The notes beneath the pieces were generated by a model that was given only the letters and a program-made list of their open reading frames with translations, was not told where the DNA came from and made no database searches. Below are positions 1-64,000 of a stretch of 64,000 bases of DNA, in pieces. The translations under genes and the position numbers were made by a program. Position 1 is the first letter of the stretch. Every line of letters starts with the position of its first letter. Source of the stretch: Myxococcota bacterium (GTDB lineage Bacteria; Myxococcota_A; UBA9160; SMWR01). The stretch is from contig DATKND010000047.1 of the NCBI GenBank assembly GCA_035541475.1, positions 508-64,507 of the forward strand. The letters are read 5' to 3'.

Positions 1-2
1 TC

Positions 3-197
3 TTCGACGACACGACCGACGCGCGCGAGCGTCGCGATCTGCTGGCGTCGGATCCCGAGCGCGCCGCGCGCCTGCGCGAGCTCGCGCACGCCTATCTCAC
101 GACGTCGCCCGCGCCGTGGGCGGAGCAGGCGGGCAAGCTCGAATTGAACGAGCTGGAGCTGAATCAGCTGCGCGCGCTGGGCTATGCGGTGCCTTAG
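3..197 (+). CDS. Sulfatase-family protein, C-terminal end (5' partial)
   Basis: Frame 3 reads FDDTTDARERRDLLASDPERAARL...ELNQLRALGYAVP*. The (L)FD..D..ER.DL and terminal LRALGY motifs are typical of sulfatase C-termini. Stop overlaps the convergent TonB receptor stop. Confidence 0.6.
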   Translation, partial: FDDTTDARERRDLLASDPERAARLRELAHAYLTTSPAPWAEQAGKLELNELELNQLRALGYAVP

Positions 198-3055
198 AAG
201 CTCACGGTGAGGTCGGCGCCGAAGGTGCGCGGATCACCGTAGTAGTTGATCACCACGTTCGAGAACTGCGACGCGTCGAAGCCATAGGTCTTGTAGGTGG
301 TGTCGAGGAAGTTCCGCACCCAGCCGCCGATCTCGAACTTCCCGTCCGCCGTGCGGTAGCTGAGGCGCGCGTTCAGCAGCCAGAAGGCCGGCTGGCCGAC
401 CGCGAAGCGCGGCAGGAACTGCACGCCCAGCGGGCTCGGGTTGCCGCGCCCTTCGGCCGGGTCGAAGAAGACGTCGTCGCTCCAGGCGAAGTCGAAGCGC
501 GGGATCAGCGAGCCGTAGCGCCCGAGATCGGTCGTGTACTCGAGCGAGCCGCTCAGCTTGAACTCGGGGGAGTTCGGCAGACGGTTGCCGGTGTAGTCCA
601 CCGTCACGTCGAGATTCTTGATGGTGTTGCCGGGACCCGGAACGCTCTGGGTCACCGTGTTCGTGAAGTCGAGGTACTGGCTCTCCAGCCAGCCGAAGTG
701 CCCGGTGAAGATCAGCGATTCGATCGGCTCGACCCGCAGATCCACGTCCGCGCCGTAGATCTCCGCACCGTTCGCGTTGATGATCGCGATGCCAGGGGGA
801 CCGGCCACGGTGTCCTGCACGACGAGCGTCTGATAGTTCTTGTATTTGTAGTAGAAGACCGCGCCCGAGAAGCTGAGGCGCGAGTCGAGCCAGTTGCCCT
901 TCAGCCCCATCTCGAAGGAATCGATCTCCTCCGGCTTCGCGACAGTGACACCCCCGGGAGCGGCGCTGGTGTCCTGCGTCTGCGCGCTGATCATTCCGCC
1001 TTTCCAGCCGTGGGTGTACTTCCAGTACACCGACGTGTCCTCGAAGAGCTGGTACTTCAAGGTCGCGCTGCCGGTCGGCGACTGCCACGTCTGCGTCAGA
1101 TTGCTCGGGACGGGAGGCAGCCCCGGCTGGGTGACGAAGGTCAGCGTGTTGTTGAAGAGCTTCTGCTCCCAGTTGTAGCGGGCGGCGACGTCGAGCGTGA
1201 AGTCCTGCGCGAAGTCCCACTGCCCTCCGGCGTAGCCGGCCACGCTGTAGATCAGCTGCCGGTAGTTGAGGTTGTCCTCGTCGGGGGTGAGCGAGCTGCC
1301 CTGCGCGCCCTTGAAGTACTGGTTGAGGTTGTTGTTGAGGTTCTCGTTCAAGGTGAACCCGCCGACCTGCCAGCGCACCGGCAGCTCGGAGAGCTCGCCG
1401 CTCGCGCGCAAATCCTGCGTCGCCTGCCACGCGTTGTCCGTCTGCTCGGCCTCGAAGAGCACGTTCGGCGTGAAGTCCTGATCCGTGTTGCGGAAGCGGT
1501 CGTACGCGTCGTAGCCGGTGACGCTCGTCAAGGTCACGTTCGGCGACACGTTCCAGGTGCCGTTCGCGTAGCCGCCCCAGGTCTGGAGACGCGTATTGCC
1601 GGTGCGGTCGTAGTCGCCCTGCCAGACGTGCTGGTCTCCGATCTGGGCCAGATGCTGGCCGAGCGCCTGAGCGAGGTCCGTGCCGGTGAGGCCCTGGTTC
1701 TGATAGCGAGTCTGGATCGCCACCACGTCGCGATCGCGGTACGGGAGCGCGGTGGAGCCGCCGTAGAAGGCGTTTTGCGTCCCGATCGCCTGGCCGAGCG
1801 CCGACGTGGTGTCGAGCTCGCTGCCGTGGGCGTTGAAGAGCCACTCCATGTTCGTGTCCGGCGGCGTGTATTTCACGGTGCCGCGCGCGGACCAGTTGCC
1901 CATGTCGTTGACCTTGTCGTCGAGGCCGCCGGGCAGTGCCGAGAGGGTGCGCCCGAACGGGAACAAGCTCGTCTGGTTCCCCGTGCCGCCCGGAGTGGGG
2001 TATCGGTTGAAGGTCTGCTCGCCGCAGAACGAGACCTGGTTCCAGATGGAGTTCGAGGCGGGCCGAGGCGCGGCCAGGGCTTCGGCGCGGCGGTCTTCCA
2101 GCGGCGGCACGTGCTCGCCGGCGAGCGCGTTGGCACCCGAGTTGGCCGGAATGAATGGCAGGCCCGAGCGCTGGACCGGGGGCTGGTCGATGAAAGGAAT
2201 GCGGCTGCAGCGGTTCGTCAGGATCGGATCGCGCTCGGTGAAGCGGAAGGCGAGCCGCGTCGAGAGCTGGTCCTCGACGATCGGCACCTGGATCGCGCCT
2301 TCGTAATCTTGATAACCGAAGTTGCCGAGCGACGAGCGCAAGGTCGCCTCGAGGTCGTCGCCCGGCTTCTTCGACACGATCCGGATCACGCCGGCCGACG
2401 CGTTGCGCGCCGGGCCGCCACCTTGCGGCCCCTTCTCGACCGAGACGTTCTCCATGTCGAAGAGCTGCCCGAGCTGGTTGGCCGGCGCGTTGCGCGGCAC
2501 GTCGTCCTGGTAGACGGCGACGGCGCCGGAGCCGTTCGCCGCGAAGTCGTTGAGGCCGACGCCGCGGATGAAGAAGGTCGGCGCGGTCGCGCCCGCCGTC
2601 TTGATCTCGAGGTTAGGCGTGTAGGCCGACAGATCGGACACGTTCTGCGCGCCGAGCGCCTGCAGCGCCTCGGCGTCGAACTGAGTGACGGCGGCCGCGA
2701 TCTCGGGCTGGATCGCCTCCTCGGTCTGCTGCCCGAGCACGTGGATCACCTCGACGCCTGGGGGCAGCTCCGCCTCCGGAGTGCGCGGGCCCTCGTCGGC
2801 AGCCGGCTGCGTCGTCTGCTTCGCGCCCGGAGCCGGCTCCTTCTTCTTCGGCTGCGGCGCGGTCTGCGGTGTCTCGGCGGGCGCCTGCTCCTGTGTCGTG
2901 GCGGCGTCCGACTTCGCAGCGCTCTCGTCCGGCGTCTCGTCGCTCGTCTGCGCCGATGCGACCGCGCCTAGCAGCAGCGCGAAAGCGAGCGCCGCGGCCG
3001 GGCGCAACGCGCGAGGGCGCGCCCGCCTCCGCCAGCGAAGGCTTCGACACGACAT
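194..3055 (-). CDS. TonB-dependent outer membrane receptor
   Basis: Start trimmed to ATG 3055 (MSCRSLRWRR..., signal peptide ALLLGAVASA). Plug motifs FIRGVG, YQDDV and EKGPQG..RNASAGVI, beta-barrel pattern, C-terminal PRTFGADLTVSF. Confidence 0.93.
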   Translation of the reverse strand: MSCRSLRWRRRARPRALRPAAALAFALLLGAVASAQTSDETPDESAAKSDAATTQEQAPAETPQTAPQPKKKEPAPGAKQTTQPAADEGPRTPEAELPPGVEVIHVLGQQTEEAIQPEIAAAVTQFDAEALQALGAQNVSDLSAYTPNLEIKTAGATAPTFFIRGVGLNDFAANGSGAVAVYQDDVPRNAPANQLGQLFDMENVSVEKGPQGGGPARNASAGVIRIVSKKPGDDLEATLRSSLGNFGYQDYEGAIQVPIVEDQLSTRLAFRFTERDPILTNRCSRIPFIDQPPVQRSGLPFIPANSGANALAGEHVPPLEDRRAEALAAPRPASNSIWNQVSFCGEQTFNRYPTPGGTGNQTSLFPFGRTLSALPGGLDDKVNDMGNWSARGTVKYTPPDTNMEWLFNAHGSELDTTSALGQAIGTQNAFYGGSTALPYRDRDVVAIQTRYQNQGLTGTDLAQALGQHLAQIGDQHVWQGDYDRTGNTRLQTWGGYANGTWNVSPNVTLTSVTGYDAYDRFRNTDQDFTPNVLFEAEQTDNAWQATQDLRASGELSELPVRWQVGGFTLNENLNNNLNQYFKGAQGSSLTPDEDNLNYRQLIYSVAGYAGGQWDFAQDFTLDVAARYNWEQKLFNNTLTFVTQPGLPPVPSNLTQTWQSPTGSATLKYQLFEDTSVYWKYTHGWKGGMISAQTQDTSAAPGGVTVAKPEEIDSFEMGLKGNWLDSRLSFSGAVFYYKYKNYQTLVVQDTVAGPPGIAIINANGAEIYGADVDLRVEPIESLIFTGHFGWLESQYLDFTNTVTQSVPGPGNTIKNLDVTVDYTGNRLPNSPEFKLSGSLEYTTDLGRYGSLIPRFDFAWSDDVFFDPAEGRGNPSPLGVQFLPRFAVGQPAFWLLNARLSYRTADGKFEIGGWVRNFLDTTYKTYGFDASQFSNVVINYYGDPRTFGADLTVSF

Positions 3056-3100
3056 GCGATCACCTGCACCGCGCCACCTCGGGTCCGCCGCGGCCGGCGG

Positions 3101-3129
3101 ATTCTCAAGGAGGCGCTGCGGCGAGTCAA
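3101..3129 (-). promoter_or_regulatory. Candidate sigma70 promoter for the TonB receptor
   Basis: Minus strand TTGACT-N17-GAGAAT, about 45 nt upstream of ATG 3055. Confidence 0.35.
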
Positions 3130-3201
3130 CGTCCGATGCGCGACGCGCGGCGCACTGGCCACTTGATCGACGCGTCACGGCTGGTCCATGCTGCGCGCCC
3201 G

Positions 3202-4197
3202 ATGTACGCACGCCGGGCTCCGCGCAGCGCATTCCTCTTCGTCGGTCTGGCCGCTGCGCTCGCTCGGCCGGCCGGCGCCGATTCCGACGAGACGCAGCGC
3301 TGGGTGCCGTCGTTCGGACTCACGAGCGGCGTCTTCGCGCAGAAGGCCGACGCGAGCACCAACTCGACGGGGCTCACCTACAACTTCATCCTCCGTCAGA
3401 ATTCGTTCGGCCAGGAGGTCGACACGGTCACGCAGATCACCGATGCGAATCTGCGTCCACCGACCGACGGCGACGACATCCTCGTGACGCCCTTCATCGG
3501 CGGCACGTTCGAGCTCGAGACGCCGGGCGTGCAGGCGTGGCCGGGTCGGCCGCGCCTGTTCGTGCGCGGCGACATCGCGGCCGCGTTCGGGACCGAACGG
3601 AAGATCGCGCGGGAGAAGACGCCGACCGGCCTGCCTGATCCGCTCCCGGATCAGCCCTTCTTCGGGGAGGAAGCGGTGCCCGGCATCGGCAGCGAGACGA
3701 CCGCCGAGGTGCAGCCGCTCACGTACTCCGCCGGCGCGGGCGTCGCGTTCACGATCGACATCGGATCGCGCCGCCTCCGCATCAAGCCATCGATCGAGTA
3801 CATCCACGAGCAGATCGACTTCACCGGGGCGATCATCCGCGCGGTCAACACCGATTCGGGAATCGTCGCGCAGCAGGGCATCACCGCGAAGCCGTCCGTG
3901 TTCTTCGGTGTCACCTTGCAGAAGGACGAGAAGCAGGACTTCCAAGGGCTCGGCCCGGGCCTCGAGCTCGAGATGGACACCGCGCGCCTCGGACCCTTCA
4001 TGCTCTCGATCTTCATGAACGGGCGCGGCATGAAGGTGCTCGGCGACACGAAGGTGCAGTGGTCCGACAGCACGACCGTCACCGATCCCGCGATGGTCCC
4101 GAACACCACGACCTTCGACGCGAACTGGGAGTACGAGAACAAGCCCTGGATCTTCGGCGGCGGCGTCGGCATCCGGTTCCGCTGGGTTCCGCAGTGA
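3202..4197 (+). CDS. Secreted / outer-membrane beta-barrel-like hypothetical protein
   Basis: Start trimmed to ATG 3202. Signal peptide (AFLFVGLAAALARPAGA-D), amphipathic strands, C-terminal GGVGIRFRWVPQ resembling a terminal barrel strand. Confidence 0.65.
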   Translation: MYARRAPRSAFLFVGLAAALARPAGADSDETQRWVPSFGLTSGVFAQKADASTNSTGLTYNFILRQNSFGQEVDTVTQITDANLRPPTDGDDILVTPFIGGTFELETPGVQAWPGRPRLFVRGDIAAAFGTERKIAREKTPTGLPDPLPDQPFFGEEAVPGIGSETTAEVQPLTYSAGAGVAFTIDIGSRRLRIKPSIEYIHEQIDFTGAIIRAVNTDSGIVAQQGITAKPSVFFGVTLQKDEKQDFQGLGPGLELEMDTARLGPFMLSIFMNGRGMKVLGDTKVQWSDSTTVTDPAMVPNTTTFDANWEYENKPWIFGGGVGIRFRWVPQ

Positions 4198-4216
4198 CGG
4201 AGCGCGACACGCGCGA

Positions 4217-6382
4217 GTGAACGCGGAACCGCGAAGCGCATGGCTCGCGCTGGCCGCGTTCGGATGCATCGCGGCCGCGATGGCGATCGCCGCGGGGCAG
4301 CCGGTCTTCACCGACGACCTCTGGTGGCACCTCGGCCTCGGCGAGGCCTACCTGGCGCACGGACCCTGGCTGCAAAGCGACCCGCTGCTCTTCACGGCCC
4401 CGGGACCGCCGGATCCGTCGGCATGGCTCTCGGACGCAGCACTCTTCGCCGTCTGGAAGCACGCGGGCTTCATCGGACTGCGCGTGATGCACGCGGCGAT
4501 CGTCGCGTCGCTGATGGCGCTCGTGTTCGCGCTGGCGCGTCGCGCCTCCGGCTCGCGCGCCGTCGCCGCGGTCGTCGGCATCGCCTTCGTCGCGCTCGCG
4601 GGCTATCGGCTGGTGCAGCTCCGCCCCGAGCTCTTCACGATCGCCGCGACGCTCGGACTCTACGCCCTCTGGTGTGAGGGGGCCGAGCGGGCCTCGTGGC
4701 GGCGGATCGCGGCGACCGCGCTGCTCTTCGCCGTCTGGGCGAACTGTCATGCGGCCTTCCCGCTCGGCCTCGCGCTGCTCGCGGCGAGCGCGGCGGCGGA
4801 GCTCGTCGGTGCGGCCATCGCGCGACCGCCGGCGCGCTCGGCGATGCGCGCGCGCGGCGCGCGCCTCCTCGCGGCGTTCCTCGCGGGGCTCCTCGCCTCC
4901 TTCGCGAATCCGAGCGGCGCCGCCGCGTCCTGGACCTGGCTCCGCGCCGGGGTGTCGACGCCGGAGCTCGCGCGCGTCGCGGACGAGTGGGCGCGCTTCG
5001 TGCCGTGGCGCCTCCCCGTGTCGAACCTTCCGCCCTCGCCGCTCGCGTGGGCGCTCGCGATCGCGCTGCTCGCGCTGGTGCCGGGGCTCGCGCTTCACGC
5101 GCTGCGCCGCGCGCGCGCGGACGCGCCGGCCGCGGACTCCGATCTCGGCCCGACACGGATCGCCTGGGCGCTCGTCGCCGCGGCGGCGCTGCTCGCGGCG
5201 GTCCGCTTCCTCTGGCTCGGGATCTTCGCGTCGTTCGCGCTCGCGCTGGCGACACGCGGGCGCGTCCGAACCGCGTGGGTGTCGCTCGCCGCGGTGGTGC
5301 TCGCCGCTGCATTCTTTCCCCTCGGCGACTGGCCGATGATCTCCGCCGTGATGCCGCGCTCACGCGCGGGCTACGCCGAGCCGTACAACGCCGCCAAGTA
5401 CTACGCGCACGCGATCTGGTTCCTCCAGGATGCAGAGCTCGAGGGGAACGTCTTCATCGACTACCCGATCGGCGGCTTCGTGGGCTTCTTTGGCGCTCCG
5501 CGGCTGCGCGCCTTCGTGAACGGCTCGCTGAACGTCACGCGCGACGCGATCGACGCGAACCGGCCGCTGCGCGAGGGTCGCGGCGCGCGTCCCGGCGAGA
5601 GCTTCCTCGCGCTCCTCGACCGCATGCAGATCGACATCTACGTCGGCACGCGGCTGCCGGAGACGGGGCCGGCGCGACGGCCGTGGTTCTACACGACCGC
5701 GCTGCTCGAGAACGCGTCCGGCTGGCTGCTCGTGTTCCGCAATGCCGACAGCGCCGTCTACCTGCGGACGAACGGGCGCAACCAGGCGAATCTCGCGCGG
5801 GTCGCCGACTACTATGCGCGCGAGCACGTGCCCTTCGATCCGGCGCGCGGCTTCGAGCCGGAGTCCGCGATCCGCGCCGCGAGGCTCTTCGCGGTCACGC
5901 ACGGCATCGTGCCGGTCCACTTCGAGGATCTCGCCGAGGCCGCGCACTCGGGTCCTGCCGCCGCGCGACGCGCCGCCGCCGGCTCGCTCGCCTCGATCTA
6001 CGCGGCGCTCGGACGCTACGAGCGGGCGCTGCGCCTCGACCGCGCAACGCTCGAGGGCGATCCGACCGCGCTCTCCGCGCGACGCCGCCTGGTGTGGGCG
6101 CTGCTGCGGCTGGGGCGCCTCGACGAGGCGCGGAGCGAAGCGGCCGCGCTCCTCGAGGCCGCGGGCGACGACGCGCTCTCGCAGCAAATTGCGCAGACCG
6201 CGAACGACGTCGCATCGCAGGGCGACGAAGCCCGTGCCGCGCGCATCGCGACCCTTCCCGTGTTCACGCCCGCCGAGGCGGCGCACACGATGTCGGGCAT
6301 GGCGCTGCCCGAGGTGCGCGCTCAGCGCGCGAGGGACCCCCAGATCGGGTCGAGCGCCAGCGCGACGCCCTCGTCCACGTGA
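4217..6382 (+). CDS. Polytopic membrane protein, GT-C glycosyltransferase-like, with C-terminal TPR-like helices
   Basis: DDLWWHLGLG motif after the first TM helix, about 11 TM segments, C-terminal ALGRYERAL and LGRLDEA TPR-like motifs. Confidence 0.6.
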   Translation: MNAEPRSAWLALAAFGCIAAAMAIAAGQPVFTDDLWWHLGLGEAYLAHGPWLQSDPLLFTAPGPPDPSAWLSDAALFAVWKHAGFIGLRVMHAAIVASLMALVFALARRASGSRAVAAVVGIAFVALAGYRLVQLRPELFTIAATLGLYALWCEGAERASWRRIAATALLFAVWANCHAAFPLGLALLAASAAAELVGAAIARPPARSAMRARGARLLAAFLAGLLASFANPSGAAASWTWLRAGVSTPELARVADEWARFVPWRLPVSNLPPSPLAWALAIALLALVPGLALHALRRARADAPAADSDLGPTRIAWALVAAAALLAAVRFLWLGIFASFALALATRGRVRTAWVSLAAVVLAAAFFPLGDWPMISAVMPRSRAGYAEPYNAAKYYAHAIWFLQDAELEGNVFIDYPIGGFVGFFGAPRLRAFVNGSLNVTRDAIDANRPLREGRGARPGESFLALLDRMQIDIYVGTRLPETGPARRPWFYTTALLENASGWLLVFRNADSAVYLRTNGRNQANLARVADYYAREHVPFDPARGFEPESAIRAARLFAVTHGIVPVHFEDLAEAAHSGPAAARRAAAGSLASIYAALGRYERALRLDRATLEGDPTALSARRRLVWALLRLGRLDEARSEAAALLEAAGDDALSQQIAQTANDVASQGDEARAARIATLPVFTPAEAAHTMSGMALPEVRAQRARDPQIGSSASATPSST

Positions 6383-7098
6383 AGCGGATCGTCGAGCAGC
6401 ACGCGCCGCAGCTTCGGCTCGAGCTCCTTCTCCGAGCCGCCCGGCCCGCGCGGCGGCGCCGCGTCGTAGACGAGGTCGAGCCCGCCCCAGCGCTCGAGCG
6501 TTCTGCGGCCGGGACGCAGCGCGAGCAGATGCAGCGAGAGGCCGCTGACCTTCCCCTGGAGCGCGCTGTCCCCGACTACGCCCTCGCCGGCGAAGACGGG
6601 CGCGTCCACCGGCAAAGACGCGTTCTCGGCCGGCTCGACGCGAAGCCTCCGCTGTACGCCGTCCCAACGCACCGTGCGTCCCGAGAGCTTCGCGGGGCGC
6701 AGCGCCAGCGACGGCAACAGCAGCATGTCGAAGCTCTGCGTCTCGGCGAGCTTCTTCTCTAAGGCCTGCGCGGCGGCGCGGAAGTCCTTGGCCGGGCTTC
6801 CCTCCGGCACGACGCTCGCCACGGCCCCGCGCCACAGCACGACCGCGTCCGGCGTCCAGATGACCGCGACGCGCGCGCCGCGCCGCTGGAGGCTCCGGAT
6901 CAACGAGAGCTCGGCGATCGGCACCGCGTCCTCGAGGTCGGACGAGAGCTCGACGCCGAGGTTGAGCGGCGCGATCACGACGCGCGGGCCGGTCGCCTGA
7001 GCGCCACCGCCCTCCTCGACCATCTTCGGCCCGTGGCTCGCGCAGCTCGCGAGCGCGACCGCGAGCAGCGTGAGCGCGCCGGCGCGGCGGCGATGCAT
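6322..7098 (-). CDS. Lipoprotein, hypothetical
   Basis: Start trimmed to ATG 7098. MHRRRAGALTLLAVALASC lipobox followed by a globular domain. Confidence 0.65.
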   Translation of the reverse strand: MHRRRAGALTLLAVALASCASHGPKMVEEGGGAQATGPRVVIAPLNLGVELSSDLEDAVPIAELSLIRSLQRRGARVAVIWTPDAVVLWRGAVASVVPEGSPAKDFRAAAQALEKKLAETQSFDMLLLPSLALRPAKLSGRTVRWDGVQRRLRVEPAENASLPVDAPVFAGEGVVGDSALQGKVSGLSLHLLALRPGRRTLERWGGLDLVYDAAPPRGPGGSEKELEPKLRRVLLDDPLHVDEGVALALDPIWGSLAR

Positions 7099-7186
7099 GC
7101 AACGACCCCCCGAGAGGCCGGCGAGGATACCGGCCGAGCGGCCGACGCAAAGCCTCTCACCCTGGTACCGTGGTGTCGTGTCGCGG

Positions 7187-7726
7187 ATGCTGCGCCTCGC
7201 TGCGCGGCTCTCGCTCGGCGGCGCGCTGGCCTGCGCGAGCGCGCCGGTCGAGGTCGATGCGCCGCGCGATCTCCAGGGCTTTCGCACCTGGGAGTGGCGA
7301 CAGCCCGCCGATCCTCCAGCCATCGCTCCGGCCGATCCGGTGCTCGACGCCCGCCTGCGCGACGCGATCGGGCGAGAGCTCTACGCGCGCGGCTTCCGTC
7401 CGTCGACCGACGAGCACGCCGACCTCGGCGTCACCTATCGAGTCGCGCTGAAGCGCGAGGTCGTGGTCCGCACCGAGACGCCCGCGCAGCAGGATCTCCA
7501 GGGCCTCCACGCCGGGACTCCTTCGTACGAGATCGTCGCGAGCCAGCGTCGTCTCGTGCGCTACGAGCGCTTCGCCCTGCACGTCGAGCTGCGCGAGTCG
7601 GCGACGGGCGACGTCGTCTGGCGCGCCGACCTCGCGGACCGCACGCGCGGCCGCCTCGCCGCGACGGCCGACGAAGCGGTGGCCGCCCTGCTGCGAGAGC
7701 TTCCTCCGCGTCGCGAGCGCATCTGA
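7187..7726 (+). CDS. DUF4136-like lipoprotein
   Basis: LSLGGALAC lipobox; GFRTWEW, LDARLRDAIGRELYARGF, ADLGVTY and L.VELRESATGDVVWR match the DUF4136 pattern. Confidence 0.7.
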   Translation: MLRLAARLSLGGALACASAPVEVDAPRDLQGFRTWEWRQPADPPAIAPADPVLDARLRDAIGRELYARGFRPSTDEHADLGVTYRVALKREVVVRTETPAQQDLQGLHAGTPSYEIVASQRRLVRYERFALHVELRESATGDVVWRADLADRTRGRLAATADEAVAALLRELPPRRERI

Positions 7727-7767
7727 TCGGATAGGCTCCGCCCGCGAACCGAGGCCGGGACCCCGTC

Positions 7768-10623
7768 ATGCTGCGCGCCGCCTGTCTGCTGCTGACCGTG
7801 CTGACCGGCGCGAGCGCGCTGGTCTACGAGGTCGCGTGGCAGAAGTACCTGGCCACGCTCCTCGGCTCGCACGCCGAGGCGACCGCCGCCGTGCTCGCGA
7901 TCTTCCTCGGCGGCCTAGCCGCGGGCTACGAGCTCTTCGCGAGGCTGGCCGCGCGCGTGATGGCTCGCGGGTCGGACGCGCACGCCGCGCGCCTCCTGCG
8001 ACTCTACGGCGCGGTCGAGCTCTCGATCGGCGCCTACGCCCTGCTCTTCCCGACGCTCTTCGGCGTCGCGCAGTTCGCCTCGCTGGCGGTCCCGCGCGGC
8101 CACCCCGCGCCGGCCTTCGCCTTCGACGTCGCGCTCAGCGCGCTGCTGATCGGTCCGCCGGCCGTCGCGATGGGCGGCACGATCCCGCTGCTGACGCAGG
8201 CGCTCGCCGGCGACATCGCGCAGGCGACGCGCATCCACGCCTGGGTGTACGGCTGCAACACGCTCGGCGCGTTCGCGGGCGCGTTGCTCGGAGGACTCGC
8301 GCTCGTGCCGTGGCTCGGCCTCGACGGGACCTTGCGCGCGACCTCGCTCGTGAACCTCGTCGCGGGCCTCGGCTTCGTCCGGCTCGCGCGCCGCGCGCGC
8401 GACGTCGTGCCGCCCGCGCCGCCCGTGCCGGCGTCGACGCCCGCGCCGTCGCAGGCGCTGCCGCGCTTCACCGCCTACGCGGCCGTCGCGCTGCTCTCCG
8501 GCTTCGCGATGATGACCTTGCAGACGCTCTTCAACCGGATCGGCGCGCTCGCGCTCGGCGCGTCGCCCTTCACCTTCGCGATGGTCGTCGCGATCTTCGT
8601 GCTCTGCATCGCGCTCGGGAGCCTCGCCGTGTCGGCGCTGCCGCGCATTCCGCCGGGCCTCGTCTACGGCTCGGCGTGGCTCCTGGTCGCGCTGCTCGTG
8701 TGTCTCTATCCGCTGGTGCCGGACGCCGTCTACTGGGCGCACGCGCTGCGCGTGCTCTTCCGCTCGATCGATCAGGCCTTCTGGCCGTACCAGCTCGCGG
8801 TCTTCGTCGCCGGCTTCGCGGTGCTGGCGCTGCCGATCGGGCTCGCGGGTGCGCTGCTGCCGCTGCTCTTCCACCAGCTCCGCCGCGAGCTCGCGGATCT
8901 CGGCGCGACGGCCGGCCGCCTCTACGCCTGGAACACGCTCGGCTCGCTGCTCGGCGCGCTCGTCGGCGGCTACCTGCTGCTCGTGTGGCTCGATCTCCAC
9001 CACGTCTACCGCGTCGCGCTCGGGTGCCTGGTCGTCGCGGCGATGCTCCTCACCTTGCGCGTGCAGCACAAGCGCGCGCGCCTCTTCGACGCGCTCGCGC
9101 TCGCCGGCATGCTCGGTCTGATCGCGTGGCTCCCCGCCTGGGACGCCTCGAACCTCACCGCCGGCGCCTTCCGCCTGCACGAGCCGATGGACTGGTCGTT
9201 CGCCGGGCCGAGCGCGTTCTTCGCGAGTCGCCAGCTCGGCAAGCTCGTCTTCCACGACGACGACCCGACCAGCACGATCACCGTGCTCGAGCCCGACCAG
9301 CGCACGAACTCGCGCCCGAATCGATCGATCATCGTGAACGGCAAGTCGGACGGCAGCCTGATCGGCGACTACACGACGATGGCGATGCTCGGCCTGGTGC
9401 CGGCGCTGCTGGCCGAGCCCACGCCCGAGCGCTGCTTCGTGATCGGCTGGGGAACCGGCGTGTCGACCGGCGAGCTCGGCGCGCTCGACGAGACGCGCGA
9501 GGTCGAGGTGGCGGAGATCTCACAGGCCGTGCTCGACGCGGCGCCGCTCTTCGCGTCCGGCAATCAGGCCGCGTCGACCAACCCGAAGGTCCACGCGATC
9601 CACTCCGACGCGTACCGCGCGCTGCGCCAGAGCGGCGAGCGCTTCGACGTGATCGTGTCGGAGCCCTCCAATCCATGGGTCACCGGCGTCGAGATGCTCT
9701 ACAGCGTCGAATTCCTCGAGGCCGTGCGCGACCACCTCGCGCCCGGCGGCGTCTACGCGCAGTGGTTCCATCTCTACGAGACCGATCGAGACGTGGTCGA
9801 GCTCGTGCTGCGGACCTTCGCGCACGTCTTTCCGGACATGTCGGTCTGGTTCACACAGCACAGCGATCTGATGCTGATCGGGCGCCCGCCCGGTTCGAAG
9901 CCCTTCGATCTCGCGCGGCTCGAGGCCCGCCTGGCACGCCCGGACTTCCAGCGCGGCTTCGAGCGCATCGGCATCGACCGCCTCGGCGCGCTGCTCGCGC
10001 ACGAGCTGATCCCGAGCGGTGTCGTCGCGGCGTCGGGTCTCGGAGGCGAGCTCCACACCTTGCGGCGCCCGCTGCTCTCCGAGCGCGCGGCGCGCGCGTT
10101 CTTCCTCGGCGAAACCGCGAGGCTCCCGAAGTACGCGTTCCCCGAGAGCGCGCGCGTCGGCGCCGAGAGCTCGCTCGTGCGCCGCTACCTCGCCCTGCAC
10201 GGAAATCCGGAGTCGCTGCTCGACGACGTGACGCGCGAGACCTGCGGGTTCGAGCGGCGCGGGGAGTGCGCGGCGCTCTTCGCCGCCTGGCGGCGCGAGC
10301 ACCCGGGTTCCCCGCTCCTGGCCACCGCGCTCGCCGACTTCCGCCAGGTCTACACGGGTGACGGCGTGCTCTTCGATCCGAATCTCGATCGCATCGGCGC
10401 GCTCTTCGACGGCACGCAGCCCCCGCCCGCGGCCGGCCCCGACGAGCGCCCGCTCGCGCGCGCGCGGCGCGTCTCGAGCGACTACGTCCTCTACTACCAC
10501 CACGCGGTGCCGTTCGATCGCCGCGCGCTCACGCAGGTCTGGCAGCTCTGCACGAATCCCGCGTGCAACGAGCCGCGGCGCGAGGTGGAGGCGGAGCTCG
10601 GCGCGCTCGGGCCGGAGAGCTGA
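7768..10623 (+). CDS. Fused membrane (MFS-like) / spermidine synthase-like protein
   Basis: GASALVYEVAWQKYL N-terminus, about 13 TM helices, then a SAM/dcSAM fold (VIGWGTGVS, EVAEIS, DAYRAL, FDVIVSEPSNPWVTG). Confidence 0.88.
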   Translation: MLRAACLLLTVLTGASALVYEVAWQKYLATLLGSHAEATAAVLAIFLGGLAAGYELFARLAARVMARGSDAHAARLLRLYGAVELSIGAYALLFPTLFGVAQFASLAVPRGHPAPAFAFDVALSALLIGPPAVAMGGTIPLLTQALAGDIAQATRIHAWVYGCNTLGAFAGALLGGLALVPWLGLDGTLRATSLVNLVAGLGFVRLARRARDVVPPAPPVPASTPAPSQALPRFTAYAAVALLSGFAMMTLQTLFNRIGALALGASPFTFAMVVAIFVLCIALGSLAVSALPRIPPGLVYGSAWLLVALLVCLYPLVPDAVYWAHALRVLFRSIDQAFWPYQLAVFVAGFAVLALPIGLAGALLPLLFHQLRRELADLGATAGRLYAWNTLGSLLGALVGGYLLLVWLDLHHVYRVALGCLVVAAMLLTLRVQHKRARLFDALALAGMLGLIAWLPAWDASNLTAGAFRLHEPMDWSFAGPSAFFASRQLGKLVFHDDDPTSTITVLEPDQRTNSRPNRSIIVNGKSDGSLIGDYTTMAMLGLVPALLAEPTPERCFVIGWGTGVSTGELGALDETREVEVAEISQAVLDAAPLFASGNQAASTNPKVHAIHSDAYRALRQSGERFDVIVSEPSNPWVTGVEMLYSVEFLEAVRDHLAPGGVYAQWFHLYETDRDVVELVLRTFAHVFPDMSVWFTQHSDLMLIGRPPGSKPFDLARLEARLARPDFQRGFERIGIDRLGALLAHELIPSGVVAASGLGGELHTLRRPLLSERAARAFFLGETARLPKYAFPESARVGAESSLVRRYLALHGNPESLLDDVTRETCGFERRGECAALFAAWRREHPGSPLLATALADFRQVYTGDGVLFDPNLDRIGALFDGTQPPPAAGPDERPLARARRVSSDYVLYYHHAVPFDRRALTQVWQLCTNPACNEPRREVEAELGALGPES

Positions 10624-10632
10624 GCTCCGAAA

Positions 10633-10950
10633 TTAGAAGTCGCCGAGCGCTCGCGTGAAGGTGAAGTCGACCGGCGTCACCACGAAGGTGTCCCAGGTCT
10701 GACGCACGCCCGGTCCGAACACGGCGAGCGGCGCTGCGATGGGGAAGGCGGCGATGCCGACGATCGTCGCGCAGAAGCCGAGCGGCCGCAGCACCATCGC
10801 GTCGAAGACCTTCGGCCCTGTGATCGGCCAGTCGACGCCCTCGGTCTTCGGCACGTACTCGACCGGCGGCGCCTCGGGCTCGGGCGCGGCCGCGCCGATC
10901 ACGGCGAGGGCGAGGAGCGCGACACAGACGCGAATACGGCTCGCTCGCAT
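10633..10950 (-). CDS. Small secreted/membrane protein (D..VLRPLG...P..FTF.R.LG family)
   Basis: Start trimmed to ATG 10950. Signal peptide plus DAMVLRPLGF...VVTPVDFTFTRALGDF, a recognisable small-protein pattern. Confidence 0.65.
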   Translation of the reverse strand: MRASRIRVCVALLALAVIGAAAPEPEAPPVEYVPKTEGVDWPITGPKVFDAMVLRPLGFCATIVGIAAFPIAAPLAVFGPGVRQTWDTFVVTPVDFTFTRALGDF

Positions 10951-10952
10951 GG

Positions 10953-11402
10953 TCAGCGCATCCCTCCATCCAGGTTGATTTGCGCCCGAATTCTCACCAG
11001 GTTCCGCAGGGGAACAAAGGCCATCACTCCGAATGTACCGAGCGACAAGAGTCCGAGACCTGCTCTCCCGTTCATGAAGCTGGCGACGCAGAACCAATAC
11101 GGAATCGAACAGAGGGTGTACCCCATCGCGAAAGGCAAGACCTCACGACGCCGGGATTCTAGTGACCGCGCTGTCGAGGTTGCGCCGAATCTCCCCGATC
11201 TGCTGGCTGCGAGAGCGAACGCGCCAATCACCGGCAGAAGGAAACCGAGCGGAATCATCGCGAACTCGAATGCTCGGGTGGGAGAACCTGTGGATGCGAG
11301 ACAGACGAGAAACACCACCCCGGCTCCTACGAGGGCACCGCTACCTGCAAATACGCAGGCTGCAACTCCACGAGACACGGATCCTGTCCGTTTCGACACC
11401 AT
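10953..11402 (-). CDS. Hypothetical 4-TM membrane protein, lower GC
   Basis: 3' part of track ORF 10953..12893. ATG at 11402 (MVSKRTG...), four hydrophobic segments, fills the gap between neighbouring genes. 58% GC counted over 10981-11040. Confidence 0.5.
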   Translation of the reverse strand: MVSKRTGSVSRGVAACVFAGSGALVGAGVVFLVCLASTGSPTRAFEFAMIPLGFLLPVIGAFALAASRSGRFGATSTARSLESRRREVLPFAMGYTLCSIPYWFCVASFMNGRAGLGLLSLGTFGVMAFVPLRNLVRIRAQINLDGGMR

Positions 11403-11404
11403 CT

Positions 11405-12958
11405 TCACCGCGCCGCGCGCTCGCGCGAGCGCAGCGCCTGACCGGGGAATGCGCCCTTCACCAGCTCGCCGTTCCGGACTACCGGCACGCCGCCGACGAT
11501 CACGTAGGGAATGCCGGCCGACGCTACCGGTGAGTGCTCGTAGGTCGCGCGGTCGATCACGGTGGCCGGATCGAAGACCACGAGGTCGGCGTCGTCGCCG
11601 AGCCGGATGCGGCCCTTGTGCAGGAAGGCCGGCGCCGTGAACTCGAGCCGGCGCGCCGGCAGCCAGGTCATGCGCGCGAGCGCGTCCATCAAGGTGAGGA
11701 CGCCGCGCTCGCGCACGTAGACGCCGAGCACGCGCGCGTGCGTGCCGACGCTGCGCGGGTGCTCGCCGCCCTCGTAGAGAGGCATCGCGTCGGCGGCGAC
11801 GAGCACACCGGGGTGTCGCAGCGCCTCCTCGACCCACGCCTCCTGCATCCCGTGGATCACGACCGTGCCGCCCTTCTTGCGATAGCGCGCGAAGCTCTTC
11901 TGATCGAGGCGCTCGCCCGTCGCGACCCACTGGAGATCGCCGTAGTCGAGGCCCATGCGCTCGCGCCAGCCGTCGTCGAAGAGCGCGGACTCGATCGAGG
12001 TCGACGACGCCGTGTAGGGATAGACCTCGGTCGTGACGAGGAGCCCGCCGGCGCGCGCGGCGTCGATCGCGGCGAGCGCGCGCGGGGTCGCGGCGCGCGT
12101 CGAGCTGACGATGTGGACCACGTGCAGCGAAGCGCCGGTCGCGCGCGCGTGGTCGAGCGCGGTCTCGAGTGGCGAGAGATCCTCGGGCGTCTGCTGCTCT
12201 GCGAGGTGCACGAAGACCGGCACGCTGCGATCGGCGGCGAGGGCGAAGACCGCGCGCACCTCGTCCGGCGTCGCGCCCGGCGTGTAGGCGAGCCCCATGC
12301 CGATGCCGATCCCGCCCGCGTCCATCTCCTCGCCGAGGAGACGCACGAGCGTGCGGATGCCGGCGGGATCGGCCGGCTCGTAGGCCCAGCCGGTCGGGTT
12401 CCACAGGTGGCGCAACATCCCCATGAACCAGCCGGGCCGGTCGATCGGGTGACCGCCCGAGATCCCGTGCATCACCTTCACCCGCGTCGGGATGTGTCCG
12501 GCCGACACGCCGAAGTGGATCCGCGCGTGACCCTCGCGCTCGCGCAGGAAGTCCTTCACCCCGTGCACGCCGAGCTCGAGGTCGAGCGCGGAGGTGACGC
12601 CGTCGCGCGCGAGGTAGTCGTAGGAGAGCTCGTTCTGCCCGTGCGCGTGGATGTCGATGAAGCCCGGCGCCACCGCGAGGCCGGTCGCGTCGATCGTCTG
12701 TTTGCCCTCGAGCGGCTGTGACGAGAGCACCGCGATGTGGCCCGCGCGGATGCCGAGGTTCAGCACCTGGTCCATGCCGCTCGCGGGGTCGAGCACGCGG
12801 CCGTTCGCGACGACGAGGTCGTAGACCTCCTCGGCGGCCGGCGTTGCGGGCGGCGGCTTCGGGATCTCGACCGCGCGCGCCGACACCGCGCACAGCGCGG
12901 CGAGCGCGACGCCGAGCAGGGCCGGCACGCGCCCGCGCGCCCGCTCAGGCGATCGCAT
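11405..12958 (-). CDS. Secreted amidohydrolase (N-acyl-D-amino-acid / D-glutamate deacylase-like)
   Basis: Signal peptide, DLVVANGRVLDP, PGFIDIHAH metal motif, EHPRSVGTHARVLG, KGRIRLGDDADLVVFDP. Confidence 0.88.
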   Translation of the reverse strand: MRSPERARGRVPALLGVALAALCAVSARAVEIPKPPPATPAAEEVYDLVVANGRVLDPASGMDQVLNLGIRAGHIAVLSSQPLEGKQTIDATGLAVAPGFIDIHAHGQNELSYDYLARDGVTSALDLELGVHGVKDFLREREGHARIHFGVSAGHIPTRVKVMHGISGGHPIDRPGWFMGMLRHLWNPTGWAYEPADPAGIRTLVRLLGEEMDAGGIGIGMGLAYTPGATPDEVRAVFALAADRSVPVFVHLAEQQTPEDLSPLETALDHARATGASLHVVHIVSSTRAATPRALAAIDAARAGGLLVTTEVYPYTASSTSIESALFDDGWRERMGLDYGDLQWVATGERLDQKSFARYRKKGGTVVIHGMQEAWVEEALRHPGVLVAADAMPLYEGGEHPRSVGTHARVLGVYVRERGVLTLMDALARMTWLPARRLEFTAPAFLHKGRIRLGDDADLVVFDPATVIDRATYEHSPVASAGIPYVIVGGVPVVRNGELVKGAFPGQALRSRERAAR

Positions 12959-14003
12959 CGACGAGTCCCCACTCCTTCGCGGTGCGCGCGTCGACACGCG
13001 CGCCTGTCAGGGCCATCCACGCGGTGCGCTGGCGGCCGATGCGGCGTGGCAGGCTGACCGTCCCGCCCGCGCCGGGCACGAGGCCCATCGAGAGCTCCGG
13101 CAGCCAGAAGCGCGCGTCCGGCGCCGCGACCATTTGCTTCGCAAACGCCGGCAGCTCGACTCCCGCGCCGACGCAGGCGCCGTGCACGCGCGCCGCGACG
13201 CGCGCGGCGCAGGCGGCGAGCAGGCGCGCGGGGCTGCGCGTCGTGCGGATCGCGTGCGCGGTCGCCGGATCCGGCAGCGAGCCGAACTCGTCGAGGTCGC
13301 CGCCGCTGCAGAAGTCGGGGCCGTCGCCGGAGAGCGTCACCTCGCGGATCGACGCGTCCGCGACCGCGACCTCGAGTGCCTCGCAGAGCGCGTCGCGCAT
13401 CGCGGCGGAGAAGGCGTTGCGCTTCGCGGGGCGCGCGAGCACGAGATCCAGGCGGTCGCCGTGCCGCGCGATCCGCACCGCCGGATCGGTCTCGGGAGGC
13501 CGCAGCCTCGGCGCGCCGCGGAGCGAGAGCCAGGCCGCGAAGCCCGGGCCCGCCTGCAAGGTCGAATAGGTGAGCGACTCCGCGACGAGGCCGTCCGCCA
13601 CGGGCCGGCCTTCCGAGAGGCGCAGCAGCTGCACGAGCGCCGCCGCGGCGATCGGCTGCCGCGCGACGGCGCGCGCGACCTCCGCGCAGGCCTCTGCCGA
13701 CTCGACCACGACGTCGAGCCGCTTCGCGAGCGCGGCGCGGCCGAGATCGAGCTCATCGGGCTCCGCCGCGATGCCGACACTGGGGCATGGCAGCGAGGCC
13801 AACGCGTGCTGCGCGGCCTCGCGCCGCGAAGGCGACACCGATTCCGGTCCCGCGCCCCCCACGAGATCGATCGCGAGGAGCGGCTCGTCGCCGTGCGGTC
13901 CGAAGCGCTCGCCGGATCGCGGATCGGCGAGCCGCTCGAGCGCCTCGGCCGGCGCGTGGAGCTTCAGCGCGAGTCCCGTCCGCTCTTCGCCTCGGCCAGC
14001 CAC
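12945..14003 (-). CDS. Enoyl-CoA hydratase/isomerase family protein with N-terminal extension
   Basis: 3' half of track ORF; GTG start at 14003. RPAKRNAF, FCSGGDLDEF, VHGACVGAGVEL and LPELSMGLVPGAGGT, with both catalytic Glu positions present. Confidence 0.85.
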   Translation of the reverse strand: MAGRGEERTGLALKLHAPAEALERLADPRSGERFGPHGDEPLLAIDLVGGAGPESVSPSRREAAQHALASLPCPSVGIAAEPDELDLGRAALAKRLDVVVESAEACAEVARAVARQPIAAAALVQLLRLSEGRPVADGLVAESLTYSTLQAGPGFAAWLSLRGAPRLRPPETDPAVRIARHGDRLDLVLARPAKRNAFSAAMRDALCEALEVAVADASIREVTLSGDGPDFCSGGDLDEFGSLPDPATAHAIRTTRSPARLLAACAARVAARVHGACVGAGVELPAFAKQMVAAPDARFWLPELSMGLVPGAGGTVSLPRRIGRQRTAWMALTGARVDARTAKEWGLVDAIA

Positions 14004-15484
14004 GCCCGTACCTCGCGGCGCAGCAGCTTCCCGGTCTCGTTGTAGGGAAGCTCCTCGCGGAACTCGATGCGGGCCGGCGCCCGCGACGAGCGCAGCTCGC
14101 GCGCGACGAACTCGCGCAGCGTCTCGGGCGTCGCCTCGACGCCCGGCTTGCGCACCACGACCGCCGCGACCGCCTCGCCCCACTCCTCGTCGGGCACCCC
14201 CACGACGGCGCAGTCCGCCACCGCGGGGTGTCCGAGCAGCACGTCCTCGATTTCGCCGGGCGACATGTTCTCGCCGCCGCGCACGATGATGTCGTCGATG
14301 CGGCCCTCGAGGAAGACGTAGCCCTCGGCGTCGAGGCTGCCGGCGTCGCGCGTCGGGAAGAAGCCGTCGCTGCCGACGCGGCTCGTCTTGCCGAGGTATT
14401 CGCCCGAGACCTGCTCGCCGCGCACGCAGATTTCGCCCGACACGCCCGGCGGACATGCGCGCCCCTCTTCGTCGCGCACCTCGATCTCGACCGAGGGCAG
14501 CGGGCGGCCGACCGAGGCGAGGCGCCGGCGCACGGCCGGATCGTCGCTCGCGGCGGCGGCGCGGTGGTCCTCGGGAGTCAGCACCGTCAAGGTCGAGCTC
14601 GTCTCGGTGAGCCCGTAGGCGTTCGTGAAGTCGCTCTCGGGAAAGAGGCGCATCGCGCGCTCGATCACCGCGAGCGGCATCTTGCCGCCTCCATAGGAGA
14701 GCGAGCGGATGCCCGGCGCGCGCGCGCGCGGCTCGCGCTCCAGCACCTCGACGATGCGCGCGAGCATGGTCGGCACCACGAACGCATGCGACACCCGTTC
14801 GCGTCGCGCGAGGTCGAGCCAGGCCTCGGCGGAGAAGCTCGGGAGCTGCACGATGCGGCGGCCCGAGTAGATCGAGCTCGCGAGCACGGCCATGCCGGCC
14901 ACGTGATACGGCGGCACGCTGACGAGCGCCGCGTCCTCCTCGGAGGCCGCGCCGAACTCGACCGAGCCGAGGATGTAGGAGACGAGGTGCCGGTGGCGCA
15001 GCACCGCGGCCTTCGGCGGTCCGGTCGTGCCGCTCGTGAAGAGCAGGACGGCGATGTCGTCGCCCTCCATCGACCACTCGGCGCTGCGCGCGCTGCCGCC
15101 GCGCGCCTGTGCGACGAAGTCCTCACGCGCGACGGCAACCACGCCGGCGCGCTCACGGAGCGCGCGCGCGCGCGCCGCGTCGGTCACGAGGTACGCCGGC
15201 TCGATCTGCGCGAGCAGCCGCTCGAGCTCCGCGCCGGTGAGGCGGTAGTTCAGCGGCACGAATGGCACGCCGGCCCAGGCCGCGCCGAAGAGTCCGATCG
15301 GCAGCGCCAGGCTGCTGACGTCGAGGATCGCGGCGTGCTTCGCGCCGCTCGCGGCGATCGCGTCCGCCGCGGCGCCGGCCGCGCGGAGGAGATCCGCGTA
15401 GGCCAGGCGCTCGCCCTCGTTGACGACGGCCACCCGATCGCCGAAGCCCGAGGCGGCCATCTCGAGGAGCATCATCAGGTTCAT
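13964..15484 (-). CDS. Acyl-CoA synthetase (class I adenylate-forming enzyme)
   Basis: LFTSGTTGPPK, YGLTET, TRDAG, GRIDDIIVRGGEN and P10 motif NETGKLLRR. Confidence 0.93.
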   Translation of the reverse strand: MNLMMLLEMAASGFGDRVAVVNEGERLAYADLLRAAGAAADAIAASGAKHAAILDVSSLALPIGLFGAAWAGVPFVPLNYRLTGAELERLLAQIEPAYLVTDAARARALRERAGVVAVAREDFVAQARGGSARSAEWSMEGDDIAVLLFTSGTTGPPKAAVLRHRHLVSYILGSVEFGAASEEDAALVSVPPYHVAGMAVLASSIYSGRRIVQLPSFSAEAWLDLARRERVSHAFVVPTMLARIVEVLEREPRARAPGIRSLSYGGGKMPLAVIERAMRLFPESDFTNAYGLTETSSTLTVLTPEDHRAAAASDDPAVRRRLASVGRPLPSVEIEVRDEEGRACPPGVSGEICVRGEQVSGEYLGKTSRVGSDGFFPTRDAGSLDAEGYVFLEGRIDDIIVRGGENMSPGEIEDVLLGHPAVADCAVVGVPDEEWGEAVAAVVVRKPGVEATPETLREFVARELRSSRAPARIEFREELPYNETGKLLRREVRAWLAEAKSGRDSR

Positions 15485-15533
15485 CGCGGCTCGCCTATCT
15501 GGTTGCTCGCGCCCACCGGGTCGATCCTCTGAA

Positions 15534-15560
15534 CTTCGCTCGCCTGCGGCTCGCTGCGCG
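15534..15560 (+). repeat. REP-like intergenic element, copy 1
   Basis: CTTCGCTCGCCTGCGGCTCGCTGCGCG; a second copy at 59882-59908 shows compensatory changes in the central hairpin. Confidence 0.5.
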
Positions 15561-15579
15561 CCGCGCTCCGCGCGGCTTG

Positions 15580-15888
15580 CTAGTCCGACGCGGGAAGCGG
15601 CTTGGCTTCCTTGAGGACCAGCAGCGTGTCGCCGATGGCGAGCGAGCCCTTGCCGGGCTTGGTGCAGAGGAGCTCGAGCTTCCCTTCCGCGTTCACGTAG
15701 CGCTTGCCGATCTGCGTGCCGGCCGAAGCGGAGGCCGCAACGCTACCGCCCGCCGGAGCCTGCTCGCCGATCGGGAGCATCGGCGCGCCGCCGCAGCGCA
15801 CGTCGAGGTCGGCGTCGGGCGTCTGGATGACCATCACCTCGGTGGTGCAGACGGCGCTCTTCACGCGGCTGCCTGCCTTGAGCTTCAT
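15580..15888 (-). CDS. Conserved-looking 102-aa protein with two desulforedoxin-like halves and a KPLPASD tail
   Basis: ATG 15888 preceded by AGGAGG. Sequence MKLKAGSRVKSAVCTTEVMVIQ...RCGGAPM...GKRYVNAEGKLELLCTKPGKGSL...KEAKPLPASD. Confidence 0.8.
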   Translation of the reverse strand: MKLKAGSRVKSAVCTTEVMVIQTPDADLDVRCGGAPMLPIGEQAPAGGSVAASASAGTQIGKRYVNAEGKLELLCTKPGKGSLAIGDTLLVLKEAKPLPASD

Positions 15889-15951
15889 GCCTCGGGTCCT
15901 CCTGCGGGGCCGCATCGTAACCCACGGAACCGGCTGCGGTACTGTCGCTCG

Positions 15952-17301
15952 ATGCTCGAAGCAAGGCGCGTTCGCATCGCCGGCCAGGGGGCGGCCCGGG
16001 ACTACGCGGCGCACCTGCTCGCGAGCCTCGGCGCCGATGTCGTGCGCGCCCGGGGTCCGATCGATCTCCCGGCCGCGCTCGAGTGGGCACGCAGCGGTGC
16101 GATGTGGCTGACGGGCACGGCGGTCGGTGCGCCGCGCCCGGCTCCGGGTCCGCTGGCGTCGTGCGCGCGCGGCGCGCTCGAAGCGCTCCGCGCGCTCGTG
16201 CCGTGGAGCGACGCGCTGCCCCTCGACGGCGCCGCGCTCCTCGGCGAGCGCGCGGCCTGCTTCGGCTACGCGCGCGCGGGTCGGGTCGCGCCCAGCCGGA
16301 GCTGTCGCCTGCTCCGCTGCGAGGACGGCTGGATCGCGCTGAACCTCGCTCGCGACGACGACCGCGCGAGCCTGCCGGCCTGGCTCGAGCGCGACGCCGA
16401 CCCGCAAGCCGACGCGTGGGACTTCGCCGAGCGTGGCGTCGCGCGGCGCTCGACCGCGGACCTCGCGCTGCGCGCCGGCTGGCTCGGCCTCGCGGTCGCG
16501 GTGGCAACGGCGCCACCCGATCCGACACCGCCGTGGCTTCGCGGGCGCGCCGTCGGCGCTGCCGGCGCGCGCGCGTGGCAGGGTCCGCGCCGCGCGCCGC
16601 TCGTGCTCGACCTCTCCGCGCTGTGGGCCGGCCCGCTTTGCGGCTCGCTCCTCGCCGCAGCCGGCGCGCGGGTCGTGAAGGTCGAGAGCGTGCGGCGCCC
16701 GGACGGCGCGCGCTCGGGACCTCGCGACTTCTTCGATCTCTGCAACGGCGCGAAGCCCTGCGTCGCGCTCGACCTCGGCAGCGCGCGCGGGCGCGAGCAG
16801 CTCGCGGCCCTGGCCCGGCGCGCCGACTGCATCGTCGAGAGCGCGCGGCCACGCGCGCTCTCGCAGCTCGGGCTCGACGCGGACGCATGGCTCGCGGAGG
16901 CGCCGGGACGCACCTGGGTGTCGCTCACCGGTTATGGCCGCGGCGATCCGGCGCCCGGCCGCGTGGCCTTCGGCGACGACGCCGCCGTCGCGGCGGGGCT
17001 CGCGCTCACGACCGGCGGCGAAGACGCGCCACTCTTCTGTGGCGACGCGATCGCCGATCCGCTCGCGGGCCTGCATGCCGCGGTGGCCGCGGCGGCTTCG
17101 CTGCGCGCGGGCGGCGGCCATCTGCTCGACCTCGCGCTCCGCGACGTCACGGCGCACGCGGCGGCGTTCCGGCCGGCGTCGGATCTCGCGGTCTCGATCG
17201 ACTGCGTGTCGCCGCCGCGCGCGCGGCATCCCGCGCGCGCCGCAGGCTCGCTCGGCGCGGACACCGCGTCGATCCTCGCGGAGCTCGGCGTCGCGTGCTG
17301 A
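15952..17301 (+). CDS. Family III CoA-transferase (CaiB/BaiF)
   Basis: VLDLSALWAGPLCGSLLAAAGARVVKVES, KPCVALDL, ADCIVESARPRAL..LGL, FGDDAAVAAG. Start trimmed to ATG 15952. Confidence 0.88.
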   Translation: MLEARRVRIAGQGAARDYAAHLLASLGADVVRARGPIDLPAALEWARSGAMWLTGTAVGAPRPAPGPLASCARGALEALRALVPWSDALPLDGAALLGERAACFGYARAGRVAPSRSCRLLRCEDGWIALNLARDDDRASLPAWLERDADPQADAWDFAERGVARRSTADLALRAGWLGLAVAVATAPPDPTPPWLRGRAVGAAGARAWQGPRRAPLVLDLSALWAGPLCGSLLAAAGARVVKVESVRRPDGARSGPRDFFDLCNGAKPCVALDLGSARGREQLAALARRADCIVESARPRALSQLGLDADAWLAEAPGRTWVSLTGYGRGDPAPGRVAFGDDAAVAAGLALTTGGEDAPLFCGDAIADPLAGLHAAVAAAASLRAGGGHLLDLALRDVTAHAAAFRPASDLAVSIDCVSPPRARHPARAAGSLGADTASILAELGVAC

Positions 17302-18713
17302 TCACGCGCGCGGAGGTCGAGGGGCGCGCGCCCTGCGCGGTGCGGATCGCGGGCGGTCGCATCGTCGAAATGGGCGCCGATCTCGATCCGCGTCCGGGAG
17401 AGAGCCTCTTCGACGCGGCGGGCGGCGCGCTGCTGCCCGGACTCCACGACCACCACCTCCATCTCTTCGCATGGGCCGCCGCGCGTCGCAGCGTCGCCTG
17501 CGGACCGCCGGCCGTGCGCGATGCCGCGGCGCTTGCGGACGCGCTGCGCGCGGCCGCGCGCTCCGCGAAGCCCGGCGCCTGGATCCGCGGCGTCGGCTAC
17601 CACGAGTCGGTCGCGGGACCGCTCGATCGCAACGCACTCGACGCGCTCGTCCCCGACCACCCGCTCCGCATCCAGCAGCGCACCGGGTCGCTCTGGTGCC
17701 TGAACAGCGCCGCGTGTCGCGCGCTCGGCGTCGACGATGCCGCGGGGCGCCTCTTTCATGCCGACGCCTGGCTGCGCGCGCGCCTCGCGGCCGGCGAAAC
17801 GCCGTCGCTCGCGGAGGTAGGATCCGTGTTGTCGCAGTACGGCGTCACGGGAGTGACGGACGCGAGCCCCGACAACGGAGCCGTCGAGCTCGCGGCCTTC
17901 GCGCGCGCGCAGGCGCAGGGCGAGCTTCCGCAGCGCGTGCTCGCGATGGGCCGCGCGGATCTGCCGGAATCTTCCGCGCCGCGACTCGCGCGCGGCCCCC
18001 GCAAGCTGCGCCTGTCCGAGAGCGCGCTGCCGCGCTTCGAGGACCTCGTCGCGGAGATCGAGTCCACGCATGCACGGGGTCGCGTGGTCGCGATCCACTG
18101 CGTGACGCGAGCCGAGCTCGTCTTCGCGTGCGCGGCCTTCGAATCCGCGGGCACGCGCGCGGGCGACCGCATCGAGCACGCGAGCGTCGCGCCGCCCGAC
18201 ACGCTCACGTCACTCGCGGCGCTTCGCTTGACAGTCGTAACGCAGCCGGGGTTCGTCGCGACCCGCGGCGACGCCTATCGGCGCGACGTCGACTCGAACG
18301 ACCTTCCCTATCTCTATAGATGCGCAGGACTCGCCACCGCCGGGATCCCCCTGGGCGGCAGCACGGACGCGCCGTACGGCGACGCCGATCCGTGGGCCGC
18401 GATGCGCGCGGCGGTCGACCGACTCGCGCCGGACGGCCTCCCGCTCGGCGCGCAAGAGGCGCTCTCGCCCGAGCGCGCGCTCGCGCTCTTCACGACCTCG
18501 GCCGAGTCGCCGGGCGGCGAGCCGCGACGGATCGTGCCGGGCGCGCGCGCGGATCTGTGTCTGCTCGATCGTCCCTGGTCGGCAGCGCGCCGGCAGCTCG
18601 AGAGCAGGCACGTCGTCGCGACCTGGTGTGACGGGCGCCTCGTCGGCTCGGAGCTCGGCTTCGCGCACTCCGGCAACACTGCCGCTCTGGCGATACCTTC
18701 GGCGCCATGCTGA
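17295..18713 (+). CDS. Amidohydrolase family 3 (YtcJ-like)
   Basis: GTG start overlapping the CoA-transferase stop. LLPGLHDHHLH, VAIHC, RIEHAS, GGSTDAP and GARADLCLLD. Confidence 0.88.
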   Translation: MLITRAEVEGRAPCAVRIAGGRIVEMGADLDPRPGESLFDAAGGALLPGLHDHHLHLFAWAAARRSVACGPPAVRDAAALADALRAAARSAKPGAWIRGVGYHESVAGPLDRNALDALVPDHPLRIQQRTGSLWCLNSAACRALGVDDAAGRLFHADAWLRARLAAGETPSLAEVGSVLSQYGVTGVTDASPDNGAVELAAFARAQAQGELPQRVLAMGRADLPESSAPRLARGPRKLRLSESALPRFEDLVAEIESTHARGRVVAIHCVTRAELVFACAAFESAGTRAGDRIEHASVAPPDTLTSLAALRLTVVTQPGFVATRGDAYRRDVDSNDLPYLYRCAGLATAGIPLGGSTDAPYGDADPWAAMRAAVDRLAPDGLPLGAQEALSPERALALFTTSAESPGGEPRRIVPGARADLCLLDRPWSAARRQLESRHVVATWCDGRLVGSELGFAHSGNTAALAIPSAPC

Positions 18714-19687
18714 TCCGACCGCGCCGCAACCGCGCGAGCCCCGCGCTGCGAAGGCTCGTGCGCGAGACGCGCCTCGGCCCGGACGACCTGGTGCTGCCGC
18801 TGTTCGTGCAGGAGGGCGAGAACCGGCGCACGCCGATCGCGGCGATGCCCGGACACGCGCGGCTCTCGATCGATCACCTGGTCGCGACCGCGCGCGAGGC
18901 CGCCGAGCTCGGCATCCCGGGCGTGGCGCTCTTCCCGGTGCTGCCGGACGAGCTGAAGGACCCGCGCGGCAGCGCGTCGACGAAGCCCGACGGCCTCTTC
19001 CAGCGCGCGATCCGCGCCGTGAAGTCGGCGCTGCCCGAGCTGCTCGTGATCACGGACGTCGCGCTCGATCCGTACTCGTCGGACGGCCACGACGGTGTCG
19101 TGATCGGCGGCCGCATCGACAACGACGAGACCCTGCCGCTGCTGGCCGCGATGGCGGTCTCGCAGGCGGAGGCCGGCGCCGACGTCGTCGCGCCCTCCGA
19201 CATGATGGACGGTCGCGTGCGCGCGATCCGCGAGGCGCTCGACGCGGCCGGCTTCGTCGACGTCGCGATCGGCAGCTACTGCACGAAGTACGCGTCGGCC
19301 TTCTACGGCCCCTTCCGCGAGGCGCTCGACTCGGCGCCGCGTCACGGCGACAAGAAGACGTATCAGATGGATCCGGGCAACGCGCGCGAGGCGCTGCGCG
19401 AGCTCGCGCTCGACGAGGCCGAGGGCGCGGACTGGGTGATGGTGAAGCCGGGCCTGGTGTATGCCGACGTGATCCGGCTGGTGCGCGAGCACACGGCGCT
19501 GCCGGTCGCCGCCTATCACGTGAGCGGCGAGTACGCGATGCTGCGCGCGGCGGCCGAGCGCGGCTGGATCGACTACGACGCGTGTCTTCTCGAGTCGCTG
19601 ACGTCGCTGAAGCGCGCCGGCGCCGACCTGATCTTCACCTACGGCGCGCTCGACGCCGCGCGGCTGCTGAGGCGCGGCGGACGTTAG
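18707..19687 (+). CDS. hemB: Porphobilinogen synthase (ALA dehydratase), Zn-independent type
   Basis: RPRRNR, DVALDPYSSDGHDG (no Cys triad), APSDMMDGR, YASAFYGPFREA, YQMDP, MVKPG, AYHVSGEYAM. Confidence 0.97.
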   Translation: MLIRPRRNRASPALRRLVRETRLGPDDLVLPLFVQEGENRRTPIAAMPGHARLSIDHLVATAREAAELGIPGVALFPVLPDELKDPRGSASTKPDGLFQRAIRAVKSALPELLVITDVALDPYSSDGHDGVVIGGRIDNDETLPLLAAMAVSQAEAGADVVAPSDMMDGRVRAIREALDAAGFVDVAIGSYCTKYASAFYGPFREALDSAPRHGDKKTYQMDPGNAREALRELALDEAEGADWVMVKPGLVYADVIRLVREHTALPVAAYHVSGEYAMLRAAAERGWIDYDACLLESLTSLKRAGADLIFTYGALDAARLLRRGGR

Positions 19688-19706
19688 GCGCCCGCTGGCG
19701 CTCGCC

Positions 19707-21534
19707 TCAGGGCGTCATCACATGCGGGGAGGAACCCGGTCTACCCGCCGCGACGTTATCACTTCCTGGTGTCGATGCGCCGGAGGTCACCCGAAACACC
19801 CGCCACCTCGGCCCGGCGGCCTCGAGCTGGAAGGCCTCCGAGTGGGCGGCGAGGAGCCCCTGGAATACGTCCGATTCCTTGGGCAGCCAGTAGCTCCAGT
19901 TCTTGTCCGTGACGACGACCCATTGCACGCCGTGTCGCCGGATGCCCTCCATGAGGATGTCCGTGTCGCTCAGCGGGGGAAGCCACACCACCTTGCGCCC
20001 GGACAGGTGATGGACGACAGCGACTTCCCGCGCCATGAGTACGGCGCGTTCGTCCGCGTGCTCGCGCAACCATGTGGCGGCCTGGATCTCCGAGTAGTTG
20101 GGAGATTTCGTCACCTCGAAGGCGAGGTTCCAGCGCGCGACTGCCAACTCCTCGATGACCCCCACGAGCACCAGGCCCCCGATTCCCAGCGCGAGAGAGA
20201 TCCCTGCCAGACGCGGCGCGAGGGCACCCCAGTCGGGATCGAGGCGGAGCCGCTCCCCGCGCTCGCGCACCCACAGCCCGGCGGCTGCGACCGCGATCCA
20301 GAAACACGAGGAGGCGACCGGCTGGATCGTACCCAGACGCAGCGCGCTACTGCCCGCCATCGCGGCGAGCGGCACCGACACGGCGATCAGCGCCGTGCCG
20401 AGCCGGCGACGACGGAGTCGCGCCTGTCGGCCGAGCTCCAACGTTCCGCGCCAGACGTACCAGCACGCGAGCGGCAGCAGCGGCAGGATGAAGCGGACCT
20501 CGACATCCCAGGGCCACACCACGACCATCGCGGCCGACGCGACGAAGGCGAAGTCGTGGAGGTGACCGGCGCGCTCGAGCAAGGAAGCGACCAGACCGAC
20601 TAAGAGCAGGCCCAGCGCGGCGGATATCGCGGGCGAGCCCCAGTCCGGCAGGATCCAATGGTGCGTGAGCAGCTGGTCAGCACTTGTCGTGTAGTTCAGA
20701 AGATTGTCGCCGATGCGGTGCACCCAATCCGCAGCGCCGGCGTCGCCCAGCTCCGGTCGATTTCCGTTCACGACCCTGAGCTGTGAGAGATACGACTTCG
20801 GGTAGCCGCCCAGGGGCCATTCCGAGATCTCGTTGCCTCCGGCCCAGACCATCCAGATCCCTTGAACGACGACACCGACGAGCAGCGCCGGGGCGAGCCA
20901 GCGCAGACGTCGCCGCAGCGCGCCGCGCTCCATCAGCCAGGTCGCGCCGATCCAGGCAATTGCGCCGGCGATGATCGAGATGGCCGCCGTGCGGAGCATC
21001 ACGCACGTCGCGAGGGTTGCCGCGAAGAGCAGGGATGTGGCGACGCGCTTGCGCGTAGGGCCTCCGGAGTCCGCGCCCAGGGCGAGCCAGAAGGCCAGCG
21101 ACGTCACGGCGAAGCACGGCAGGTCCGAGAACCACCAGGTTCGTGGAGAAGGAGAAGATCTCGGGCGAGGCCATCGGCAGCAGACAGGCGGCGCCCGCGA
21201 TGCCTCGTCCCCCGATCCGGCGGATCAGCGCGTAGCTGAGCAGGAAGCCGAGCGTGGAGAAGAGCGCCAGCGCCCGCAGGTCGTTCGCATGACCACAGCC
21301 CGTCGAGACACACAGAAGTGCAAGAAGAGAGGGCATCCCCGGCGGCATGAGCGTCCCCGGGGCTCCGTTGAAGCCATAGGGCTCGCCGTGGACGATCGAC
21401 TCGGCCAGCTCGATGTACGTGGTATCGCCACTGACGAAGTCGTCACCGCGGCGGACCATGAACCCCTGGAGCGCGCCGAGCGCGATGATCGCGCAGGCGA
21501 AGACGATGTCCGTCCGGGTGACGCGCCGGGGCAT
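19707..21534 (-). pseudogene. GT-C (ArnT/PMT-like) membrane glycosyltransferase interrupted by a +1 frameshift
   Basis: Track ORFs 20677..21534 and 19707..21107 join if one G at 21132/21133 is removed: NLV-[G]-FSDLPCFAVTSLAFW. The repaired ORF is 608 aa with SGDTTYIELAESI and R.ILPLLP motifs. Could also be a sequencing error. Confidence 0.75.
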
Positions 21535-21721
21535 GTTCCGACCGGAGCCGGGCCGGCCGACAGAGGGTGAGGGAAGCTCGATCGGCGGCAGCGAACAGGA
21601 GGCCCGCGCTCGGCGCGGCGAGCCTAACGCCCTCGGATGAGGATCGTGCGTGAACTCCTCATCATGACAGCGGGCTCATATTTCCTGCGCCGCGATCTGC
21701 GCGGCGGAGTACGCTGACGCC

Positions 21722-22684
21722 GTGAAGTGCATGGCGCAGCGCTCCTTCGCGCGCGGCGAGCCGCTCGTCCTGACGGAGCTGCCGACGCGCGACCCGCACG
21801 CCGACGAGATTCGCGTCGCGGTGAAGGCGATCGGGGTCAACCCGGTCGACTGGAAGATGCGGACGATGGGACCGCTGCGGCTCGCGGCGCGCCTCATCGG
21901 CCCGCCTCCGCCAGTCGTGGTCGGTGTCGACTTCGCGGGCGTGGTGGACGCCGTCGGTGCGCGCGTCGCCGATCTCGCCGTCGGCGACCGCGTGGTCGGC
22001 GGCACGGACTTCTCGCGCGGACAGCGCGGCTCCTACGCCGACACAGTGTACGTCCGACCGGATCAGGTGTGCCCGATCCCGCCGGAGGTCGACCTCGAGA
22101 CGGCGGGCGCGCTGCCCGTCGCCGGCGTGACGGCCTGGATGTCGCTCCGCGAGATCGGGCGGCTCGACCCCGGCGAGCGCGCGCTCGTCCTCGGCGCGTC
22201 GGGCGGCGTCGGGCAGTTCGCGGTGCAGATCGCGAAGCGGGTGCTCGGCGGCTTCGTAGTCGGCGTCTGCTCCGGGAAGAACGCAGCGCTCGTTGCGTCG
22301 CTCGGCGCCGACGCCGTGCTCGACTACGAGCACGGTGACATCCTGGCGCAGGCCCGCGCCTGCGGCCCATACCAGGTCGTGATCGACTGCGTCGGCAGCT
22401 ACTCGGGGGCGGGCTGCCGCGCGCTGCTCGCGCGCGGAGGTCGACACGTGATCGTGAGCGGCGATTCTGCCGCCGCCATCGCGCAGCTCTTCGTGCCGCC
22501 CTTCTCCTCGAAGGCCGTCCTCGCGCGCGCGAACCGCGAGCGCCTCGGCCACGTCGTCCGCGCGGTCGCGGAGGGGAAGGTGAAGGTGAACATCGCGCAG
22601 CGCTTCGCGCTCGCGGACGCCGAGAAGGCGCACGCGCTGAGCCGCACCGGCCGCGTGGCGGGCAAGCTCGTGCTGCTGCCCTAG
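21722..22684 (+). CDS. NAD(P)-dependent MDR oxidoreductase (quinone-reductase / AST1-RTN4IP1-like)
   Basis: AIGVNPVDWK, GVDFAGVV, LGASGGVGQFAVQIAK, GRVAGKLVL; no catalytic Zn ligands. Confidence 0.9.
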   Translation: MKCMAQRSFARGEPLVLTELPTRDPHADEIRVAVKAIGVNPVDWKMRTMGPLRLAARLIGPPPPVVVGVDFAGVVDAVGARVADLAVGDRVVGGTDFSRGQRGSYADTVYVRPDQVCPIPPEVDLETAGALPVAGVTAWMSLREIGRLDPGERALVLGASGGVGQFAVQIAKRVLGGFVVGVCSGKNAALVASLGADAVLDYEHGDILAQARACGPYQVVIDCVGSYSGAGCRALLARGGRHVIVSGDSAAAIAQLFVPPFSSKAVLARANRERLGHVVRAVAEGKVKVNIAQRFALADAEKAHALSRTGRVAGKLVLLP

Positions 22685-22718
22685 GCGCTTCCCCCGTCGG
22701 CCCTCCTCGGAAGCAGAC

Positions 22719-23123
22719 TCATCGCGCCGGCTTGCGGGACCGGATGAATGCCAGGTACCGGAGGAGTTCCGCCTCTTCCTCCGCGCTCAGATCGTCGAGC
22801 GCGAAGGCGCTCAGCCTTCGGTGTTTGCGCGCCTCATCCCCGTCGGACGGCGCGAGGTACCCGGCCTTCTCCATCAGCGACTCGTACGGCACTGCGTAGA
22901 CCACTGCGAGGCGCTGCAGCACGTTGGGAGACGGCTGCTGGACCCTCCCCTTCTCGAGCTGGCTCAGATAGGCGTTCGAGACCGCGTTGCCCGTAGCCTC
23001 TTCGACCTGACGCAGGGTGAATCCCCTGGCTGTGCGCAGGTCGGCGAGCAGCCCGCCGAGCTGACTCCGCGGCCCATCGAACCGCTTGCGCCGTTGCGGG
23101 GGACGTCGGGTGCCGTTGCTCAT
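22719..23123 (-). CDS. XRE-family HTH transcriptional regulator
   Basis: LRTARGFTLRQVEEAT...VSNAYLSQLEKG...PSPNVLQRLA..Y.VPYESLMEKAGY. Confidence 0.92.
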   Translation of the reverse strand: MSNGTRRPPQRRKRFDGPRSQLGGLLADLRTARGFTLRQVEEATGNAVSNAYLSQLEKGRVQQPSPNVLQRLAVVYAVPYESLMEKAGYLAPSDGDEARKHRRLSAFALDDLSAEEEAELLRYLAFIRSRKPAR

Positions 23124-23129
23124 GCGTCC

Positions 23130-23158
23130 AGTATGCCCGCATCTGCTTTCTTAATCAA
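23130..23158 (-). promoter_or_regulatory. Candidate sigma70 promoter giving a leaderless XRE mRNA
   Basis: Minus strand TTGATT (23158-23153) N17 CATACT (23135-23130); the ATG begins 7 nt after the -10 box, with no SD. Confidence 0.55.
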
Positions 23159-23179
23159 GCAAGCTGCATGTCTGCTTGA
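23155..23179. promoter_or_regulatory. Inverted-repeat operator TCAAGCA-N11-TGCTTGA
   Basis: Perfect 7-bp inverted repeat in an AT-rich spacer (38% GC counted over 23141-23200); each arm overlaps one of the two divergent -35 boxes. Confidence 0.6.
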
Positions 23180-23203
23180 CGTACTTATAATGCTTGGTAT
23201 AGT
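23176..23203 (+). promoter_or_regulatory. Candidate sigma70 promoter for the rightward operon
   Basis: TTGACG (23176-23181) N16 TATAGT (23198-23203), followed by SD GGAGG before ATG 23233. Confidence 0.55.
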
Positions 23204-23232
23204 TAGCAACGAACCAGACCCAGGAGGGCACC

Positions 23233-23862
23233 ATGGAACACGGCGAATCCAGACTCTTCGAGGACCGACCTGCGCGGATCGCGCACGAGGCGCGGCTCCA
23301 GGCGAGCTGCTTCTGGTGCGAGCAATCGCACGACTCGAAGCATCCGCTCTCGGTGTGCCCCGCCTGCGTCGGCACAGCCCGCGCGGGCCGCTTCCCGATG
23401 GGATCGCTTGCGATGCAAGGATCCTATCCGCTCACCGCCGAAATGATCGACGCGACGCTCACTCGCAAGTCGCCCGGAAACTACGCACTCGGCTACCTCG
23501 ACGGCGACACCTTCCTGGTGTTCTACGTCGGTCGCTCCGACTCCGACGTGAGGCACCGCCTGCACGCGTGGGTTGGCGCACCGAGCGGTTACGACCGTCA
23601 TGCGCCTTCGACCCGGGCGGCATGGGAGGTTGCGCGACGCGGGCCGCTCTCGCTGGAGGTGGCGACGCAAAGTCGCGTCGGGGCCGCGATGGATAGCGGC
23701 TACACGCGCTTCGCCTACAGCTACGCGCCCTCCGCCGAGGCGGCCTTCGCCAAGGAGTGGCGCAACTACGACGACTTCGGAGGAAGCGACGGACTCGACA
23801 ACGCCCTGCCCCCGTCCCGACGCCAGAGAGCTCCCGAGGAGCCGCTCGAGCAGCGGGCCTGA
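23233..23862 (+). CDS. GIY-YIG-like nuclease-fold protein with N-terminal CxxC...CxxC
   Basis: SPGNYALG...FYVGRSD..VRHRL, then [13 protein letters not shown]...LDN; N-terminal CFWC and CPAC; strong SD. Confidence 0.6.
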
Positions 23863-23915
23863 GAGCGACTCGAATCGGCCCCGTCTGGACGGAGGCCACG
23901 GAAAGGACCCAAGCA

Positions 23916-24203
23916 ATGAAGTTGAGACCGCTGCACGACCGAATCCTCGTCGAGCGCGTCGAGGAAGAAGCGAAGACCAAAGGGGGGCTCATCATCCCCG
24001 ACACCGCCAGGGAGAAGCCCATGGAGGGCAAGGTGATCGCCGTCGGCGAAGGCAAGATCCAGGAGAACGGCAAGCTCCGGCCCCTCGACGTGCACAAGGG
24101 CGACCGGGTGCTCTTCGGCAAGTATTCCGGCACCGAGATCCAGCACCTCGGCGACGAACATCTGATCATCCGCGAGGACGACGTCCTCGCGGTGCTCGAG
24201 TAG
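23916..24203 (+). CDS. groES: Co-chaperonin GroES
   Basis: [33 protein letters not shown]...[13 protein letters not shown]...[10 protein letters not shown]. Confidence 0.98.
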
Positions 24204-24213
24204 GGGACGAATC

Positions 24214-25851
<1,638 letters not shown>

Positions 25852-25853
25852 AG

Positions 25854-27299
25854 GTGACCCTACGCACGTCGCTGTCCGGCATGGACGCCGCCTTCCTCTC
25901 GCTCGAAACGCCCAACACCCCCATGAACGTGATGGGGACGTTCTTGCTCGATCCCACTTGCGCTGGAGAAGGCTATTCGTGCGAGCGGGTGGTGCAGCAG
26001 ATCGAGGAGCGGTTGATCCGTCTGGCGCCATTCCGCCAGCGGCTGGTCTCCGTTCCATTCGGCCTCGACCATCCCGTCTGGATCGAGGATCCCGACCTCC
26101 GCGTTCGCGACCACATCCACCGGGTGCGAGCGCCCGCTCCCGGGTCGGACCGGGCGCTCGCCACTCTGGTGGCGCGAATCGCCGCGCGGCCGCTGGACCG
26201 GACCCGGCCCCTGTGGGAGCTCTGGGTGGTGGAAGGCCTCGGCGAGGAGCGAGTCGCTCTCGTCTTCAAGCTCCACCACGCCATGGCGGACGGAGTCTCG
26301 GCGGCAAAGCTCCTGCTCCAGCTCTTCGATCCCTCGCCGCTGGCGTTGGCCGAAGCTCGAGCGCCCGAACGCGCGCAGCCGAAGCCGGCTCCGACGCGCG
26401 GCGCGTTGCTGGCCTACACGCTCTCGCGACTGCCCGGGCGGTCCGCGCGCTTCGCGCGACTGCTGCGCGACAGCGCGGAATCGATCGTCGCGGGAATGAC
26501 TCGCTCGATGGGCGGGGAGTCTTCGGACGGAGCGCGCATGCCGATGCCCTTCAGCGCGCCGCGCATGCCGTGGAACGCGGCCACATCGGCGCGGCGCTGT
26601 GCTGCGTATGGAAACGCCCGGCTCGCGGACATCAAGGTCGTCGGTGCGGCCTTCGGCGCGACCGTCAACCACGTCGTGCTCGCCGCCTGCACGCAGACGC
26701 TGCGGAACTACCTGGAGAGCCACGGGGGGGCACCGAGTGTTCCCCTGGTCGCGGCGGTACCGATCTCGCTGCGCAGTCCGTACGACCTCGAGACGCACGG
26801 CAATCGCATCTCGGCGTTCCTCGTGCATCTCCCCGTGCACCTCGCCGATCCGGTGGAGCAGCTCTTCGCCGTGCGTGACGCCGCGGTGTCGGCGCAGCAA
26901 CTCCATGGCCGGCTCGGCGTCGGAGCGCTGGGAGAGTGGGCCGAGTTCGCCTCCGCGAGCCTCCTCGGAGGCGCCGCGCGCTTCTACTCGAAGCTCGCGC
27001 TCGCCGGCCGGCACCGACCCCTCCACAACCTCGTGATCTCGAACGTGCGCGGTCCGGGGACTCCGCTCTACGTCGGCGGCGCGAAGCTCTGCGCCGCCTA
27101 TCCGCTCGGTCCGCTCATGGATGGAGCGGGGATGAACATCACGGTCGCGAGCTATCTCGAATCGGTGGCCTTCGGAATCCTCGCGTGCCCGCGTTCGGTG
27201 CCCCACGTGGCGGACATCGCGATCGGCTTCGGCGCCGCCGTGGCCGACCTCCGGAAGCTCGCCCTCGAAGCGGGGGATTCCCCGTCGGTGCACGCATGA
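25854..27299 (+). CDS. Wax ester synthase / diacylglycerol acyltransferase (WS/DGAT)
   Basis: LSGMDAAFLSLETPNTPMNV, LDRTRPLWE, active-site motif KLHHAMADG, NLVISNVRGP, LNITV-like motif and C-terminal ACP motif. Confidence 0.93.
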   Translation: MTLRTSLSGMDAAFLSLETPNTPMNVMGTFLLDPTCAGEGYSCERVVQQIEERLIRLAPFRQRLVSVPFGLDHPVWIEDPDLRVRDHIHRVRAPAPGSDRALATLVARIAARPLDRTRPLWELWVVEGLGEERVALVFKLHHAMADGVSAAKLLLQLFDPSPLALAEARAPERAQPKPAPTRGALLAYTLSRLPGRSARFARLLRDSAESIVAGMTRSMGGESSDGARMPMPFSAPRMPWNAATSARRCAAYGNARLADIKVVGAAFGATVNHVVLAACTQTLRNYLESHGGAPSVPLVAAVPISLRSPYDLETHGNRISAFLVHLPVHLADPVEQLFAVRDAAVSAQQLHGRLGVGALGEWAEFASASLLGGAARFYSKLALAGRHRPLHNLVISNVRGPGTPLYVGGAKLCAAYPLGPLMDGAGMNITVASYLESVAFGILACPRSVPHVADIAIGFGAAVADLRKLALEAGDSPSVHA

Positions 27300-27520
27300 A
27301 ACGAATCCACATCCACTCGCGCGTTCGCGTCGCCGACGGAGCGGTTCTCGCTGCGGCGCTGCGTGGGCCGGCAGATCGACGGCCAGAGCCGGGCCAGATG
27401 CTCTGGGCCGGGCGCCTGGCATGCGTCACGGGCTATCGCCGCAGCCCCGAGGACCGCCCATCCTTTGTGCTGGAGGGTGCGCCGGGGCTCTGGGCCGAGG
27501 AGTGGCTCGATCCGGTCTGA
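27296..27520 (+). CDS. Small hypothetical protein (74 aa)
   Basis: ATGA overlap with the WS/DGAT stop; MKRIHIHSRVRV...WAGRLACVTGY...LEGAPGLWAEEWLDPV. Confidence 0.55.
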   Translation: MKRIHIHSRVRVADGAVLAAALRGPADRRPEPGQMLWAGRLACVTGYRRSPEDRPSFVLEGAPGLWAEEWLDPV

Positions 27521-27615
27521 CACGTGCTCGTGGCTCTCGAATCCGCATCTTCCGCCTGCGATCTCCCTGGATCCGAGGCTGCCAGTCGCCTCGTGTTCCG
27601 GGATAGGCTGCTCGC

Positions 27616-27957
27616 ATGCCCGACGACAGCTCGAGCGAGGAGCGACGCCTGCGGAGTCTCTGGTCGCAGATTCAAACGGCCTGGCTCCAGATCCCGCTCC
27701 CCAAGAGTTCCTGGCGCTCGGTTCCCACCTGGCAGGTCTTCTCGAAGCGCTTCGAACGCTGCCTCCGCCGCGTTTCCTTCTACGTGAACCGGCGCGTTGG
27801 GGACCCCAAGGTACGCGGGCGCATCGTGACGCGAGTCCTGATCGAGAATCCGGACCTCTTCGTCGTGCACTGCGACGAGCTGGAAGAGCTGAGACGCCTG
27901 GAAGCGTCGGCGGATCGGCTGCTCGCTCTGGAGGCGGCGACCCGCGCGGGCGCATGA
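27616..27957 (+). CDS. Small sigma-70 region-2-like protein (paralog A)
   Basis: FERCLRRVSFYVNRRVGD...RIVTRVL; 35 of 65 residues identical, without gaps, to the convergent ORF at 28019-28300. Confidence 0.7.
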   Translation: MPDDSSSEERRLRSLWSQIQTAWLQIPLPKSSWRSVPTWQVFSKRFERCLRRVSFYVNRRVGDPKVRGRIVTRVLIENPDLFVVHCDELEELRRLEASADRLLALEAATRAGA

Positions 27958-28018
27958 ACGCGCCGACGATCGCGACGCGCGATGGCAAGTCCCGAAGTCG
28001 CGCTCGTCGTCAGACGCT

Positions 28019-28300
28019 TCATACCGCAGTCACCTTGTGCGGCGCGCGGCGGATCTTCGGACGGACTTCTTCCAACGCGATCAGTCGGTCCGCAGACCTC
28101 CTGAGGCGACGGATCTCCTGGGCTTCGTCACATCGGCCGATCAGGAGCTCCAGATTCGCCACGAGGACCGCGCTCACGATCCGCTCCAGGCTCTCCCGAT
28201 CATCGGTGCGTCGGGCTACATAGGCGTGGACGCGGGCGAAGCAGCGCTCGAAGGCATTCGAGAATGCCGCAGGGTCGACCTCTTCGAACGCTAGTGCCAC
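28019..28300 (-). CDS. Small sigma-70 region-2-like protein (paralog B)
   Basis: GTG at 28300 inside track ORF 28019..28537; AFERCFARVHAYVARRTDD..SLERIVSAVL. Start position uncertain. Confidence 0.7.
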   Translation of the reverse strand: MALAFEEVDPAAFSNAFERCFARVHAYVARRTDDRESLERIVSAVLVANLELLIGRCDEAQEIRRLRRSADRLIALEEVRPKIRRAPHKVTAV

Positions 28301-28533
28301 GTCGCGCCGATGGCGCGACGCGCGACCAGGAGATCGACACCGAAGCACAGCGGCGCCGACGGTGCGCTCAACAGGCAGACCGGAGCACCAACTACCCACA
28401 GCTCGTTCCGCAGCAACACAATTCCTCCACCGGTGAATGCGCGAGCCTAGTCGCACGGGAGTCCCCTTCGACATCCATGGATCCCTGGATATGTCGGGCG
28501 GGAAACTCGGAGATTCCGCGGCTGCTCGACGGC

Positions 28534-28734
28534 TCACAGCGCCGGCGCGCGACCTTCCGCGCGGAGATCGCGCTGTTCGGACGGCGCCAGAGGCAGCGAG
28601 AAGAGGAACGTCGCCCCCTTCCCCAACGAACTCTGCGCCCAGACCCGGCCGCCATGCCGACGCACCAGGCGATCCACGATCGAGAGTCCGACGCCATGGC
28701 CCTCGAAGTCTCCCGGGTGCAGGCGTCCGAACAC
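28534..28734 (-). pseudogene. Histidine kinase HATPase_c C-terminal remnant
   Basis: [45 protein letters not shown] covers the F and G2 boxes only; no upstream kinase sequence in frame. Confidence 0.85.
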
Positions 28735-28792
28735 GTCATGCCCGTCGCTGGATCACGGTCTCGATCCGACTCGTGCGGTTTCAGAGCCAGCC

Positions 28793-28822
28793 GCGCTGCC
28801 GCGAGAAGCGCTGCCGCGAGAA
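28793..28822. repeat. Perfect 15-bp tandem duplication
   Basis: GCGCTGCCGCGAGAA occurs twice in tandem (28793-28807 and 28808-28822). Confidence 0.85.
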
Positions 28823-28960
28823 CCTCGGCAATCCACGTGCCGATACCCATACTCTCTTGTGTGTCAAATCGCGATGCCTCGCGACCGCCGATCGATGCAG
28901 CTTCCAGCACGATGCGCGGGCAGGTTGTTCGAAGCATCCCGCCGGCGCTCGAGGCGCCCA

Positions 28961-29095
28961 TGTGACCAACGCTCTTCGAAGTGACAGCTAGCGCAGCCGG
29001 TAGCTCATCCCGCTGAGGTCGAGCACGTGGCTCCGGTGGAGCAGGCGGTCGAGGATGACCGTGGCCAGCCCCTCGTAGCCGGCCAGCACGGCGGG
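28961..29095 (-). mobile_element. istB: IS21-family remnant: IstB C-terminus plus possible right end
   Basis: Not in the ORF track. Minus strand reads PAVLAGYEGLATVILDRLLHRSHVLDLSGMSYRLR* (stop at 28988-28990), matching the IstB ATAILDRLLH.S....I.G.SYRL signature. A TGT-starting end at 28961 is tentative. Confidence 0.8.
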
Positions 29096-29390
29096 ACGAC
29101 CGAGAAGCCGTTCGCGATGGCCCGCACCGCCAGCCCTCACCGAGCGAGCGCCCTTCGTCGCGGCGGGCTGCCTGGCCGACGAGCCGACGAAGCGATGTCA
29201 CCGGTCCGATTGGCGAAGCCCTCGAGCAACCCACGTTAGTTGGCAGCGCGAGAGCTCCGGTCCCCCCGGATCCCCGGAGAAGCGCGAACGAGAAGCGTGG
29301 ATTCGAGGGTCGTCCGAGCAACGCCACGGACGCGGCAGAGAGCTGTCTGCCGCGAGCTGTGGGGCGCGAGCGATCCCGCGGGAGCCCCGT

Positions 29391-30320
29391 TCATTCGGCA
29401 CTTGGTTGGATTGCGCCGTGTCGCTGCGCGGACCGCACTGACAGATGGGCGGGCGCGGTGGAGGAAATGAAGTCGACGAGCACCTCGACGAACCGCTCGG
29501 GGGCTTCGCAGTGCGGGAAGTGGCCCACCCCGTCGAAGATCTCGAGTCGGCTGCCAGGAATGGCGTTGTGCGCCGCGATCGCATGGCTCACCGGAATGAA
29601 TGGGTCTTGCGCTCCCCACACGATCAAAGTGGGCAGCTTCGCGACCCGGGACAGGCGTCCAAGGGCGCTCACCGCCTGCCCGTTGAAGTCGATCACGTCG
29701 CGCAGGCTGCGAAAGAATGCGCGGCGGTTCTCGGCCTCCGCCAGCGATGCGAAGCTCCGCCAGATCTCACGGCTGGCGGGCGTGAACCGCACGCCGGCAC
29801 GGCCGAGCCAGCAGGCGACCCGGTTCCCAGCGTCTCGCAGCGGAGGCGTGCAGAAGAGGGGGAACAGCGACTCGAATCCGGGCAAGGTCAGCATCCGGAG
29901 GTAGAACGTGACCTCCCGGCCCAGTCCACCGCTGTCCACCAGGACCAGGCGCTCACAGCGCTCCGGGAACTGATAGGCAAACTGCATGGCCACGCCGCCC
30001 CCGAGCGACTGGCCGATGACGGTGGCCTGCTCGTGCTCGAGCGCGTCCAACAGGTCGCGCAGCGTGTTCGCATGGGCCCCGAGCGAGTAGTCGCCCTGGG
30101 GCTTGTCGGACTCCCCCTGGCCGAGCAGATCGGGGGCCAGGACGCTGAACTGCATGCTCAGCGCCGGCAGGACGCGCCTCCACGCCACCGAGCTACCGGC
30201 CAGGCCGTGGACGAGCAGCAGCAACGGTCCCTGGCCGCCGCACCGATAGACGATCCGCTCGCCGTGGGCCGCGATCTCACGCCGCCGGATCGACGCCCAA
30301 CGCGATTCGTCCGCGCTCAT
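29391..30320 (-). CDS. Alpha/beta-fold hydrolase
   Basis: LLVHGLAGS, APDLLGQGES, nucleophile elbow GQSLGG, IVWGAQDPFIP, GVGHFPH. Start trimmed to ATG 30320. Confidence 0.92.
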   Translation of the reverse strand: MSADESRWASIRRREIAAHGERIVYRCGGQGPLLLLVHGLAGSSVAWRRVLPALSMQFSVLAPDLLGQGESDKPQGDYSLGAHANTLRDLLDALEHEQATVIGQSLGGGVAMQFAYQFPERCERLVLVDSGGLGREVTFYLRMLTLPGFESLFPLFCTPPLRDAGNRVACWLGRAGVRFTPASREIWRSFASLAEAENRRAFFRSLRDVIDFNGQAVSALGRLSRVAKLPTLIVWGAQDPFIPVSHAIAAHNAIPGSRLEIFDGVGHFPHCEAPERFVEVLVDFISSTAPAHLSVRSAQRHGAIQPSAE

Positions 30321-30490
30321 GATCGCATCATCTTCGATGAGCTCTCGACGACGGCGGGCCTTCCAGCTCACGCCATCGATCGGCGTGCCGCCCCGCAGGT
30401 CGGCGTCGAACATCCTTAGCAGATCGTTCCCGAAGTCTTCGCCGAGGACGATCGAGTCGAGGTCGTCCTCGTGAAAGACGGCCCGGGAAG
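30321..30490 (-). pseudogene. Possible cardiolipin synthase (PLD) C-terminal remnant, in frame with the hydrolase
   Basis: SRAVFHEDDLDSIVLGEDFGNDLLRMFDADL..GTPIDGVSWKARRRRELIE resembles the ClsB-type tail (RSFLHNDE..AVVLG..F...M..MF..DL....I....W..R). Confidence 0.45.
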
Positions 30491-30696
30491 GGGTTCCCCT
30501 CCCGGGCCGCTGCGCGAATGCGAGGCGGGATCGGCGCTAGCGAGCGCTCGCCGCCGGCGAATCCCGCCGCAGATCGTCGATCGCGCGATGGGAATCGCCC
30601 AGCGTCCGGGCCTTGCCCGAAAGCACGACGACACCCGCGTTTCACGGATTGCAGCGTGATCGACGAATCCGCGAGGGCGGGATCTTGCGCTCGCCT

Positions 30697-30885
30697 CTAT
30701 TGCTCGAGCGACGTCAGGCCCTCGCGAATCGCGTACTGGTGAGATCGGCGACGCTGTGGATGCCGAGCTTGCGCATGACATTGCGGCGGTGCGTCTCGAC
30801 GGTGCTCGTCGCGACGAAGAGACGCCGGCCGATCTCCGGTGAGCTGAGTCCCTCCGCCAGCGCGTCGAGGAGGGAGGTCTCGTCG
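30697..30885 (-). pseudogene. LuxR/NarL-type HTH remnant with frameshift
   Basis: LLDALAEGLSSPEIGRRLFVATSTVETHRRNVMRKLGIHSVADLT continues as YAIREGLTSLEQ* in another frame after a 1-nt loss near 30737; no receiver domain upstream. Confidence 0.85.
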
Positions 30886-30924
30886 TCGATGATATTCGGG
30901 CGATTCCCGACGCCGTACGAGCGG

Positions 30925-31363
30925 GTGGTGCTCCACGAAGGATTCTCACGGCGCAAGGATAGGCTCCACCTCCTGTTGGCGAGCGTGCTCAGCCGACTCG
31001 ACCCGGCCGGTCGCATCCTCGTCGTCGGCAGCGCGCCGGGCCCGGATTCGCCCCTTGTTTGCGAGTGGGCTACGCCGCTGGAACCGGCAGCATCGCTCTC
31101 CGGAGGTGATCGCTCTGCAGATACGGGACGCCGGATTCTCTGCGCACGTGGAGAGCGTGGAGTGTTCGCGCCGCGTCTCCGTCGCGGACTGCTACGCGTG
31201 GGTGGAGTCGCGGGAGTGGCCGATTCTCGAGTCCTTCAACGAAGTGGAGCTGCAGCGTGGCCTGTGCGAGCTCCGCACCCATCATGGCTCACAGCAGATG
31301 GTGGAATTCACGTCGCGCTTCGACCTCGTGCTCGGGATCAAACCCGCGATGCTCGTGAGCTGA
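30925..31363 (+). pseudogene. Class I SAM methyltransferase C-terminal remnant with frameshift
   Basis: VLHE...LSRLDPAGRILVV...PDSP, then after a shift at CCCC (31051-31054) LFASGLRRW...SPEVIA.QIRDAGF...EFTSRFDLVLG. No GxGxG motif present. Confidence 0.5.
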
Positions 31364-31428
31364 TGGGCTCGCCAGCTGCGGAGCCGAGCGATTCGAGATC
31401 GCGACGGTCGGTCGGTTAGGCTCGCTTC

Positions 31429-31839
31429 GTGACTCTCTTCCGCTCACGGGCGTCACTGCTTCCGGACCCCGCCGAGCCCATCCGATCCGAGCTATTCAGC
31501 GTCGAACGTCTCGAGCAGCACGCCGAGAGCCTGGCCGCCGCGCAGAGCGTGACGCCGGACCGGCGCGGAGGTCGGCCGCTGTTGCCACGGCTGAAGGACA
31601 ACGCCCGCGCATTGCTCACCTGCTACCGGACGATCGCGCAAGCGATTCGCGAGGAGCGGACGATCCCGCCCGCAGCCGAGTGGCTCGTCGACAACTTCCA
31701 CATCGTCGACGATCAGATCCGCCAGATCCCCGCGTCGTTCTCGGCTCCGACACGGCTTCACCCTGGCCGACGCCGAGCAGGCGCACCGACAGAGCCAGAC
31801 CGGGCGCGTGACGGACAGGTGCGGCTCCTCGAATCGTGA
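31429..31839 (+). pseudogene. N-terminal remnant of cyclic beta-1,2-glucan synthase (NdvB/Cgs-like)
   Basis: EPIRSELFSVERLEQHAESLAAAQ...PAAEWLVDNFHIVDDQIRQI is the start of this family (about 2800 aa); similarity stops after about 100 aa. Confidence 0.8.
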
Positions 31840-31976
31840 AGGCTCGGTCCGCGGGCGGGTCACAGAAACTCGGGACCGCCGGATCGAGCGGTTTCGGCGC
31901 ACTCGCACAGAGCGCGATCGCAGCGGATTGGAGTAGCATGCGGTCGCGCACCGATGCGCGTGAAGGGGGAGAGCCG

Positions 31977-32369
31977 ATGGCGGTGAAGTCGAACCGTGGC
32001 CCCAGCCGGAAGAGCCGCGGCGGCCCGGCACCGACGCCGCCCATGAAAGCGGCCTACGGCGACATCAAGCAGGGCGTCCGGCACGTGGAGAAGTCGATCG
32101 ACGAGGTCCAGAAGGGCCTCCGCAAGGCCGAGAAGGCGCTCGAGGCGCAAGCCAGGGCACGCATCCGCGAGCTGCGCAAGGAAGCGAAAGGCCAGCTCGC
32201 ATCGCTGAAGGCGAAGCGGCGCGAGGCGGCGCACCTGGGGAAGAACCTGCTGGTCGCGGCCGAGGGATCATGGCAGGACGTGAAGCAGAGCGCGGACCAG
32301 GTGCTCGCGGACGCGCGTGCCACGGCGAGCGCCATCGCCGATCGGATTCGCAACGCGCTCCAGACCTGA
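31977..32369 (+). CDS. Basic coiled-coil protein (phasin / stress-protein-like)
   Basis: SD-like GAAGGGGGAGA before ATG 31977; amphipathic Lys/Ala-rich helices and AEGSWQDVKQSAD. Confidence 0.6.
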   Translation: MAVKSNRGPSRKSRGGPAPTPPMKAAYGDIKQGVRHVEKSIDEVQKGLRKAEKALEAQARARIRELRKEAKGQLASLKAKRREAAHLGKNLLVAAEGSWQDVKQSADQVLADARATASAIADRIRNALQT

Positions 32370-32396
32370 TCGTCTGACACAGCACCTCCGCGATTC

Positions 32397-32422
32397 CTGA
32401 CCGATCCCGGCCCTCCGGTCAG
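32397..32422. promoter_or_regulatory. Inverted repeat CTGACCG-N12-CGGTCAG upstream of the dxs operon (terminator or operator)
   Basis: Perfect 7-bp arms 28 nt after the upstream stop and about 85 nt before dxs; no U-tract. Confidence 0.3.
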
Positions 32423-32508
32423 CGATTTGCTTTGCGCGTTGGTGGTTCGAGCCGCGAAGTTCCCGTTGCGCGCTCTCGCATCCGGGGGCGCGATCAGGGG
32501 GAGAGGGC

Positions 32509-34254
32509 CTGGACACACTTGCGTGCATCGACGACCCGCGCGCGCTGCGCGCCCTGCCGACCGAGGCGCTCGTGCGCGTGGCGGGTGAGCTGCGCTCCCA
32601 CCTCGTCGACATCGGCTCGAAGATCGGCGGCCACTTCGCGGGGAGCCTCGGCGCGGTCGAGCTGACCGTGGCGCTCCACGCAGTCTTCGACACGCCGCGC
32701 GACCGCATCGTCTGGGACATCGGGCACCAGGCCTACGGTCACAAGGCGTTGACCGGGCGCCGCGACGCGCTCTGGCGGATCAAGCGGGCGGAAGGGCCGG
32801 CCGGCTTCCTGCGCCGCTGCGAGAGCCCCTACGACAGCTTCGGCGCCGGCCACGCCGGCACCTCGATCTCGGCCGCGCTCGGCATGGCCGAGGCCGCCGC
32901 GCGAAGCGGCGACTCCCGCCGCGTGGTCGCCGTGATCGGCGACGGCGGCGCGACCGCCGGCATGGCCTTCGAGGCGCTGAACCACGCGGGCTGGCTGCGC
33001 CGCGCGCTGCGGATCGTCTACTCCGACAACGGCATGTCGATCGCGCCGACCGTCGGCGGGCTCGCGCGCACCGGACGCGTGCGCGAGTACGCCGAGGCGC
33101 TCGGCCTCCGCTACCTCGGCCCCGTCGACGGCCACGACCTCGCGGCGCTGCTGCCGGCGCTGACACAGCTTCGCGACGCGAAGGTGCCGACGCTGCTCCA
33201 CGCGTTGACCCGCAAGGGCAACGGCTTTGCCCCGGCCGAGGCCGATCCGTTCCGCTGGCACGCCACCACGCCTTTCGACCGTGCCAGCGGCCGCGCAGCG
33301 AAGGCGTCGGCCGGGGCCCCCTCCTGGACGTCGTGCTTCGCCGACGCGCTCGCGAACCTCGCCGACCGCGATCCGCGCGTGATCGCGATCACGGCCGCGA
33401 TGCCGGACGGCACCGGCCTCGACCGCTTCGCCGCGCGCCACCCCGACCGCATGTACGACGTCGGCATCGCCGAGCAGCACGCGGTCACCTTCGCGGCGGG
33501 GCTCGCATGCGAGGGGCTGCGTCCTGTGTGCGCGATCTACTCGACCTTCCTGCAGCGCGCACTCGACCAGGTCGTGCACGATGTGGCGCTGCAGGAGCTG
33601 CCCGTCACCTTCGCGCTCGATCGCGCGGGGCTCGTCGGCGCGGACGGCCCGACGCATCACGGCGCCTTCGACCTCGCCTATCTGCGCGCGATCCCCAACC
33701 TCGTGATCGCCGCGCCGCGCGACGAGAACGAGCTCCAGCATCTGCTCGCGACCGCGATCGAGAGCGGGCGTCCCTTCGTGCTGCGCTTCCCGCGCGGGGC
33801 CGCGCCAGGCGTTCCGCTCGACCCCGAGGCCAAGCCGATCGCGATCGGGCGCGGCGCGCTCTTGCGGCAGGGCGGCGACGTCGCGCTCGTCGCGCTCGGC
33901 AAGACGGTCGACGCGGCGATGCAGGCGGCCGAGCGGCTCGCCGCCGTCGGCATCGACGCCGCAGTCGTCGACGCGCGCTTCGCGAAGCCGATCGACGTCG
34001 AGCTGCTGACCTGGATCGGCGAGCGCACCGGCCGCATCGTCAGCGTCGAGGACCACGCGCAGGCCGGCGGCTTCGGCAGCGCGCTGCTCGAGGTCGTGTC
34101 GGAGCACGCGCCCGGCGTGCGCGTGCGCCGCCTCGGCCTCCCCGACCGCTTCGTCGACCACGGCGACACCGACGCGCAGTGGGCGGCGGCCGGCATCGAC
34201 GCCGACGGCATCGCGGCCGCGGCGCGCGCGCTGCTCGAGCCGCGGCGGGCCTAG
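32509..34254 (+). CDS. dxs: 1-deoxy-D-xylulose-5-phosphate synthase
   Basis: GHQAYGHK, GAGHAGTSIS, GDG...N, GIAEQHA, DRAGLVGADGPTHHG. Homology (LACIDDPRALRAL) extends 5' of the track start to a CTG at 32509 preceded by GGAG. Confidence 0.95.
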   Translation: MDTLACIDDPRALRALPTEALVRVAGELRSHLVDIGSKIGGHFAGSLGAVELTVALHAVFDTPRDRIVWDIGHQAYGHKALTGRRDALWRIKRAEGPAGFLRRCESPYDSFGAGHAGTSISAALGMAEAAARSGDSRRVVAVIGDGGATAGMAFEALNHAGWLRRALRIVYSDNGMSIAPTVGGLARTGRVREYAEALGLRYLGPVDGHDLAALLPALTQLRDAKVPTLLHALTRKGNGFAPAEADPFRWHATTPFDRASGRAAKASAGAPSWTSCFADALANLADRDPRVIAITAAMPDGTGLDRFAARHPDRMYDVGIAEQHAVTFAAGLACEGLRPVCAIYSTFLQRALDQVVHDVALQELPVTFALDRAGLVGADGPTHHGAFDLAYLRAIPNLVIAAPRDENELQHLLATAIESGRPFVLRFPRGAAPGVPLDPEAKPIAIGRGALLRQGGDVALVALGKTVDAAMQAAERLAAVGIDAAVVDARFAKPIDVELLTWIGERTGRIVSVEDHAQAGGFGSALLEVVSEHAPGVRVRRLGLPDRFVDHGDTDAQWAAAGIDADGIAAAARALLEPRRA

Positions 34255-34255
34255 C

Positions 34256-35125
34256 ATGGAGTGCGGGCTCTCCCTCCGCGACGCGTACGCCCACTGCGGG
34301 CGCGTCGCGCGCGCGAGCGGATCGAGCTTCCTGGCCGCCTTCTGGCTCTTCCCGCGCGCCGAGCGACAGGCGCTCCACGCGATCTACGCCTTCTGCCGCA
34401 TGGCCGACGACATCGCGGACGACGAGTCGATCCGAGGCGACCGCCTGCTCCTGCTCTCGCGCTGGCACCGCGTCCTCGACGAGGCGTACCTCGGCACGTC
34501 GGATCATCCGGTCGGCATCGCGCTCGGCGACGCGGTCGCGCGCTTCCGGCTCAGCAAGCGCTGGTTCGAGGATCTGCTCGTCGGCGTCGAGATGGATCTC
34601 TACGGCGCGCCGATCGAGCGCTTCGTCGAGCTCGAGCGCTACTGCTACTGCGTCGCCTCGACGATCGGCCTGCTGGTCGTCGGCGTGCGCGGGCTCCACG
34701 GCGACGCGATCCGCGACTACGCGGTCCACATGGGAATCGGCGTGCAGCTGACCAACGTGCTGCGCGACGTCGGCGAGGATGCGGCGCACGGGCGGGTCTA
34801 CCTCGCGCGCGAAGACCTCCTGCGCATGCAGGTGACGGCCGAGAGCCTGCGCGGCGCCGCGCGCAGCGACGCGCACCGGCTGCTCTTCGCCCTCTACGCC
34901 GAGCGCGCTCGCATCCAGTTCGAGCGCGCCGAGGCCGCGCCACTCTCGGCCGACGAGCGCCGCCGGCTCCGCCCGGTCGAGGCGCTCGGCGCGATCTACC
35001 GCGATCTGCTCGACACCTTGCAGGTGCGCGGCTTCCCGTGCCTCGAGCCCTCGCTGCGGCTCTCGCGCGCGCGCCGCATGGCGATCGCCGCGCGCGCCTG
35101 GCTCGCACCCGGAGCCGTCGCGTGA
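34256..35125 (+). CDS. hpnD: Presqualene diphosphate synthase HpnD
   Basis: SGSSFLAAFW, YAFCRMADDIAD, YCYCVASTIG, QLTNVLRDVGED, GRVYL. Confidence 0.9.
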   Translation: MECGLSLRDAYAHCGRVARASGSSFLAAFWLFPRAERQALHAIYAFCRMADDIADDESIRGDRLLLLSRWHRVLDEAYLGTSDHPVGIALGDAVARFRLSKRWFEDLLVGVEMDLYGAPIERFVELERYCYCVASTIGLLVVGVRGLHGDAIRDYAVHMGIGVQLTNVLRDVGEDAAHGRVYLAREDLLRMQVTAESLRGAARSDAHRLLFALYAERARIQFERAEAAPLSADERRRLRPVEALGAIYRDLLDTLQVRGFPCLEPSLRLSRARRMAIAARAWLAPGAVA

Positions 35126-36207
35126 GCGAGATCCACGAGCGGAAGCTCGAGCACCTCGCGCTGTGCGTGCGCGAGGACGTCGAGGGACGCGGCGCGACAC
35201 TGCTGGGCGACGTGCAGCTCCTCCACGAGGCGCTGCCCGACTGCTCGCTCGACGAGGTCGATCCCTCCGTCGAGCTCTTCGGACACACTCTGCGCGCGCC
35301 CATCGTGATCGCGGGCATGACCGGCGGCGCGCCGCGCGCGGGCGAGATCAACCGCGGGCTCGCGGCGGTCGCGCAGAAGGCGGGCCTCGCGATGGGGCTC
35401 GGCTCGCAGCGTGCGCTCTGGAAAGATGCGTCGCTGCTCGACTCGTACCGCGTGCGCGACGTCGCGCCCGACATCCTGCTCTTCGCGAACCTCGGCGCGG
35501 TGCAGGCGCGCGACGCCGGCCCCGCCGCCGTGCTCGACCTGATCGAGGCCGTCGGCGCGGACGCGCTCTGCGTGCATCTGAACGTCGCGCAGGAGCTGGT
35601 GCAGGACGAGGGCGACCGCGACTTCCGCGGCTGCCTCGACGCGATCGCTCATCTCGTCGACGAGCTGCCGGTGCCGGTCGTCGTGAAGGAGACGGGCTGC
35701 GGCTTCTCGCCGGCGACTCTCGCGCGGCTCCGCGCCGCGGGCGTCCGCTGCGTCGACGTGTCGGGCGCCGGCGGGACGTCCTGGACGCGCGTCGAGTCGC
35801 TGCGCGGCTCGCGACGCCAGCGCGAGCTCGGCGAGACCTTGCGCGACTGGGGCGTGCCGACGGCCGCCGCGATCGTCTACGCGCGTCGCGCCGGACTCGA
35901 GGTGCTCGCGTCGGGCGGAGTTCGCGACGCGCTCGACGTCGTGCGCTCGCTCGCGCTCGGCGCGAGCGCTGTCTGCCTGGCACTGCCCTTCCTGCGCGCC
36001 TTCGAGGAGGGCGGCGAGCGGGCCGCGGGCGCGCTCGCCGAGCGACTGTGCGAGGGCGTGCGCGCGCTGCTGCTGCTGATCGGCGCGCGCACGCCGCGCG
36101 CCGCGCGCATCGCGCCGCGCCGCATCGGGCCGACGCTTCGCGGCTGGCTCGAGCTCGACGCGGAGTGCGACGCGACGCGCGCCATGCCGGCCGGGAGCGA
36201 GAGCTAG
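35122..36207 (+). CDS. fni: Type 2 isopentenyl-diphosphate delta-isomerase (FMN-dependent)
   Basis: GTG at 35122; RKLEHL, IAGMTGG, GLGSQR, FANLG, HLNVAQE, VKETGCG, DVSGAGGTSW, ASGGVR. Confidence 0.95.
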   Translation: MSEIHERKLEHLALCVREDVEGRGATLLGDVQLLHEALPDCSLDEVDPSVELFGHTLRAPIVIAGMTGGAPRAGEINRGLAAVAQKAGLAMGLGSQRALWKDASLLDSYRVRDVAPDILLFANLGAVQARDAGPAAVLDLIEAVGADALCVHLNVAQELVQDEGDRDFRGCLDAIAHLVDELPVPVVVKETGCGFSPATLARLRAAGVRCVDVSGAGGTSWTRVESLRGSRRQRELGETLRDWGVPTAAAIVYARRAGLEVLASGGVRDALDVVRSLALGASAVCLALPFLRAFEEGGERAAGALAERLCEGVRALLLLIGARTPRAARIAPRRIGPTLRGWLELDAECDATRAMPAGSES

Positions 36208-36208
36208 G

Positions 36209-36835
36209 ATGGCGAGCGCGATGCCGAAGGAGGCCCCGCCGACGCCGCGCAAGCCGACGCGGCCTCGCAAGGGCGAGACGCAGGAGCGCATCCTGCGCGT
36301 CGCCGTCGAGCTCTTCGCGACGCACGGCTATCAGCGAACCAGCATCTCGGCGATCGCGTCGCGCGCCGAGGTCAGTCGGCCCGCCGTCTTCTGGCACTTC
36401 GGCGACAAGGAGAGCCTCTTCCGCGAGGCCTTCCGGCGCATGCTGCTGCCCTTCTTCGGCGAGCTCCAGCGCAAGCTCGCGCACGTCGACCCGGGCAAGC
36501 GCGTCTTCGAGATCTTCGACGTCTACGAGCGCGTCGTGCAGGAGAACCGCGAGACGATCCTCGCGATCGTGCGCTGGTTCCTCGAGTCGGAGGCGCTGCG
36601 CGCGTCGCTGCGCGCGACGCTCTTCGCCCTGCACGACGAGCTGATGCGCGACTTCCGCGCCGCCTTCGAGGAGCTCGCGCTCGACGCGCAGGAGGCCGAC
36701 GTCCTCTCCGCGGCCGTGCTCTCGATGCTCGACGGGAACCTCTTGCTCTCGCTGCTCGACCCCGATCCGCGGAAGCACGAGCGCCGGCGCGCGGGACTCC
36801 GGCGCTTCACCGAGCGTGCGCTGCGTGACCGCTGA
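36209..36835 (+). CDS. TetR/AcrR-family regulator
   Basis: ILRVAVELFATHGYQRTSISAIASRAEVSRPAVFWHFGDKESLF. Confidence 0.93.
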   Translation: MASAMPKEAPPTPRKPTRPRKGETQERILRVAVELFATHGYQRTSISAIASRAEVSRPAVFWHFGDKESLFREAFRRMLLPFFGELQRKLAHVDPGKRVFEIFDVYERVVQENRETILAIVRWFLESEALRASLRATLFALHDELMRDFRAAFEELALDAQEADVLSAAVLSMLDGNLLLSLLDPDPRKHERRRAGLRRFTERALRDR

Positions 36836-37685
36836 GGCCTGGCTCGACTCCGCGCCGGAGCTCGCGCCCGCCCGCATCCTGGCGCGTGCGGCGGGCGAGA
36901 ACTTCGCGGTGGCGCCGCGCTTCCTGCCGCGCCGCGTGCGCGAGCCGCTGGAGGCACTCTACGGCTTCGCGCGCCTCGTGGACGAGATCGGCGACGCGGC
37001 ACCGGGCGATCGCGGCGCGCTGCTCGACGCGCTCGAGCAGGATCTCCTGCGCGCGTGGAGGGGTCGCGCGCGCCATCCGCTGCTGCGGCGCCTCTCGCCC
37101 TGGATCGAGTCGTGCGAGCTGCCGCACGAGCCCTTCCTCCGCCTGATCGAGGCCAATCGCTGGGACCAGCGCTTGCGCCAGATCGCCTCGTGGGAGGAGC
37201 TGCTGGCGTACTGCTCGCTCTCCGCGAACCCCGTCGGCGAGCTCGTGCTCCAGATCTTCGGCGCGGCGACGCCCGAGCGCGTCGGCCTCTCGAACTCCGT
37301 GTGCAGCGCGCTCCAGGTGATCGAGCACTGTCAGGACGTCGCCGAGGACCGCGCGCGCGGCCGCGTCTATCTCCCGGCGGAGGACCTCGCCGACGCGGGC
37401 TGCGGCGAGAGCGACCTCGCGAATCCGCGCTCGCCCGCGCTGCGGCGCGTGATCGGAGTGCAGCTCGCGCGCGCGCGCCGACTGCTCGAGCGCGGCACGC
37501 CGCTCGTGGCGCAGCTCCCGGGCTTCGCGCGCTTCGCCGTAGCGGGCTACGTGGCGGGCGGCCTCGCGGCCTGCGAGGCGCTCGTGCGCGCCGGCTGCGA
37601 CGCGAGCGCGCCCGGCGCGCTCGGCACGAAGCGCGCAGCGCTCCGCCACGGTGTACGGCTCGTCTTCTCCGGAGCGCGCGCTTGA
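36825..37685 (+). CDS. hpnC: Hydroxysqualene synthase HpnC
   Basis: ENFAVA, YGFARLVDEIGD, YCSLSANPVGELVL, LQVIEHCQDVAED, GRVYLP. Confidence 0.92.
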   Translation: MTAEAWLDSAPELAPARILARAAGENFAVAPRFLPRRVREPLEALYGFARLVDEIGDAAPGDRGALLDALEQDLLRAWRGRARHPLLRRLSPWIESCELPHEPFLRLIEANRWDQRLRQIASWEELLAYCSLSANPVGELVLQIFGAATPERVGLSNSVCSALQVIEHCQDVAEDRARGRVYLPAEDLADAGCGESDLANPRSPALRRVIGVQLARARRLLERGTPLVAQLPGFARFAVAGYVAGGLAACEALVRAGCDASAPGALGTKRAALRHGVRLVFSGARA

Positions 37686-39031
37686 GCGCGCCGCACATCG
37701 TGGTGGTCGGCGGTGGGCTTGCGGGGCTCGCAGCCGCGCTGGAGTGCGCCGACGCCGGCGCGCGCGTGTCGCTCTTCGAGGCGCGACCTCGCCTCGGCGG
37801 CGCGACGTGGTCGACCTCGCACCGCGGACTCGAGGTCGACAACGGGCAGCACGTCTTCCTGCGCTGCTGCGACGCATATCTCGGCCTCCTCGATCGCCTC
37901 GGCGTGCACGACCGCGTCACCTTGCAGGATCGCCTCGCGGTCCCGGTCGCGAGCCCGGGGCGTCCACTCGCGTGGATCCGTCGCGGTGCGCTGCCGGCTC
38001 CCGCGCACCTCGCGCGCAGCCTACTCGGCTTCCATCCCCTGCCCTTCGCCGCGCGCGTGCGCGCCGCGCTCTCGGCGCGCCGCATCGCGACGCTCGACCC
38101 GGACGATCCGGCGCTCGACAGGGTCTCGCTCGGCGACTGGCTCCAGCTGCGCGGCGAGAGCGACGCCGCCATCGACGGGCTCTGGGATCTGTTGGTGCGC
38201 GCGACCTTGAATCAACCGGCACGCGAGGCGTCGCTCGCGCTCGCGGTGAAGGTGCTGCGCACCGGCTTCCTCGACCGCGCCGACGCGGCGGACGTCGGCT
38301 GGTCGCGCGTGCCGCTCTCTCGCCTCCACGCGGAGCCGGCCGAGGCGGCGCTGCGACGGGCGGGCGCCGCGCTGCACCTGCGGGCGTCGGTCGATGCGCT
38401 CGAGTGTCGCGCTGGACAGTCGCCGCTGCTGCGGATCCGCGGAGCCGCGCTCGAGCCCGACGCGGTGATCCTCGCCTGCGACCACGAGTCGGCCGCGCGT
38501 CTGCTGCCCGGGTCCGCGGGCGTCGACACGGTTGCGCTGCGCGCGCTCGGCCGCTCGCCGATCGTGAACCTCCACGTCGTGCTCGATCGCCGCGTGCTCG
38601 AGCTGCCCTTCGTCGCGGGCTTCGGCACACCGCTCCAGTGGATGTTCGATCGGACGCAGGCGTCCGGTGTGGAGCGCGGTCAGGTGCTCGCGATCTCGCT
38701 CTCCGGCGCGGACGCCTGGCTCGGGCGCTCGAACGCGGAGCTGCGCGACGTGTTCCTGCCGGCGCTCGCGGCGCTGCTGCCGGCGGCGCGCGAGGCGCGC
38801 GTCCTCGACTTCTTCACCACGCGCGAGCCCGCGGCCACCTTCCGCCAGGCGCCCGGCACGCGCGCGCTGCGTCCGCCGTCGCGCACGTCCGCGCCGGGTC
38901 TCTTCCTCGCCGGCGCGTGGACCGCCACAGGCTGGCCCGCGACGATGGAAGGCGCCGTCCGCAGCGGTCGCGCCGCGGCCGAAGCAGCGCTCGCGGACCT
39001 GCGCGTCTCGCGGGCCCGCGAGGCCGCGTGA
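37682..39031 (+). CDS. hpnE: Hydroxysqualene dehydroxylase HpnE
   Basis: TTG at 37682; VVVGGGLAGLAAA, VDNGQHVFL, SPIVNLHV, FLAGAWT.TGWPATMEGAVRSG. Confidence 0.93.
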   Translation: MSAPHIVVVGGGLAGLAAALECADAGARVSLFEARPRLGGATWSTSHRGLEVDNGQHVFLRCCDAYLGLLDRLGVHDRVTLQDRLAVPVASPGRPLAWIRRGALPAPAHLARSLLGFHPLPFAARVRAALSARRIATLDPDDPALDRVSLGDWLQLRGESDAAIDGLWDLLVRATLNQPAREASLALAVKVLRTGFLDRADAADVGWSRVPLSRLHAEPAEAALRRAGAALHLRASVDALECRAGQSPLLRIRGAALEPDAVILACDHESAARLLPGSAGVDTVALRALGRSPIVNLHVVLDRRVLELPFVAGFGTPLQWMFDRTQASGVERGQVLAISLSGADAWLGRSNAELRDVFLPALAALLPAAREARVLDFFTTREPAATFRQAPGTRALRPPSRTSAPGLFLAGAWTATGWPATMEGAVRSGRAAAEAALADLRVSRAREAA

Positions 39032-40914
39032 TGCCGGGCCGCGATCTCGAAGCCACTGCGCGCGCCGCGCTCGAGCGCGGCTGCGAGCAGCTCCTCTCGC
39101 GCCAGCACCCGCGCGGCTACTGGAAGGCCGAACTCGAGACCAACGTCACGATGGACGCCGAGGATCTGCTGATGCGCGAGTTCCTCGGCATCCGCGGCGA
39201 GGAGGAGACCGCCCTCGCCGCGAACTGGATCCGGCAGCAGCAGCAGCCGGACGGCGGCTTCGCGAACTACCACGGCGGGCCCTCGAACCTCTCGACCACG
39301 ATCGAGGCCTACGCAGCCTTGCGTCTGGCCGGCGACCCGCCCGAGGCCGAGCCCATGAAGCGCGCGCGCGAGCTCGTGCTGGGGCTCGGCGGCATCGAGA
39401 GCTCGCGCGTCTTCACGCGCATCTGGCTCGCGCTCTTCGGCGAGCACCGCTGGAAGGATCTCCCCGCGCTACCGCCGGAGGTGATCCTGCTGCCGGCGTG
39501 GTTCCCACTCAACGTATACGACTTCGCCTGCTGGGCGCGGCAGACGATCGTGCCGCTGACGGTGGTGGCGTCGCACCGGCCCGCGCGACCGCTGCCCTTC
39601 TCGCTCTCGGAGCTCCGCACGGGTCTCCCGCCCGCGCCGCGCGCGCTCTCGCCCTGGGGCCGGCGCTTCCAGCAGCTCGACCGCGCACTCCACACCTACG
39701 AGCGTCGGCCGCTCGCACCGCTTCGCCGCCTCGCGATCTCGACGGCGCTCGAGTGGATCGTGCGCCGCCAGGAGTCCGACGGCTCGTGGGGCGGAATCCA
39801 GCCGCCGTGGGTGTACTCGATGCTCGCGCTCCACCTTTCCGGCTATCCGATGGATCACCCCGTCATGGCGCGCGGGCTGGCGGGTCTCGAGCGCTTCCTG
39901 ATCGTCGAGGGCGATTTCCGCCGGCTCGAGGCCTGTCAATCGCCGGTGTGGGACACGGCGCTCGCGATGATCGCGCTGCGCGACGCGGGCCTCGCGCCGG
40001 AGCACACGGCGATGGCGCGCGGGGCACAGTGGCTGCTGCGCGAGGAGATCCGCGTGCCGGGAGACTGGGCCGTGCGGCGCCCTCGCCTCGAGCCGTCGGG
40101 CTGGGCTTTCGAATTCGACAACGACCACTACCCCGACATCGACGACACCGCGGAGGTGATCCTCGCGCTGCGCGCCGCACGCGCCGAGGATCCCGAGGCG
40201 CAGGCCGCCGCGATCGCGCGCGCGACGCGCTGGACCGAGGGCATGCAGTGTCGCGACGGCGGCTTCGCCGCGTTCGACGCCGACAATACGCGGGCGCTCT
40301 GCCGCGAGCTCCCCTTCTGCGACTTCGGCGAGGTGATCGACCCGCCCTCGGCCGACGTCACGGCCCACGTGCTCGAGACGCTCGCGCTCGAGGGACGCGC
40401 CGACACGCCCGCGGCTCGGCGCGCGCTCCGCTGGCTGCTGCAGGCGCAGGATCCGCGCGGCTCGTGGTTCGGCCGCTGGGGCGCGAACCATCTCTACGGG
40501 ACCGGCGCGGCCGTGCCCGCGCTCGTCGCGGCGGGCCTGCCGGCGGAGCACCCGGCGATCCGGCACGCCGTCCGCTGGCTCGCGTCGGTCCAGAACGAGG
40601 ACGGCGGCTTCGGCGAGGATCTCCGCTCCTACGACGCGGGCGGCGAGCCCGGCCTCGGCGCCCCGACGCCCTCGCAGACCGCATGGGCGCTGCTCGCCCT
40701 GCTCGCCGCCGGCGAGCGCGGCGATCCGACACAGAGAGCGGTCGCGTGGCTCTGCCGCGCACAGCGCGCCGACGGCGACTGGGACGAGCCGCACTTCACA
40801 GGAACCGGCTTCCCGGGCGACTTCTACATCCGGTACCACCTCTACCGGCTCTCCTTCCCGTTGATGGCGCTCGGCCGCTTCGTGCGCGCTCCCGAGCCGG
40901 CCCCGAGGAGCTGA
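39031..40914 (+). CDS. shc: Squalene-hopene cyclase
   Basis: QQPDGG and QESDGSWGG QW motifs, GIQPPWVYS, catalytic YPDIDDTA, GRWGANHLYGT, FTGTGFPGDFY.RYHLY. Confidence 0.97.
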   Translation: MPGRDLEATARAALERGCEQLLSRQHPRGYWKAELETNVTMDAEDLLMREFLGIRGEEETALAANWIRQQQQPDGGFANYHGGPSNLSTTIEAYAALRLAGDPPEAEPMKRARELVLGLGGIESSRVFTRIWLALFGEHRWKDLPALPPEVILLPAWFPLNVYDFACWARQTIVPLTVVASHRPARPLPFSLSELRTGLPPAPRALSPWGRRFQQLDRALHTYERRPLAPLRRLAISTALEWIVRRQESDGSWGGIQPPWVYSMLALHLSGYPMDHPVMARGLAGLERFLIVEGDFRRLEACQSPVWDTALAMIALRDAGLAPEHTAMARGAQWLLREEIRVPGDWAVRRPRLEPSGWAFEFDNDHYPDIDDTAEVILALRAARAEDPEAQAAAIARATRWTEGMQCRDGGFAAFDADNTRALCRELPFCDFGEVIDPPSADVTAHVLETLALEGRADTPAARRALRWLLQAQDPRGSWFGRWGANHLYGTGAAVPALVAAGLPAEHPAIRHAVRWLASVQNEDGGFGEDLRSYDAGGEPGLGAPTPSQTAWALLALLAAGERGDPTQRAVAWLCRAQRADGDWDEPHFTGTGFPGDFYIRYHLYRLSFPLMALGRFVRAPEPAPRS

Positions 40915-40917
40915 CGC

Positions 40918-42264
40918 ATGGGCGTCCCGATCTCGCAGATGTGGACCGTCGCGACCTATCTCGCCAAGCAGAAGCTCCGCGGCGAGCGGCGCTTCCCCTT
41001 CGTGCTGATGATCGAGCCGCTCTACCGCTGCAACCTCGCCTGCGCGGGCTGCGGAAAGATCCAGTACCCGGCGCGGATCCTGAAGCGGCAGCTCTCGGTC
41101 GAGGAGTGCCTGCGCGCGGTCGACGAGTGCCCCGCGCCGGTCGTCGTGCTGCCGGGCGGCGAGCCGCTGCTCCACCCGCAGATCGACCGGATCGCCGCGG
41201 GCATCGTCGCGAAACGGAAGTACCTCTACCTCTGCACCAACGCGCTGCTGCTCGAGCCAAAGCTCGACCTCTTCAGGCCGAGCCGGTATCTCTCGTTCAG
41301 CGTGCACCTCGACGGCGACCGCGAGATGCACGACCACGCCGTGTGTCGCGACGGCGTGTACGACCGGGCGGTCGCGGCGATCCGCGCGGCGCTCGACCGC
41401 GGCTTCCGCGTGACCACCAACACGACGCTCTTCGAGGGCGCCGACCCCGATCGCACCGCGCGCTTCTTCGATACGGCGATGGCGCTCGGCGTCGAGGGCA
41501 TGATGGTGTCGCCCGGCTACTCCTACGCCGCCGCGCCCGATCAGGAGCACTTCCTCGCGAAGGCGCGCACGCGCGAGTTCTTCCGGCGAGTGTTCGCGCG
41601 GCCCGGCACGCGACGCTGGCGCTTCAACCAGTCGCCGCTCTTCCTCGAGTTCCTCACCGGCGCGCGCGACTACGACTGCACGCCCTGGGGCATCCCGACC
41701 TACTCGATCTTCGGCTGGCAGCGGCCCTGCTACCTGCTGCAAGAAGGCTATGCGGCGAGCTTCCGCGAGCTGATCGGGTCGACGCGATGGGACGACTACG
41801 GACCGCAGAGCGGCAACCCGAAGTGCCGGGACTGCATGGTCCACAGCGGCTTCGAGGCGAGCGCCGTGATCGACGCCTTCTCGTCGCCGCGCGGCATGCT
41901 CGCGATGGTGCGCGCGCTGCTCTTCGGCCCGCGAGCGCCCCGACCTTCGGCCGAGCCGCTCGCGCCGGCTCCCGCTTCCTCCGCGGCCGAGGAGCTGCCG
42001 CAGCGAGGCCTCGAGCTCGAGGCCTCGCCCGCGGCGCTCCGCAGCGCGTTCGCCTACCGTGGCGACGTGACGCTCACGCTCGACGACGGCAGCGCGCTCG
42101 AGGGCTACGTCGCCGACCCCGGCCCGGAGCGCGTGCGCGTGTGGCCGCGCGACGGCGGACCGGAGCGCGTGGTCGACGCGGCGCGCGTGCGGCGCGTCGC
42201 GCTCTCGGGCCGCGATCCGGCCGCGAGCTCGCACGCGCAGTCCGCCGCGCCGTCGCTGGCGTGA
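40918..42264 (+). CDS. hpnH: Adenosyl-hopene transferase HpnH (radical SAM) with an extra C-terminal domain
   Basis: LMIEPLYRCNLACAGCGKI, GGEPLLHP, SPGYSY, CTPWGIPT, PCYLL, NPKCRDCMVHSGFEAS. Confidence 0.95.
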   Translation: MGVPISQMWTVATYLAKQKLRGERRFPFVLMIEPLYRCNLACAGCGKIQYPARILKRQLSVEECLRAVDECPAPVVVLPGGEPLLHPQIDRIAAGIVAKRKYLYLCTNALLLEPKLDLFRPSRYLSFSVHLDGDREMHDHAVCRDGVYDRAVAAIRAALDRGFRVTTNTTLFEGADPDRTARFFDTAMALGVEGMMVSPGYSYAAAPDQEHFLAKARTREFFRRVFARPGTRRWRFNQSPLFLEFLTGARDYDCTPWGIPTYSIFGWQRPCYLLQEGYAASFRELIGSTRWDDYGPQSGNPKCRDCMVHSGFEASAVIDAFSSPRGMLAMVRALLFGPRAPRPSAEPLAPAPASSAAEELPQRGLELEASPAALRSAFAYRGDVTLTLDDGSALEGYVADPGPERVRVWPRDGGPERVVDAARVRRVALSGRDPAASSHAQSAAPSLA

Positions 42265-42301
42265 GCGAGCGGGGGCGAGGCAGTGGCCCCCGAGGAGGAA
42301 C

Positions 42302-43864
42302 ATGCCGCCGCAGGGGGTCATCTGCCTCGCCCCCAAGTTCGAAGCGCCCCGAGCCGCCCCGAGCTGGTGGCTCACGCGCTTCGCGATCCTGCGCCTGCTC
42401 GGCGCCGTCTACGCAGTCGCCTTCCTGGCAGCCGCGCTCCAGCTCGTCCCGCTGATCGGCGAGCACGGACTGCTGCCGCTCGGGACCTTCCTCGCGCGCG
42501 TGCGCGAGCACACCGGCTCACCCGCGTCGGCGTTCGCGGCGGTGCCGAGCCTCTTCTGGCTCTGGCACTCGGATCTCGCGCTGCGCGCGGTCGCCTGGAC
42601 GGGCTTCACCCTGGCCTGCGTCACCGCCGCGGGCTTCGCCAACGCGCTCTCGATGGCGCTCCTCTGGCTGCTCTACTCCTCGATCGTCCACGCGGGACAG
42701 GAGTGGTACGGCTACGGCTGGGAGATCCAGCTCCTCGAGACCGGCTTCCTCGCGATCTTCCTGTGCCCGCTGCTCGACGCGCGCCCGTTCCCGCGCCGTC
42801 CGCCGCCCGTCGTCGTTCTATTCCTCTTCCGTTGGCTCATCTTTCGCATCATGCTAGGCGCCGGGCTGATCAAGCTGCGCGGCGATCCGGCGTGGCGCGA
42901 CCTGACCGCGCTCTTCTACCACTTCGAGACGCAACCGCTGCCGAATCCGCTCTCGCGCGGCTTCCACTTCCTGCCGAAGGCGATCCTGCGGACCGGCGTC
43001 GCCTTCAACCACGTGGCCGAGCTGGTCGCGCCGTGGCTCGCGCTCGGACCGCGCGTCTTCCGCCGCGTCGGCGGCGCGCTGATCGTCGCATTCCAGAGCG
43101 TCCTGATCCTCTCCGGCAATCTCTCGTTCCTCAACTGGCTGACGATCGTGCCAGCGCTCGCCTGCTTCGACGACGCCGTCTGGTCGCGCATCCTGCCGCG
43201 CGCACTGGTCGCGCGCGCGGAGCGCGCGGGCGCGAGCGCCGTGCCGAGCGTCGCGATGACGCGCCTCTCGTGGGCGCTCGCCGCGCTGGTCGCGCTCCTC
43301 AGCATCGGCCCCGTGCTGAACATGGCGTCGTCGCGACAGATCATGAACACGTCCTTCGATCCGCTCGCGATCGTCAATACCTACGGCGCCTTCGGCACGG
43401 TCGGCCGCGAGCGCCTGACCGTGGTCTTCGAGGGCACCGACGCGGAGACCGCAGACGACACGGCCGTGTGGGAGCCCTACCTCTACGTCGCGCAGCCCGT
43501 CGACGTCGCGCGGCGGCCGAGACAGATCGCGCCCTACCAGCCGCGTCTCGACTGGGCGATGTGGTTCGCCGCGATGGGATCGCCCTCGCAGTACCCGTGG
43601 ACGCTCCACGTCGTGTGGAAGCTCCTGCACGGCGATCCGGGGATGCTGTCGCTCTTCGGTGACGACCCCTTCCCGGACCATCCGCCGCGCTTCGTGCGTG
43701 CGACGCTCTACCGCTACGCCTTCGCGCCGCCCGGCAACGCGGACGGCGTCATCTGGACGCGCGAGGCGCTCGGCCCCTGGCTGCCGCCGCTCTCGCAGGA
43801 CGACCCGCGCCTCGTGGGATTCCTCAGCGAGGAGGGCTGGCTGGACGAAGCGCCGCCCGAGTAG
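42302..43864 (+). CDS. Lipase maturation factor (LMF1) family membrane protein
   Basis: YGWEIQLLETGFL, FRIMLGAGLIKLRGD..WRDLTAL.YHFETQPLPNP, GNLSFLNWL, NTYGAFG, PYQPRLDW.MWFAA. Confidence 0.92.
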   Translation: MPPQGVICLAPKFEAPRAAPSWWLTRFAILRLLGAVYAVAFLAAALQLVPLIGEHGLLPLGTFLARVREHTGSPASAFAAVPSLFWLWHSDLALRAVAWTGFTLACVTAAGFANALSMALLWLLYSSIVHAGQEWYGYGWEIQLLETGFLAIFLCPLLDARPFPRRPPPVVVLFLFRWLIFRIMLGAGLIKLRGDPAWRDLTALFYHFETQPLPNPLSRGFHFLPKAILRTGVAFNHVAELVAPWLALGPRVFRRVGGALIVAFQSVLILSGNLSFLNWLTIVPALACFDDAVWSRILPRALVARAERAGASAVPSVAMTRLSWALAALVALLSIGPVLNMASSRQIMNTSFDPLAIVNTYGAFGTVGRERLTVVFEGTDAETADDTAVWEPYLYVAQPVDVARRPRQIAPYQPRLDWAMWFAAMGSPSQYPWTLHVVWKLLHGDPGMLSLFGDDPFPDHPPRFVRATLYRYAFAPPGNADGVIWTREALGPWLPPLSQDDPRLVGFLSEEGWLDEAPPE

Positions 43865-44612
43865 CGAGCGAGAGCAGCGCGAGCTGGATCGACGCGAGAC
43901 CCGCGAGCGCGAGCGCGAAGGCCGTCGCGATGCCGAGGCGCTCGAGGCCGAGGCCGAGCACGGCGAAGAAGACCGCGAGCCCGTAGAGGCCGTTGCCGAG
44001 GCCGCGCAGCAGATAGACGGCGAACTCGGGCCCCTGCGTGCGGTGCCACGAGACCGTCAGCACGGTGGTCGCGACGGGGAAGACGGTCAGCAGGCCGCTC
44101 CAGGTGGGTCCCAGCGCGTCGGCGAGCGCGGTCACGCCGATCATCAGCGCGGCGCCGGCGCCCATCCGCCCGAAGAGGCCCGCGCGCGAGACGGGCCGGA
44201 CGCGCGGCGGCGGCGGCGGACGCGGCGTCAGCACCTGGACGCAGAGCGGCGACGCGAGCGCGAGCGCGCCGGCGCCCGCCAGGCTCGGATCGAGTCGCTT
44301 CAGCGCGAGCGTCGTGAGCGCGAAGCCAAAGAGCCCCGCCAGCAGGCTCACGGGCCAGCCGCGGCGGAGACACGTTCGCGCGTAGAGGATGCAGAAGGCG
44401 GCGACGGCGAGGAGCGCCGCGAGGGTCGCGACGGCCGAGCGCGCCTCGAACGCGGCCCCCTGCTCGATCGCGACGAAGAGCGCGATCGGGCCCGCGACGA
44501 CCGGCAGCGCCGTCAGCACGCCCGCGACGCGAGGCCCCGTGCGCTGCCCGATCACCGTCACCGCGCCGATCAGCGCGGGCACGAGGAGCAGCTTCAGCAG
44601 GAAGGAGGTCAG
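43824..44612 (-). CDS. Multi-pass membrane protein with an internal two-fold repeat
   Basis: GPRVAGVLTALPVV and GPTWSGLLTVFPVA repeats (DUF3147-like pattern). The only plausible start is CTG at 44612, overlapping the cupin stop (CTGA). Confidence 0.65.
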   Translation of the reverse strand: MTSFLLKLLLVPALIGAVTVIGQRTGPRVAGVLTALPVVAGPIALFVAIEQGAAFEARSAVATLAALLAVAAFCILYARTCLRRGWPVSLLAGLFGFALTTLALKRLDPSLAGAGALALASPLCVQVLTPRPPPPPRVRPVSRAGLFGRMGAGAALMIGVTALADALGPTWSGLLTVFPVATTVLTVSWHRTQGPEFAVYLLRGLGNGLYGLAVFFAVLGLGLERLGIATAFALALAGLASIQLALLSLATRAALRPASPPR

Positions 44613-45088
44613 GCCTCCAGCACCTTCGGGCGCGGCAGCTTCTGCGCCTCGCAGATTGCGTAGTAGAAGGCGAGCGTCGTCGGGCCGTCGTCCACGCGCC
44701 AGATCGAGCCGTCGGGCGCGAGATTCAGGTTCGAGCCGCGCATCACGAAGAGCACGTCGGTCGGCTCCGTGTTGTCGGCATCGACGGTCAAGGTGTGGAC
44801 GGAGCCCGCCGGCTCGTAGATGTAGGTGCCGGCGCGATAGCGGATCCCGTACTCCGCGTAGTGCCAGCAGCCCGAGAGCGTGAAGCCGTGCACGTCGCCC
44901 GTGTGGCGATGGGTCGGGATCGCAACGCCCGGCGCGAAGCGGTTGCGCACGACCCAGACGCCCGTGTCGCGCACGACGCGCAGCACCTTCAGCTCGATGC
45001 CCTCGCCGACGAAGACCCACGGCAGCTCGTCGTCGCGCACGTGGCCGACGAGGGGAAGCGGCGGAGCCAGGCTCGCGGCGGCGCTCAT
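44609..45088 (-). CDS. Cupin (2,4'-dihydroxyacetophenone dioxygenase / ChrR-like)
   Basis: LPWV, RFAPG..IPTHRHTGDVHGFTLSG.W.Y.EY, YEPAGSVHTL. ATG at 45088. Confidence 0.85.
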   Translation of the reverse strand: MSAAASLAPPLPLVGHVRDDELPWVFVGEGIELKVLRVVRDTGVWVVRNRFAPGVAIPTHRHTGDVHGFTLSGCWHYAEYGIRYRAGTYIYEPAGSVHTLTVDADNTEPTDVLFVMRGSNLNLAPDGSIWRVDDGPTTLAFYYAICEAQKLPRPKVLEA

Positions 45089-45178
45089 GGCGATCTCCAG
45101 GTCGCGCAGCGTAGCGGTGGGTCTCGCCACGGGCACGTGCGCGCGCGTACCATGCGGCCCCCAGCCAGGAGACCGCCG

Positions 45179-46279
45179 ATGCGAGCTGCGATCCTCGAGA
45201 AGCAGAACGAACCCCTCGCCCTTCGAAACGACGTGGAGATCCGCGACCCGGGACCGGGTCAGGTGCGCGTGCGCGTCACGCACTGCGGGATCTGCCACTC
45301 CGATCTCTCCGTGATCGACGGCGCGTTCCCGTCTCCGACGCCGATCGTGCTCGGCCACGAAGCCGCCGGCGTGGTGGATTCGATCGGCGCCGGCGTGCGC
45401 AGCGTCGCACCCGGAGACTCCGTCGTGCTGACGCCGTGTCCGCCCTGCGGCCGCTGCTACTGGTGCGTGCGCGGCGAGGCGTCCCACTGCGAGCTCGGGC
45501 TCGGCCTCTTGACCCACGCCTTTCCCGACGGCAGCACGGGACTCTCGCGCGGCGGCCAGACGGTGCTGCGCGGCCTCAACATCGGCGGCTTCGCGGAGTA
45601 CGCGCTGCTCTCCGAGACCGGCGCGGTGCGCGTGCCGAAGGATGTGCCGCTCGACGTCGTGTGCGTGATCGGCTGCGCGGTGCAGACGGGAGTCGGCGCC
45701 GTGCTCAACACCGCGAAGGTCGAGGAGGGATCCACGGTGCTCGTGCTCGGGCTCGGCGGCATCGGGCTCTCGGTCGTGCAGGGCGCGCGCATCGCGGGGG
45801 CCGCGCGCATCATGGGCGTCGACCCGGTCGCGGCGCGCCGCCACGCCGCCAAGGCGATGGGCGCGACGGACACGCTCGACCCCGGCAGCGACGACGTCGC
45901 GGCGCGCGTGCGCGAGATCACGTCCGGCATCGGCGTCGACTACGCCTTCGAGTGCGCGGGCCGCGCGAGCCTGGTCGAGGCCGGGCTCGCCGCGACGCGC
46001 AACGGCGGCACCACGGTCTGCGTCGGCGCGCCGCCGATCGGCGAGTCGATCACCTTGGCGCCCGCCGCCCTCTTCACGGTGTCGGGCAAGAAGCTGATGG
46101 GGACGATCCTCGGCGGCGCCAACTCGCTGCGCGAGATCCCGCGCCTCGTCTCGCTCTGGCAGTCCGGCCGCCTCGATCTCGAGGCGCTGATCACCGCGCG
46201 GCGACCGCTCGCGGAGATCAACGCGGCGCTCGACGACCTGCGCGCCAGCAAGGGCATCCGCACGGTGCTCGCGTGCTGA
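45179..46279 (+). CDS. Zn-dependent alcohol dehydrogenase
   Basis: GICHSD, LGHEAAG, structural Zn site CGRCYWC...C, GCAVQTGVGA, GLGGIG. Confidence 0.93.
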   Translation: MRAAILEKQNEPLALRNDVEIRDPGPGQVRVRVTHCGICHSDLSVIDGAFPSPTPIVLGHEAAGVVDSIGAGVRSVAPGDSVVLTPCPPCGRCYWCVRGEASHCELGLGLLTHAFPDGSTGLSRGGQTVLRGLNIGGFAEYALLSETGAVRVPKDVPLDVVCVIGCAVQTGVGAVLNTAKVEEGSTVLVLGLGGIGLSVVQGARIAGAARIMGVDPVAARRHAAKAMGATDTLDPGSDDVAARVREITSGIGVDYAFECAGRASLVEAGLAATRNGGTTVCVGAPPIGESITLAPAALFTVSGKKLMGTILGGANSLREIPRLVSLWQSGRLDLEALITARRPLAEINAALDDLRASKGIRTVLAC

Positions 46280-46307
46280 CCTCGGCGCGCCCTGGCTGGG
46301 AGGCCCT

Positions 46308-47066
46308 GTGAGCTCGTTCGCGATCGCGGCGGTCGTCTTCCTCTGCACCTTCGTGGGGGGCCGGCTCGGCATCCGCACGCACGAGTCCCTGCCCGAGCAA
46401 CACCTGAGCGGCGAATCCAAGGACGTCGTGCGCGTTTGCATGAGCCTGATCGCGACCATGACGGCGCTGATCCTCGGCCTCGTGACGGCGTCCGCCAAGG
46501 CTTCCTTCGACGCCCAGGACGCGGCGGTCCACTCCGCGACCGCCGACATCCTGGTGCTCGACCGCACGCTCGCGGCCTACGGACCCGAGACGGCCCCGCT
46601 GCGCGATGCGCTGCGCGAGACGATGCGCGCGCGGTTCGAGGCCACCGAAAGGGCTGACTCGCCGGTGGACGTGGGAAGCGAGCCTGGCGCGCCGCGGCCG
46701 GGCGAGCGGCTCCTGCAGGGGATCCTCGCGCTGACGCCGAAGGACGACGCGCAGCGCTGGGAGCAGTCGCAGGCGCTCTCCATCGGCAGCGAGGTGCTGA
46801 AGACGCGCTGGCTCTCCGCCCTCGGCGAGAACAACTCCGTCTCGACGCCCTTCCTGATCGTGATCGTCTTCTGGCTCACCACGATCTTCTGGAGCTTCGG
46901 CCTGTTCGCGCCGCGCAACGCGACCGTGGCGGCGGTGATGCTGCTCTCCGCGCTCTCCGTCTCCGCAAGCGTGTTCCTGATCCTCGAGATGCAGACGCCC
47001 TTCACGGGTCTGCTCCGGATCTCGAACGCGCCGCTGCGCTTGGCGCTGCAGCAGCTCGGAGGCTAG
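46308..47066 (+). CDS. DUF4239 / bestrophin-like membrane protein
   Basis: LIATMTALILGLVTASAK.SF, LDR.LA.YGPE...R..L, FGLFAPRN, ILEMQTPF.G. Confidence 0.75.
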   Translation: MSSFAIAAVVFLCTFVGGRLGIRTHESLPEQHLSGESKDVVRVCMSLIATMTALILGLVTASAKASFDAQDAAVHSATADILVLDRTLAAYGPETAPLRDALRETMRARFEATERADSPVDVGSEPGAPRPGERLLQGILALTPKDDAQRWEQSQALSIGSEVLKTRWLSALGENNSVSTPFLIVIVFWLTTIFWSFGLFAPRNATVAAVMLLSALSVSASVFLILEMQTPFTGLLRISNAPLRLALQQLGG

Positions 47067-47080
47067 GCGAGCCCTCGGAG

Positions 47081-47449
47081 ATGAAACTTCGGTGGGTCCC
47101 CCTGCTCGCGCTGGCCGCCGGCTGCGCGCTCGACGTGCAGCCGATCCGCTACCCGGAATCCGCGGAGATCGACCCGCTCCCCGACGACTGCACGGTGCGG
47201 GTGCTCGAGTGGCACCGCGGGCCCGAGGGTGAGTGCCGCGAGGTCGGCGACGTCTACGTCGGCGACCGGGGCCTCGCGATCTTCTCCGGCTGCGGGAAGG
47301 AGCGCGTCCTCGGCGAGATCCGCACCCAGGCGTGCCGCCTCGGCGCCGACACCGCGCTGGTTCGGCGCATCAAGGACTTCGGCACCTCCTGCTACGAGGC
47401 GCGCGCGCGTCTGCTGCGCTGCAACCCGGATCCCGAGGCCCGATCGTGA
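47081..47449 (+). CDS. Small Cys-rich lipoprotein
   Basis: MKLRWVPLLALAAGC lipobox; ACRLGAD resembles YbjQ/RcsF-like small domains. Confidence 0.6.
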   Translation: MKLRWVPLLALAAGCALDVQPIRYPESAEIDPLPDDCTVRVLEWHRGPEGECREVGDVYVGDRGLAIFSGCGKERVLGEIRTQACRLGADTALVRRIKDFGTSCYEARARLLRCNPDPEARS

Positions 47450-47904
47450 GCGCGCGCGCCGCGGGCCTCGGCGTGCTCGCCGCGCTCGCGTTGGCGGAGG
47501 CGGGCTGCGCGACGGTCGCGGCCGGCGGCGGGCTGCAGAAGATCCGGATCGAGAGCGATCCGCCGGGCGCGCTCGTGACGGTGCTCCCGGACGCGACGCG
47601 CTTCACGACGCCCGTGCAGATGCTCCTCACGCGGCGCGAGGCGCGCACGCTCCGGATCGAGCTCGCGGGCTACTGCCGCGAGACGGTGTACCTCGACCGC
47701 GTCACCAGCATCGAGCGCGACATGCCGCTTCCCTTCGGCTTCGGCGTGGGGCTCTGGATCGACACGCACAGCGGCGCGGCCTACACCTTGCGGCCCGACA
47801 AGGTCCGCGTGCACCTCTGGCCCCGCGAGTCGCCGGACCGCGAGTGCGGCGCCGCGAGCTCGATGCCGCGAACGACGCCGCTGCCGCCGACGGAGCCGCT
47901 GTAG
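47446..47904 (+). CDS. PEGA-domain lipoprotein
   Basis: GTGA overlap with the upstream stop; AGCATV lipobox, IRIESDPPGA.V, TTPV, RIELAGY. Confidence 0.7.
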   Translation: MSARAAGLGVLAALALAEAGCATVAAGGGLQKIRIESDPPGALVTVLPDATRFTTPVQMLLTRREARTLRIELAGYCRETVYLDRVTSIERDMPLPFGFGVGLWIDTHSGAAYTLRPDKVRVHLWPRESPDRECGAASSMPRTTPLPPTEPL

Positions 47905-48235
47905 CCGTGATCCGAGATTCGCTGCATTCGCGGCAGGGTTCGGGGACTGCCCCTACGACGACATACGACTTGCTTGCGACTTCACTCGTGAAAGAGAGAG
48001 TGGAACCCGAACCGAACAAGAACGCGAAAATACAGGGAATGTTCTCGACTCGTGCGGCCTGCTGCGGCGGTCGGGAGCCGCAGATTCCCCAGGCCCGTCG
48101 CGATGCTGATTCACCAGCCGCATTCTGAGCGCCGACGAGGCGCTCTGTTGGGAGCCTCGCGGAGGACCAGGGCATGGCCGAGGGACGCGAGATCGTGTGG
48201 ACCATCGGGCACGGTGATCGCGCGAGGTCCGCCGA

Positions 48236-49222
48236 TTGACACGGAGAGGGATCGCGCTGTCGGTCGCCGTCGTTGCGGGCGGCGCCGCCGTGCTCGCGCT
48301 CGCGTGGGTCGACCTTTTCGGCGCGCGCTTGCCGCAGGACACGCTGATCGTCTCGGGGAACATCGAGGCTCACGAGAGCGTCCTCGCCTTCCAGATGGTG
48401 CAGGCCCGGATCGTCGAGCTGCCCTTCGACGAAGGACAGTGGGTGGAGGGCGGGACCGTGCTCGCCCGCGTGGACGACTCCAGCTACCGCCAGGATGTCG
48501 AGGTCGGCGAGTCGGCGGTCGAGGTGCAGGAGCGCCAGCTCGCGGCCGCAGAGCAGAGCCTCGAAGCAGCCGGCAAGACGGTCGCGAGCGACGAGGCGGA
48601 TCTCGCGCAGAAGACCCTCGACGCCGAGCGCGCTAGCGACCTCCTTCGGGGCGGCGTCGCATCGACCCAGACGCGCGACCTCGCGGAGACCGTCCTGAAG
48701 CAGTCGCGCGCGGCGCTCGAGCGCGATCGGGCCCTGGCGCGCGTCGCCGAGAAGAACCTCGCCGTCGCGCGCGCGAGCCTGGAGAGCGCGCGTCAGCGCG
48801 TCGAGCTCGCGCGCATCACACTTGGCTACACGGTTCTGCACGCCCCGTTCTCGGGCGTCATCCTGGTGCGTCAGGCCGAGCTCGGGGAGGTGATGCTGCC
48901 CGGCACACCCGTGCTGACGCTGGCCGACCTCGACCACGTCTGGCTGCGAAGCTACGTCAACGAGCCCGACCTTCCGAAGGTCCACTTCGGTCAGGCCGCG
49001 ACGCTGCGCGCCGACGGCCTGCCGGGCAAGCGCTTCTCCGGGCGCATCTCGTTCATCTCCTCGAAGGCCGAGTTCACGCCCAAGAGTGTCGAGACCCACG
49101 CCGAGCGCGTGACGCTCGTCTACCGCATCAAGATCGACGTCGAAAATCCGGGTCACGAGCTGAAGCCCGGCATGCCCGTGGATGCCCTCATCGATCTCCG
49201 TGCCCCCGATGCCGCCCGCTGA
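48236..49222 (+). CDS. HlyD-family membrane fusion protein (YbhG-like)
   Basis: VSGNIEA, RIVELPFDEG..V..G..L, LHAPFSGVI, ISSKAEFTPK.VET, LKPGMP. Confidence 0.92.
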   Translation: MTRRGIALSVAVVAGGAAVLALAWVDLFGARLPQDTLIVSGNIEAHESVLAFQMVQARIVELPFDEGQWVEGGTVLARVDDSSYRQDVEVGESAVEVQERQLAAAEQSLEAAGKTVASDEADLAQKTLDAERASDLLRGGVASTQTRDLAETVLKQSRAALERDRALARVAEKNLAVARASLESARQRVELARITLGYTVLHAPFSGVILVRQAELGEVMLPGTPVLTLADLDHVWLRSYVNEPDLPKVHFGQAATLRADGLPGKRFSGRISFISSKAEFTPKSVETHAERVTLVYRIKIDVENPGHELKPGMPVDALIDLRAPDAAR

Positions 49223-50152
49223 GGTCGGCGACGCGGTCCGGGTGGAGGCGCTCACCAAGCGATTTGCCGGGGTCACCGCGGTCGATGGCCTCCGCTTCCG
49301 CGTCGGGCCAGCCGAGATCTTCGGGCTGGTGGGCCCCGACGGCGCGGGCAAGTCCACCACGCTCCGCATGCTGGCCGGGGTGCTGCCGCCCGATGCCGGA
49401 TCGGCGTCGGTGGCCGGCTGCGACGTCGTGCGCGAGGCCGAGCGGCTGAAGACGCGCATCAGCTACATGCCGCAGCACTTCGGCCTGTACGAGGACCTCA
49501 CCGTCGAGGAGAACATCCGCTTCTACGCGGACCTGTTCGAGACGGAGCGCAACGCGCGCGAAGAGCGCGCGGGCCGCCTGCTGGCGGCGTCCGGGATGAG
49601 CGAGTTCCGGCGGCGTCTCGCGGGACAACTCTCGGGGGGTATGAAGCAGAAGCTCGGCCTCACCTGCGCCCTGATCCACACCCCGCGCGTGCTGCTGCTC
49701 GACGAGCCCACCACCGGCGTCGACCCGGTCTCGAGGCGCGACTTCTGGCGCATCCTCTACTCGCTCGTCGACGAAGGCGTGACCGTGGTGATCTCGACGT
49801 CCTATCTCGACGAGGCCGAGCGCTGCCATCGGCTGGCGCTCCTGCGGAGCGGGCGTCTCCTGCTCTGCGACACGCCCGCGAATCTCAAGCGTCGCATGCG
49901 CGGCGAGGTGGTGGTGGCGATTTCGCCGCGGCCGCGGGCGGTGCGGGACGCCCTGGCGGGTGCGCCCGGCGTACTCGGCTCGCTGCTCGTCGGTGTCGCC
50001 GTCCACGTCAACGTCGACGATGCCGCCCGCATCCCGGAGCTCCTGCGCGCGCTCGTGGCGGCCGGCGTGCCCTGCGAGTCCCTGCAGCGAGTCGACCCCA
50101 CGATGGAGGACCTCTTCGTGTCGGCGGTCCGCGAAGCGGAGAGGACCGACGC

Positions 50153-50156
<4 letters not shown>
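49209..50156 (+). CDS. ABC transporter ATP-binding subunit (YbhF N-half-like)
   Basis: GPDGAGKST, LSGGMKQK, LLLDEPTTGVDP. Confidence 0.93.
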
Positions 50157-51114
<958 letters not shown>

Positions 51115-51118
<4 letters not shown>

Positions 51119-52251
51119 GCATCCAGAGGCTCACCGCCATCGCTCGCAAGGAGCTGATCCAGATCTGGCGCGACCGCCGCAGCCTGTGGATCGCGCTCTT
51201 CATGCCGATCATGCAGATGGGCCTGATCGGATACGGCGCGAGCCTCGACATCAAGCACGTGCCCGTCTGCGTCTCCGACCGCGAAGGCAGTCAGGAAAGT
51301 CAGGACCTGCTCAAGCGCTTCCAGGCGTCCGTGTACTTCGACCTGGTCGGCAGCGTGGCCGACGACCGAGCGCTCACGGCCGCCATCGACTCCGGCCGCT
51401 GCCGGATCGCGCTCGTCGTGCCGCCGGACTTCTCGCGGACGCTCCGCGACGCCGGAGGCAGCTCGGTCCAGGCGGTGGTGGACGGAACCGACGACAACAG
51501 CGCGAACGTGGCGATCGCCTACGCCCAGGCGGTGATCTCCGGATACTCGGCCGATCTGCGCCTCGACTTCATGCGCCAGCGCGGCCTCGGCGCGCAGGCC
51601 GCCGCGCCGCTCGCCGTCGAGCCGCGAGTCTGGTTCAACGAGGACCTGCAGAGCCGGGCGTTCATCATTCCCGGCGTGGTGGCGATGGTGATGGCGCTGA
51701 TCGGCGCGCTGCTCTCCTCGCTCACGATCGCGCGGGAGTGGGAACGCGGCACGATGGAGCTGCTCATCTCCACGCCCGTGCGCCCCATGGAGATCATGCT
51801 CGGGAAGCTCGTCCCCTACTTCGGAATCGGGCTCCTCGACGCCGCGCTGTGCGCGACGATCGCCGTCGGATGGTTCCAGGTGCCCTTCCGGGGCAGCCTC
51901 GTGATGCTGCTCGGGACCGCGGCGCTGTTCCTGATCGTCGTGCTCGGCGTCGGCTACATCATCTCCGTCCTGACGCGCAACCAGCTCGGGGCGAGCCAGA
52001 TCGCGCTCCTGGTGACGCTACTGCCCACGACGCTGCTGAGCGGCTTCGCGTTTCCGATCGACCAGATGCCCGCGCCGATCCGCGTCCTCACCTATCTCGT
52101 CTACGGTCGCTACTACGTCACCATCCTGAAGGCGATCTTTCTCAAGGGGGCGGGCCCGCAGGACCTGCTCGCGCCGATCCTCGCGCTCGTCGTATACGCC
52201 GTCGCGATCGGTGCGCTCGCCGCGCGCGCCTTCCGCAAGCGGCTGGTGTAG
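51115..52251 (+). CDS. ABC-2 permease (YbhS-like)
   Basis: GTG at 51115; KELIQIWRDRR, VDGTD.NSA, IAREWERGTME.L, LLSGF.FPI. Confidence 0.92.
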
Positions 52252-52255
52252 CGCG

Positions 52256-53389
52256 GTGTTCGCCCGCATCTACCGCCTGATCGTGAAGGAATTCCTCCAG
52301 CTCCGGCGCGACAGGGCGGCGCGCTTCCGCCTGCTGGTTCCTCCGATCGTGCAGATGCTCGTCTATGGCTACGCCGCGACCTTCGAGGTCCACCGCGTGC
52401 CGACGGCGGTGCTCGATCTCGACCACAGCCAGGAGAGTCGCGAGCTGCTGGCGCGCTTCACGTCGAGCGGCCGATTCGAGGTGCGTGCGGTGCTGGAAGA
52501 CCGCGACGAGATCGCCCGCGTGATCGATCGCGAGCAGGCGACGCTGGTGCTGCAGATCCTTCCCGGCTTCGCGGAGCTGCTGCGAAAGGGCGAGACGGCG
52601 TCGCTCCAGGTGATCCTGGACGGCACGAACTCCAACACCGCGCTGATCGCCCTCGGCTACGTCAACCAGATCGTGTCCCGATTCGCCGACGACTATGTGA
52701 TCGATCGCCTGCGTCGCCTGCGACCCGACCTGATCCAGGTCCTGCCGGAGGTGCGCATGGAACAACGCCCCTGGTACAACCCCGACTTCAACAGCCGCTG
52801 GTTCTTCGTACCCGGGGTGGTCGGGAGCCTCGCGCTCGTGATCATCGCCAACCTGACGGCCTTCGCCGTGGTGCGAGAGCGCGAGATGGGCACGCTCGAG
52901 CAGGTGATCGTCACGCCGATCCACCGCGCCGAGTTCATCCTCGGCAAGACCATTCCCTTCTTCCTCGTCGGCCTCGCCGAGGTGCTGGTGATCTCGCTGG
53001 TCGGAACGCTCTGGTTCCAGGTGCCGTTCCGCGGCGATCCGTTGGTGCTGCTGGCGGGCGCATCGCTCTTCCTGCTGAGCATGCTCGGCGTCGGCCTGCT
53101 GATCTCCACGCTCTGTACCACGCAGCAGCAGGCATTCGCCTCGAACTTCTTCTTCCTGAGCCCGGCGCTCCTGCTCTCGGGCTTCAGCTTCCCCATCTCG
53201 AGCATGCCGACGGCGTTGCAGTGGCTGACCTACGTGAATCCCCTTCGCTACTTCCTCGTCGTGCTGCGCGGCACGTTCCTGAAGGGCGTGGGCTTCGCCG
53301 TGCTCTGGCCCCAGATGGCAGGCATGGCGGCGATCGCGCTCCTGCTGCTCGTCGTGAGCGCTCTGCGCTTCCGGAAATCGCTCGAGTGA
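52256..53389 (+). CDS. ABC-2 permease (YbhR-like)
   Basis: GTG at 52256; KEFLQLRRD, DGTNSNTA, WYNP, VREREMGTLEQ, LLSGFSFPI. Confidence 0.92.
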   Translation: MFARIYRLIVKEFLQLRRDRAARFRLLVPPIVQMLVYGYAATFEVHRVPTAVLDLDHSQESRELLARFTSSGRFEVRAVLEDRDEIARVIDREQATLVLQILPGFAELLRKGETASLQVILDGTNSNTALIALGYVNQIVSRFADDYVIDRLRRLRPDLIQVLPEVRMEQRPWYNPDFNSRWFFVPGVVGSLALVIIANLTAFAVVREREMGTLEQVIVTPIHRAEFILGKTIPFFLVGLAEVLVISLVGTLWFQVPFRGDPLVLLAGASLFLLSMLGVGLLISTLCTTQQQAFASNFFFLSPALLLSGFSFPISSMPTALQWLTYVNPLRYFLVVLRGTFLKGVGFAVLWPQMAGMAAIALLLLVVSALRFRKSLE

Positions 53390-53623
53390 GCAGCTACGAG
53401 CGGATGCTCGCCCGGCACCCCGATTCTGGTCTACCACCGAGCGGGATCGAGCAGGCCGGCCGGGATTCCGGTCCTGTTCGCGCGCCGATCTTCGCTGCCC
53501 GACGCCGGTCGGTGGCAAGAGCGAGTCCAGGCCGTCCCTTCCATCCGATGCGCCGCGCGCTGCGCGTCCTTCGCACGGAGCCGTGTCCGCGGACTGATGC
53601 CGTGACATTGCTAGGCTGCCGCC

Positions 53624-54814
53624 GTGGACGCTGATCGTCGCGTTTCGCAGCTCGCCGCGCCGGAGGCGACGCTCGAGATCGAGGGCGACGCGATGCGCTG
53701 CGTCGGCGCCTGGACCGTCGACGCCGCGGCCGGGTTGGAGCACTGGCTCGCGGGCCGGCCTCGCACGCGCCTGGAACGCGCGATCGGCGAGCCGGATGGG
53801 AAGGAGCGCACGGCGGGCCGTGCCGGGATCTCGATCGACGGCTCGGAGCTGGTTGCTCTCGACACGGCCGGCGCGTGGCTGCTACAGCGGATGGTCGGGA
53901 CGCTCGCGAATGCGGGTCGAAGGCCCGTGCTCACGGGATTCCGCCCGGAGCACACGGCGTTGCTGCAGATGGTCGGCGAGCCCGCCATGCGGGCGGCGTT
54001 TCCCGCGCCCGCGTCGGCGCCTGGACTGCTGGCGCGTGTCGGCCGTCTCGCATGGACCCGCATCGGTCGAGGTTCCGAGCTCCTGGAGTTCATCGGCGAG
54101 GTCGGGATCGCGGCCGCCCGCTCCGCCGTGCGGCCGGCGCGCATCCGCTGGCGCCCGATCCTCTACAACATCCGCACCGCCGGGTTCGACGCGCTACCGA
54201 TCGCGGGCCTGCTCGTCTTCCTCATGGGCATCGTGATCGCCTATCAGGGCGCCACGCAGCTGAAGCGTTACGGAGCGAACATCTTTGTCGCCGACCTCGT
54301 CGGGCTCTCGATGCTGCGCGAGCTCTCTCCGCTCCTCACGGCGATCATCGTTGCCGGACGCTCGGGCTCCGCCTACGCCGCGCAGATCGGCACGATGAAG
54401 GTCACGGAGGAGATCGACGCGCTGCGCACGGTCGGCATCCCGCCGCTCGATCAGCTCGTACTGCCGAAGCTCGCAGCGCTCGCGATTGCGCTCCCCCTCC
54501 TGACGGTCTATGCGGATGCCCTCGGTGTCGCAGGCGGCATGGTGATGGCGCGCACCGAGCTCGGCGTCGGATTCCCGGAGTTCGCGGACCGTCTCCAGCA
54601 TGCTCTCTACCTCTCGGACTTCCTGGTCGGTATCGGCAAGGCGCCAGTCTTTGCTGCGATCATCTCGGTGATCGGCTGCTTCCAGGGCTTCCAGGTCGCG
54701 GGCGACGCAGAGAGCGTGGGGCACCGGACGACGGTGAGCGTGGTGCAGTCGATCTTCCTCGTCATCGTCGCCGACGCTCTCTTCTCCGTCGTCTTCGCGC
54801 GGCTCGGGATCTGA
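53624..54814 (+). CDS. mlaE: MlaE-family ABC permease with N-terminal STAS-like domain
   Basis: LRELSPLLTAIIVAGRSGSAYAAQIGTMKVTEEIDAL. Confidence 0.9.
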   Translation: MDADRRVSQLAAPEATLEIEGDAMRCVGAWTVDAAAGLEHWLAGRPRTRLERAIGEPDGKERTAGRAGISIDGSELVALDTAGAWLLQRMVGTLANAGRRPVLTGFRPEHTALLQMVGEPAMRAAFPAPASAPGLLARVGRLAWTRIGRGSELLEFIGEVGIAAARSAVRPARIRWRPILYNIRTAGFDALPIAGLLVFLMGIVIAYQGATQLKRYGANIFVADLVGLSMLRELSPLLTAIIVAGRSGSAYAAQIGTMKVTEEIDALRTVGIPPLDQLVLPKLAALAIALPLLTVYADALGVAGGMVMARTELGVGFPEFADRLQHALYLSDFLVGIGKAPVFAAIISVIGCFQGFQVAGDAESVGHRTTVSVVQSIFLVIVADALFSVVFARLGI

Positions 54815-54815
54815 G

Positions 54816-55610
54816 ATGGGCGAGCCGGGTCGCGCGCGCGAGCCGATCATCACGGTGCGCGCACTGTGCACTCGCTTCGGGGAAGCCGTGGTGCACGACG
54901 GTGTCAGCCTCGACGTGTGCGAGGGTGAGATCTTCGCCCTCGCGGGCGCGAGCGGCTGCGGCAAGTCCACCTTGCTGCGCGAGCTGATCCTGCTGCACCG
55001 GCCCGACTCGGGCTCGATCCGCGTGTTCGGGCGCGACATCTCGGGCCTCGGCGACGAGGAGGCGCTGGCGCTGCGCCGCAACTGGGGCGTCCTGTTCGAG
55101 CGCGGAGCGCTGTTCGGGTCGCTCACGGTGAGCGAGAACGTCGGTCTTCCGCTCCGCGAGCACACGCGCCTCAGCGACCGCCTGATCGACGAGATCGCCG
55201 CGGTGAAGATCGCGCTCACAGGCCTTCCGCCGAGCGCCGGTCTCAAGTACCCGTCCGAGCTCTCCGGCGGCATGCGCAAGCGAGCGGCTCTCGCGCGGGC
55301 CATCGCCCTCGACCCGAAGCTGCTCTTCCTCGACGAACCCACGGCCGGGCTCGATCCGCTGAGCGCCGCCGGATTCGACGAGCTCGTGCGCCAGCTGAAG
55401 GAGCTCCTCGGGCTCACGATCTTCATGGTCACGCACGACCTCGATCTGCTCTGGCGCGTGGCGGACCGCGTGGCGTTCATGGTCGGGGGGAGGATCGTGG
55501 GCGTCGGCACCATGCAGGAGCTCTCGAAGTCACAAGAGCCCCTGGTGCGAGAGTATTTCTATGGGCCCCGCGGCAGGGGCGCCCGGGAGCAGGCATGGAA
55601 ACGAAAGTGA
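54816..55610 (+). CDS. mlaF: MlaF/Ttg2A-family ABC ATPase
   Basis: GASGCGKST, LSGGMRKRAALARAIALDP, DEPTAGLDP. Confidence 0.9.
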   Translation: MGEPGRAREPIITVRALCTRFGEAVVHDGVSLDVCEGEIFALAGASGCGKSTLLRELILLHRPDSGSIRVFGRDISGLGDEEALALRRNWGVLFERGALFGSLTVSENVGLPLREHTRLSDRLIDEIAAVKIALTGLPPSAGLKYPSELSGGMRKRAALARAIALDPKLLFLDEPTAGLDPLSAAGFDELVRQLKELLGLTIFMVTHDLDLLWRVADRVAFMVGGRIVGVGTMQELSKSQEPLVREYFYGPRGRGAREQAWKRK

Positions 55611-56488
55611 ACTACACGCTCGTCGGCGCGTTCGTGGTCATCCTCTTCGTCGCCATCATCGCCGCGGTGCTGTGGATCGCCTCGGGCAGGACCGCCGGTA
55701 AGGAGTACGACGGCTACCTCGCGTACTTCACCGAGTCGGTGTCGGGGCTGAACCGCCAGGCGCCCGTCAAGTATCGTGGCGTCGAGGTCGGCTTCGTGCG
55801 CGAGATCGCCATCGACACCGAGGATCCGCAGCGCGTGCGCGTCGTACTCTCGATCGAGCGCGGCACTCCGATCAAGCAGGACACCGTGGCGACCCTCAGC
55901 ACGCAGGGCCTGACGGGCATCGCCTTCCTCGACCTCGAGGGCGGGTCGCGCGACTCGCCGCTGCTCGCGCCCGGCCCGGAGGGCAACCCGGTGATCGCGA
56001 CGCGCCCCTCCCTCTTCCGGCGTCTCGACACTCAGGCGACCGCGCTCGTCACGAACCTCTCGGAGACCGCGCGCAACATCAACGCGCTGATCGACGAGCC
56101 GACGCGCGCGAAGCTCCAGCGCACGATCCTCGACCTCGACACCGTGGTGCACGCGCTCGCCGTGGAGGGGAGCCGGACCCTCGAGAACAGCGCGAGGGCG
56201 AGCGACGACCTGCCGGCGCTCGTCCGCGAGATCGCGCGCAGTGCCGCGGCGGTCGAGCGTGCGGCGGACCAGACGAATCGGGCGAGCGAAGCGCTGTACG
56301 CGGCGGCGGCGGGCGCCACGAGCGGAGTGCAGCAGCTCCGCGCCGACACGCTCCCCGAACTCCAGCGCCTCGTCACCGACGCGCGCGGCGCCGCGGCCTC
56401 GATCGTTCGTCTTGCGCAGGAGCTCCAGCGGAGCCCGAACGCGCTCGTCGTGGGGCGCGAGCCCACCCCGCCCGGCCCCGGAGAATGA
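55595..56488 (+). CDS. mlaD: MlaD/MCE-domain protein
   Basis: METKVNYTLVGAFV, F.ESVSGL...APVKYRGVEVG.V, QGLTG.AFLDL, C-terminal coiled coil. Confidence 0.9.
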   Translation: METKVNYTLVGAFVVILFVAIIAAVLWIASGRTAGKEYDGYLAYFTESVSGLNRQAPVKYRGVEVGFVREIAIDTEDPQRVRVVLSIERGTPIKQDTVATLSTQGLTGIAFLDLEGGSRDSPLLAPGPEGNPVIATRPSLFRRLDTQATALVTNLSETARNINALIDEPTRAKLQRTILDLDTVVHALAVEGSRTLENSARASDDLPALVREIARSAAAVERAADQTNRASEALYAAAAGATSGVQQLRADTLPELQRLVTDARGAAASIVRLAQELQRSPNALVVGREPTPPGPGE

Positions 56489-56489
56489 G

Positions 56490-57107
56490 ATGATCGCCGC
56501 ACCACACCCGCTGGCGAAGCGCGCTCTCGTCGGGATCCTTGCCGGGGCGCTCGCGGGCTGCAGCCTGCTCCTTCCGACGCGAGCGCCGGCACCCCGACTC
56601 TTCACCTTGCAGCCGAGCTTCACGACCGTGGACGGCGCGGCAGATCCTGCTTCTCGGCGCACGATCGCGATCTCGCCGCCCTCCGCAGGTCCGGGCTTCG
56701 AGGGCCCGCGCATGGCCTACGTGACGCGCCCCTACGAGATCCAGTACTTCGCGACGCACGAGTGGGTCGAGCCGCCCGCACGCCTCCTCGCGCCGCTCCT
56801 CCGCGTCGCCCTGGCGCGGCGCGGCCGACTCCGCGTGGTGGAGGCGAACGAAGCGGAGCCGCCGGCCCTGCGTCTCGAGACCGAGATCGTTGCGCTCCAG
56901 CACGAGTTCACCGTGCGCCCGAGCCAGGTCCGGTTCGCACTCCGCGCGCGGCTCGACGACGCGAGCGGGCGCTTCGTCGCGGAGACCGAGATCGAGGCCA
57001 CGGAACAGGCGGACTCGGAGGATCCCTACGGCGGCGTCGTGGCGGCGAACCGCGCCGTCGGGCGGGTGCTCGAAGAACTCGCCGCGTGGTGCGCGGCCGC
57101 CCCCTGA
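56490..57107 (+). CDS. ABC-type transport auxiliary lipoprotein (PqiC-like)
   Basis: LAGC lipobox; RMAYV..PYEI.YFA..EWVEPPA.L. Confidence 0.85.
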   Translation: MIAAPHPLAKRALVGILAGALAGCSLLLPTRAPAPRLFTLQPSFTTVDGAADPASRRTIAISPPSAGPGFEGPRMAYVTRPYEIQYFATHEWVEPPARLLAPLLRVALARRGRLRVVEANEAEPPALRLETEIVALQHEFTVRPSQVRFALRARLDDASGRFVAETEIEATEQADSEDPYGGVVAANRAVGRVLEELAAWCAAAP

Positions 57108-57119
57108 CGCCGCTAGAGC

Positions 57120-58502
57120 TCACGAGCTTCGTCGAGCGGACCCAAACAGGAAAGCGTCACACGCGATCACGGGCCCGCGTCGCCGCGCGCACGCCCACAG
57201 CATCGCGAGCATCGCACCGAGACTCGCCACGGACGAAGGCTCGGGCAGATAACGCTGACCCTGGATGTCGTCGGTGTTCCAGACCACGACGAAGTCCCCG
57301 TTGCTGGCGACCGCCACGCTTGGAGCAAACGGGTAGCCTGACGTGTAGCTGTTGATCTGGAACTGCTCGCTCTGAGCAGAGCCGTTCGAGGCGTAGCGCC
57401 GGCCCTGGACACTGGTCGTGAGCTTCCCGAGCGGGGCGCTGTCCCATACCACGACGAAGTCCCCGTTGGCATCCGCCGCCACGGAGGGCCGCTCCTGTGT
57501 GTTCGTCGTGTCGGTGTTGACCTGGAACTGCGCGCCCTGGGCGGAGCCGTCCGAGGTGTAGCGCTGGCCCAGGATGCTGAAGGGGCCAGTGTCCGGCCCG
57601 AACGCGACGTCGCCCGTCCACACCACGACGAAGTCCCCATTGGGAGCGACCGCCACGCTCGGAGCGATCTGGTAGCCCGGCGTGTAGCTGTTGATCTGGA
57701 ACTGCGTGCCCTGAGCAGAGCCGCTCGAGGCGTAGCGCTGACCCTGGACGCTGTAGTAGCTCGTGTCCGTCCCGGACGAGCCGCGGCTCTGCCACACCAC
57801 GACGAAGTCCCCGTTGGGAGCGACCGCCGCGCTCGGAACAGACTGGTAGCCCGACGTGTAGCTGTTGATCTGGAACTGCGCGCCTTGAGCAGAGCCGTTC
57901 GAGGCGTAGCGCTGACCCTGGATGCTGGCGCCACTCGTGTCCGTCCCGGACGAGCCGAGGCTGGCCCACACCACCACGAAGTCTCCGTTCGAAGCGACCG
58001 CCGCGACGGGCTGAGCCTGAGCACCCGTCGTGTAGGTGTTGACCTGGAACTGCACCCCCTGAGCAGAGCCGTTCGAGGCGTAACGCCGGCCCTGGATGCT
58101 CCAAACGCTCGTGTCCGTCCCGGCCGAGCCGTCGCTCTCCCACACCACGACGAAGTCCCCATTGGGAGCGACCGCCACGCTCGAATTAGCCTGATGGCTC
58201 GACGTGCCGCTGTTGATCTGGAACTGCGCGCCCTGAGCAGAGCCGTTCGAGGCGTAGCGCTGACCCTGGATGCTGGACCCGGAGTACAGGTCGCTGTTCC
58301 ACACCACCACGAAGTCTCCGTTCGAAGCCGCCGCCACGCTGGCGCGGTATTGATACCCCGTCGTGTAGGTGTTGATCTGGAACTGCGTGCCCTGGGGCAC
58401 GGGAGGAGCCTGCGCAGCGGCCTCGAGCGCGGCGAAGCTCGCGCCCGAGGCCACCGTCCAGAGGCCGAACCACTTCAGCCAGGGATTCCCGCCTCGCGCC
58501 AT
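57120..58502 (-). CDS. PEP-CTERM surface protein with seven repeats of about 55-58 aa
   Basis: SD GAGGAGG, signal peptide, 7 copies of QFQ(I/V)N(T/S)YT..Q..(P)SVA..NGDFVVVW...QG(Q/R)RY, then LPEP + hydrophobic helix + RRR. Confidence 0.9.
   Translation of the reverse strand: MARGGNPWLKWFGLWTVASGASFAALEAAAQAPPVPQGTQFQINTYTTGYQYRASVAAASNGDFVVVWNSDLYSGSSIQGQRYASNGSAQGAQFQINSGTSSHQANSSVAVAPNGDFVVVWESDGSAGTDTSVWSIQGRRYASNGSAQGVQFQVNTYTTGAQAQPVAAVASNGDFVVVWASLGSSGTDTSGASIQGQRYASNGSAQGAQFQINSYTSGYQSVPSAAVAPNGDFVVVWQSRGSSGTDTSYYSVQGQRYASSGSAQGTQFQINSYTPGYQIAPSVAVAPNGDFVVVWTGDVAFGPDTGPFSILGQRYTSDGSAQGAQFQVNTDTTNTQERPSVAADANGDFVVVWDSAPLGKLTTSVQGRRYASNGSAQSEQFQINSYTSGYPFAPSVAVASNGDFVVVWNTDDIQGQRYLPEPSSVASLGAMLAMLWACARRRGPVIACDAFLFGSARRSS
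57258..58400 (-). repeat. Intragenic tandem repeat array, 7 units of about 150-174 bp
   Basis: Recurrent ACCACGA(C)GAAGTC(C/T)CC and GCAGAGCCGTTCGAGGCGTA; the four central units are 174 bp apart (58 codons). Confidence 0.9.
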
Positions 58503-58576
58503 CAGAGGCCTCCTCGCGAACGCTACGGCTTCGACTAACTACACCGCCGGAGAGCTCGGCCCCGGTGCAGGGTCGG

Positions 58577-58606
58577 ATTGTCGATTCAACTTGCCCGGCG
58601 AGTCAA
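58577..58606 (-). promoter_or_regulatory. Candidate sigma70 promoter for the PEP-CTERM gene
   Basis: Minus strand TTGACT-N18-GACAAT; shares the 11-mer TTGACTCGCCG with the candidate TonB receptor promoter. Confidence 0.3.
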
Positions 58607-58735
58607 GCACGCTCGGTGTCTCCGGTTCCGGATCGCGGCTGCGCTCGGACCAACCCGCGCAACCCGCAGCGCTCGCGCTCACGCCGTGTTGCTCCGGCGC
58701 ATAGCGACCAGGGAGACTGCTGCGCGGTAAGGAAG

Positions 58736-58750
58736 GCATCGCCGGTGCCA
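58736..58750 (-). promoter_or_regulatory. Candidate sigma54 (-24/-12) site
   Basis: Minus strand TGGCACCGGCGATGC (GG-N10-GC), about 235 nt upstream of the PEP-CTERM ATG. Confidence 0.25.
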
Positions 58751-58810
58751 TTGTGGTCGCTATCCGGGTCCGGTTGCGCGGGCCACGGGTGCGGGTCGGA
58801 AGGCTCCGGT

Positions 58811-59872
58811 TCAGCCCTTCAGCTCGGGCAGCACGCGCGTCGCGAAGAGACGGATGCTCTGCTCCGCGAGCTCGACCGGCATGCCGCCGTAGTGAGCGAT
58901 CAGAGCGAGGTCGAAGTCTCCGAGCAGCGCCTTGCGCGCGCGCAGCTTGTCGAGGATCTGCTCGGGCGTCCCCCAGGTCTGGATGCCGCAGTAGATCTTC
59001 GCCGAATTCTCGGCGCCGATCGCGCGCAGCGCCTGCGCGGCGTCGTTGTAGAGCTCGTAGCCCTTCACGCCCTCGAGGTGGTGACCGAGCAGCTCGTAGT
59101 GGTGGATGATCGAGAGGTAGTAGTTGCTCATGTACTCGAGGGCCAGGCGCTCGGCCTCGGCCGCGTTCTCGTGGCAGAACATCAGGTCGCCGGTCAGCGG
59201 GGCCGGCGCCGTGCCCTGCTGGAGCCTCGACCAGTGCGCGCGATACGCCGCCAGCGTGCCCTGTGCGAACATCTCCCACGGCTGCTGCGAGAAGACCATG
59301 AGGCGCGCGCCGAGCCGAGCCACCGCCTCGACCGACTCGGGCGAGATGCCGACCGCGAAGAGGCGATCGCGGAAGCTCCGCAGCGGGCGCGGCCGCACCT
59401 CGGTGCGGACCTGCGGGTAGTACGGGCCCGCGCCCTCGACGAAGCCCTTCTCGAGCCCGTCGACGATCATGCGCGCGGCCTCGTCGAAGCGGTCGCGCGA
59501 CGACGCCATCTCGATGCCGAAGTGGTGGTACTCGACGCGCGCGAGACCGCGGCCGAGGCCCAGCACGGCGCGCCCGCCGGAGAGGTGATCGAGGAAGGCC
59601 ATCTTCTCGACCACGCGCAGCGGGTCGTTCCACGGCACGATCACGGCGCCCGTCGCGAGCTTGAGGCGCGTCGTCTTGCCGGCCAGCCAGGAGAGGAACT
59701 GCACGTTGTCGGGGCAGGCCGAGTAGTCGGTGAAGTGGTGCTCGGGCGGCCACAGCGCGTCGTAGCCGAGCGGCTCGGCGAGCAGAGCCAGGCGCATCTG
59801 GTCGCGCACCATCTCGGCGTCGCTGCGGCGCCCCTGGTAGTTCTGGAAGATGAGAAGCAGTCCGATATCCAT
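58811..59872 (-). CDS. LLM-class flavin-dependent oxidoreductase
   Basis: AEPLGYDALW.PEHHF, LATGAVIVPWNDPLRV.E....LDHLS.GR..LGLGRG. Confidence 0.93.
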   Translation of the reverse strand: MDIGLLLIFQNYQGRRSDAEMVRDQMRLALLAEPLGYDALWPPEHHFTDYSACPDNVQFLSWLAGKTTRLKLATGAVIVPWNDPLRVVEKMAFLDHLSGGRAVLGLGRGLARVEYHHFGIEMASSRDRFDEAARMIVDGLEKGFVEGAGPYYPQVRTEVRPRPLRSFRDRLFAVGISPESVEAVARLGARLMVFSQQPWEMFAQGTLAAYRAHWSRLQQGTAPAPLTGDLMFCHENAAEAERLALEYMSNYYLSIIHHYELLGHHLEGVKGYELYNDAAQALRAIGAENSAKIYCGIQTWGTPEQILDKLRARKALLGDFDLALIAHYGGMPVELAEQSIRLFATRVLPELKG

Positions 59873-59881
59873 CTCGGTCGA

Positions 59882-59908
59882 CTCCGCTCGGCTTCGCCTC
59901 GCTGCGCG
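59882..59908 (+). repeat. REP-like intergenic element, copy 2
   Basis: CTCCGCTCGGCTTCGCCTCGCTGCGCG; matches 15534-15560. Confidence 0.5.
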
Positions 59909-59930
59909 CGGAAGCCGCTTGCTGCTTTCC

Positions 59931-60776
59931 TCAGGTCTCCGTGCCAGGCAGCGAGAGGCGCAGGTCGCCGCCGGCGCGCAGGTCGTCCTGACGCGCGCGC
60001 ATGGCCGTGTTCCACGGATCTCCCGCCGGCGGCAGCACGTAGAAGCGGCCCTCGCGCACCGCCTCGAGCGCGCGCACCGCGATCACATCCGGGTCGATGC
60101 CGGTCGCGCAGCCGGCGCGCAGCGCGCCCTCGACCAGCTCGCGCTCCGGGCTCGCGCCCCCGCTCGCGCCGCCCGGCTGGTTGCGGCGGGACTCGCCGAT
60201 GCCGGTGCGGATCATCTCGGGGCAGACGACCGAGACACCGACCGGCGCGCTGCGCGCGCGCAGCTCGAGGTGGAGCGACTCGGCGAGCGCGAGCACCGCA
60301 TGCTTGCTCATCACGTAGGGCGCGGCGAAGGGAGTCGCCGTCAGCGCGGCCATCGACGCGGTGATCAGCACGTGGCCCTCGCCCTGCGCGAGCAGGCGCG
60401 GCACGAAGGTGCGGAGCCCGTGCAGCACGCCCCACACGTTGACCGCGAAGACCCACTCGTAGTCCGAGAGCGGCGCCTCGTAGGAGAGCCCGCCCGCGAA
60501 CACGCCGGCGTTGTTGCACACGAGGTGGACCGCGCCGAAGGCGTCCTCGGCGCGCGCGGCAAGCGCCTCGAGCTCGGCGGGCCGCGAGACGTCGGTCACG
60601 ACCGCCAGCGCTTCCGCGCCCTGCTTCTCGAGCTCGCGCGCGGCCTCGGACAGCGGCGCGGCCTCGATGTCGGCGAGCACGACGCGCATGCCCGAGGCGG
60701 CGCAGCGGCGCGCGAGCGCGCGCCCGATGCCGCTGGCCGCGCCGGTGACGACGGCCGTGCGATTTCGGAGCTCCAT
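59931..60776 (-). CDS. Short-chain dehydrogenase/reductase
   Basis: VVTGAASGIG, NNAGV, TAS and catalytic YVMSK. Confidence 0.94.
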   Translation of the reverse strand: MELRNRTAVVTGAASGIGRALARRCAASGMRVVLADIEAAPLSEAARELEKQGAEALAVVTDVSRPAELEALAARAEDAFGAVHLVCNNAGVFAGGLSYEAPLSDYEWVFAVNVWGVLHGLRTFVPRLLAQGEGHVLITASMAALTATPFAAPYVMSKHAVLALAESLHLELRARSAPVGVSVVCPEMIRTGIGESRRNQPGGASGGASPERELVEGALRAGCATGIDPDVIAVRALEAVREGRFYVLPPAGDPWNTAMRARQDDLRAGGDLRLSLPGTET

Positions 60777-60819
60777 GACGCGCCTCCTCGAGAGAGAGGC
60801 GCATTGTATCAGCGCCGGC

Positions 60820-62334
60820 CTAGGTGAATCGCGGCAGATTCGCGAAGGCGATCAGCGGATCGAGCTGCGAGCCCGAGCCGAGGCCCTGGCCGGGCAGCAC
60901 GGTGTTGAAGGTGCCGGTCTGATTGTGCAGCGCGAGGTAGTTGAGCACGATCGCCTGCGCGAGCAGGTCCACCTCGTCGCTGATGCGCGTCGCCGCGGTC
61001 TCCACGTTGCCGGTGGCACGGAACCAGCCGACCTGGTTGCCGGCCGGACCGAGCGGCGGGCGGCCGTCCGGGTCGAAGACCAGCATGAACGTGGCGGCCG
61101 TCGACGAGTTGTCGCCCGCCCAGCCGAACTTGCCGCGGCCACCCGTCGAGTTGTCGATCTGGCCGTTGGCCGAGAGCGAGCCGTCGGAGAGCACGTAGAT
61201 CGCGATCGGCGTGTTGAGGCGCGCCGCGTACTCGAGCACCGCGCCGATCGACTGGCCCGCGTTGAAGTCGCGGCCCTCGCCGGTGGCGCGCGTGCCGTCG
61301 TGGTAGTCGTAGCCGCCGAGCTCGATCGTCCCGGCGCCCGCGAAGCCGTTCACCACGAGCTTCATGACGGACGCGGTCCCGCGGAACTCGTTCGTCTGCA
61401 GCTCCGCGGCCGTGAAGAGGCTGGTCGGGCTGCCCGTGATGATCGGGTCGGCGAGCGGGTTCAGCGCGTTCGGGTCCCCGAAGGTCTCGACCAGGTGCGT
61501 GGTGTCGCGGAAGGCGCACTGGATCAGCTGGGAGACCAAGGTGCTCTCGTTCATCAGCGCGACCTTCTGGTCGCTGATGTTCTGCGCGGCCATCATCACG
61601 GCAGAGGCGTCCGCCGGGTTCGGCAGGATCTGGATCAGCTTGCCCGTGTCGACGAGGCCGGTCGCGTCCGACGGTTGGTTGATCTTGGTCGGCCGCACGG
61701 TCGGGTCGATCATCGACGCCGGCGCCGCCGAGTTGCCGCCGGAGTCGGACGCCTGCGTGCCGATCAAGGTCACGAGCTGGCCGTCAGCGCCCGCCTTGTG
61801 GATCCCGTACATCGGATTGTGCGGGTTGTTGCCCGTGTCGTTGTCGGACTTCGCGCAGAAGACCGCGCCGTTGACCTTCGCGCGCGTCGTCGCGCTGCTG
61901 CGCGCGCGGATGCCGCGCAGGATCGCGCTGTCGGCGTGGAAGACGAGGCCGAGCTCGGGGTCCGCATTCGCGGGGTTGCTGACCGGAGTCATCGCGGGCG
62001 GGATCCCGAGCAGGCCGTAGCCGTCCTGTGTCAGCGGGTCGAGCTGGCCGCCCTGCTTGCCGACCATCACGTTCGAGCCCGCCGTGTTGGCGCCGCCGGC
62101 GAGGTCGAAGACGATGAACGGAATGCGCCCGGTCGGCGTGAAGCCGGCGTCGCATGCGAGCACGTCCGCGCGCGCCTCGGACGAGCGGAAGAACCCGGCG
62201 ATCGATGGGGCGATCACGATGGCGGAGCCGGTGATCAAGCCCTGCGCCAGGAACTGGCGCCGGGTGACCGGACGCGGATGGTCCAGGTGCAGGAACGGCG
62301 GGAAGCCGGGCTCGGGGTTTCTTCGCTTGCTCAT
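60820..62334 (-). CDS. Tat-exported DUF1501-like protein
   Basis: ATG at 62334; twin-arginine motif TRRQFL; FDLAGGAN, GGYDYHDG and VLSDG parallel the DUF1501 GG.., GGxDTH and SDFGR motifs. Confidence 0.7.
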   Translation of the reverse strand: MSKRRNPEPGFPPFLHLDHPRPVTRRQFLAQGLITGSAIVIAPSIAGFFRSSEARADVLACDAGFTPTGRIPFIVFDLAGGANTAGSNVMVGKQGGQLDPLTQDGYGLLGIPPAMTPVSNPANADPELGLVFHADSAILRGIRARSSATTRAKVNGAVFCAKSDNDTGNNPHNPMYGIHKAGADGQLVTLIGTQASDSGGNSAAPASMIDPTVRPTKINQPSDATGLVDTGKLIQILPNPADASAVMMAAQNISDQKVALMNESTLVSQLIQCAFRDTTHLVETFGDPNALNPLADPIITGSPTSLFTAAELQTNEFRGTASVMKLVVNGFAGAGTIELGGYDYHDGTRATGEGRDFNAGQSIGAVLEYAARLNTPIAIYVLSDGSLSANGQIDNSTGGRGKFGWAGDNSSTAATFMLVFDPDGRPPLGPAGNQVGWFRATGNVETAATRISDEVDLLAQAIVLNYLALHNQTGTFNTVLPGQGLGSGSQLDPLIAFANLPRFT

Positions 62335-62354
62335 GGCGTCCTCGTTTCGCGCTC

Positions 62355-64000
62355 CTAGTGCATCGACACCGCGGCGCTCGCGAGCACCGCCGTGCACTCG
62401 CCCTTCACGATCGCCTGCGTGCGCTCCGCGTCGCAGGGCGTGCCGAGGCACGACGCGACCAGCGTGTCGACGAGGCCCGATAGATCCGCGCGCATGTCGG
62501 TGAGCGACGGCTGGACCGTGAGGCCCGAGCCGACCATGTGGTTGTAGAGCGCGTCCGCGATCTGGTTGCGGTTCACCGTGTTCGGCGTGGCAGCCGCTCC
62601 GAACACCGCCACCGGCTCGGTGGTGAAGGGGAAGCTGCCGAAGAAGGTGGTCCGCAGCGGCGCCGATTCCACCAGGGCGTCGCAGAACTCGAGCGCCAGC
62701 TTCGAGATGCCGACCTGCTGCGACGACACGAACGAGCGCACGTCGAAGGTCGACGGCAGCTGCTGCTCGAGGTCCTGGTAGGCCGCGTCGATCGCCGGCA
62801 CCAGCGCGCTCACGCCGGTCACGGACGCCATCGACTCGCGGATGCGCGCGTAGTCGCGGACTCCGTAGGTCGGCCGCGCGGTCGGGTCGAGCTGCACGAC
62901 CGCCGGCGGCGGAACCGGCTCGGTGATCACGTTCTGGAAGCCGCCGAGGTCCTCGAAGACGATGTTGAACTCGTCCGTCGCCGGGTCCGGGCCCTTCGGG
63001 ATCACGGTGCAGCGCTGACTCAGCACCGTGCGCGTGTCGGTGATCGGCGTGTCGAGCGTGACGAAGCCCTGACCCGTCGGCGCCAGGGTGCCGTTGACCG
63101 CGATGCGCACGTGCGCGAGCTCGTAGCCGCTCGGCTGCGGCGTGTGGAAGATCGGGTTGCAGAACATGTAGCTGGCGTTGTCGAACTCCGAGACCTGGAA
63201 CTCGATCGAGCTGCCGGGCCCCGCCCAGTGGCTCACGTCGAAGTTCATCGAGATCCGCTTGCCGACGCCCGCGTTGAAGTTCTGAACGATCTGCGCGTCG
63301 GTCAGCGCGCGATCGTAGATCGCGACGAAACGCACCTGGCCCTTCCACTGGCGGTCCTGCGTGATCTCGTTGCCGAGCGCGAAGGTGAAGTTGCGGTCCC
63401 AGTTCCAGAGGCGCGGCGGCGGCGACACCGGGTCGACGTCTTCGGTCCACTTTCCGTCCACGTTGATGCGGCGGCCGCGCAGCGCGTCGTAGGTGATGAC
63501 GACGTGCTGGAGCCGGTCCTGTAGGTCCTGGTCGGCGTCGTAGGTGATCAGCGAGGGCGTGCCGTTGCCGCTGACGTCTGGCGACACGCCCCGGTTTCGG
63601 AAGTCGTACTGGTACATCACCTGGCCGAGCGTGAAGTTTCGCGCGTTGGTGTTGGCCGAGTACGTGATGATGCGCGCGGGCCCCTCGAGCGCGGTGCTCG
63701 CGTTCGTGATCCACGCCTCGACGGTGTACTGGCCGCTGCCGGTCTTCGGATCGGCGATGCGGTCGTAGAGCTTCCGGTTGCCGGACATGCCCTGCACGAT
63801 GCCCGTGTCGATCTGGACGCCCCACGCGGTGAGCCAGGTCACCCCGCCCTGCAGCGCGAGGTCGATCGAAGGCTGCACGCCGCTCGTGTCGAAGGCGACG
63901 GCGCCCGCGCCCTCCTTGAAGTCCCAGCGCGCGATGATGTCCGTGTCGTAGCGCTGCACGCTCGTGTCCTCGGTGCCGTCCGCGAGGCGCAGGCTCGTGC
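62355..64000 (-). CDS. LamG-like jellyroll domain protein (5' end outside the window)
   Basis: ARWDFKEGAG..AFDTSG, YTVEAW, RIITYS, HVVITYD, WKGQVRFVAIYDRALT..QI.QNF, followed by a helical C-terminal domain. The frame stays open to the window edge. Confidence 0.85.
   Translation of the reverse strand, partial: TSLRLADGTEDTSVQRYDTDIIARWDFKEGAGAVAFDTSGVQPSIDLALQGGVTWLTAWGVQIDTGIVQGMSGNRKLYDRIADPKTGSGQYTVEAWITNASTALEGPARIITYSANTNARNFTLGQVMYQYDFRNRGVSPDVSGNGTPSLITYDADQDLQDRLQHVVITYDALRGRRINVDGKWTEDVDPVSPPPRLWNWDRNFTFALGNEITQDRQWKGQVRFVAIYDRALTDAQIVQNFNAGVGKRISMNFDVSHWAGPGSSIEFQVSEFDNASYMFCNPIFHTPQPSGYELAHVRIAVNGTLAPTGQGFVTLDTPITDTRTVLSQRCTVIPKGPDPATDEFNIVFEDLGGFQNVITEPVPPPAVVQLDPTARPTYGVRDYARIRESMASVTGVSALVPAIDAAYQDLEQQLPSTFDVRSFVSSQQVGISKLALEFCDALVESAPLRTTFFGSFPFTTEPVAVFGAAATPNTVNRNQIADALYNHMVGSGLTVQPSLTDMRADLSGLVDTLVASCLGTPCDAERTQAIVKGECTAVLASAAVSMH

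Follow-up and report, generated by a model that had tools for sequence, protein, structure and literature searches.

We show that five genes, lying within a 64,000-nucleotide stretch of Myxococcota DNA that was analyzed as a whole and is here termed the window, form a real module that is inherited as a set, all-or-none. We suggest that the module probably, though far from certainly, directs the CoA-dependent, beta-oxidation-type breakdown of some carboxylic acid or amide, and that its smallest product, a protein of 102 residues, acts as the dedicated partner of its ligase.

Organization of the locus

The gene calls combine an analysis of GC3 frames with a listing of open reading frames (Table 1), and the families of the four enzymes are backed by Pfam. 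As the initial annotation had stated, two arms diverge across 63 bp and the small gene has a strong Shine-Dalgarno sequence of its own, an AGGAGG placed 8 nt 5' of the ATG. The overlapping genes that it described in each arm are borne out in the plus arm, where the CoA-transferase and amidohydrolase genes share 7 nt, but not in the minus arm, where 95 nt lie between the small gene and the ligase and some 100-125 nt between the ligase and the crotonase, unless a GTG at 14003 is the crotonase start. The 63-bp region holds both putative promoters of the two arms; a scan of it with the sigma-70 consensus, which is uninformative for this high-GC lineage, gave no match. A GC hairpin starts 4 nt past the stop of the small gene, within the spacer that precedes the ligase; it has no U-tract, and terminator and Rfam searches gave no match to it. 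A riboswitch search at the module likewise found none.

Table 1. The module and its flanking genes, in window coordinates
Feature	Positions	Strand	Length	Remarks
Second amidohydrolase (PRK09061 family)	11405-12958	-		NCBIfam NF006560
Crotonase, rearranged	12945-13838/13862	-	~290-305 aa	Start uncertain, GTG at 13838 or 13862
AMP-forming (ANL) acyl-CoA ligase	13964-15484	-	506 aa	
GC hairpin	15560-15576	-		GCCGCGC-GGA-GCGCGGC, sequence read directly
Small protein gene	15580-15888	-	102 aa	
Divergent intergenic region	15889-15951		exactly 63 bp	
Family III (CaiB/BaiF-type) CoA-transferase, rearranged	15952-17301	+	449 aa	
YtcJ-like amidohydrolase (Amidohydro_3)	17295-18713	+	472 aa	
hemB (porphobilinogen synthase)	18707-19687	+		NCBIfam equivalog NF006762

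The five genes do occupy the span first assigned to the module (12945-18713), but neither arm ends there. The plus arm continues into hemB (487.6 bits to NF006762, against a cut-off of 297), which overlaps the amidohydrolase stop by 7 nt and is the sole copy in the assembly. Only in a few close relatives (loci L013, L025 and L027) does this gene adjoin the amidohydrolase; it is a lineage-specific passenger outside the conserved module. We note that a single-copy housekeeping gene is here translationally coupled to the plus arm, which would not be usual in a catabolic operon that is purely inducible. The minus arm continues into a second amidohydrolase (490 bits to NF006560, against a cut-off of 340), directly 3' of the crotonase and overlapping its stop by 14 nt, which carries a predicted signal peptide at its N-terminus, MRSPERARGRVPALLGVALAALCAVSARA. 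It found no match in twelve loci of ~20 kb or in 80 loci of up to ~16 kb, and is not part of the conserved module. No conserved transporter or regulator was found beside the module.

Conservation of the module

Among 41 genomes of the same order (Myxococcota-type MAGs), the crotonase is present at full length in 31, orthologues of the amidohydrolase in 30, the small protein in 29, and the ligase and orthologues of the CoA-transferase in 28 each, while all five genes are missing together from the same ten. The module, single-copy in this genome, is therefore dispensable, being absent from a quarter of related genomes. The layout seen in the window is repeated in 12 extended loci and in most of 80 loci from other species, and the neighborhood is found in Myxococcota, in Acidimicrobiia, in MAGs labeled 'Spirochaetales' and in a Halioglobus MAG, where the five genes form one co-directional operon. 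An arrangement conserved in dozens of genomes is far beyond chance, and the module is horizontally shared. The initial annotation's proposal that the five genes form a module is hence confirmed, both by their all-or-none inheritance and by the recurrence of their neighborhood; its own counter-scenario, that the genes would not co-occur in other genomes, did not arise.

The members of the set are not equally constant. Across 48 loci with at least 5 kb on both sides of the small gene, the crotonase lies nearby in 36, the transferase in 31 and the amidohydrolase in 13. Acidimicrobiia mostly carry the set without the amidohydrolase, and there the core adjoins an acyl-CoA dehydrogenase (ACAD), a short-chain dehydrogenase (SDR) and a thiolase. 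The amidohydrolase may be an accessory and not one of the core steps, since most Acidimicrobiia loci and the actinomycete clusters lack it. The enzyme encoded in the window, single-copy in this genome, matches the full Amidohydro_3 profile (144.6 bits); its closest solved structures are the uncharacterized hydrolases 3ICJ and 3IGH, with which its HxH, His, His and Asp positions align.

The small protein and its ligase

The invariant core of the module is the pair formed by the small protein and the ligase. In 73 of 79 loci, a ligase orthologue lies at most 500 nt from the small gene, and adjacency is kept despite an inverted gene order in Nocardia, Rhodococcus and Mycobacterium; in two relatives (L013 and L024) the ligase is placed away from the small gene. 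The pair occurs, in either order, on megaplasmids of Rhodococcus, Mycobacterium and Sphingobium, where the small gene is annotated "hypothetical protein" and the surroundings are beta-oxidation-like clusters; its actinomycete neighbors comprise CaiB/BaiF transferases, crotonase, MaoC, ACADs, SDRs and thiolase with OB-fold proteins, with P450/ferredoxin genes also present on the catabolic megaplasmids and no amidohydrolase in the actinomycete clusters. The mention, in the initial annotation, of similar clusters in actinobacteria and sphingomonads is thus correct for the pair only, the transferases and hydratases found there being ordinary and non-orthologous. In one metagenomic open reading frame the ligase C-terminal domain runs into the small protein without a stop. 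Apparent fusions of this kind are few and could be gene-calling artefacts.

The ligase matches Pfam AMP-binding (236.5 bits) and AMP-binding_C (77 bits), with all NCBIfam models under their cut-offs. Motifs A3, A5, A8 and A10 are present, and A7 reads F-F-P-T-R-D instead of T-G-D. The TRD is common to the Rhodococcus and Sphingobium orthologues, and the ANL paralogues in the same genome have TGD, except for one unrelated TRD match; the ligase belongs to a distinct ANL clade.

The small protein belongs to an undescribed all-beta family, whose 3600 relatives (1172 clusters at 50% identity) are all unnamed or 'hypothetical'. No Pfam or NCBIfam model matched it, there was no sequence match in the PDB, and its AlphaFold2 model (pLDDT 92.4), predicted to be all-beta and not ACP-like in fold, found no fold match in the PDB or BFVD; an internal repeat was not significant. 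The family signature is S-x-V-C ... C-G-G ... G-K-R-Y ... E-L-L-C-T-K-x-G-x-G ... K-x-L-P-(S/A)-S-D-stop, in which R63 and P99 are invariant and K62, Y64, E72, L98, S101 and D102 are conserved at 90% or above. Position 101 is Ser/Thr in 106 of 106 members and position 102 is Asp in 105, with a stop directly after D102 in all 103 gene copies examined. Model confidence is low in this C-terminal tail alone, which is presumably flexible. By comparison, Cys32 is replaced in 9 of the 106 members and Cys14 in about one third.

Rearranged crotonase and CoA-transferase

Crotonase and family III CoA-transferase were correctly named at the outset as to family, but both are atypical, rearranged members. 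The crotonase matches only positions 11-173 of the 251 in Pfam ECH_1 (111.9 bits), at residues 142-304, whereas its N-terminal 116 columns align by hhalign to canonical positions 99-131 and 197-254, with a score of 36.2 against 11.2 +/- 2.2 for column shuffles. Foldseek aligns only ~180 core columns of its AlphaFold2 model (pLDDT 92.8). The topology is rearranged in a manner resembling circular permutation, with the usual C-terminal helices at the N-terminus, followed by the spiral core up to the stop; both catalytic Glu residues are retained and invariant.

The CoA-transferase presents a similar picture. Pfam CoA_transf_3 (140.4 bits) is matched only over profile positions 6-209 of 366, at residues 218-410, and by hhalign the C-half corresponds to canonical positions 10-210 (probability 100%) and the N-half (residues 46-188) to positions 145-320 (probability 88%; score 48.5 against 12.5 +/- 2.1 for shuffles). 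The N-half is hence the small-domain segment and the C-half the CoA-binding large-domain segment, again a circular-permutation-like rearrangement. Its transferase activity is only putative, because the canonical catalytic-Asp column holds a Gly, followed by an invariant Asp-Asp.

Discussion

Catalytic motifs are kept in the ligase, the hydratase (crotonase) and the amidohydrolase, and we propose the following order of events. The YtcJ-like amidohydrolase would free or ring-open the substrate, and the ANL ligase, together with its 102-residue partner, would spend ATP to make the first acyl-CoA. The rearranged crotonase would then hydrate or otherwise process the enoyl/acyl-CoA, and the rearranged transferase would move CoA from the product to fresh substrate, so that ATP would be needed only for priming. 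In Acidimicrobiia, the ACAD, SDR and thiolase beside the core would complete a beta-oxidation cycle. The small protein most likely serves the ligase non-covalently, as a subunit, an activator or a scaffold, and it may dock via the invariant basic GKRY patch and the free LP(S/A)SD tail. The equivalog models of known pathways in NCBIfam all fall far below their cut-offs for the five genes, and text searches of the literature found no description of such a pathway. The alternative outcome, that the cluster would map to a known pathway, therefore did not arise, and since the genes co-occur and no known pathway fits them, the suggestion of an undescribed catabolic pathway is supported as an inference. 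Overall, the initial interpretation is partly supported.

The initial annotation's alternative, a carrier-protein-dependent pathway, is neither supported nor refuted. The small protein is not ACP-like in fold and its cysteines vary across the family, but its LP(S/A)SD tail, found strictly at the C-terminus with the stop directly behind it, recalls carriers that use their tails, and a carrier or tail-insertion role may apply. The protein could be a covalent carrier comparable to those of LysW-type pathways, with the ligase loading the hydroxyl of Ser101, activating the terminal Asp carboxylate or using Cys32, the later enzymes acting on a protein-tethered intermediate and the amidohydrolase releasing the product. 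The conservation of residues 101 and 102, the presumed flexibility of the tail, the tight pairing with an adenylating enzyme and the availability of an amidohydrolase for release all fit this reading. We nevertheless regard it as unlikely: the crotonase and the CaiB-type partner are CoA-dependent enzymes whose CoA-binding segments are intact, an indication of CoA thioesters rather than protein-bound intermediates, neither Cys14 nor Cys32 is constant, many clusters that bear the pair have no amidohydrolase, and we know of no ANL enzyme that acylates the C-terminal tail of a protein. It is very doubtful that the small protein is instead a degenerate, desulforedoxin-like metal or redox protein, serving an oxidoreductase step or redox sensing and placed beside the ligase only for co-regulation. 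The Rhodococcus, Mycobacterium and Sphingobium clusters do have ferredoxin genes in the vicinity, in one metagenomic open reading frame the small protein is fused to a 2Fe-2S ferredoxin domain, and Desulfoferrod_N tops 25 weakly matching Pfam families, with 8 of the 106 members matched (best E = 1e-4) against 3 for the next. However, the protein in the window has no Pfam match and no significant internal repeat, the family does not maintain an Fe(Cys)4 site (2-3 Cys is the usual number in a member, and Cys32 alone reaches 90% conservation), the conserved residues are the basic and aromatic GKRY and the tail rather than metal ligands, and the small gene adjoins the ligase and not any oxidoreductase.

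We give equally little credence to a biosynthetic or salvage function, in which the module would produce or regenerate a CoA-activated building block, for instance one linked to tetrapyrroles or 5-aminolevulinate. The coupling of the only hemB of the genome to the amidohydrolase, its recurrence in a few relatives and the wide retention of the module as a single copy are consistent with such a role, but hemB is a neighbor only within a close sub-lineage and not in most loci, the module is dispensable, the genes found alongside elsewhere encode classic enzymes of degradation (ACAD, SDR, thiolase, MaoC, P450/ferredoxin), and the replicons that carry them are catabolic megaplasmids.

Comparison with known systems

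The degradative reading favored here has counterparts among known systems. The carnitine (Cai) and bile-acid (Bai) systems rely on ATP-dependent priming followed by CoA recycling through a CoA-transferase, and CaiB/CaiC/CaiD of Escherichia coli and BaiB/BaiF of the bile-acid system present the same trio as the module, namely ANL ligase, family III CoA-transferase and crotonase. Once amide hydrolysis is added, the logic also resembles bile-acid deconjugation followed by CoA activation. There is, however, no orthology with Cai, as models for CaiB, CaiC-like and PaaF/EchA proteins score far below their cut-offs on the module, and the surroundings of the five genes showed neither a CaiA-type reductase nor a CaiT antiporter; moreover, neither system has a small partner protein or the rearrangement of transferase and crotonase. 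The Bbs cluster comprises the CaiB-type transferase BbsEF, the crotonase BbsH, the SDR BbsCD, the ACAD BbsG and the thiolase BbsAB with its DUF35 small subunit. It performs beta-oxidation of an unusual acid, its gene content is like that around the pair in Rhodococcus, Mycobacterium and Acidimicrobiia, and it places a small zinc-ribbon-like accessory protein of its own on a CoA enzyme. In contrast, the module activates via an ATP-dependent ligase, its version in the window includes an amidohydrolase, and its small protein is not a DUF35 protein (no Pfam match, no OB fold), even if its proposed role is comparable to that of DUF35 proteins for thiolases.

The small protein shares with desulforedoxin and the desulfoferrodoxin N-terminal domain (PF06397) a short beta-hairpin 'knuckle' around C...CGG, but its length is roughly threefold greater, the GKRY and LP(S/A)SD signatures are its own, and it lacks a conserved four-cysteine iron site. 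LysW, which is acidic overall and is loaded by ATP-grasp ligases on its terminal Glu, is likewise a small globular protein whose conserved, free, acidic C-terminal tail is the functional end; in contrast, the small protein pairs with an ANL enzyme, has basic residues at its conserved positions and shows no sequence relationship to LysW, and a LysW-like carrier role is speculative. MbtH-like proteins, the partners of NRPS adenylation domains, offer the best functional analogy for the putative partnership of ligase and small protein. At ~70-100 residues, encoded beside an adenylate-forming enzyme and co-inherited with it, they resemble the small protein, but they are unrelated to it in sequence and fold (no PF03621 match, all-beta prediction), and the putative partner here would be a stand-alone enzyme of the acyl-CoA ligase type.

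Conservation and layout of the module

The initial annotation described a divergent five-gene acyl-CoA module at 12945-18713, and the observation itself is confirmed: the five genes form a real module, as judged from their shared absence from the same genomes and from the retention of their layout. In a co-occurrence search of 41 genomes of the same order, the small protein was matched in 29 genomes, the crotonase in 31, the ligase and the CoA-transferase in 28 each and the amidohydrolase in 30, and all five genes were absent from one identical set of 10 genomes, eight of which are 88-97% complete and two 73-84%. Discordant gene sets were few, and all came from fragmented assemblies. The divergent layout of the window is nearly unaltered in twelve loci of ~20 kb and is repeated in MAGs labelled 'Spirochaetales', while all five genes form a single co-directional operon in a Halioglobus MAG (locus L094).

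A back-translated scan confirmed a small-protein relative in at least 577 species-representative genomes (577 of 600 matched stretches). Eighty loci were kept, 79 of them usable, and in 73 of these no more than 500 nt separate the small gene from a ligase orthologue. Of the 48 loci that extend 5 kb or more on both sides, 36 carry the rearranged form of the crotonase described below, 31 the rearranged CoA-transferase and 13 the amidohydrolase. The Acidimicrobiia usually dispense with the amidohydrolase and add an acyl-CoA dehydrogenase, an SDR and a thiolase. Extra conserved neighbours are to be read as a lower bound, since the simple caller based on third-position GC (GC3) missed many genes; with these incomplete calls, neighbourhood clustering of the loci found no conserved transporter or regulator beside the module.

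Because the window has a G+C content of ~72%, spurious frames crowd its ORF lists, and genes were assigned from GC3 and start-codon context.

Features of the module and its flanks (window coordinates)
Feature	Position	Strand	Remarks
Second amidohydrolase, PRK09061 family	11405-12958	-	clear N-terminal signal peptide; overlaps crotonase stop by 14 nt
Crotonase	12945-13838/13862	-	start uncertain; Pfam/NCBIfam family match
ANL ligase	13964-15484	-	Pfam/NCBIfam family match
GC hairpin	15560-15576	-	7-bp stem, 3-nt loop; starts 4 nt past small gene's stop; U-tract absent
Small protein	15580-15888	-	102 aa; AGGAGG 8 nt 5' of ATG
CoA-transferase	15952-17301	+	Pfam/NCBIfam family match
Amidohydrolase	17295-18713	+	7-nt overlap with CoA-transferase; Pfam/NCBIfam family match
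hemB (porphobilinogen synthase)	18707-19687	+	overlaps amidohydrolase stop by 7 nt (ATGCTGA)

Exactly 63 bp separate the ATG of the small gene from the start of the plus arm. Genes had been said to overlap in each arm, which holds for the plus arm but not for the small gene and the ligase, whose 95-nt spacer opens with the GC hairpin; this hairpin could set the ratio of small protein to ligase expression or stabilise the transcript. The range first assigned to the module does contain the five genes, but both arms run past it, into hemB on one side and the second amidohydrolase on the other. This hemB is the sole detectable copy in the genome, and an essential haem gene hence appears to be translationally coupled to an accessory operon. 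We reject it as a functional member of the module because the adjacency is confined to a close sub-lineage, hemB standing beside the module in a few close relatives only. The second amidohydrolase, an exported protein apparently co-transcribed with cytosolic CoA enzymes, was likewise rejected as a member, given its signal peptide and the absence of synteny in other genomes. Beside hemB, at 19707-21534 on the minus strand, the GC3 pattern reveals two coding-looking ORFs of up to 466 and 285 aa, neither of which has a Pfam or NCBIfam match. A scan for promoter and terminator consensus sequences gave no match, and no riboswitch or leader RNA that might hint at the substrate was matched by Rfam at E <= 1 in 12500-20000.

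The small protein

The small protein has 3600 relatives in a collection clustered at 90% identity, every one of them unnamed, and at 50% identity its family falls into at least 1172 clusters; neither Pfam nor NCBIfam has a model that matches the protein. Its AlphaFold (AF2) model (pLDDT 92.4) is all-beta, with seven short strands and a flexible tail, and has no fold neighbour with E < 0.4 in PDB or BFVD by Foldseek, nor did a profile search against PDB sequences find a relative. Over 106 diverse members, R63 and P99 are invariant and G6, S11, C32-G33-G34, G61-K62, Y64, E72, L74, G79, G81, L98, S101 and D102 are conserved in at least 90%. Cys32 is the only cysteine at this level (C75 reaches 75% and C14 67%), so a four-Cys metal site is not the conserved feature. 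The most striking feature of the family is its strictly free LP(S/A)SD-COOH tail: the end of the domain is the last residue of the protein in ~145 of the best 150 representatives, and a stop codon follows D102 in 103 of 103 genomic copies.

Several known families were considered as a home for this protein. A Pfam Desulfoferrod_N-type domain (PF06397) is weakly matched in 8 of the 106 members (best E 1e-4), which suggests distant desulforedoxin-like ancestry for the family but nothing closer, as the window's protein has no match to this domain and the Fe(Cys)4 site is not conserved. Membership of the MbtH-like family (PF03621) was rejected, with 0 of 16 and 0 of 106 members matching even at permissive E-values, as was an acyl carrier protein (PP-binding), for which there is no Pfam match and whose four-helix fold differs from the all-beta model. 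An internal duplication ('pseudo-dimer') was not significant when the two halves were compared by hhalign (P = 0.027 over 12 columns).

The ligase and its pairing with the small protein

The ligase is an ANL enzyme by Pfam (AMP-binding 236.5 bits, C-terminal domain 77.1 bits) and has the core motifs A3, A5, A7, A8 and A10 (TSGTTGPPK, YGLTE, GRIDDIIVRGGEN and PYNETGK). Motif A7 is near-universally T-G-D in ANL enzymes. Here it is instead a clade variant, P-T-R-D (clade form F/W-F-P-T-R-D), common to the ligases paired with the small protein, namely that of the window and those at 7406-8938 of L105 and 9303-10814 of L106, two loci from other genomes. Those ANL paralogues of the window's genome that show A7 have T-G-D, and other T-R-D strings in that genome stand in unrelated contexts and look like chance. 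P-T-R-D could serve as a sequence marker of the two-gene unit. All curated models of known substrate (MenE, FadD types, CasG, malonyl-CoA synthetase and others) scored below cut-off; the top NCBIfam score, 354.8 bits for PRK06187, falls short of its cut-off of 476, and MenE gave 251.6 bits against 330.

The pair also occurs on annotated replicons: pDK3 of Rhodococcus sp. DK17, a plasmid of Mycobacterium branderi and pBSY17_1 of Sphingobium sp. RAC03. The small gene is annotated there as 'hypothetical protein' and the partner ligase as 'class I adenylate-forming enzyme', 'AMP-binding protein' or 'fatty acid--CoA ligase family protein'; Streptomyces and Sphingomonas plasmids carry the small gene too, and in Mycobacteriales the order of the two genes is inverted. 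The surroundings of the pair on these replicons are beta-oxidation-like, with CaiB/BaiF transferases, a crotonase, MaoC, ACADs, SDRs, a thiolase with an OB-fold protein, and P450/ferredoxin. Similar clusters in actinobacteria and sphingomonads had been suggested at the outset, and this is borne out for the ligase (49-58% identity to the window's) and the small protein (50-53%), the only orthologues of the window's genes in those clusters, but not for the transferases and crotonase, which are ordinary forms.

Adjacency of the small gene and the ligase persists across at least four phyla, with the gene order inverted or not, and the pair is present in clusters that are otherwise unlike, which argues for a direct functional tie of the small protein to the ligase. 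We note that in two relatives (L013, G021:C3, and L024, G033:C159) the crotonase directly follows the small gene and the ligase orthologue is on another contig; the pair is hence separable without the loss of either gene. Fusions of the Rosetta-stone kind were too few to be used in support of the pair: five longer ORFs were inspected among the top 150 small-protein relatives, one of which runs from the ligase C-terminus in frame into the small protein and another of which joins a ferredoxin to it, the other three being frame artefacts of high-GC DNA.

Two rearranged enzymes and the amidohydrolase

The crotonase is a clear member of its family by Pfam ECH_1 (111.9 bits, cut-off 27), by comparison with the PDB crotonase 5ZAI (E = 2.4e-26) and by Foldseek of its model against crotonases (E ~1e-14, rmsd ~2 Å). 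Its catalytic glutamates align with Glu113 and Glu133 of 5ZAI, and 20 orthologues all retain E228 and E248. The family-profile match, however, runs from residue ~130 to the stop (profile 11-173 of 251), so that nothing follows the core before the stop codon and the canonical order, with C-terminal helices after the spiral core, is not kept. When aligned by hhalign to a profile of 32 canonical paralogues, the N-terminal ~116 residues correspond to canonical 99-131 and 197-254, the usual C-terminal helices, with a score of 36.2 against 11.2 ± 2.2 (maximum 18.9) for 100 column shuffles. The AF2 model (pLDDT 92.8, pTM 0.90) places four long N-terminal helices ahead of the core, and Foldseek superposes only this core of ~180 out of 297 residues. 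The NCBIfam equivalogs of named hydratases (EchA19, PaaF, PaaG and others) all scored below cut-off, the highest being EchA19 with 111 bits against 400. By tblastn, the window's genome holds ~30 crotonase and ~20 CaiB-type transferase paralogues, a CoA-ester repertoire that is unusually large for a 5-Mb genome.

The CoA-transferase matches Pfam CoA_transf_3 with 140.4 bits (cut-off 23.3) and a PDB formyl-CoA transferase with E = 3.6e-18, but the match covers profile 6-209 of 366 and falls in the C-terminal half only, rather than forming one continuous domain. Residues 217-408 align with canonical 10-210, the final 30 residues weakly with 351-381, and residues 46-188 with 145-320, small domain included; the N-terminal half scores 48.5 against 12.5 ± 2.1 for shuffles. 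The canonical catalytic-Asp column is occupied by Gly, with an invariant Asp-Asp directly after it (FGDDAAVAAG). We rejected a frameshift or truncation as the source of the incomplete crotonase and CaiB matches, because the full-length architectures of both enzymes are kept across phyla. Each rearranged enzyme looks as if it arose by tandem duplication and then complementary losses, amounting to a circular permutation. The amidohydrolase is of the YtcJ-like, metal-dependent kind; it matches Pfam Amidohydro_3 (144.6 bits) across profile 3-471 of 472, and its metal-ligand motifs LHDHHLHL, AIHCV, IEHAS and STDAP (HxH, His, His, Asp) align with 3ICJ.

Discussion

The initial suggestion that no characterised pathway fits this set stands: the NCBIfam equivalogs for all five proteins scored below their cut-offs, and text searches yielded no relevant description of the small-protein family or its tail motif, of a desulforedoxin-like acyl-CoA partner, of a circularly permuted crotonase or of acyl-CoA-synthetase accessory proteins. 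Its interpretation, an undescribed catabolic or carrier-protein-dependent pathway, is supported in part. On balance we lean toward a catabolic module for an as yet unassigned acid or amide, a reading that follows from enzyme logic resembling that of the Cai and Bai systems, from the amide-hydrolysing step and from the company of beta-oxidation genes, of which a full set lies alongside in Acidimicrobiia and Actinomycetes. Beyond these points the mechanism is drawn from family chemistry: the ATP-dependent ANL ligase would prime the substrate with CoA, the putative family III transferase would recycle the CoA and the crotonase would act on the thioester, with the amide-hydrolysing step presumably added in the Myxococcota version. 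That the module is instead biosynthetic, an idea prompted by the neighbouring hemB, is a weaker reading that we consider very unlikely.

As to the small protein, the fewest assumptions are needed if it is a non-covalent partner of the ligase or a scaffold for it. The free LP(S/A)SD tail keeps alive a bolder proposal, in which the small protein would be a new kind of partner for stand-alone acyl-CoA-ligase-type enzymes, acting through that tail either as a covalent carrier of acyl or amino groups that the ligase loads, or by inserting it into the pantetheine tunnel, where it would gate or complete the active site; the CoA dependence of the partner enzymes and the dispensable cysteines make this unlikely in our view. 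Were it true, the PTRD clade of 'FadD-like' ligases of Myxococcota, Actinomycetota and sphingomonads would consist of two-component enzymes. A redox role for the small protein is a weaker reading, and to us quite an improbable one.

The most interesting element of the module is this undescribed, ligase-associated small-protein family, followed by the two rearranged enzymes. The pair is common and is carried by catabolic megaplasmids of Rhodococcus, Mycobacterium and sphingomonads, yet annotation offers no more than 'hypothetical protein' for the small gene, for which neither Pfam nor NCBIfam has a model. If the ligase needs the small protein, the enzymes annotated as 'fatty-acid-CoA ligase' across a large clade are incomplete, and attempts to express them heterologously for degradation or biocatalysis would fail unless it is supplied. 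With its crotonase and its family III CoA-transferase, the module further provides two natural cases of rearranged topology, which bear on the tolerance of the crotonase trimer and the interlocked CaiB dimer to permutation. It also stands for an as yet unassigned route of CoA-dependent catabolism with a wide distribution among marine and soil Myxococcota and Acidimicrobiia.

Among known systems, Cai and Bai share the logic of ligase priming, family III CoA recycling and a crotonase acting on the thioester. The window's proteins differ from the Cai system in that none passes a Cai ligase or hydratase model and the transferase scores only 39.6 bits against the CaiB equivalog NF002914 (cut-off 413). 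For the small protein, MbtH-like and DUF35 proteins offer functional analogies, and these are analogies rather than relatives.

Follow-up and report, generated by a model that had tools for sequence, protein, structure and literature searches.

A locus at which two small open reading frames (ORFs) face each other, both resembling region 2 of ECF sigma factors and both lacking region 4, raises the question whether such frames are debris of sigma genes or genes in their own right and, if the latter, what a sigma region 2 could do on its own. The locus lies in a stretch of 64,000 nucleotides (hereafter the window; G+C content about 68%) from the 4.96-Mb metagenome-assembled genome (MAG) of a Myxococcota bacterium. 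The first-pass annotation of this DNA had described the pair as paralogous mini-proteins, both under selection, and had proposed that they form a new class of sigma-mimic regulators, possibly sensing redox through a pair of cysteines.

Two facing genes, A and B

The two frames, here called ORF A and ORF B, converge across a short spacer:

27616-27957, plus strand: ORF A, 113 aa, type I sigma-2-like mini-protein with an N-terminal helix and a three-helix core
27958-28018: A/B spacer, 61 nt between the convergent stop codons; deletion site relative to the related contig L007
28019-28300, minus strand: ORF B, 93 aa from a GTG at 28300, type II sigma-2-like mini-protein consisting of the core only

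The frame of B is open from 28537 to 28019 on the minus strand, its conserved part begins at the GTG at 28300, and the homologues in P0017, L008-L010 and L069 were called from the equivalent GTG position. The spacer contained neither a promoter or terminator-like site nor an unusual fold (z = -0.4). BLASTP aligned A and B without a gap (35/66 identities, 43/66 positives, E 7e-20), and the motifs quoted in the first-pass annotation were present in this alignment, so that its description of two facing paralogous ORFs was borne out. The codon-aligned cores shared 121 of 198 nucleotides (61%), with 45 matches in 66 codons at each of the first and second positions and 31 at the third. The paralogue pair gave a dN of 0.41, a saturated dS of 1.2 and an omega of 0.34. 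Since third positions are near random and dS is saturated, the likeness of A and B has been conserved at the protein level after an old duplication. A recent inverted duplication was also considered as the origin of the pair, and was ruled out by the 61% DNA identity and the near-random third positions. Both genes are the sole copies of their family in this MAG.

Close homologues of A (n = 15, 60-93% identity) came from Myxococcota MAGs and soil metagenomes, and every one of them measured 102-137 aa. Orthologues of B occur in L007, L008-L010, L069 and L070, where they were called as 93-94 aa. The orthologue alignments of both genes were free of indels in at least five independent contigs. Nei-Gojobori estimates of omega ranged from 0.33 to 0.67 for A and from 0.37 to 0.75 for B; in the same genome pairs, the values were 0.10 (GroEL), 0.21 (an alcohol dehydrogenase), 0.29 (WS/DGAT) and 0.42-0.45 (two accessory genes), the range over neighbouring genes being 0.10-0.51. 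Thus, A is constrained about as strongly as the accessory neighbour genes, and B more weakly. With orthologue omega below 1 throughout and a paralogue ratio of 0.34 at saturated dS, the earlier claim that both are selected genes was upheld, and A and B are, as judged from their sequences, intact genes under purifying selection and not debris of sigma genes.

Upstream of A, between this gene and WS/DGAT, we noted a 74-aa ORF (27296-27520, plus strand; MKRIHIHSRVRVADG...), the start codon of which overlaps, as ATGA, the stop codon of WS/DGAT. In L007 and L008 this ORF is kept with an omega of 0.27-0.51, and it had no Pfam match. It was rejected as a partner of the whole family, since in L071 the A-type gene is preceded by an unrelated gene of 75 aa.

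Family extent and relation to ECF sigma domain 2

A profile search against 1.84 billion protein representatives (clusters at the 50% identity level) recovered 110 representatives (E <= 1e-3), 77 of them at E <= 1e-10. Almost all of these approximately 110 clusters fall between 65 and 160 aa in length, and their similarity reaches down to 25% identity. Sigma region 4 is absent from the family: Sigma70_r4 was matched by 0 of 100 members, the ten longest included, and in these ten no sigma domain of any kind was identified. Indeed, apart from a CsbD fusion, no Pfam family (Sigma70_r2, Sigma70_r4 and DUFs included) was matched by any of the 100 members. No Pfam or NCBIfam model covers the family, we found no paper describing these proteins, and ten diverse members that we checked were all metagenomic and labelled 'hypothetical protein'. 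A pattern search of genome contigs, built from alignment A2, matched 92 patterns, none of which was confirmed. Because all of the approximately 110 clusters are small and none carries region 4, the notion that the homologues are full-length ECF sigmas, and A and B truncations thereof, is removed. The family occurs in Myxococcota and soil metagenomes, and its distribution within uncultured Myxococcota is narrow and patchy.

In a tree of 112 sequences, those sharing the N-terminal motif W[LI]x[IV]P...PTW formed a clade apart from the remainder. We termed this clade type I; it includes A, G021_99, G158_b, G503_a, G218 and P0025. The rest of the tree, type II, includes B, G021_113, G503_b, G516 and G529. 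One gene of each type was found in the genomes G000, G021, G158 and G503 and on the metagenome contig L098. Since types I and II split anciently and co-occur in several genomes, the convergent arrangement of A and B is a secondary juxtaposition of two old paralogues. The first-pass annotation was therefore right in calling the pair paralogous, but the two are members of two ancient subtypes and not products of a local duplication. In G509, two sigma-2-like domains of the GY.RW.DPLYAYVSR subgroup are joined in a single 204-aa frame (L094 7364-7978, minus strand, corresponding to G509:C7:335396-336040). This tandem fusion suggests that the domain may work as a dimer.

Two further kinds of fusion were observed among the metagenomic proteins. 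In P0053 and P0033, which belong to the ten longest members, the sigma-2-like domain is followed by a C-terminal CsbD domain. In P0065 it is joined to a 91-aa secreted-protein type (GQVTKIDLE...VGD.IEAKR), possibly as an artefact of gene calling; the same type follows B's operon in L007.

The earlier note had likened the beginning of both proteins to the start of ECF sigma region 2, and four independent kinds of comparison supported this likeness. When the 100-member family alignment was compared with 12 ECF sigmas from the same genome, hhalign returned a probability of 91% (E 9.5e-7), and 88.7% in a separate run; residues 39-97 of A were placed on ECF residues 7-65, i.e. on regions 2.1-2.2 and the start of 2.3. 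Partial, sub-threshold matches to ECF models were frequent among the 100 members (TIGR02952 in 48, best E 4.8e-7; TIGR02985 in 31; SigK in 10), and for B a match to TIGR02952 at E 0.076 was the sole Pfam/NCBIfam match of A and B. Conversely, the family profile matched genes of 200-250 aa in about 55 genomes at model positions 40-82, with E values down to 1e-10. They encode genuine ECF sigmas, all from a single orthologous group (...YERYFPRVYRFVDRRVSNRADxEEIVQEVF...), which includes this genome's C70:12237 gene, a PF04542 match. PF04542 (Sigma70_r2) itself matched neither A nor B at E <= 10 and none of the 100 members; its 23 loci in this genome include neither gene. In a search of PDB sequences with the family profile (hmmsearch), nothing was obtained at E <= 10.

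AF2 models (pLDDT 80, pTM 0.63-0.68) predicted helices at residues 4-24, 39-60, 64-83 and 88-112 of A, the N-terminal one being a predicted amphipathic helix (LWSQIQTAWLQIPL...PTW). A Foldseek search of the PDB placed the sigma-2 domains of M. tuberculosis SigH and E. coli SigE on top, SigH leading for the second model, and isolated sigma-2 (SigE) entries recurred with target-normalised TM scores of 0.5-0.56; the matches were not significant (best E 1.2), so that the ranking alone is informative. The expected resemblance of the predicted fold to sigma-2 was hence found in the order of the matches but not in their significance.

The most conserved stretch of the family is the sigma 2.1-2.2 segment. 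Within it, the region 2.2 'QE' core-binding pair is half kept: E is present in 43 of 100 members and Q in none, and the pair reads TR in A and SA in B. Helix 3 aligned to the ECF sigmas just at its start (hhalign), and its columns in the 100 members conserve L..[AS][AS]DRLI and not aromatic or ARN..D residues. This third helix is family-specific, with L95, D100 and R101 conserved at 83-90% within the [AS][AS]DRL[IL] motif. Together, these data support the assignment of the A/B core as a probable diverged derivative of sigma regions 2.1-2.2, related by remote homology. Because they have no region 4 and no recognisable -10-reading motif, the family proteins would not qualify as sigma factors. 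We regard it as highly probable that A and B are real genes of a stand-alone, previously undescribed family of about 90-130 residues derived from sigma-2.

The family alignment also bears on the cysteines. Both A and B have cysteines at positions equivalent to C49 and C86, which had led to the proposal that a conserved pair senses redox. However, Cys occupies the C86 position in just 13 of 100 members and the C49 position in 63; C86 is replaced by S or F in 4 of the 15 close homologues of A and by R in the near-identical copy in L070. As a family feature a redox-sensing pair is refuted, and we give such a role next to no credence.

Gene neighbourhood in relatives and in this genome

The most complete arrangement was seen on L098. 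Here, a 934-aa CheB/CheR-PAS fusion is followed by a PAS-HisKA_3 kinase, a REC-GerE regulator, a receiver-only regulator and a type I member, the gene of which overlaps that of the receiver-only regulator. On the divergent arm, a Transgly_assoc gene precedes a type II member and a 2907-aa GH94 glucan-synthase-like protein. Parts of this module recur, with Pfam support, in G021, G158, G218, G414, G464, G509, G528 and G529, and its surroundings contain CsbD, DUF3309, DUF5670, DUF1328, BON, Gly-zipper and sigma-54-activator genes. Genes of the CsbD, BON, DUF1328, DUF3309 and DUF5670 types are typical of general and osmotic stress regulons across bacteria. A small NepR-like or ECF gene was not consistently found nearby at the loci inspected.

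Among the 193 genomes of the order, the family was present in 15, the receiver-only regulator in 12 and both in 9 (Fisher p 1.2e-9, with genomes counted without phylogenetic correction). In eight of ten cases the receiver-only regulator lies upstream of a member on the same strand, at a distance of 20-580 nt. It is absent from 6 of the 15 family-positive genomes, this one included; either the link between regulator and family is not obligatory, or those six MAGs are incomplete.

A giant GH94/glucoamylase protein resembling cyclic beta-1,2-glucan synthases was always found directly downstream of the type II member (L065 2-4993, L066 12611-16999, L098 7686-14339). This hints that synthesis of a glucan, an osmoprotectant, is an output of the module.

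The company of small stress proteins, together with the CsbD fusions in P0053 and P0033, the degenerate QE motif and the lack of significance of the fold matches, would also suit a helical stress protein or scaffold, e.g. an accessory of chaperone-like or membrane-stress function whose expression accompanies that of CsbD, Transgly_assoc and glucan-synthesis genes, in which the sigma-2 likeness reflects distant ancestry without transcription-related binding. Yet the gene with which members are closely paired, in a set orientation, encodes a signalling protein (the receiver-only regulator) and not an effector, and conservation peaks precisely in the sigma 2.1-2.2 segment. A pure stress scaffold is thus an improbable reading.

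In this genome, the sequence around B differs from that of the relatives, and the following features were mapped:

27978-28022, minus strand: Gly-zipper lipoprotein remnant, first 15 codons (MKRLTTSATSGLAIA); its ATG overlaps the stop codon of B (ATGA)
28291-28419, minus strand: 42-aa ORF left by an in-frame deletion inside the gene of a PEP-CTERM-like secreted protein of ~140 aa
28534-28737, minus strand: HisKA/HATPase_c kinase remnant, C-terminal 66-67 codons; 89.6% identity to the L069 kinase, residues 329-395 only (tblastn)
28988-29140: IstB-like tail, remnant
30738-30914, minus strand: GerE/LuxR helix-turn-helix remnant; 62% identity to residues 147-206 of the NarL-type regulator of L067 (tblastn)
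31456-31728, plus strand: GH94 cyclic-glucan-synthase-like remnant, N-terminal; 60% identity to L065, residues 23-111 only (tblastn)

The coordinates of the LuxR remnant were converted from C47 coordinates, the window and L007 being colinear with gaps. Comparison of the two by blastn showed that L007 8349-8812, a segment with two small genes, is missing from the A/B spacer site. In L007 and L069, an intact lipoprotein gene of 70-72 aa with a Gly-zipper_Omp match follows B. The 42-aa ORF joins a signal peptide to a C-terminal PEP-CTERM-like anchor, and its end overlaps the GTG of B by 10 nt; L069 (1339-1761) and L007 retain this gene at full length, the deleted part corresponding to L007 9182-9476. 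This deletion is common to the closest relatives (39-aa ORF in L010). The HisKA/HATPase_c kinase, which heads the operon of B in relatives, is complete at 387 aa in L008 and at 395 aa in L069, and is likewise intact in L007; an intact GH94 giant gene adjoins family members in L065, L066 and L098. Compared with L007, L008, L069 and L070, the losses comprise the two small genes downstream of B, the PEP-CTERM interior, the bulk of the kinase, the BON and regulator genes and all but about 90 codons of GH94. Gene lengths in L007 (ENA contig_38978) are unreliable: GroEL, WS/DGAT, ALAD and the kinase were each split into at least two called genes, which suggests frameshift errors in the assembly.

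One intact alpha/beta hydrolase gene (29391-30413) stands amid the mosaic of remnants between 28534 and 31839. By sequence comparison, these remnants are evidently what is left of the signalling module, which L007, L098 and G021 carry intact. The receiver-only regulator, the CheB/CheR-PAS fusion and the HisKA_3 kinase were not detected by tblastn elsewhere in the MAG, which is 93% complete. Since the kinases, both regulators and the glucan synthase are reduced to remnants in the assembly of this genome, A and B are orphaned yet intact, a state that had escaped the first-pass annotation.

A remnant-rich locus naturally invites the view that A and B are themselves decaying fragments of ECF sigma genes, i.e. 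truncated pseudogenes that happen to be open: the 3 kb beside B are a mosaic of kinase, IstB, LuxR and GH94 remnants, and omega of B rises to 0.75 in some pairs. Fragments of this kind, however, would not account for homologues that are all short with the same ends in about 110 clusters, none of them full length and down to 25% identity, nor for a conserved, family-specific third helix, for omega values below 1 throughout with the protein pattern kept at saturated paralogue dS, or for fixed gene positions in the intact operons of relatives. This reading is largely refuted, and we consider it extremely unlikely.

The neighbourhood also bears on a second alternative, in which the mini-protein is one half of a split sigma subunit. 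It would make the region-2 contact with the beta-prime clamp, and promoter reading would fall to a REC-GerE (NarL-type) regulator of the same operon, giving a two-piece sigma under the control of phosphorylation. Size and content of the mini-proteins fit a region-2-only protein, and in L067, L092 and L098 a member shares one operon with a REC-GerE regulator that has weak Sigma70_r4 matches (E 2e-4). Such weak region-4 matches are, however, typical of GerE domains in general. Moreover, the nearest conserved neighbour is the receiver-only regulator and not the GerE protein, no conserved aromatic or basic -10-melting motif is recognisable in helix 3, and in this genome the GerE regulator is gone although A and B persist. 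Despite the precedent of SigO-RsoA, in which sigma-2 and sigma-4 reside on two polypeptides (PMC7826278), we hold a split sigma to be unlikely.

A putative sigma mimic compared with known systems

In sigma factors, the helices of regions 2.1-2.2 hold the beta-prime clamp of RNA polymerase, and the same surface is masked by anti-sigma factors. We propose that the mini-proteins would act by protein-protein contact as sigma mimics, made available or withheld by the neighbouring receiver-only regulator according to its phosphorylation. The system would then amount to a split, region-4-less analogue of PhyR, in which the mini-proteins could modulate RNA polymerase or a sigma/anti-sigma pair and thereby switch on stress genes. 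A regulatory role as sigma mimic gains plausibility from the relatives, in which the gene of the receiver-only regulator immediately precedes the member inside a cluster of two-component and stress genes. Taken by itself, this sigma-mimic or partner-switch mechanism, which we infer from sequence and context, is tentative and somewhat less probable than even. The binding partner could equally be the RNA polymerase core or an anti-sigma factor, a member of the other subtype or the NarL-type regulator. Simple core binding is opposed by the degenerate QE pair, by the six family-positive genomes that lack the regulator and by the lack of a NepR-like gene at the loci seen, and the weak constraint on B (omega 0.4-0.75) counts against the explanation as well. 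To the explanation as a whole, i.e. a two-subtype family derived from sigma-2, its place in a stress signalling module, the sigma-mimic mechanism and the orphaned pair in this genome, we assign a probability of roughly 0.55.

A more specific version would be a partner switch built from sigma-2-only paralogues. Here, the receiver-only regulator would bind one subtype, much as REC lies on the sigma-like domain in PhyR, and phosphorylation would decide between pairing of type I with type II and engagement of the beta-prime clamp, or else completion of a composite sigma together with the NarL-type regulator. Such a general or osmotic stress switch would have arisen independently of the alphaproteobacterial PhyR-NepR-EcfG system. 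Drawn by analogy, such a scheme is conceivable though rather unlikely.

Few proteins contain sigma domains without working as sigma factors themselves, and the known cases have been informative about mechanism: PhyR is a sigma mimic that drives a whole stress response, and RsoA stands for a sigma factor split in two. A region-2-only family with two subtypes beside a receiver-only regulator would extend sigma mimicry to another phylum, in a simpler form that dispenses with region 4. It would also supply a testable output for the widespread, unexplained modules of CheB/CheR-PAS fusions and HisKA_3 kinases. For annotation, the family gives a name to about 110 'hypothetical protein' clusters and cautions against the label 'truncated sigma genes'.

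Compared with ECF (group 4) sigma factors, the family displays the pattern RVY.YV.RRV.D....ERIV.EVL where ECF sigmas have RVYRFVDRRVSNRAD.EEIVQEVF over regions 2.1-2.2, and its predicted three-helix fold is best, although not significantly, matched by the sigma-2 domains of SigE and SigH. In contrast to ECF sigmas, A and B have no region 4, the part that serves -35 recognition and flap binding; their chains stop after the third helix, measure 93-113 aa in total and had no Sigma70_r2 match; in place of the segment W...ARN..D, with which ECF sigmas read the -10 element, helix 3 of the family has [AS][AS]DRL[IL].

PhyR requires both its sigma-2 and its sigma-4 part to hold NepR. In the PhyR-NepR-EcfG partner switch of the alphaproteobacterial general stress response, PhyR is the anti-anti-sigma: its sigma-like domain, which captures the anti-sigma factor NepR, is under the control of a receiver domain (PMC4551977). 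The likeness lies in a sigma-derived, non-sigma domain that is tied to a receiver domain and to stress genes such as CsbD and DUF1328 (PMC4551977). PhyR, however, unites sigma-2, sigma-4 and a C-terminal REC in one polypeptide, whereas REC and the sigma-2-like part are separate genes in the family: a REC domain was found in 0 of 100 members, and the receiver gene is missing from this genome. The family also differs in being without region 4, and the loci inspected showed neither a NepR nor an EcfG gene close by.

RsoA, finally, is a protein of about 79 aa that binds the beta-prime coiled coil. Like RsoA, A and B are small and stand-alone, and their homology is confined to ECF regions 2.1-2.2, the comparison being one of size and content. 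In the split sigma SigO-RsoA of Bacillus subtilis, RsoA (YvrHa) carries region-2-like sequence only (PMC7826278). Unlike RsoA, neither A nor B is adjoined by a SigO-like partner gene, and no region-4 partner was found in the window; the conserved neighbour of the family in relatives is instead a receiver-only regulator, in another phylum and in another gene context. A and B thus belong neither with the ECF sigma factors nor with PhyR, and among the systems compared it is RsoA that they match, in size and content alone.
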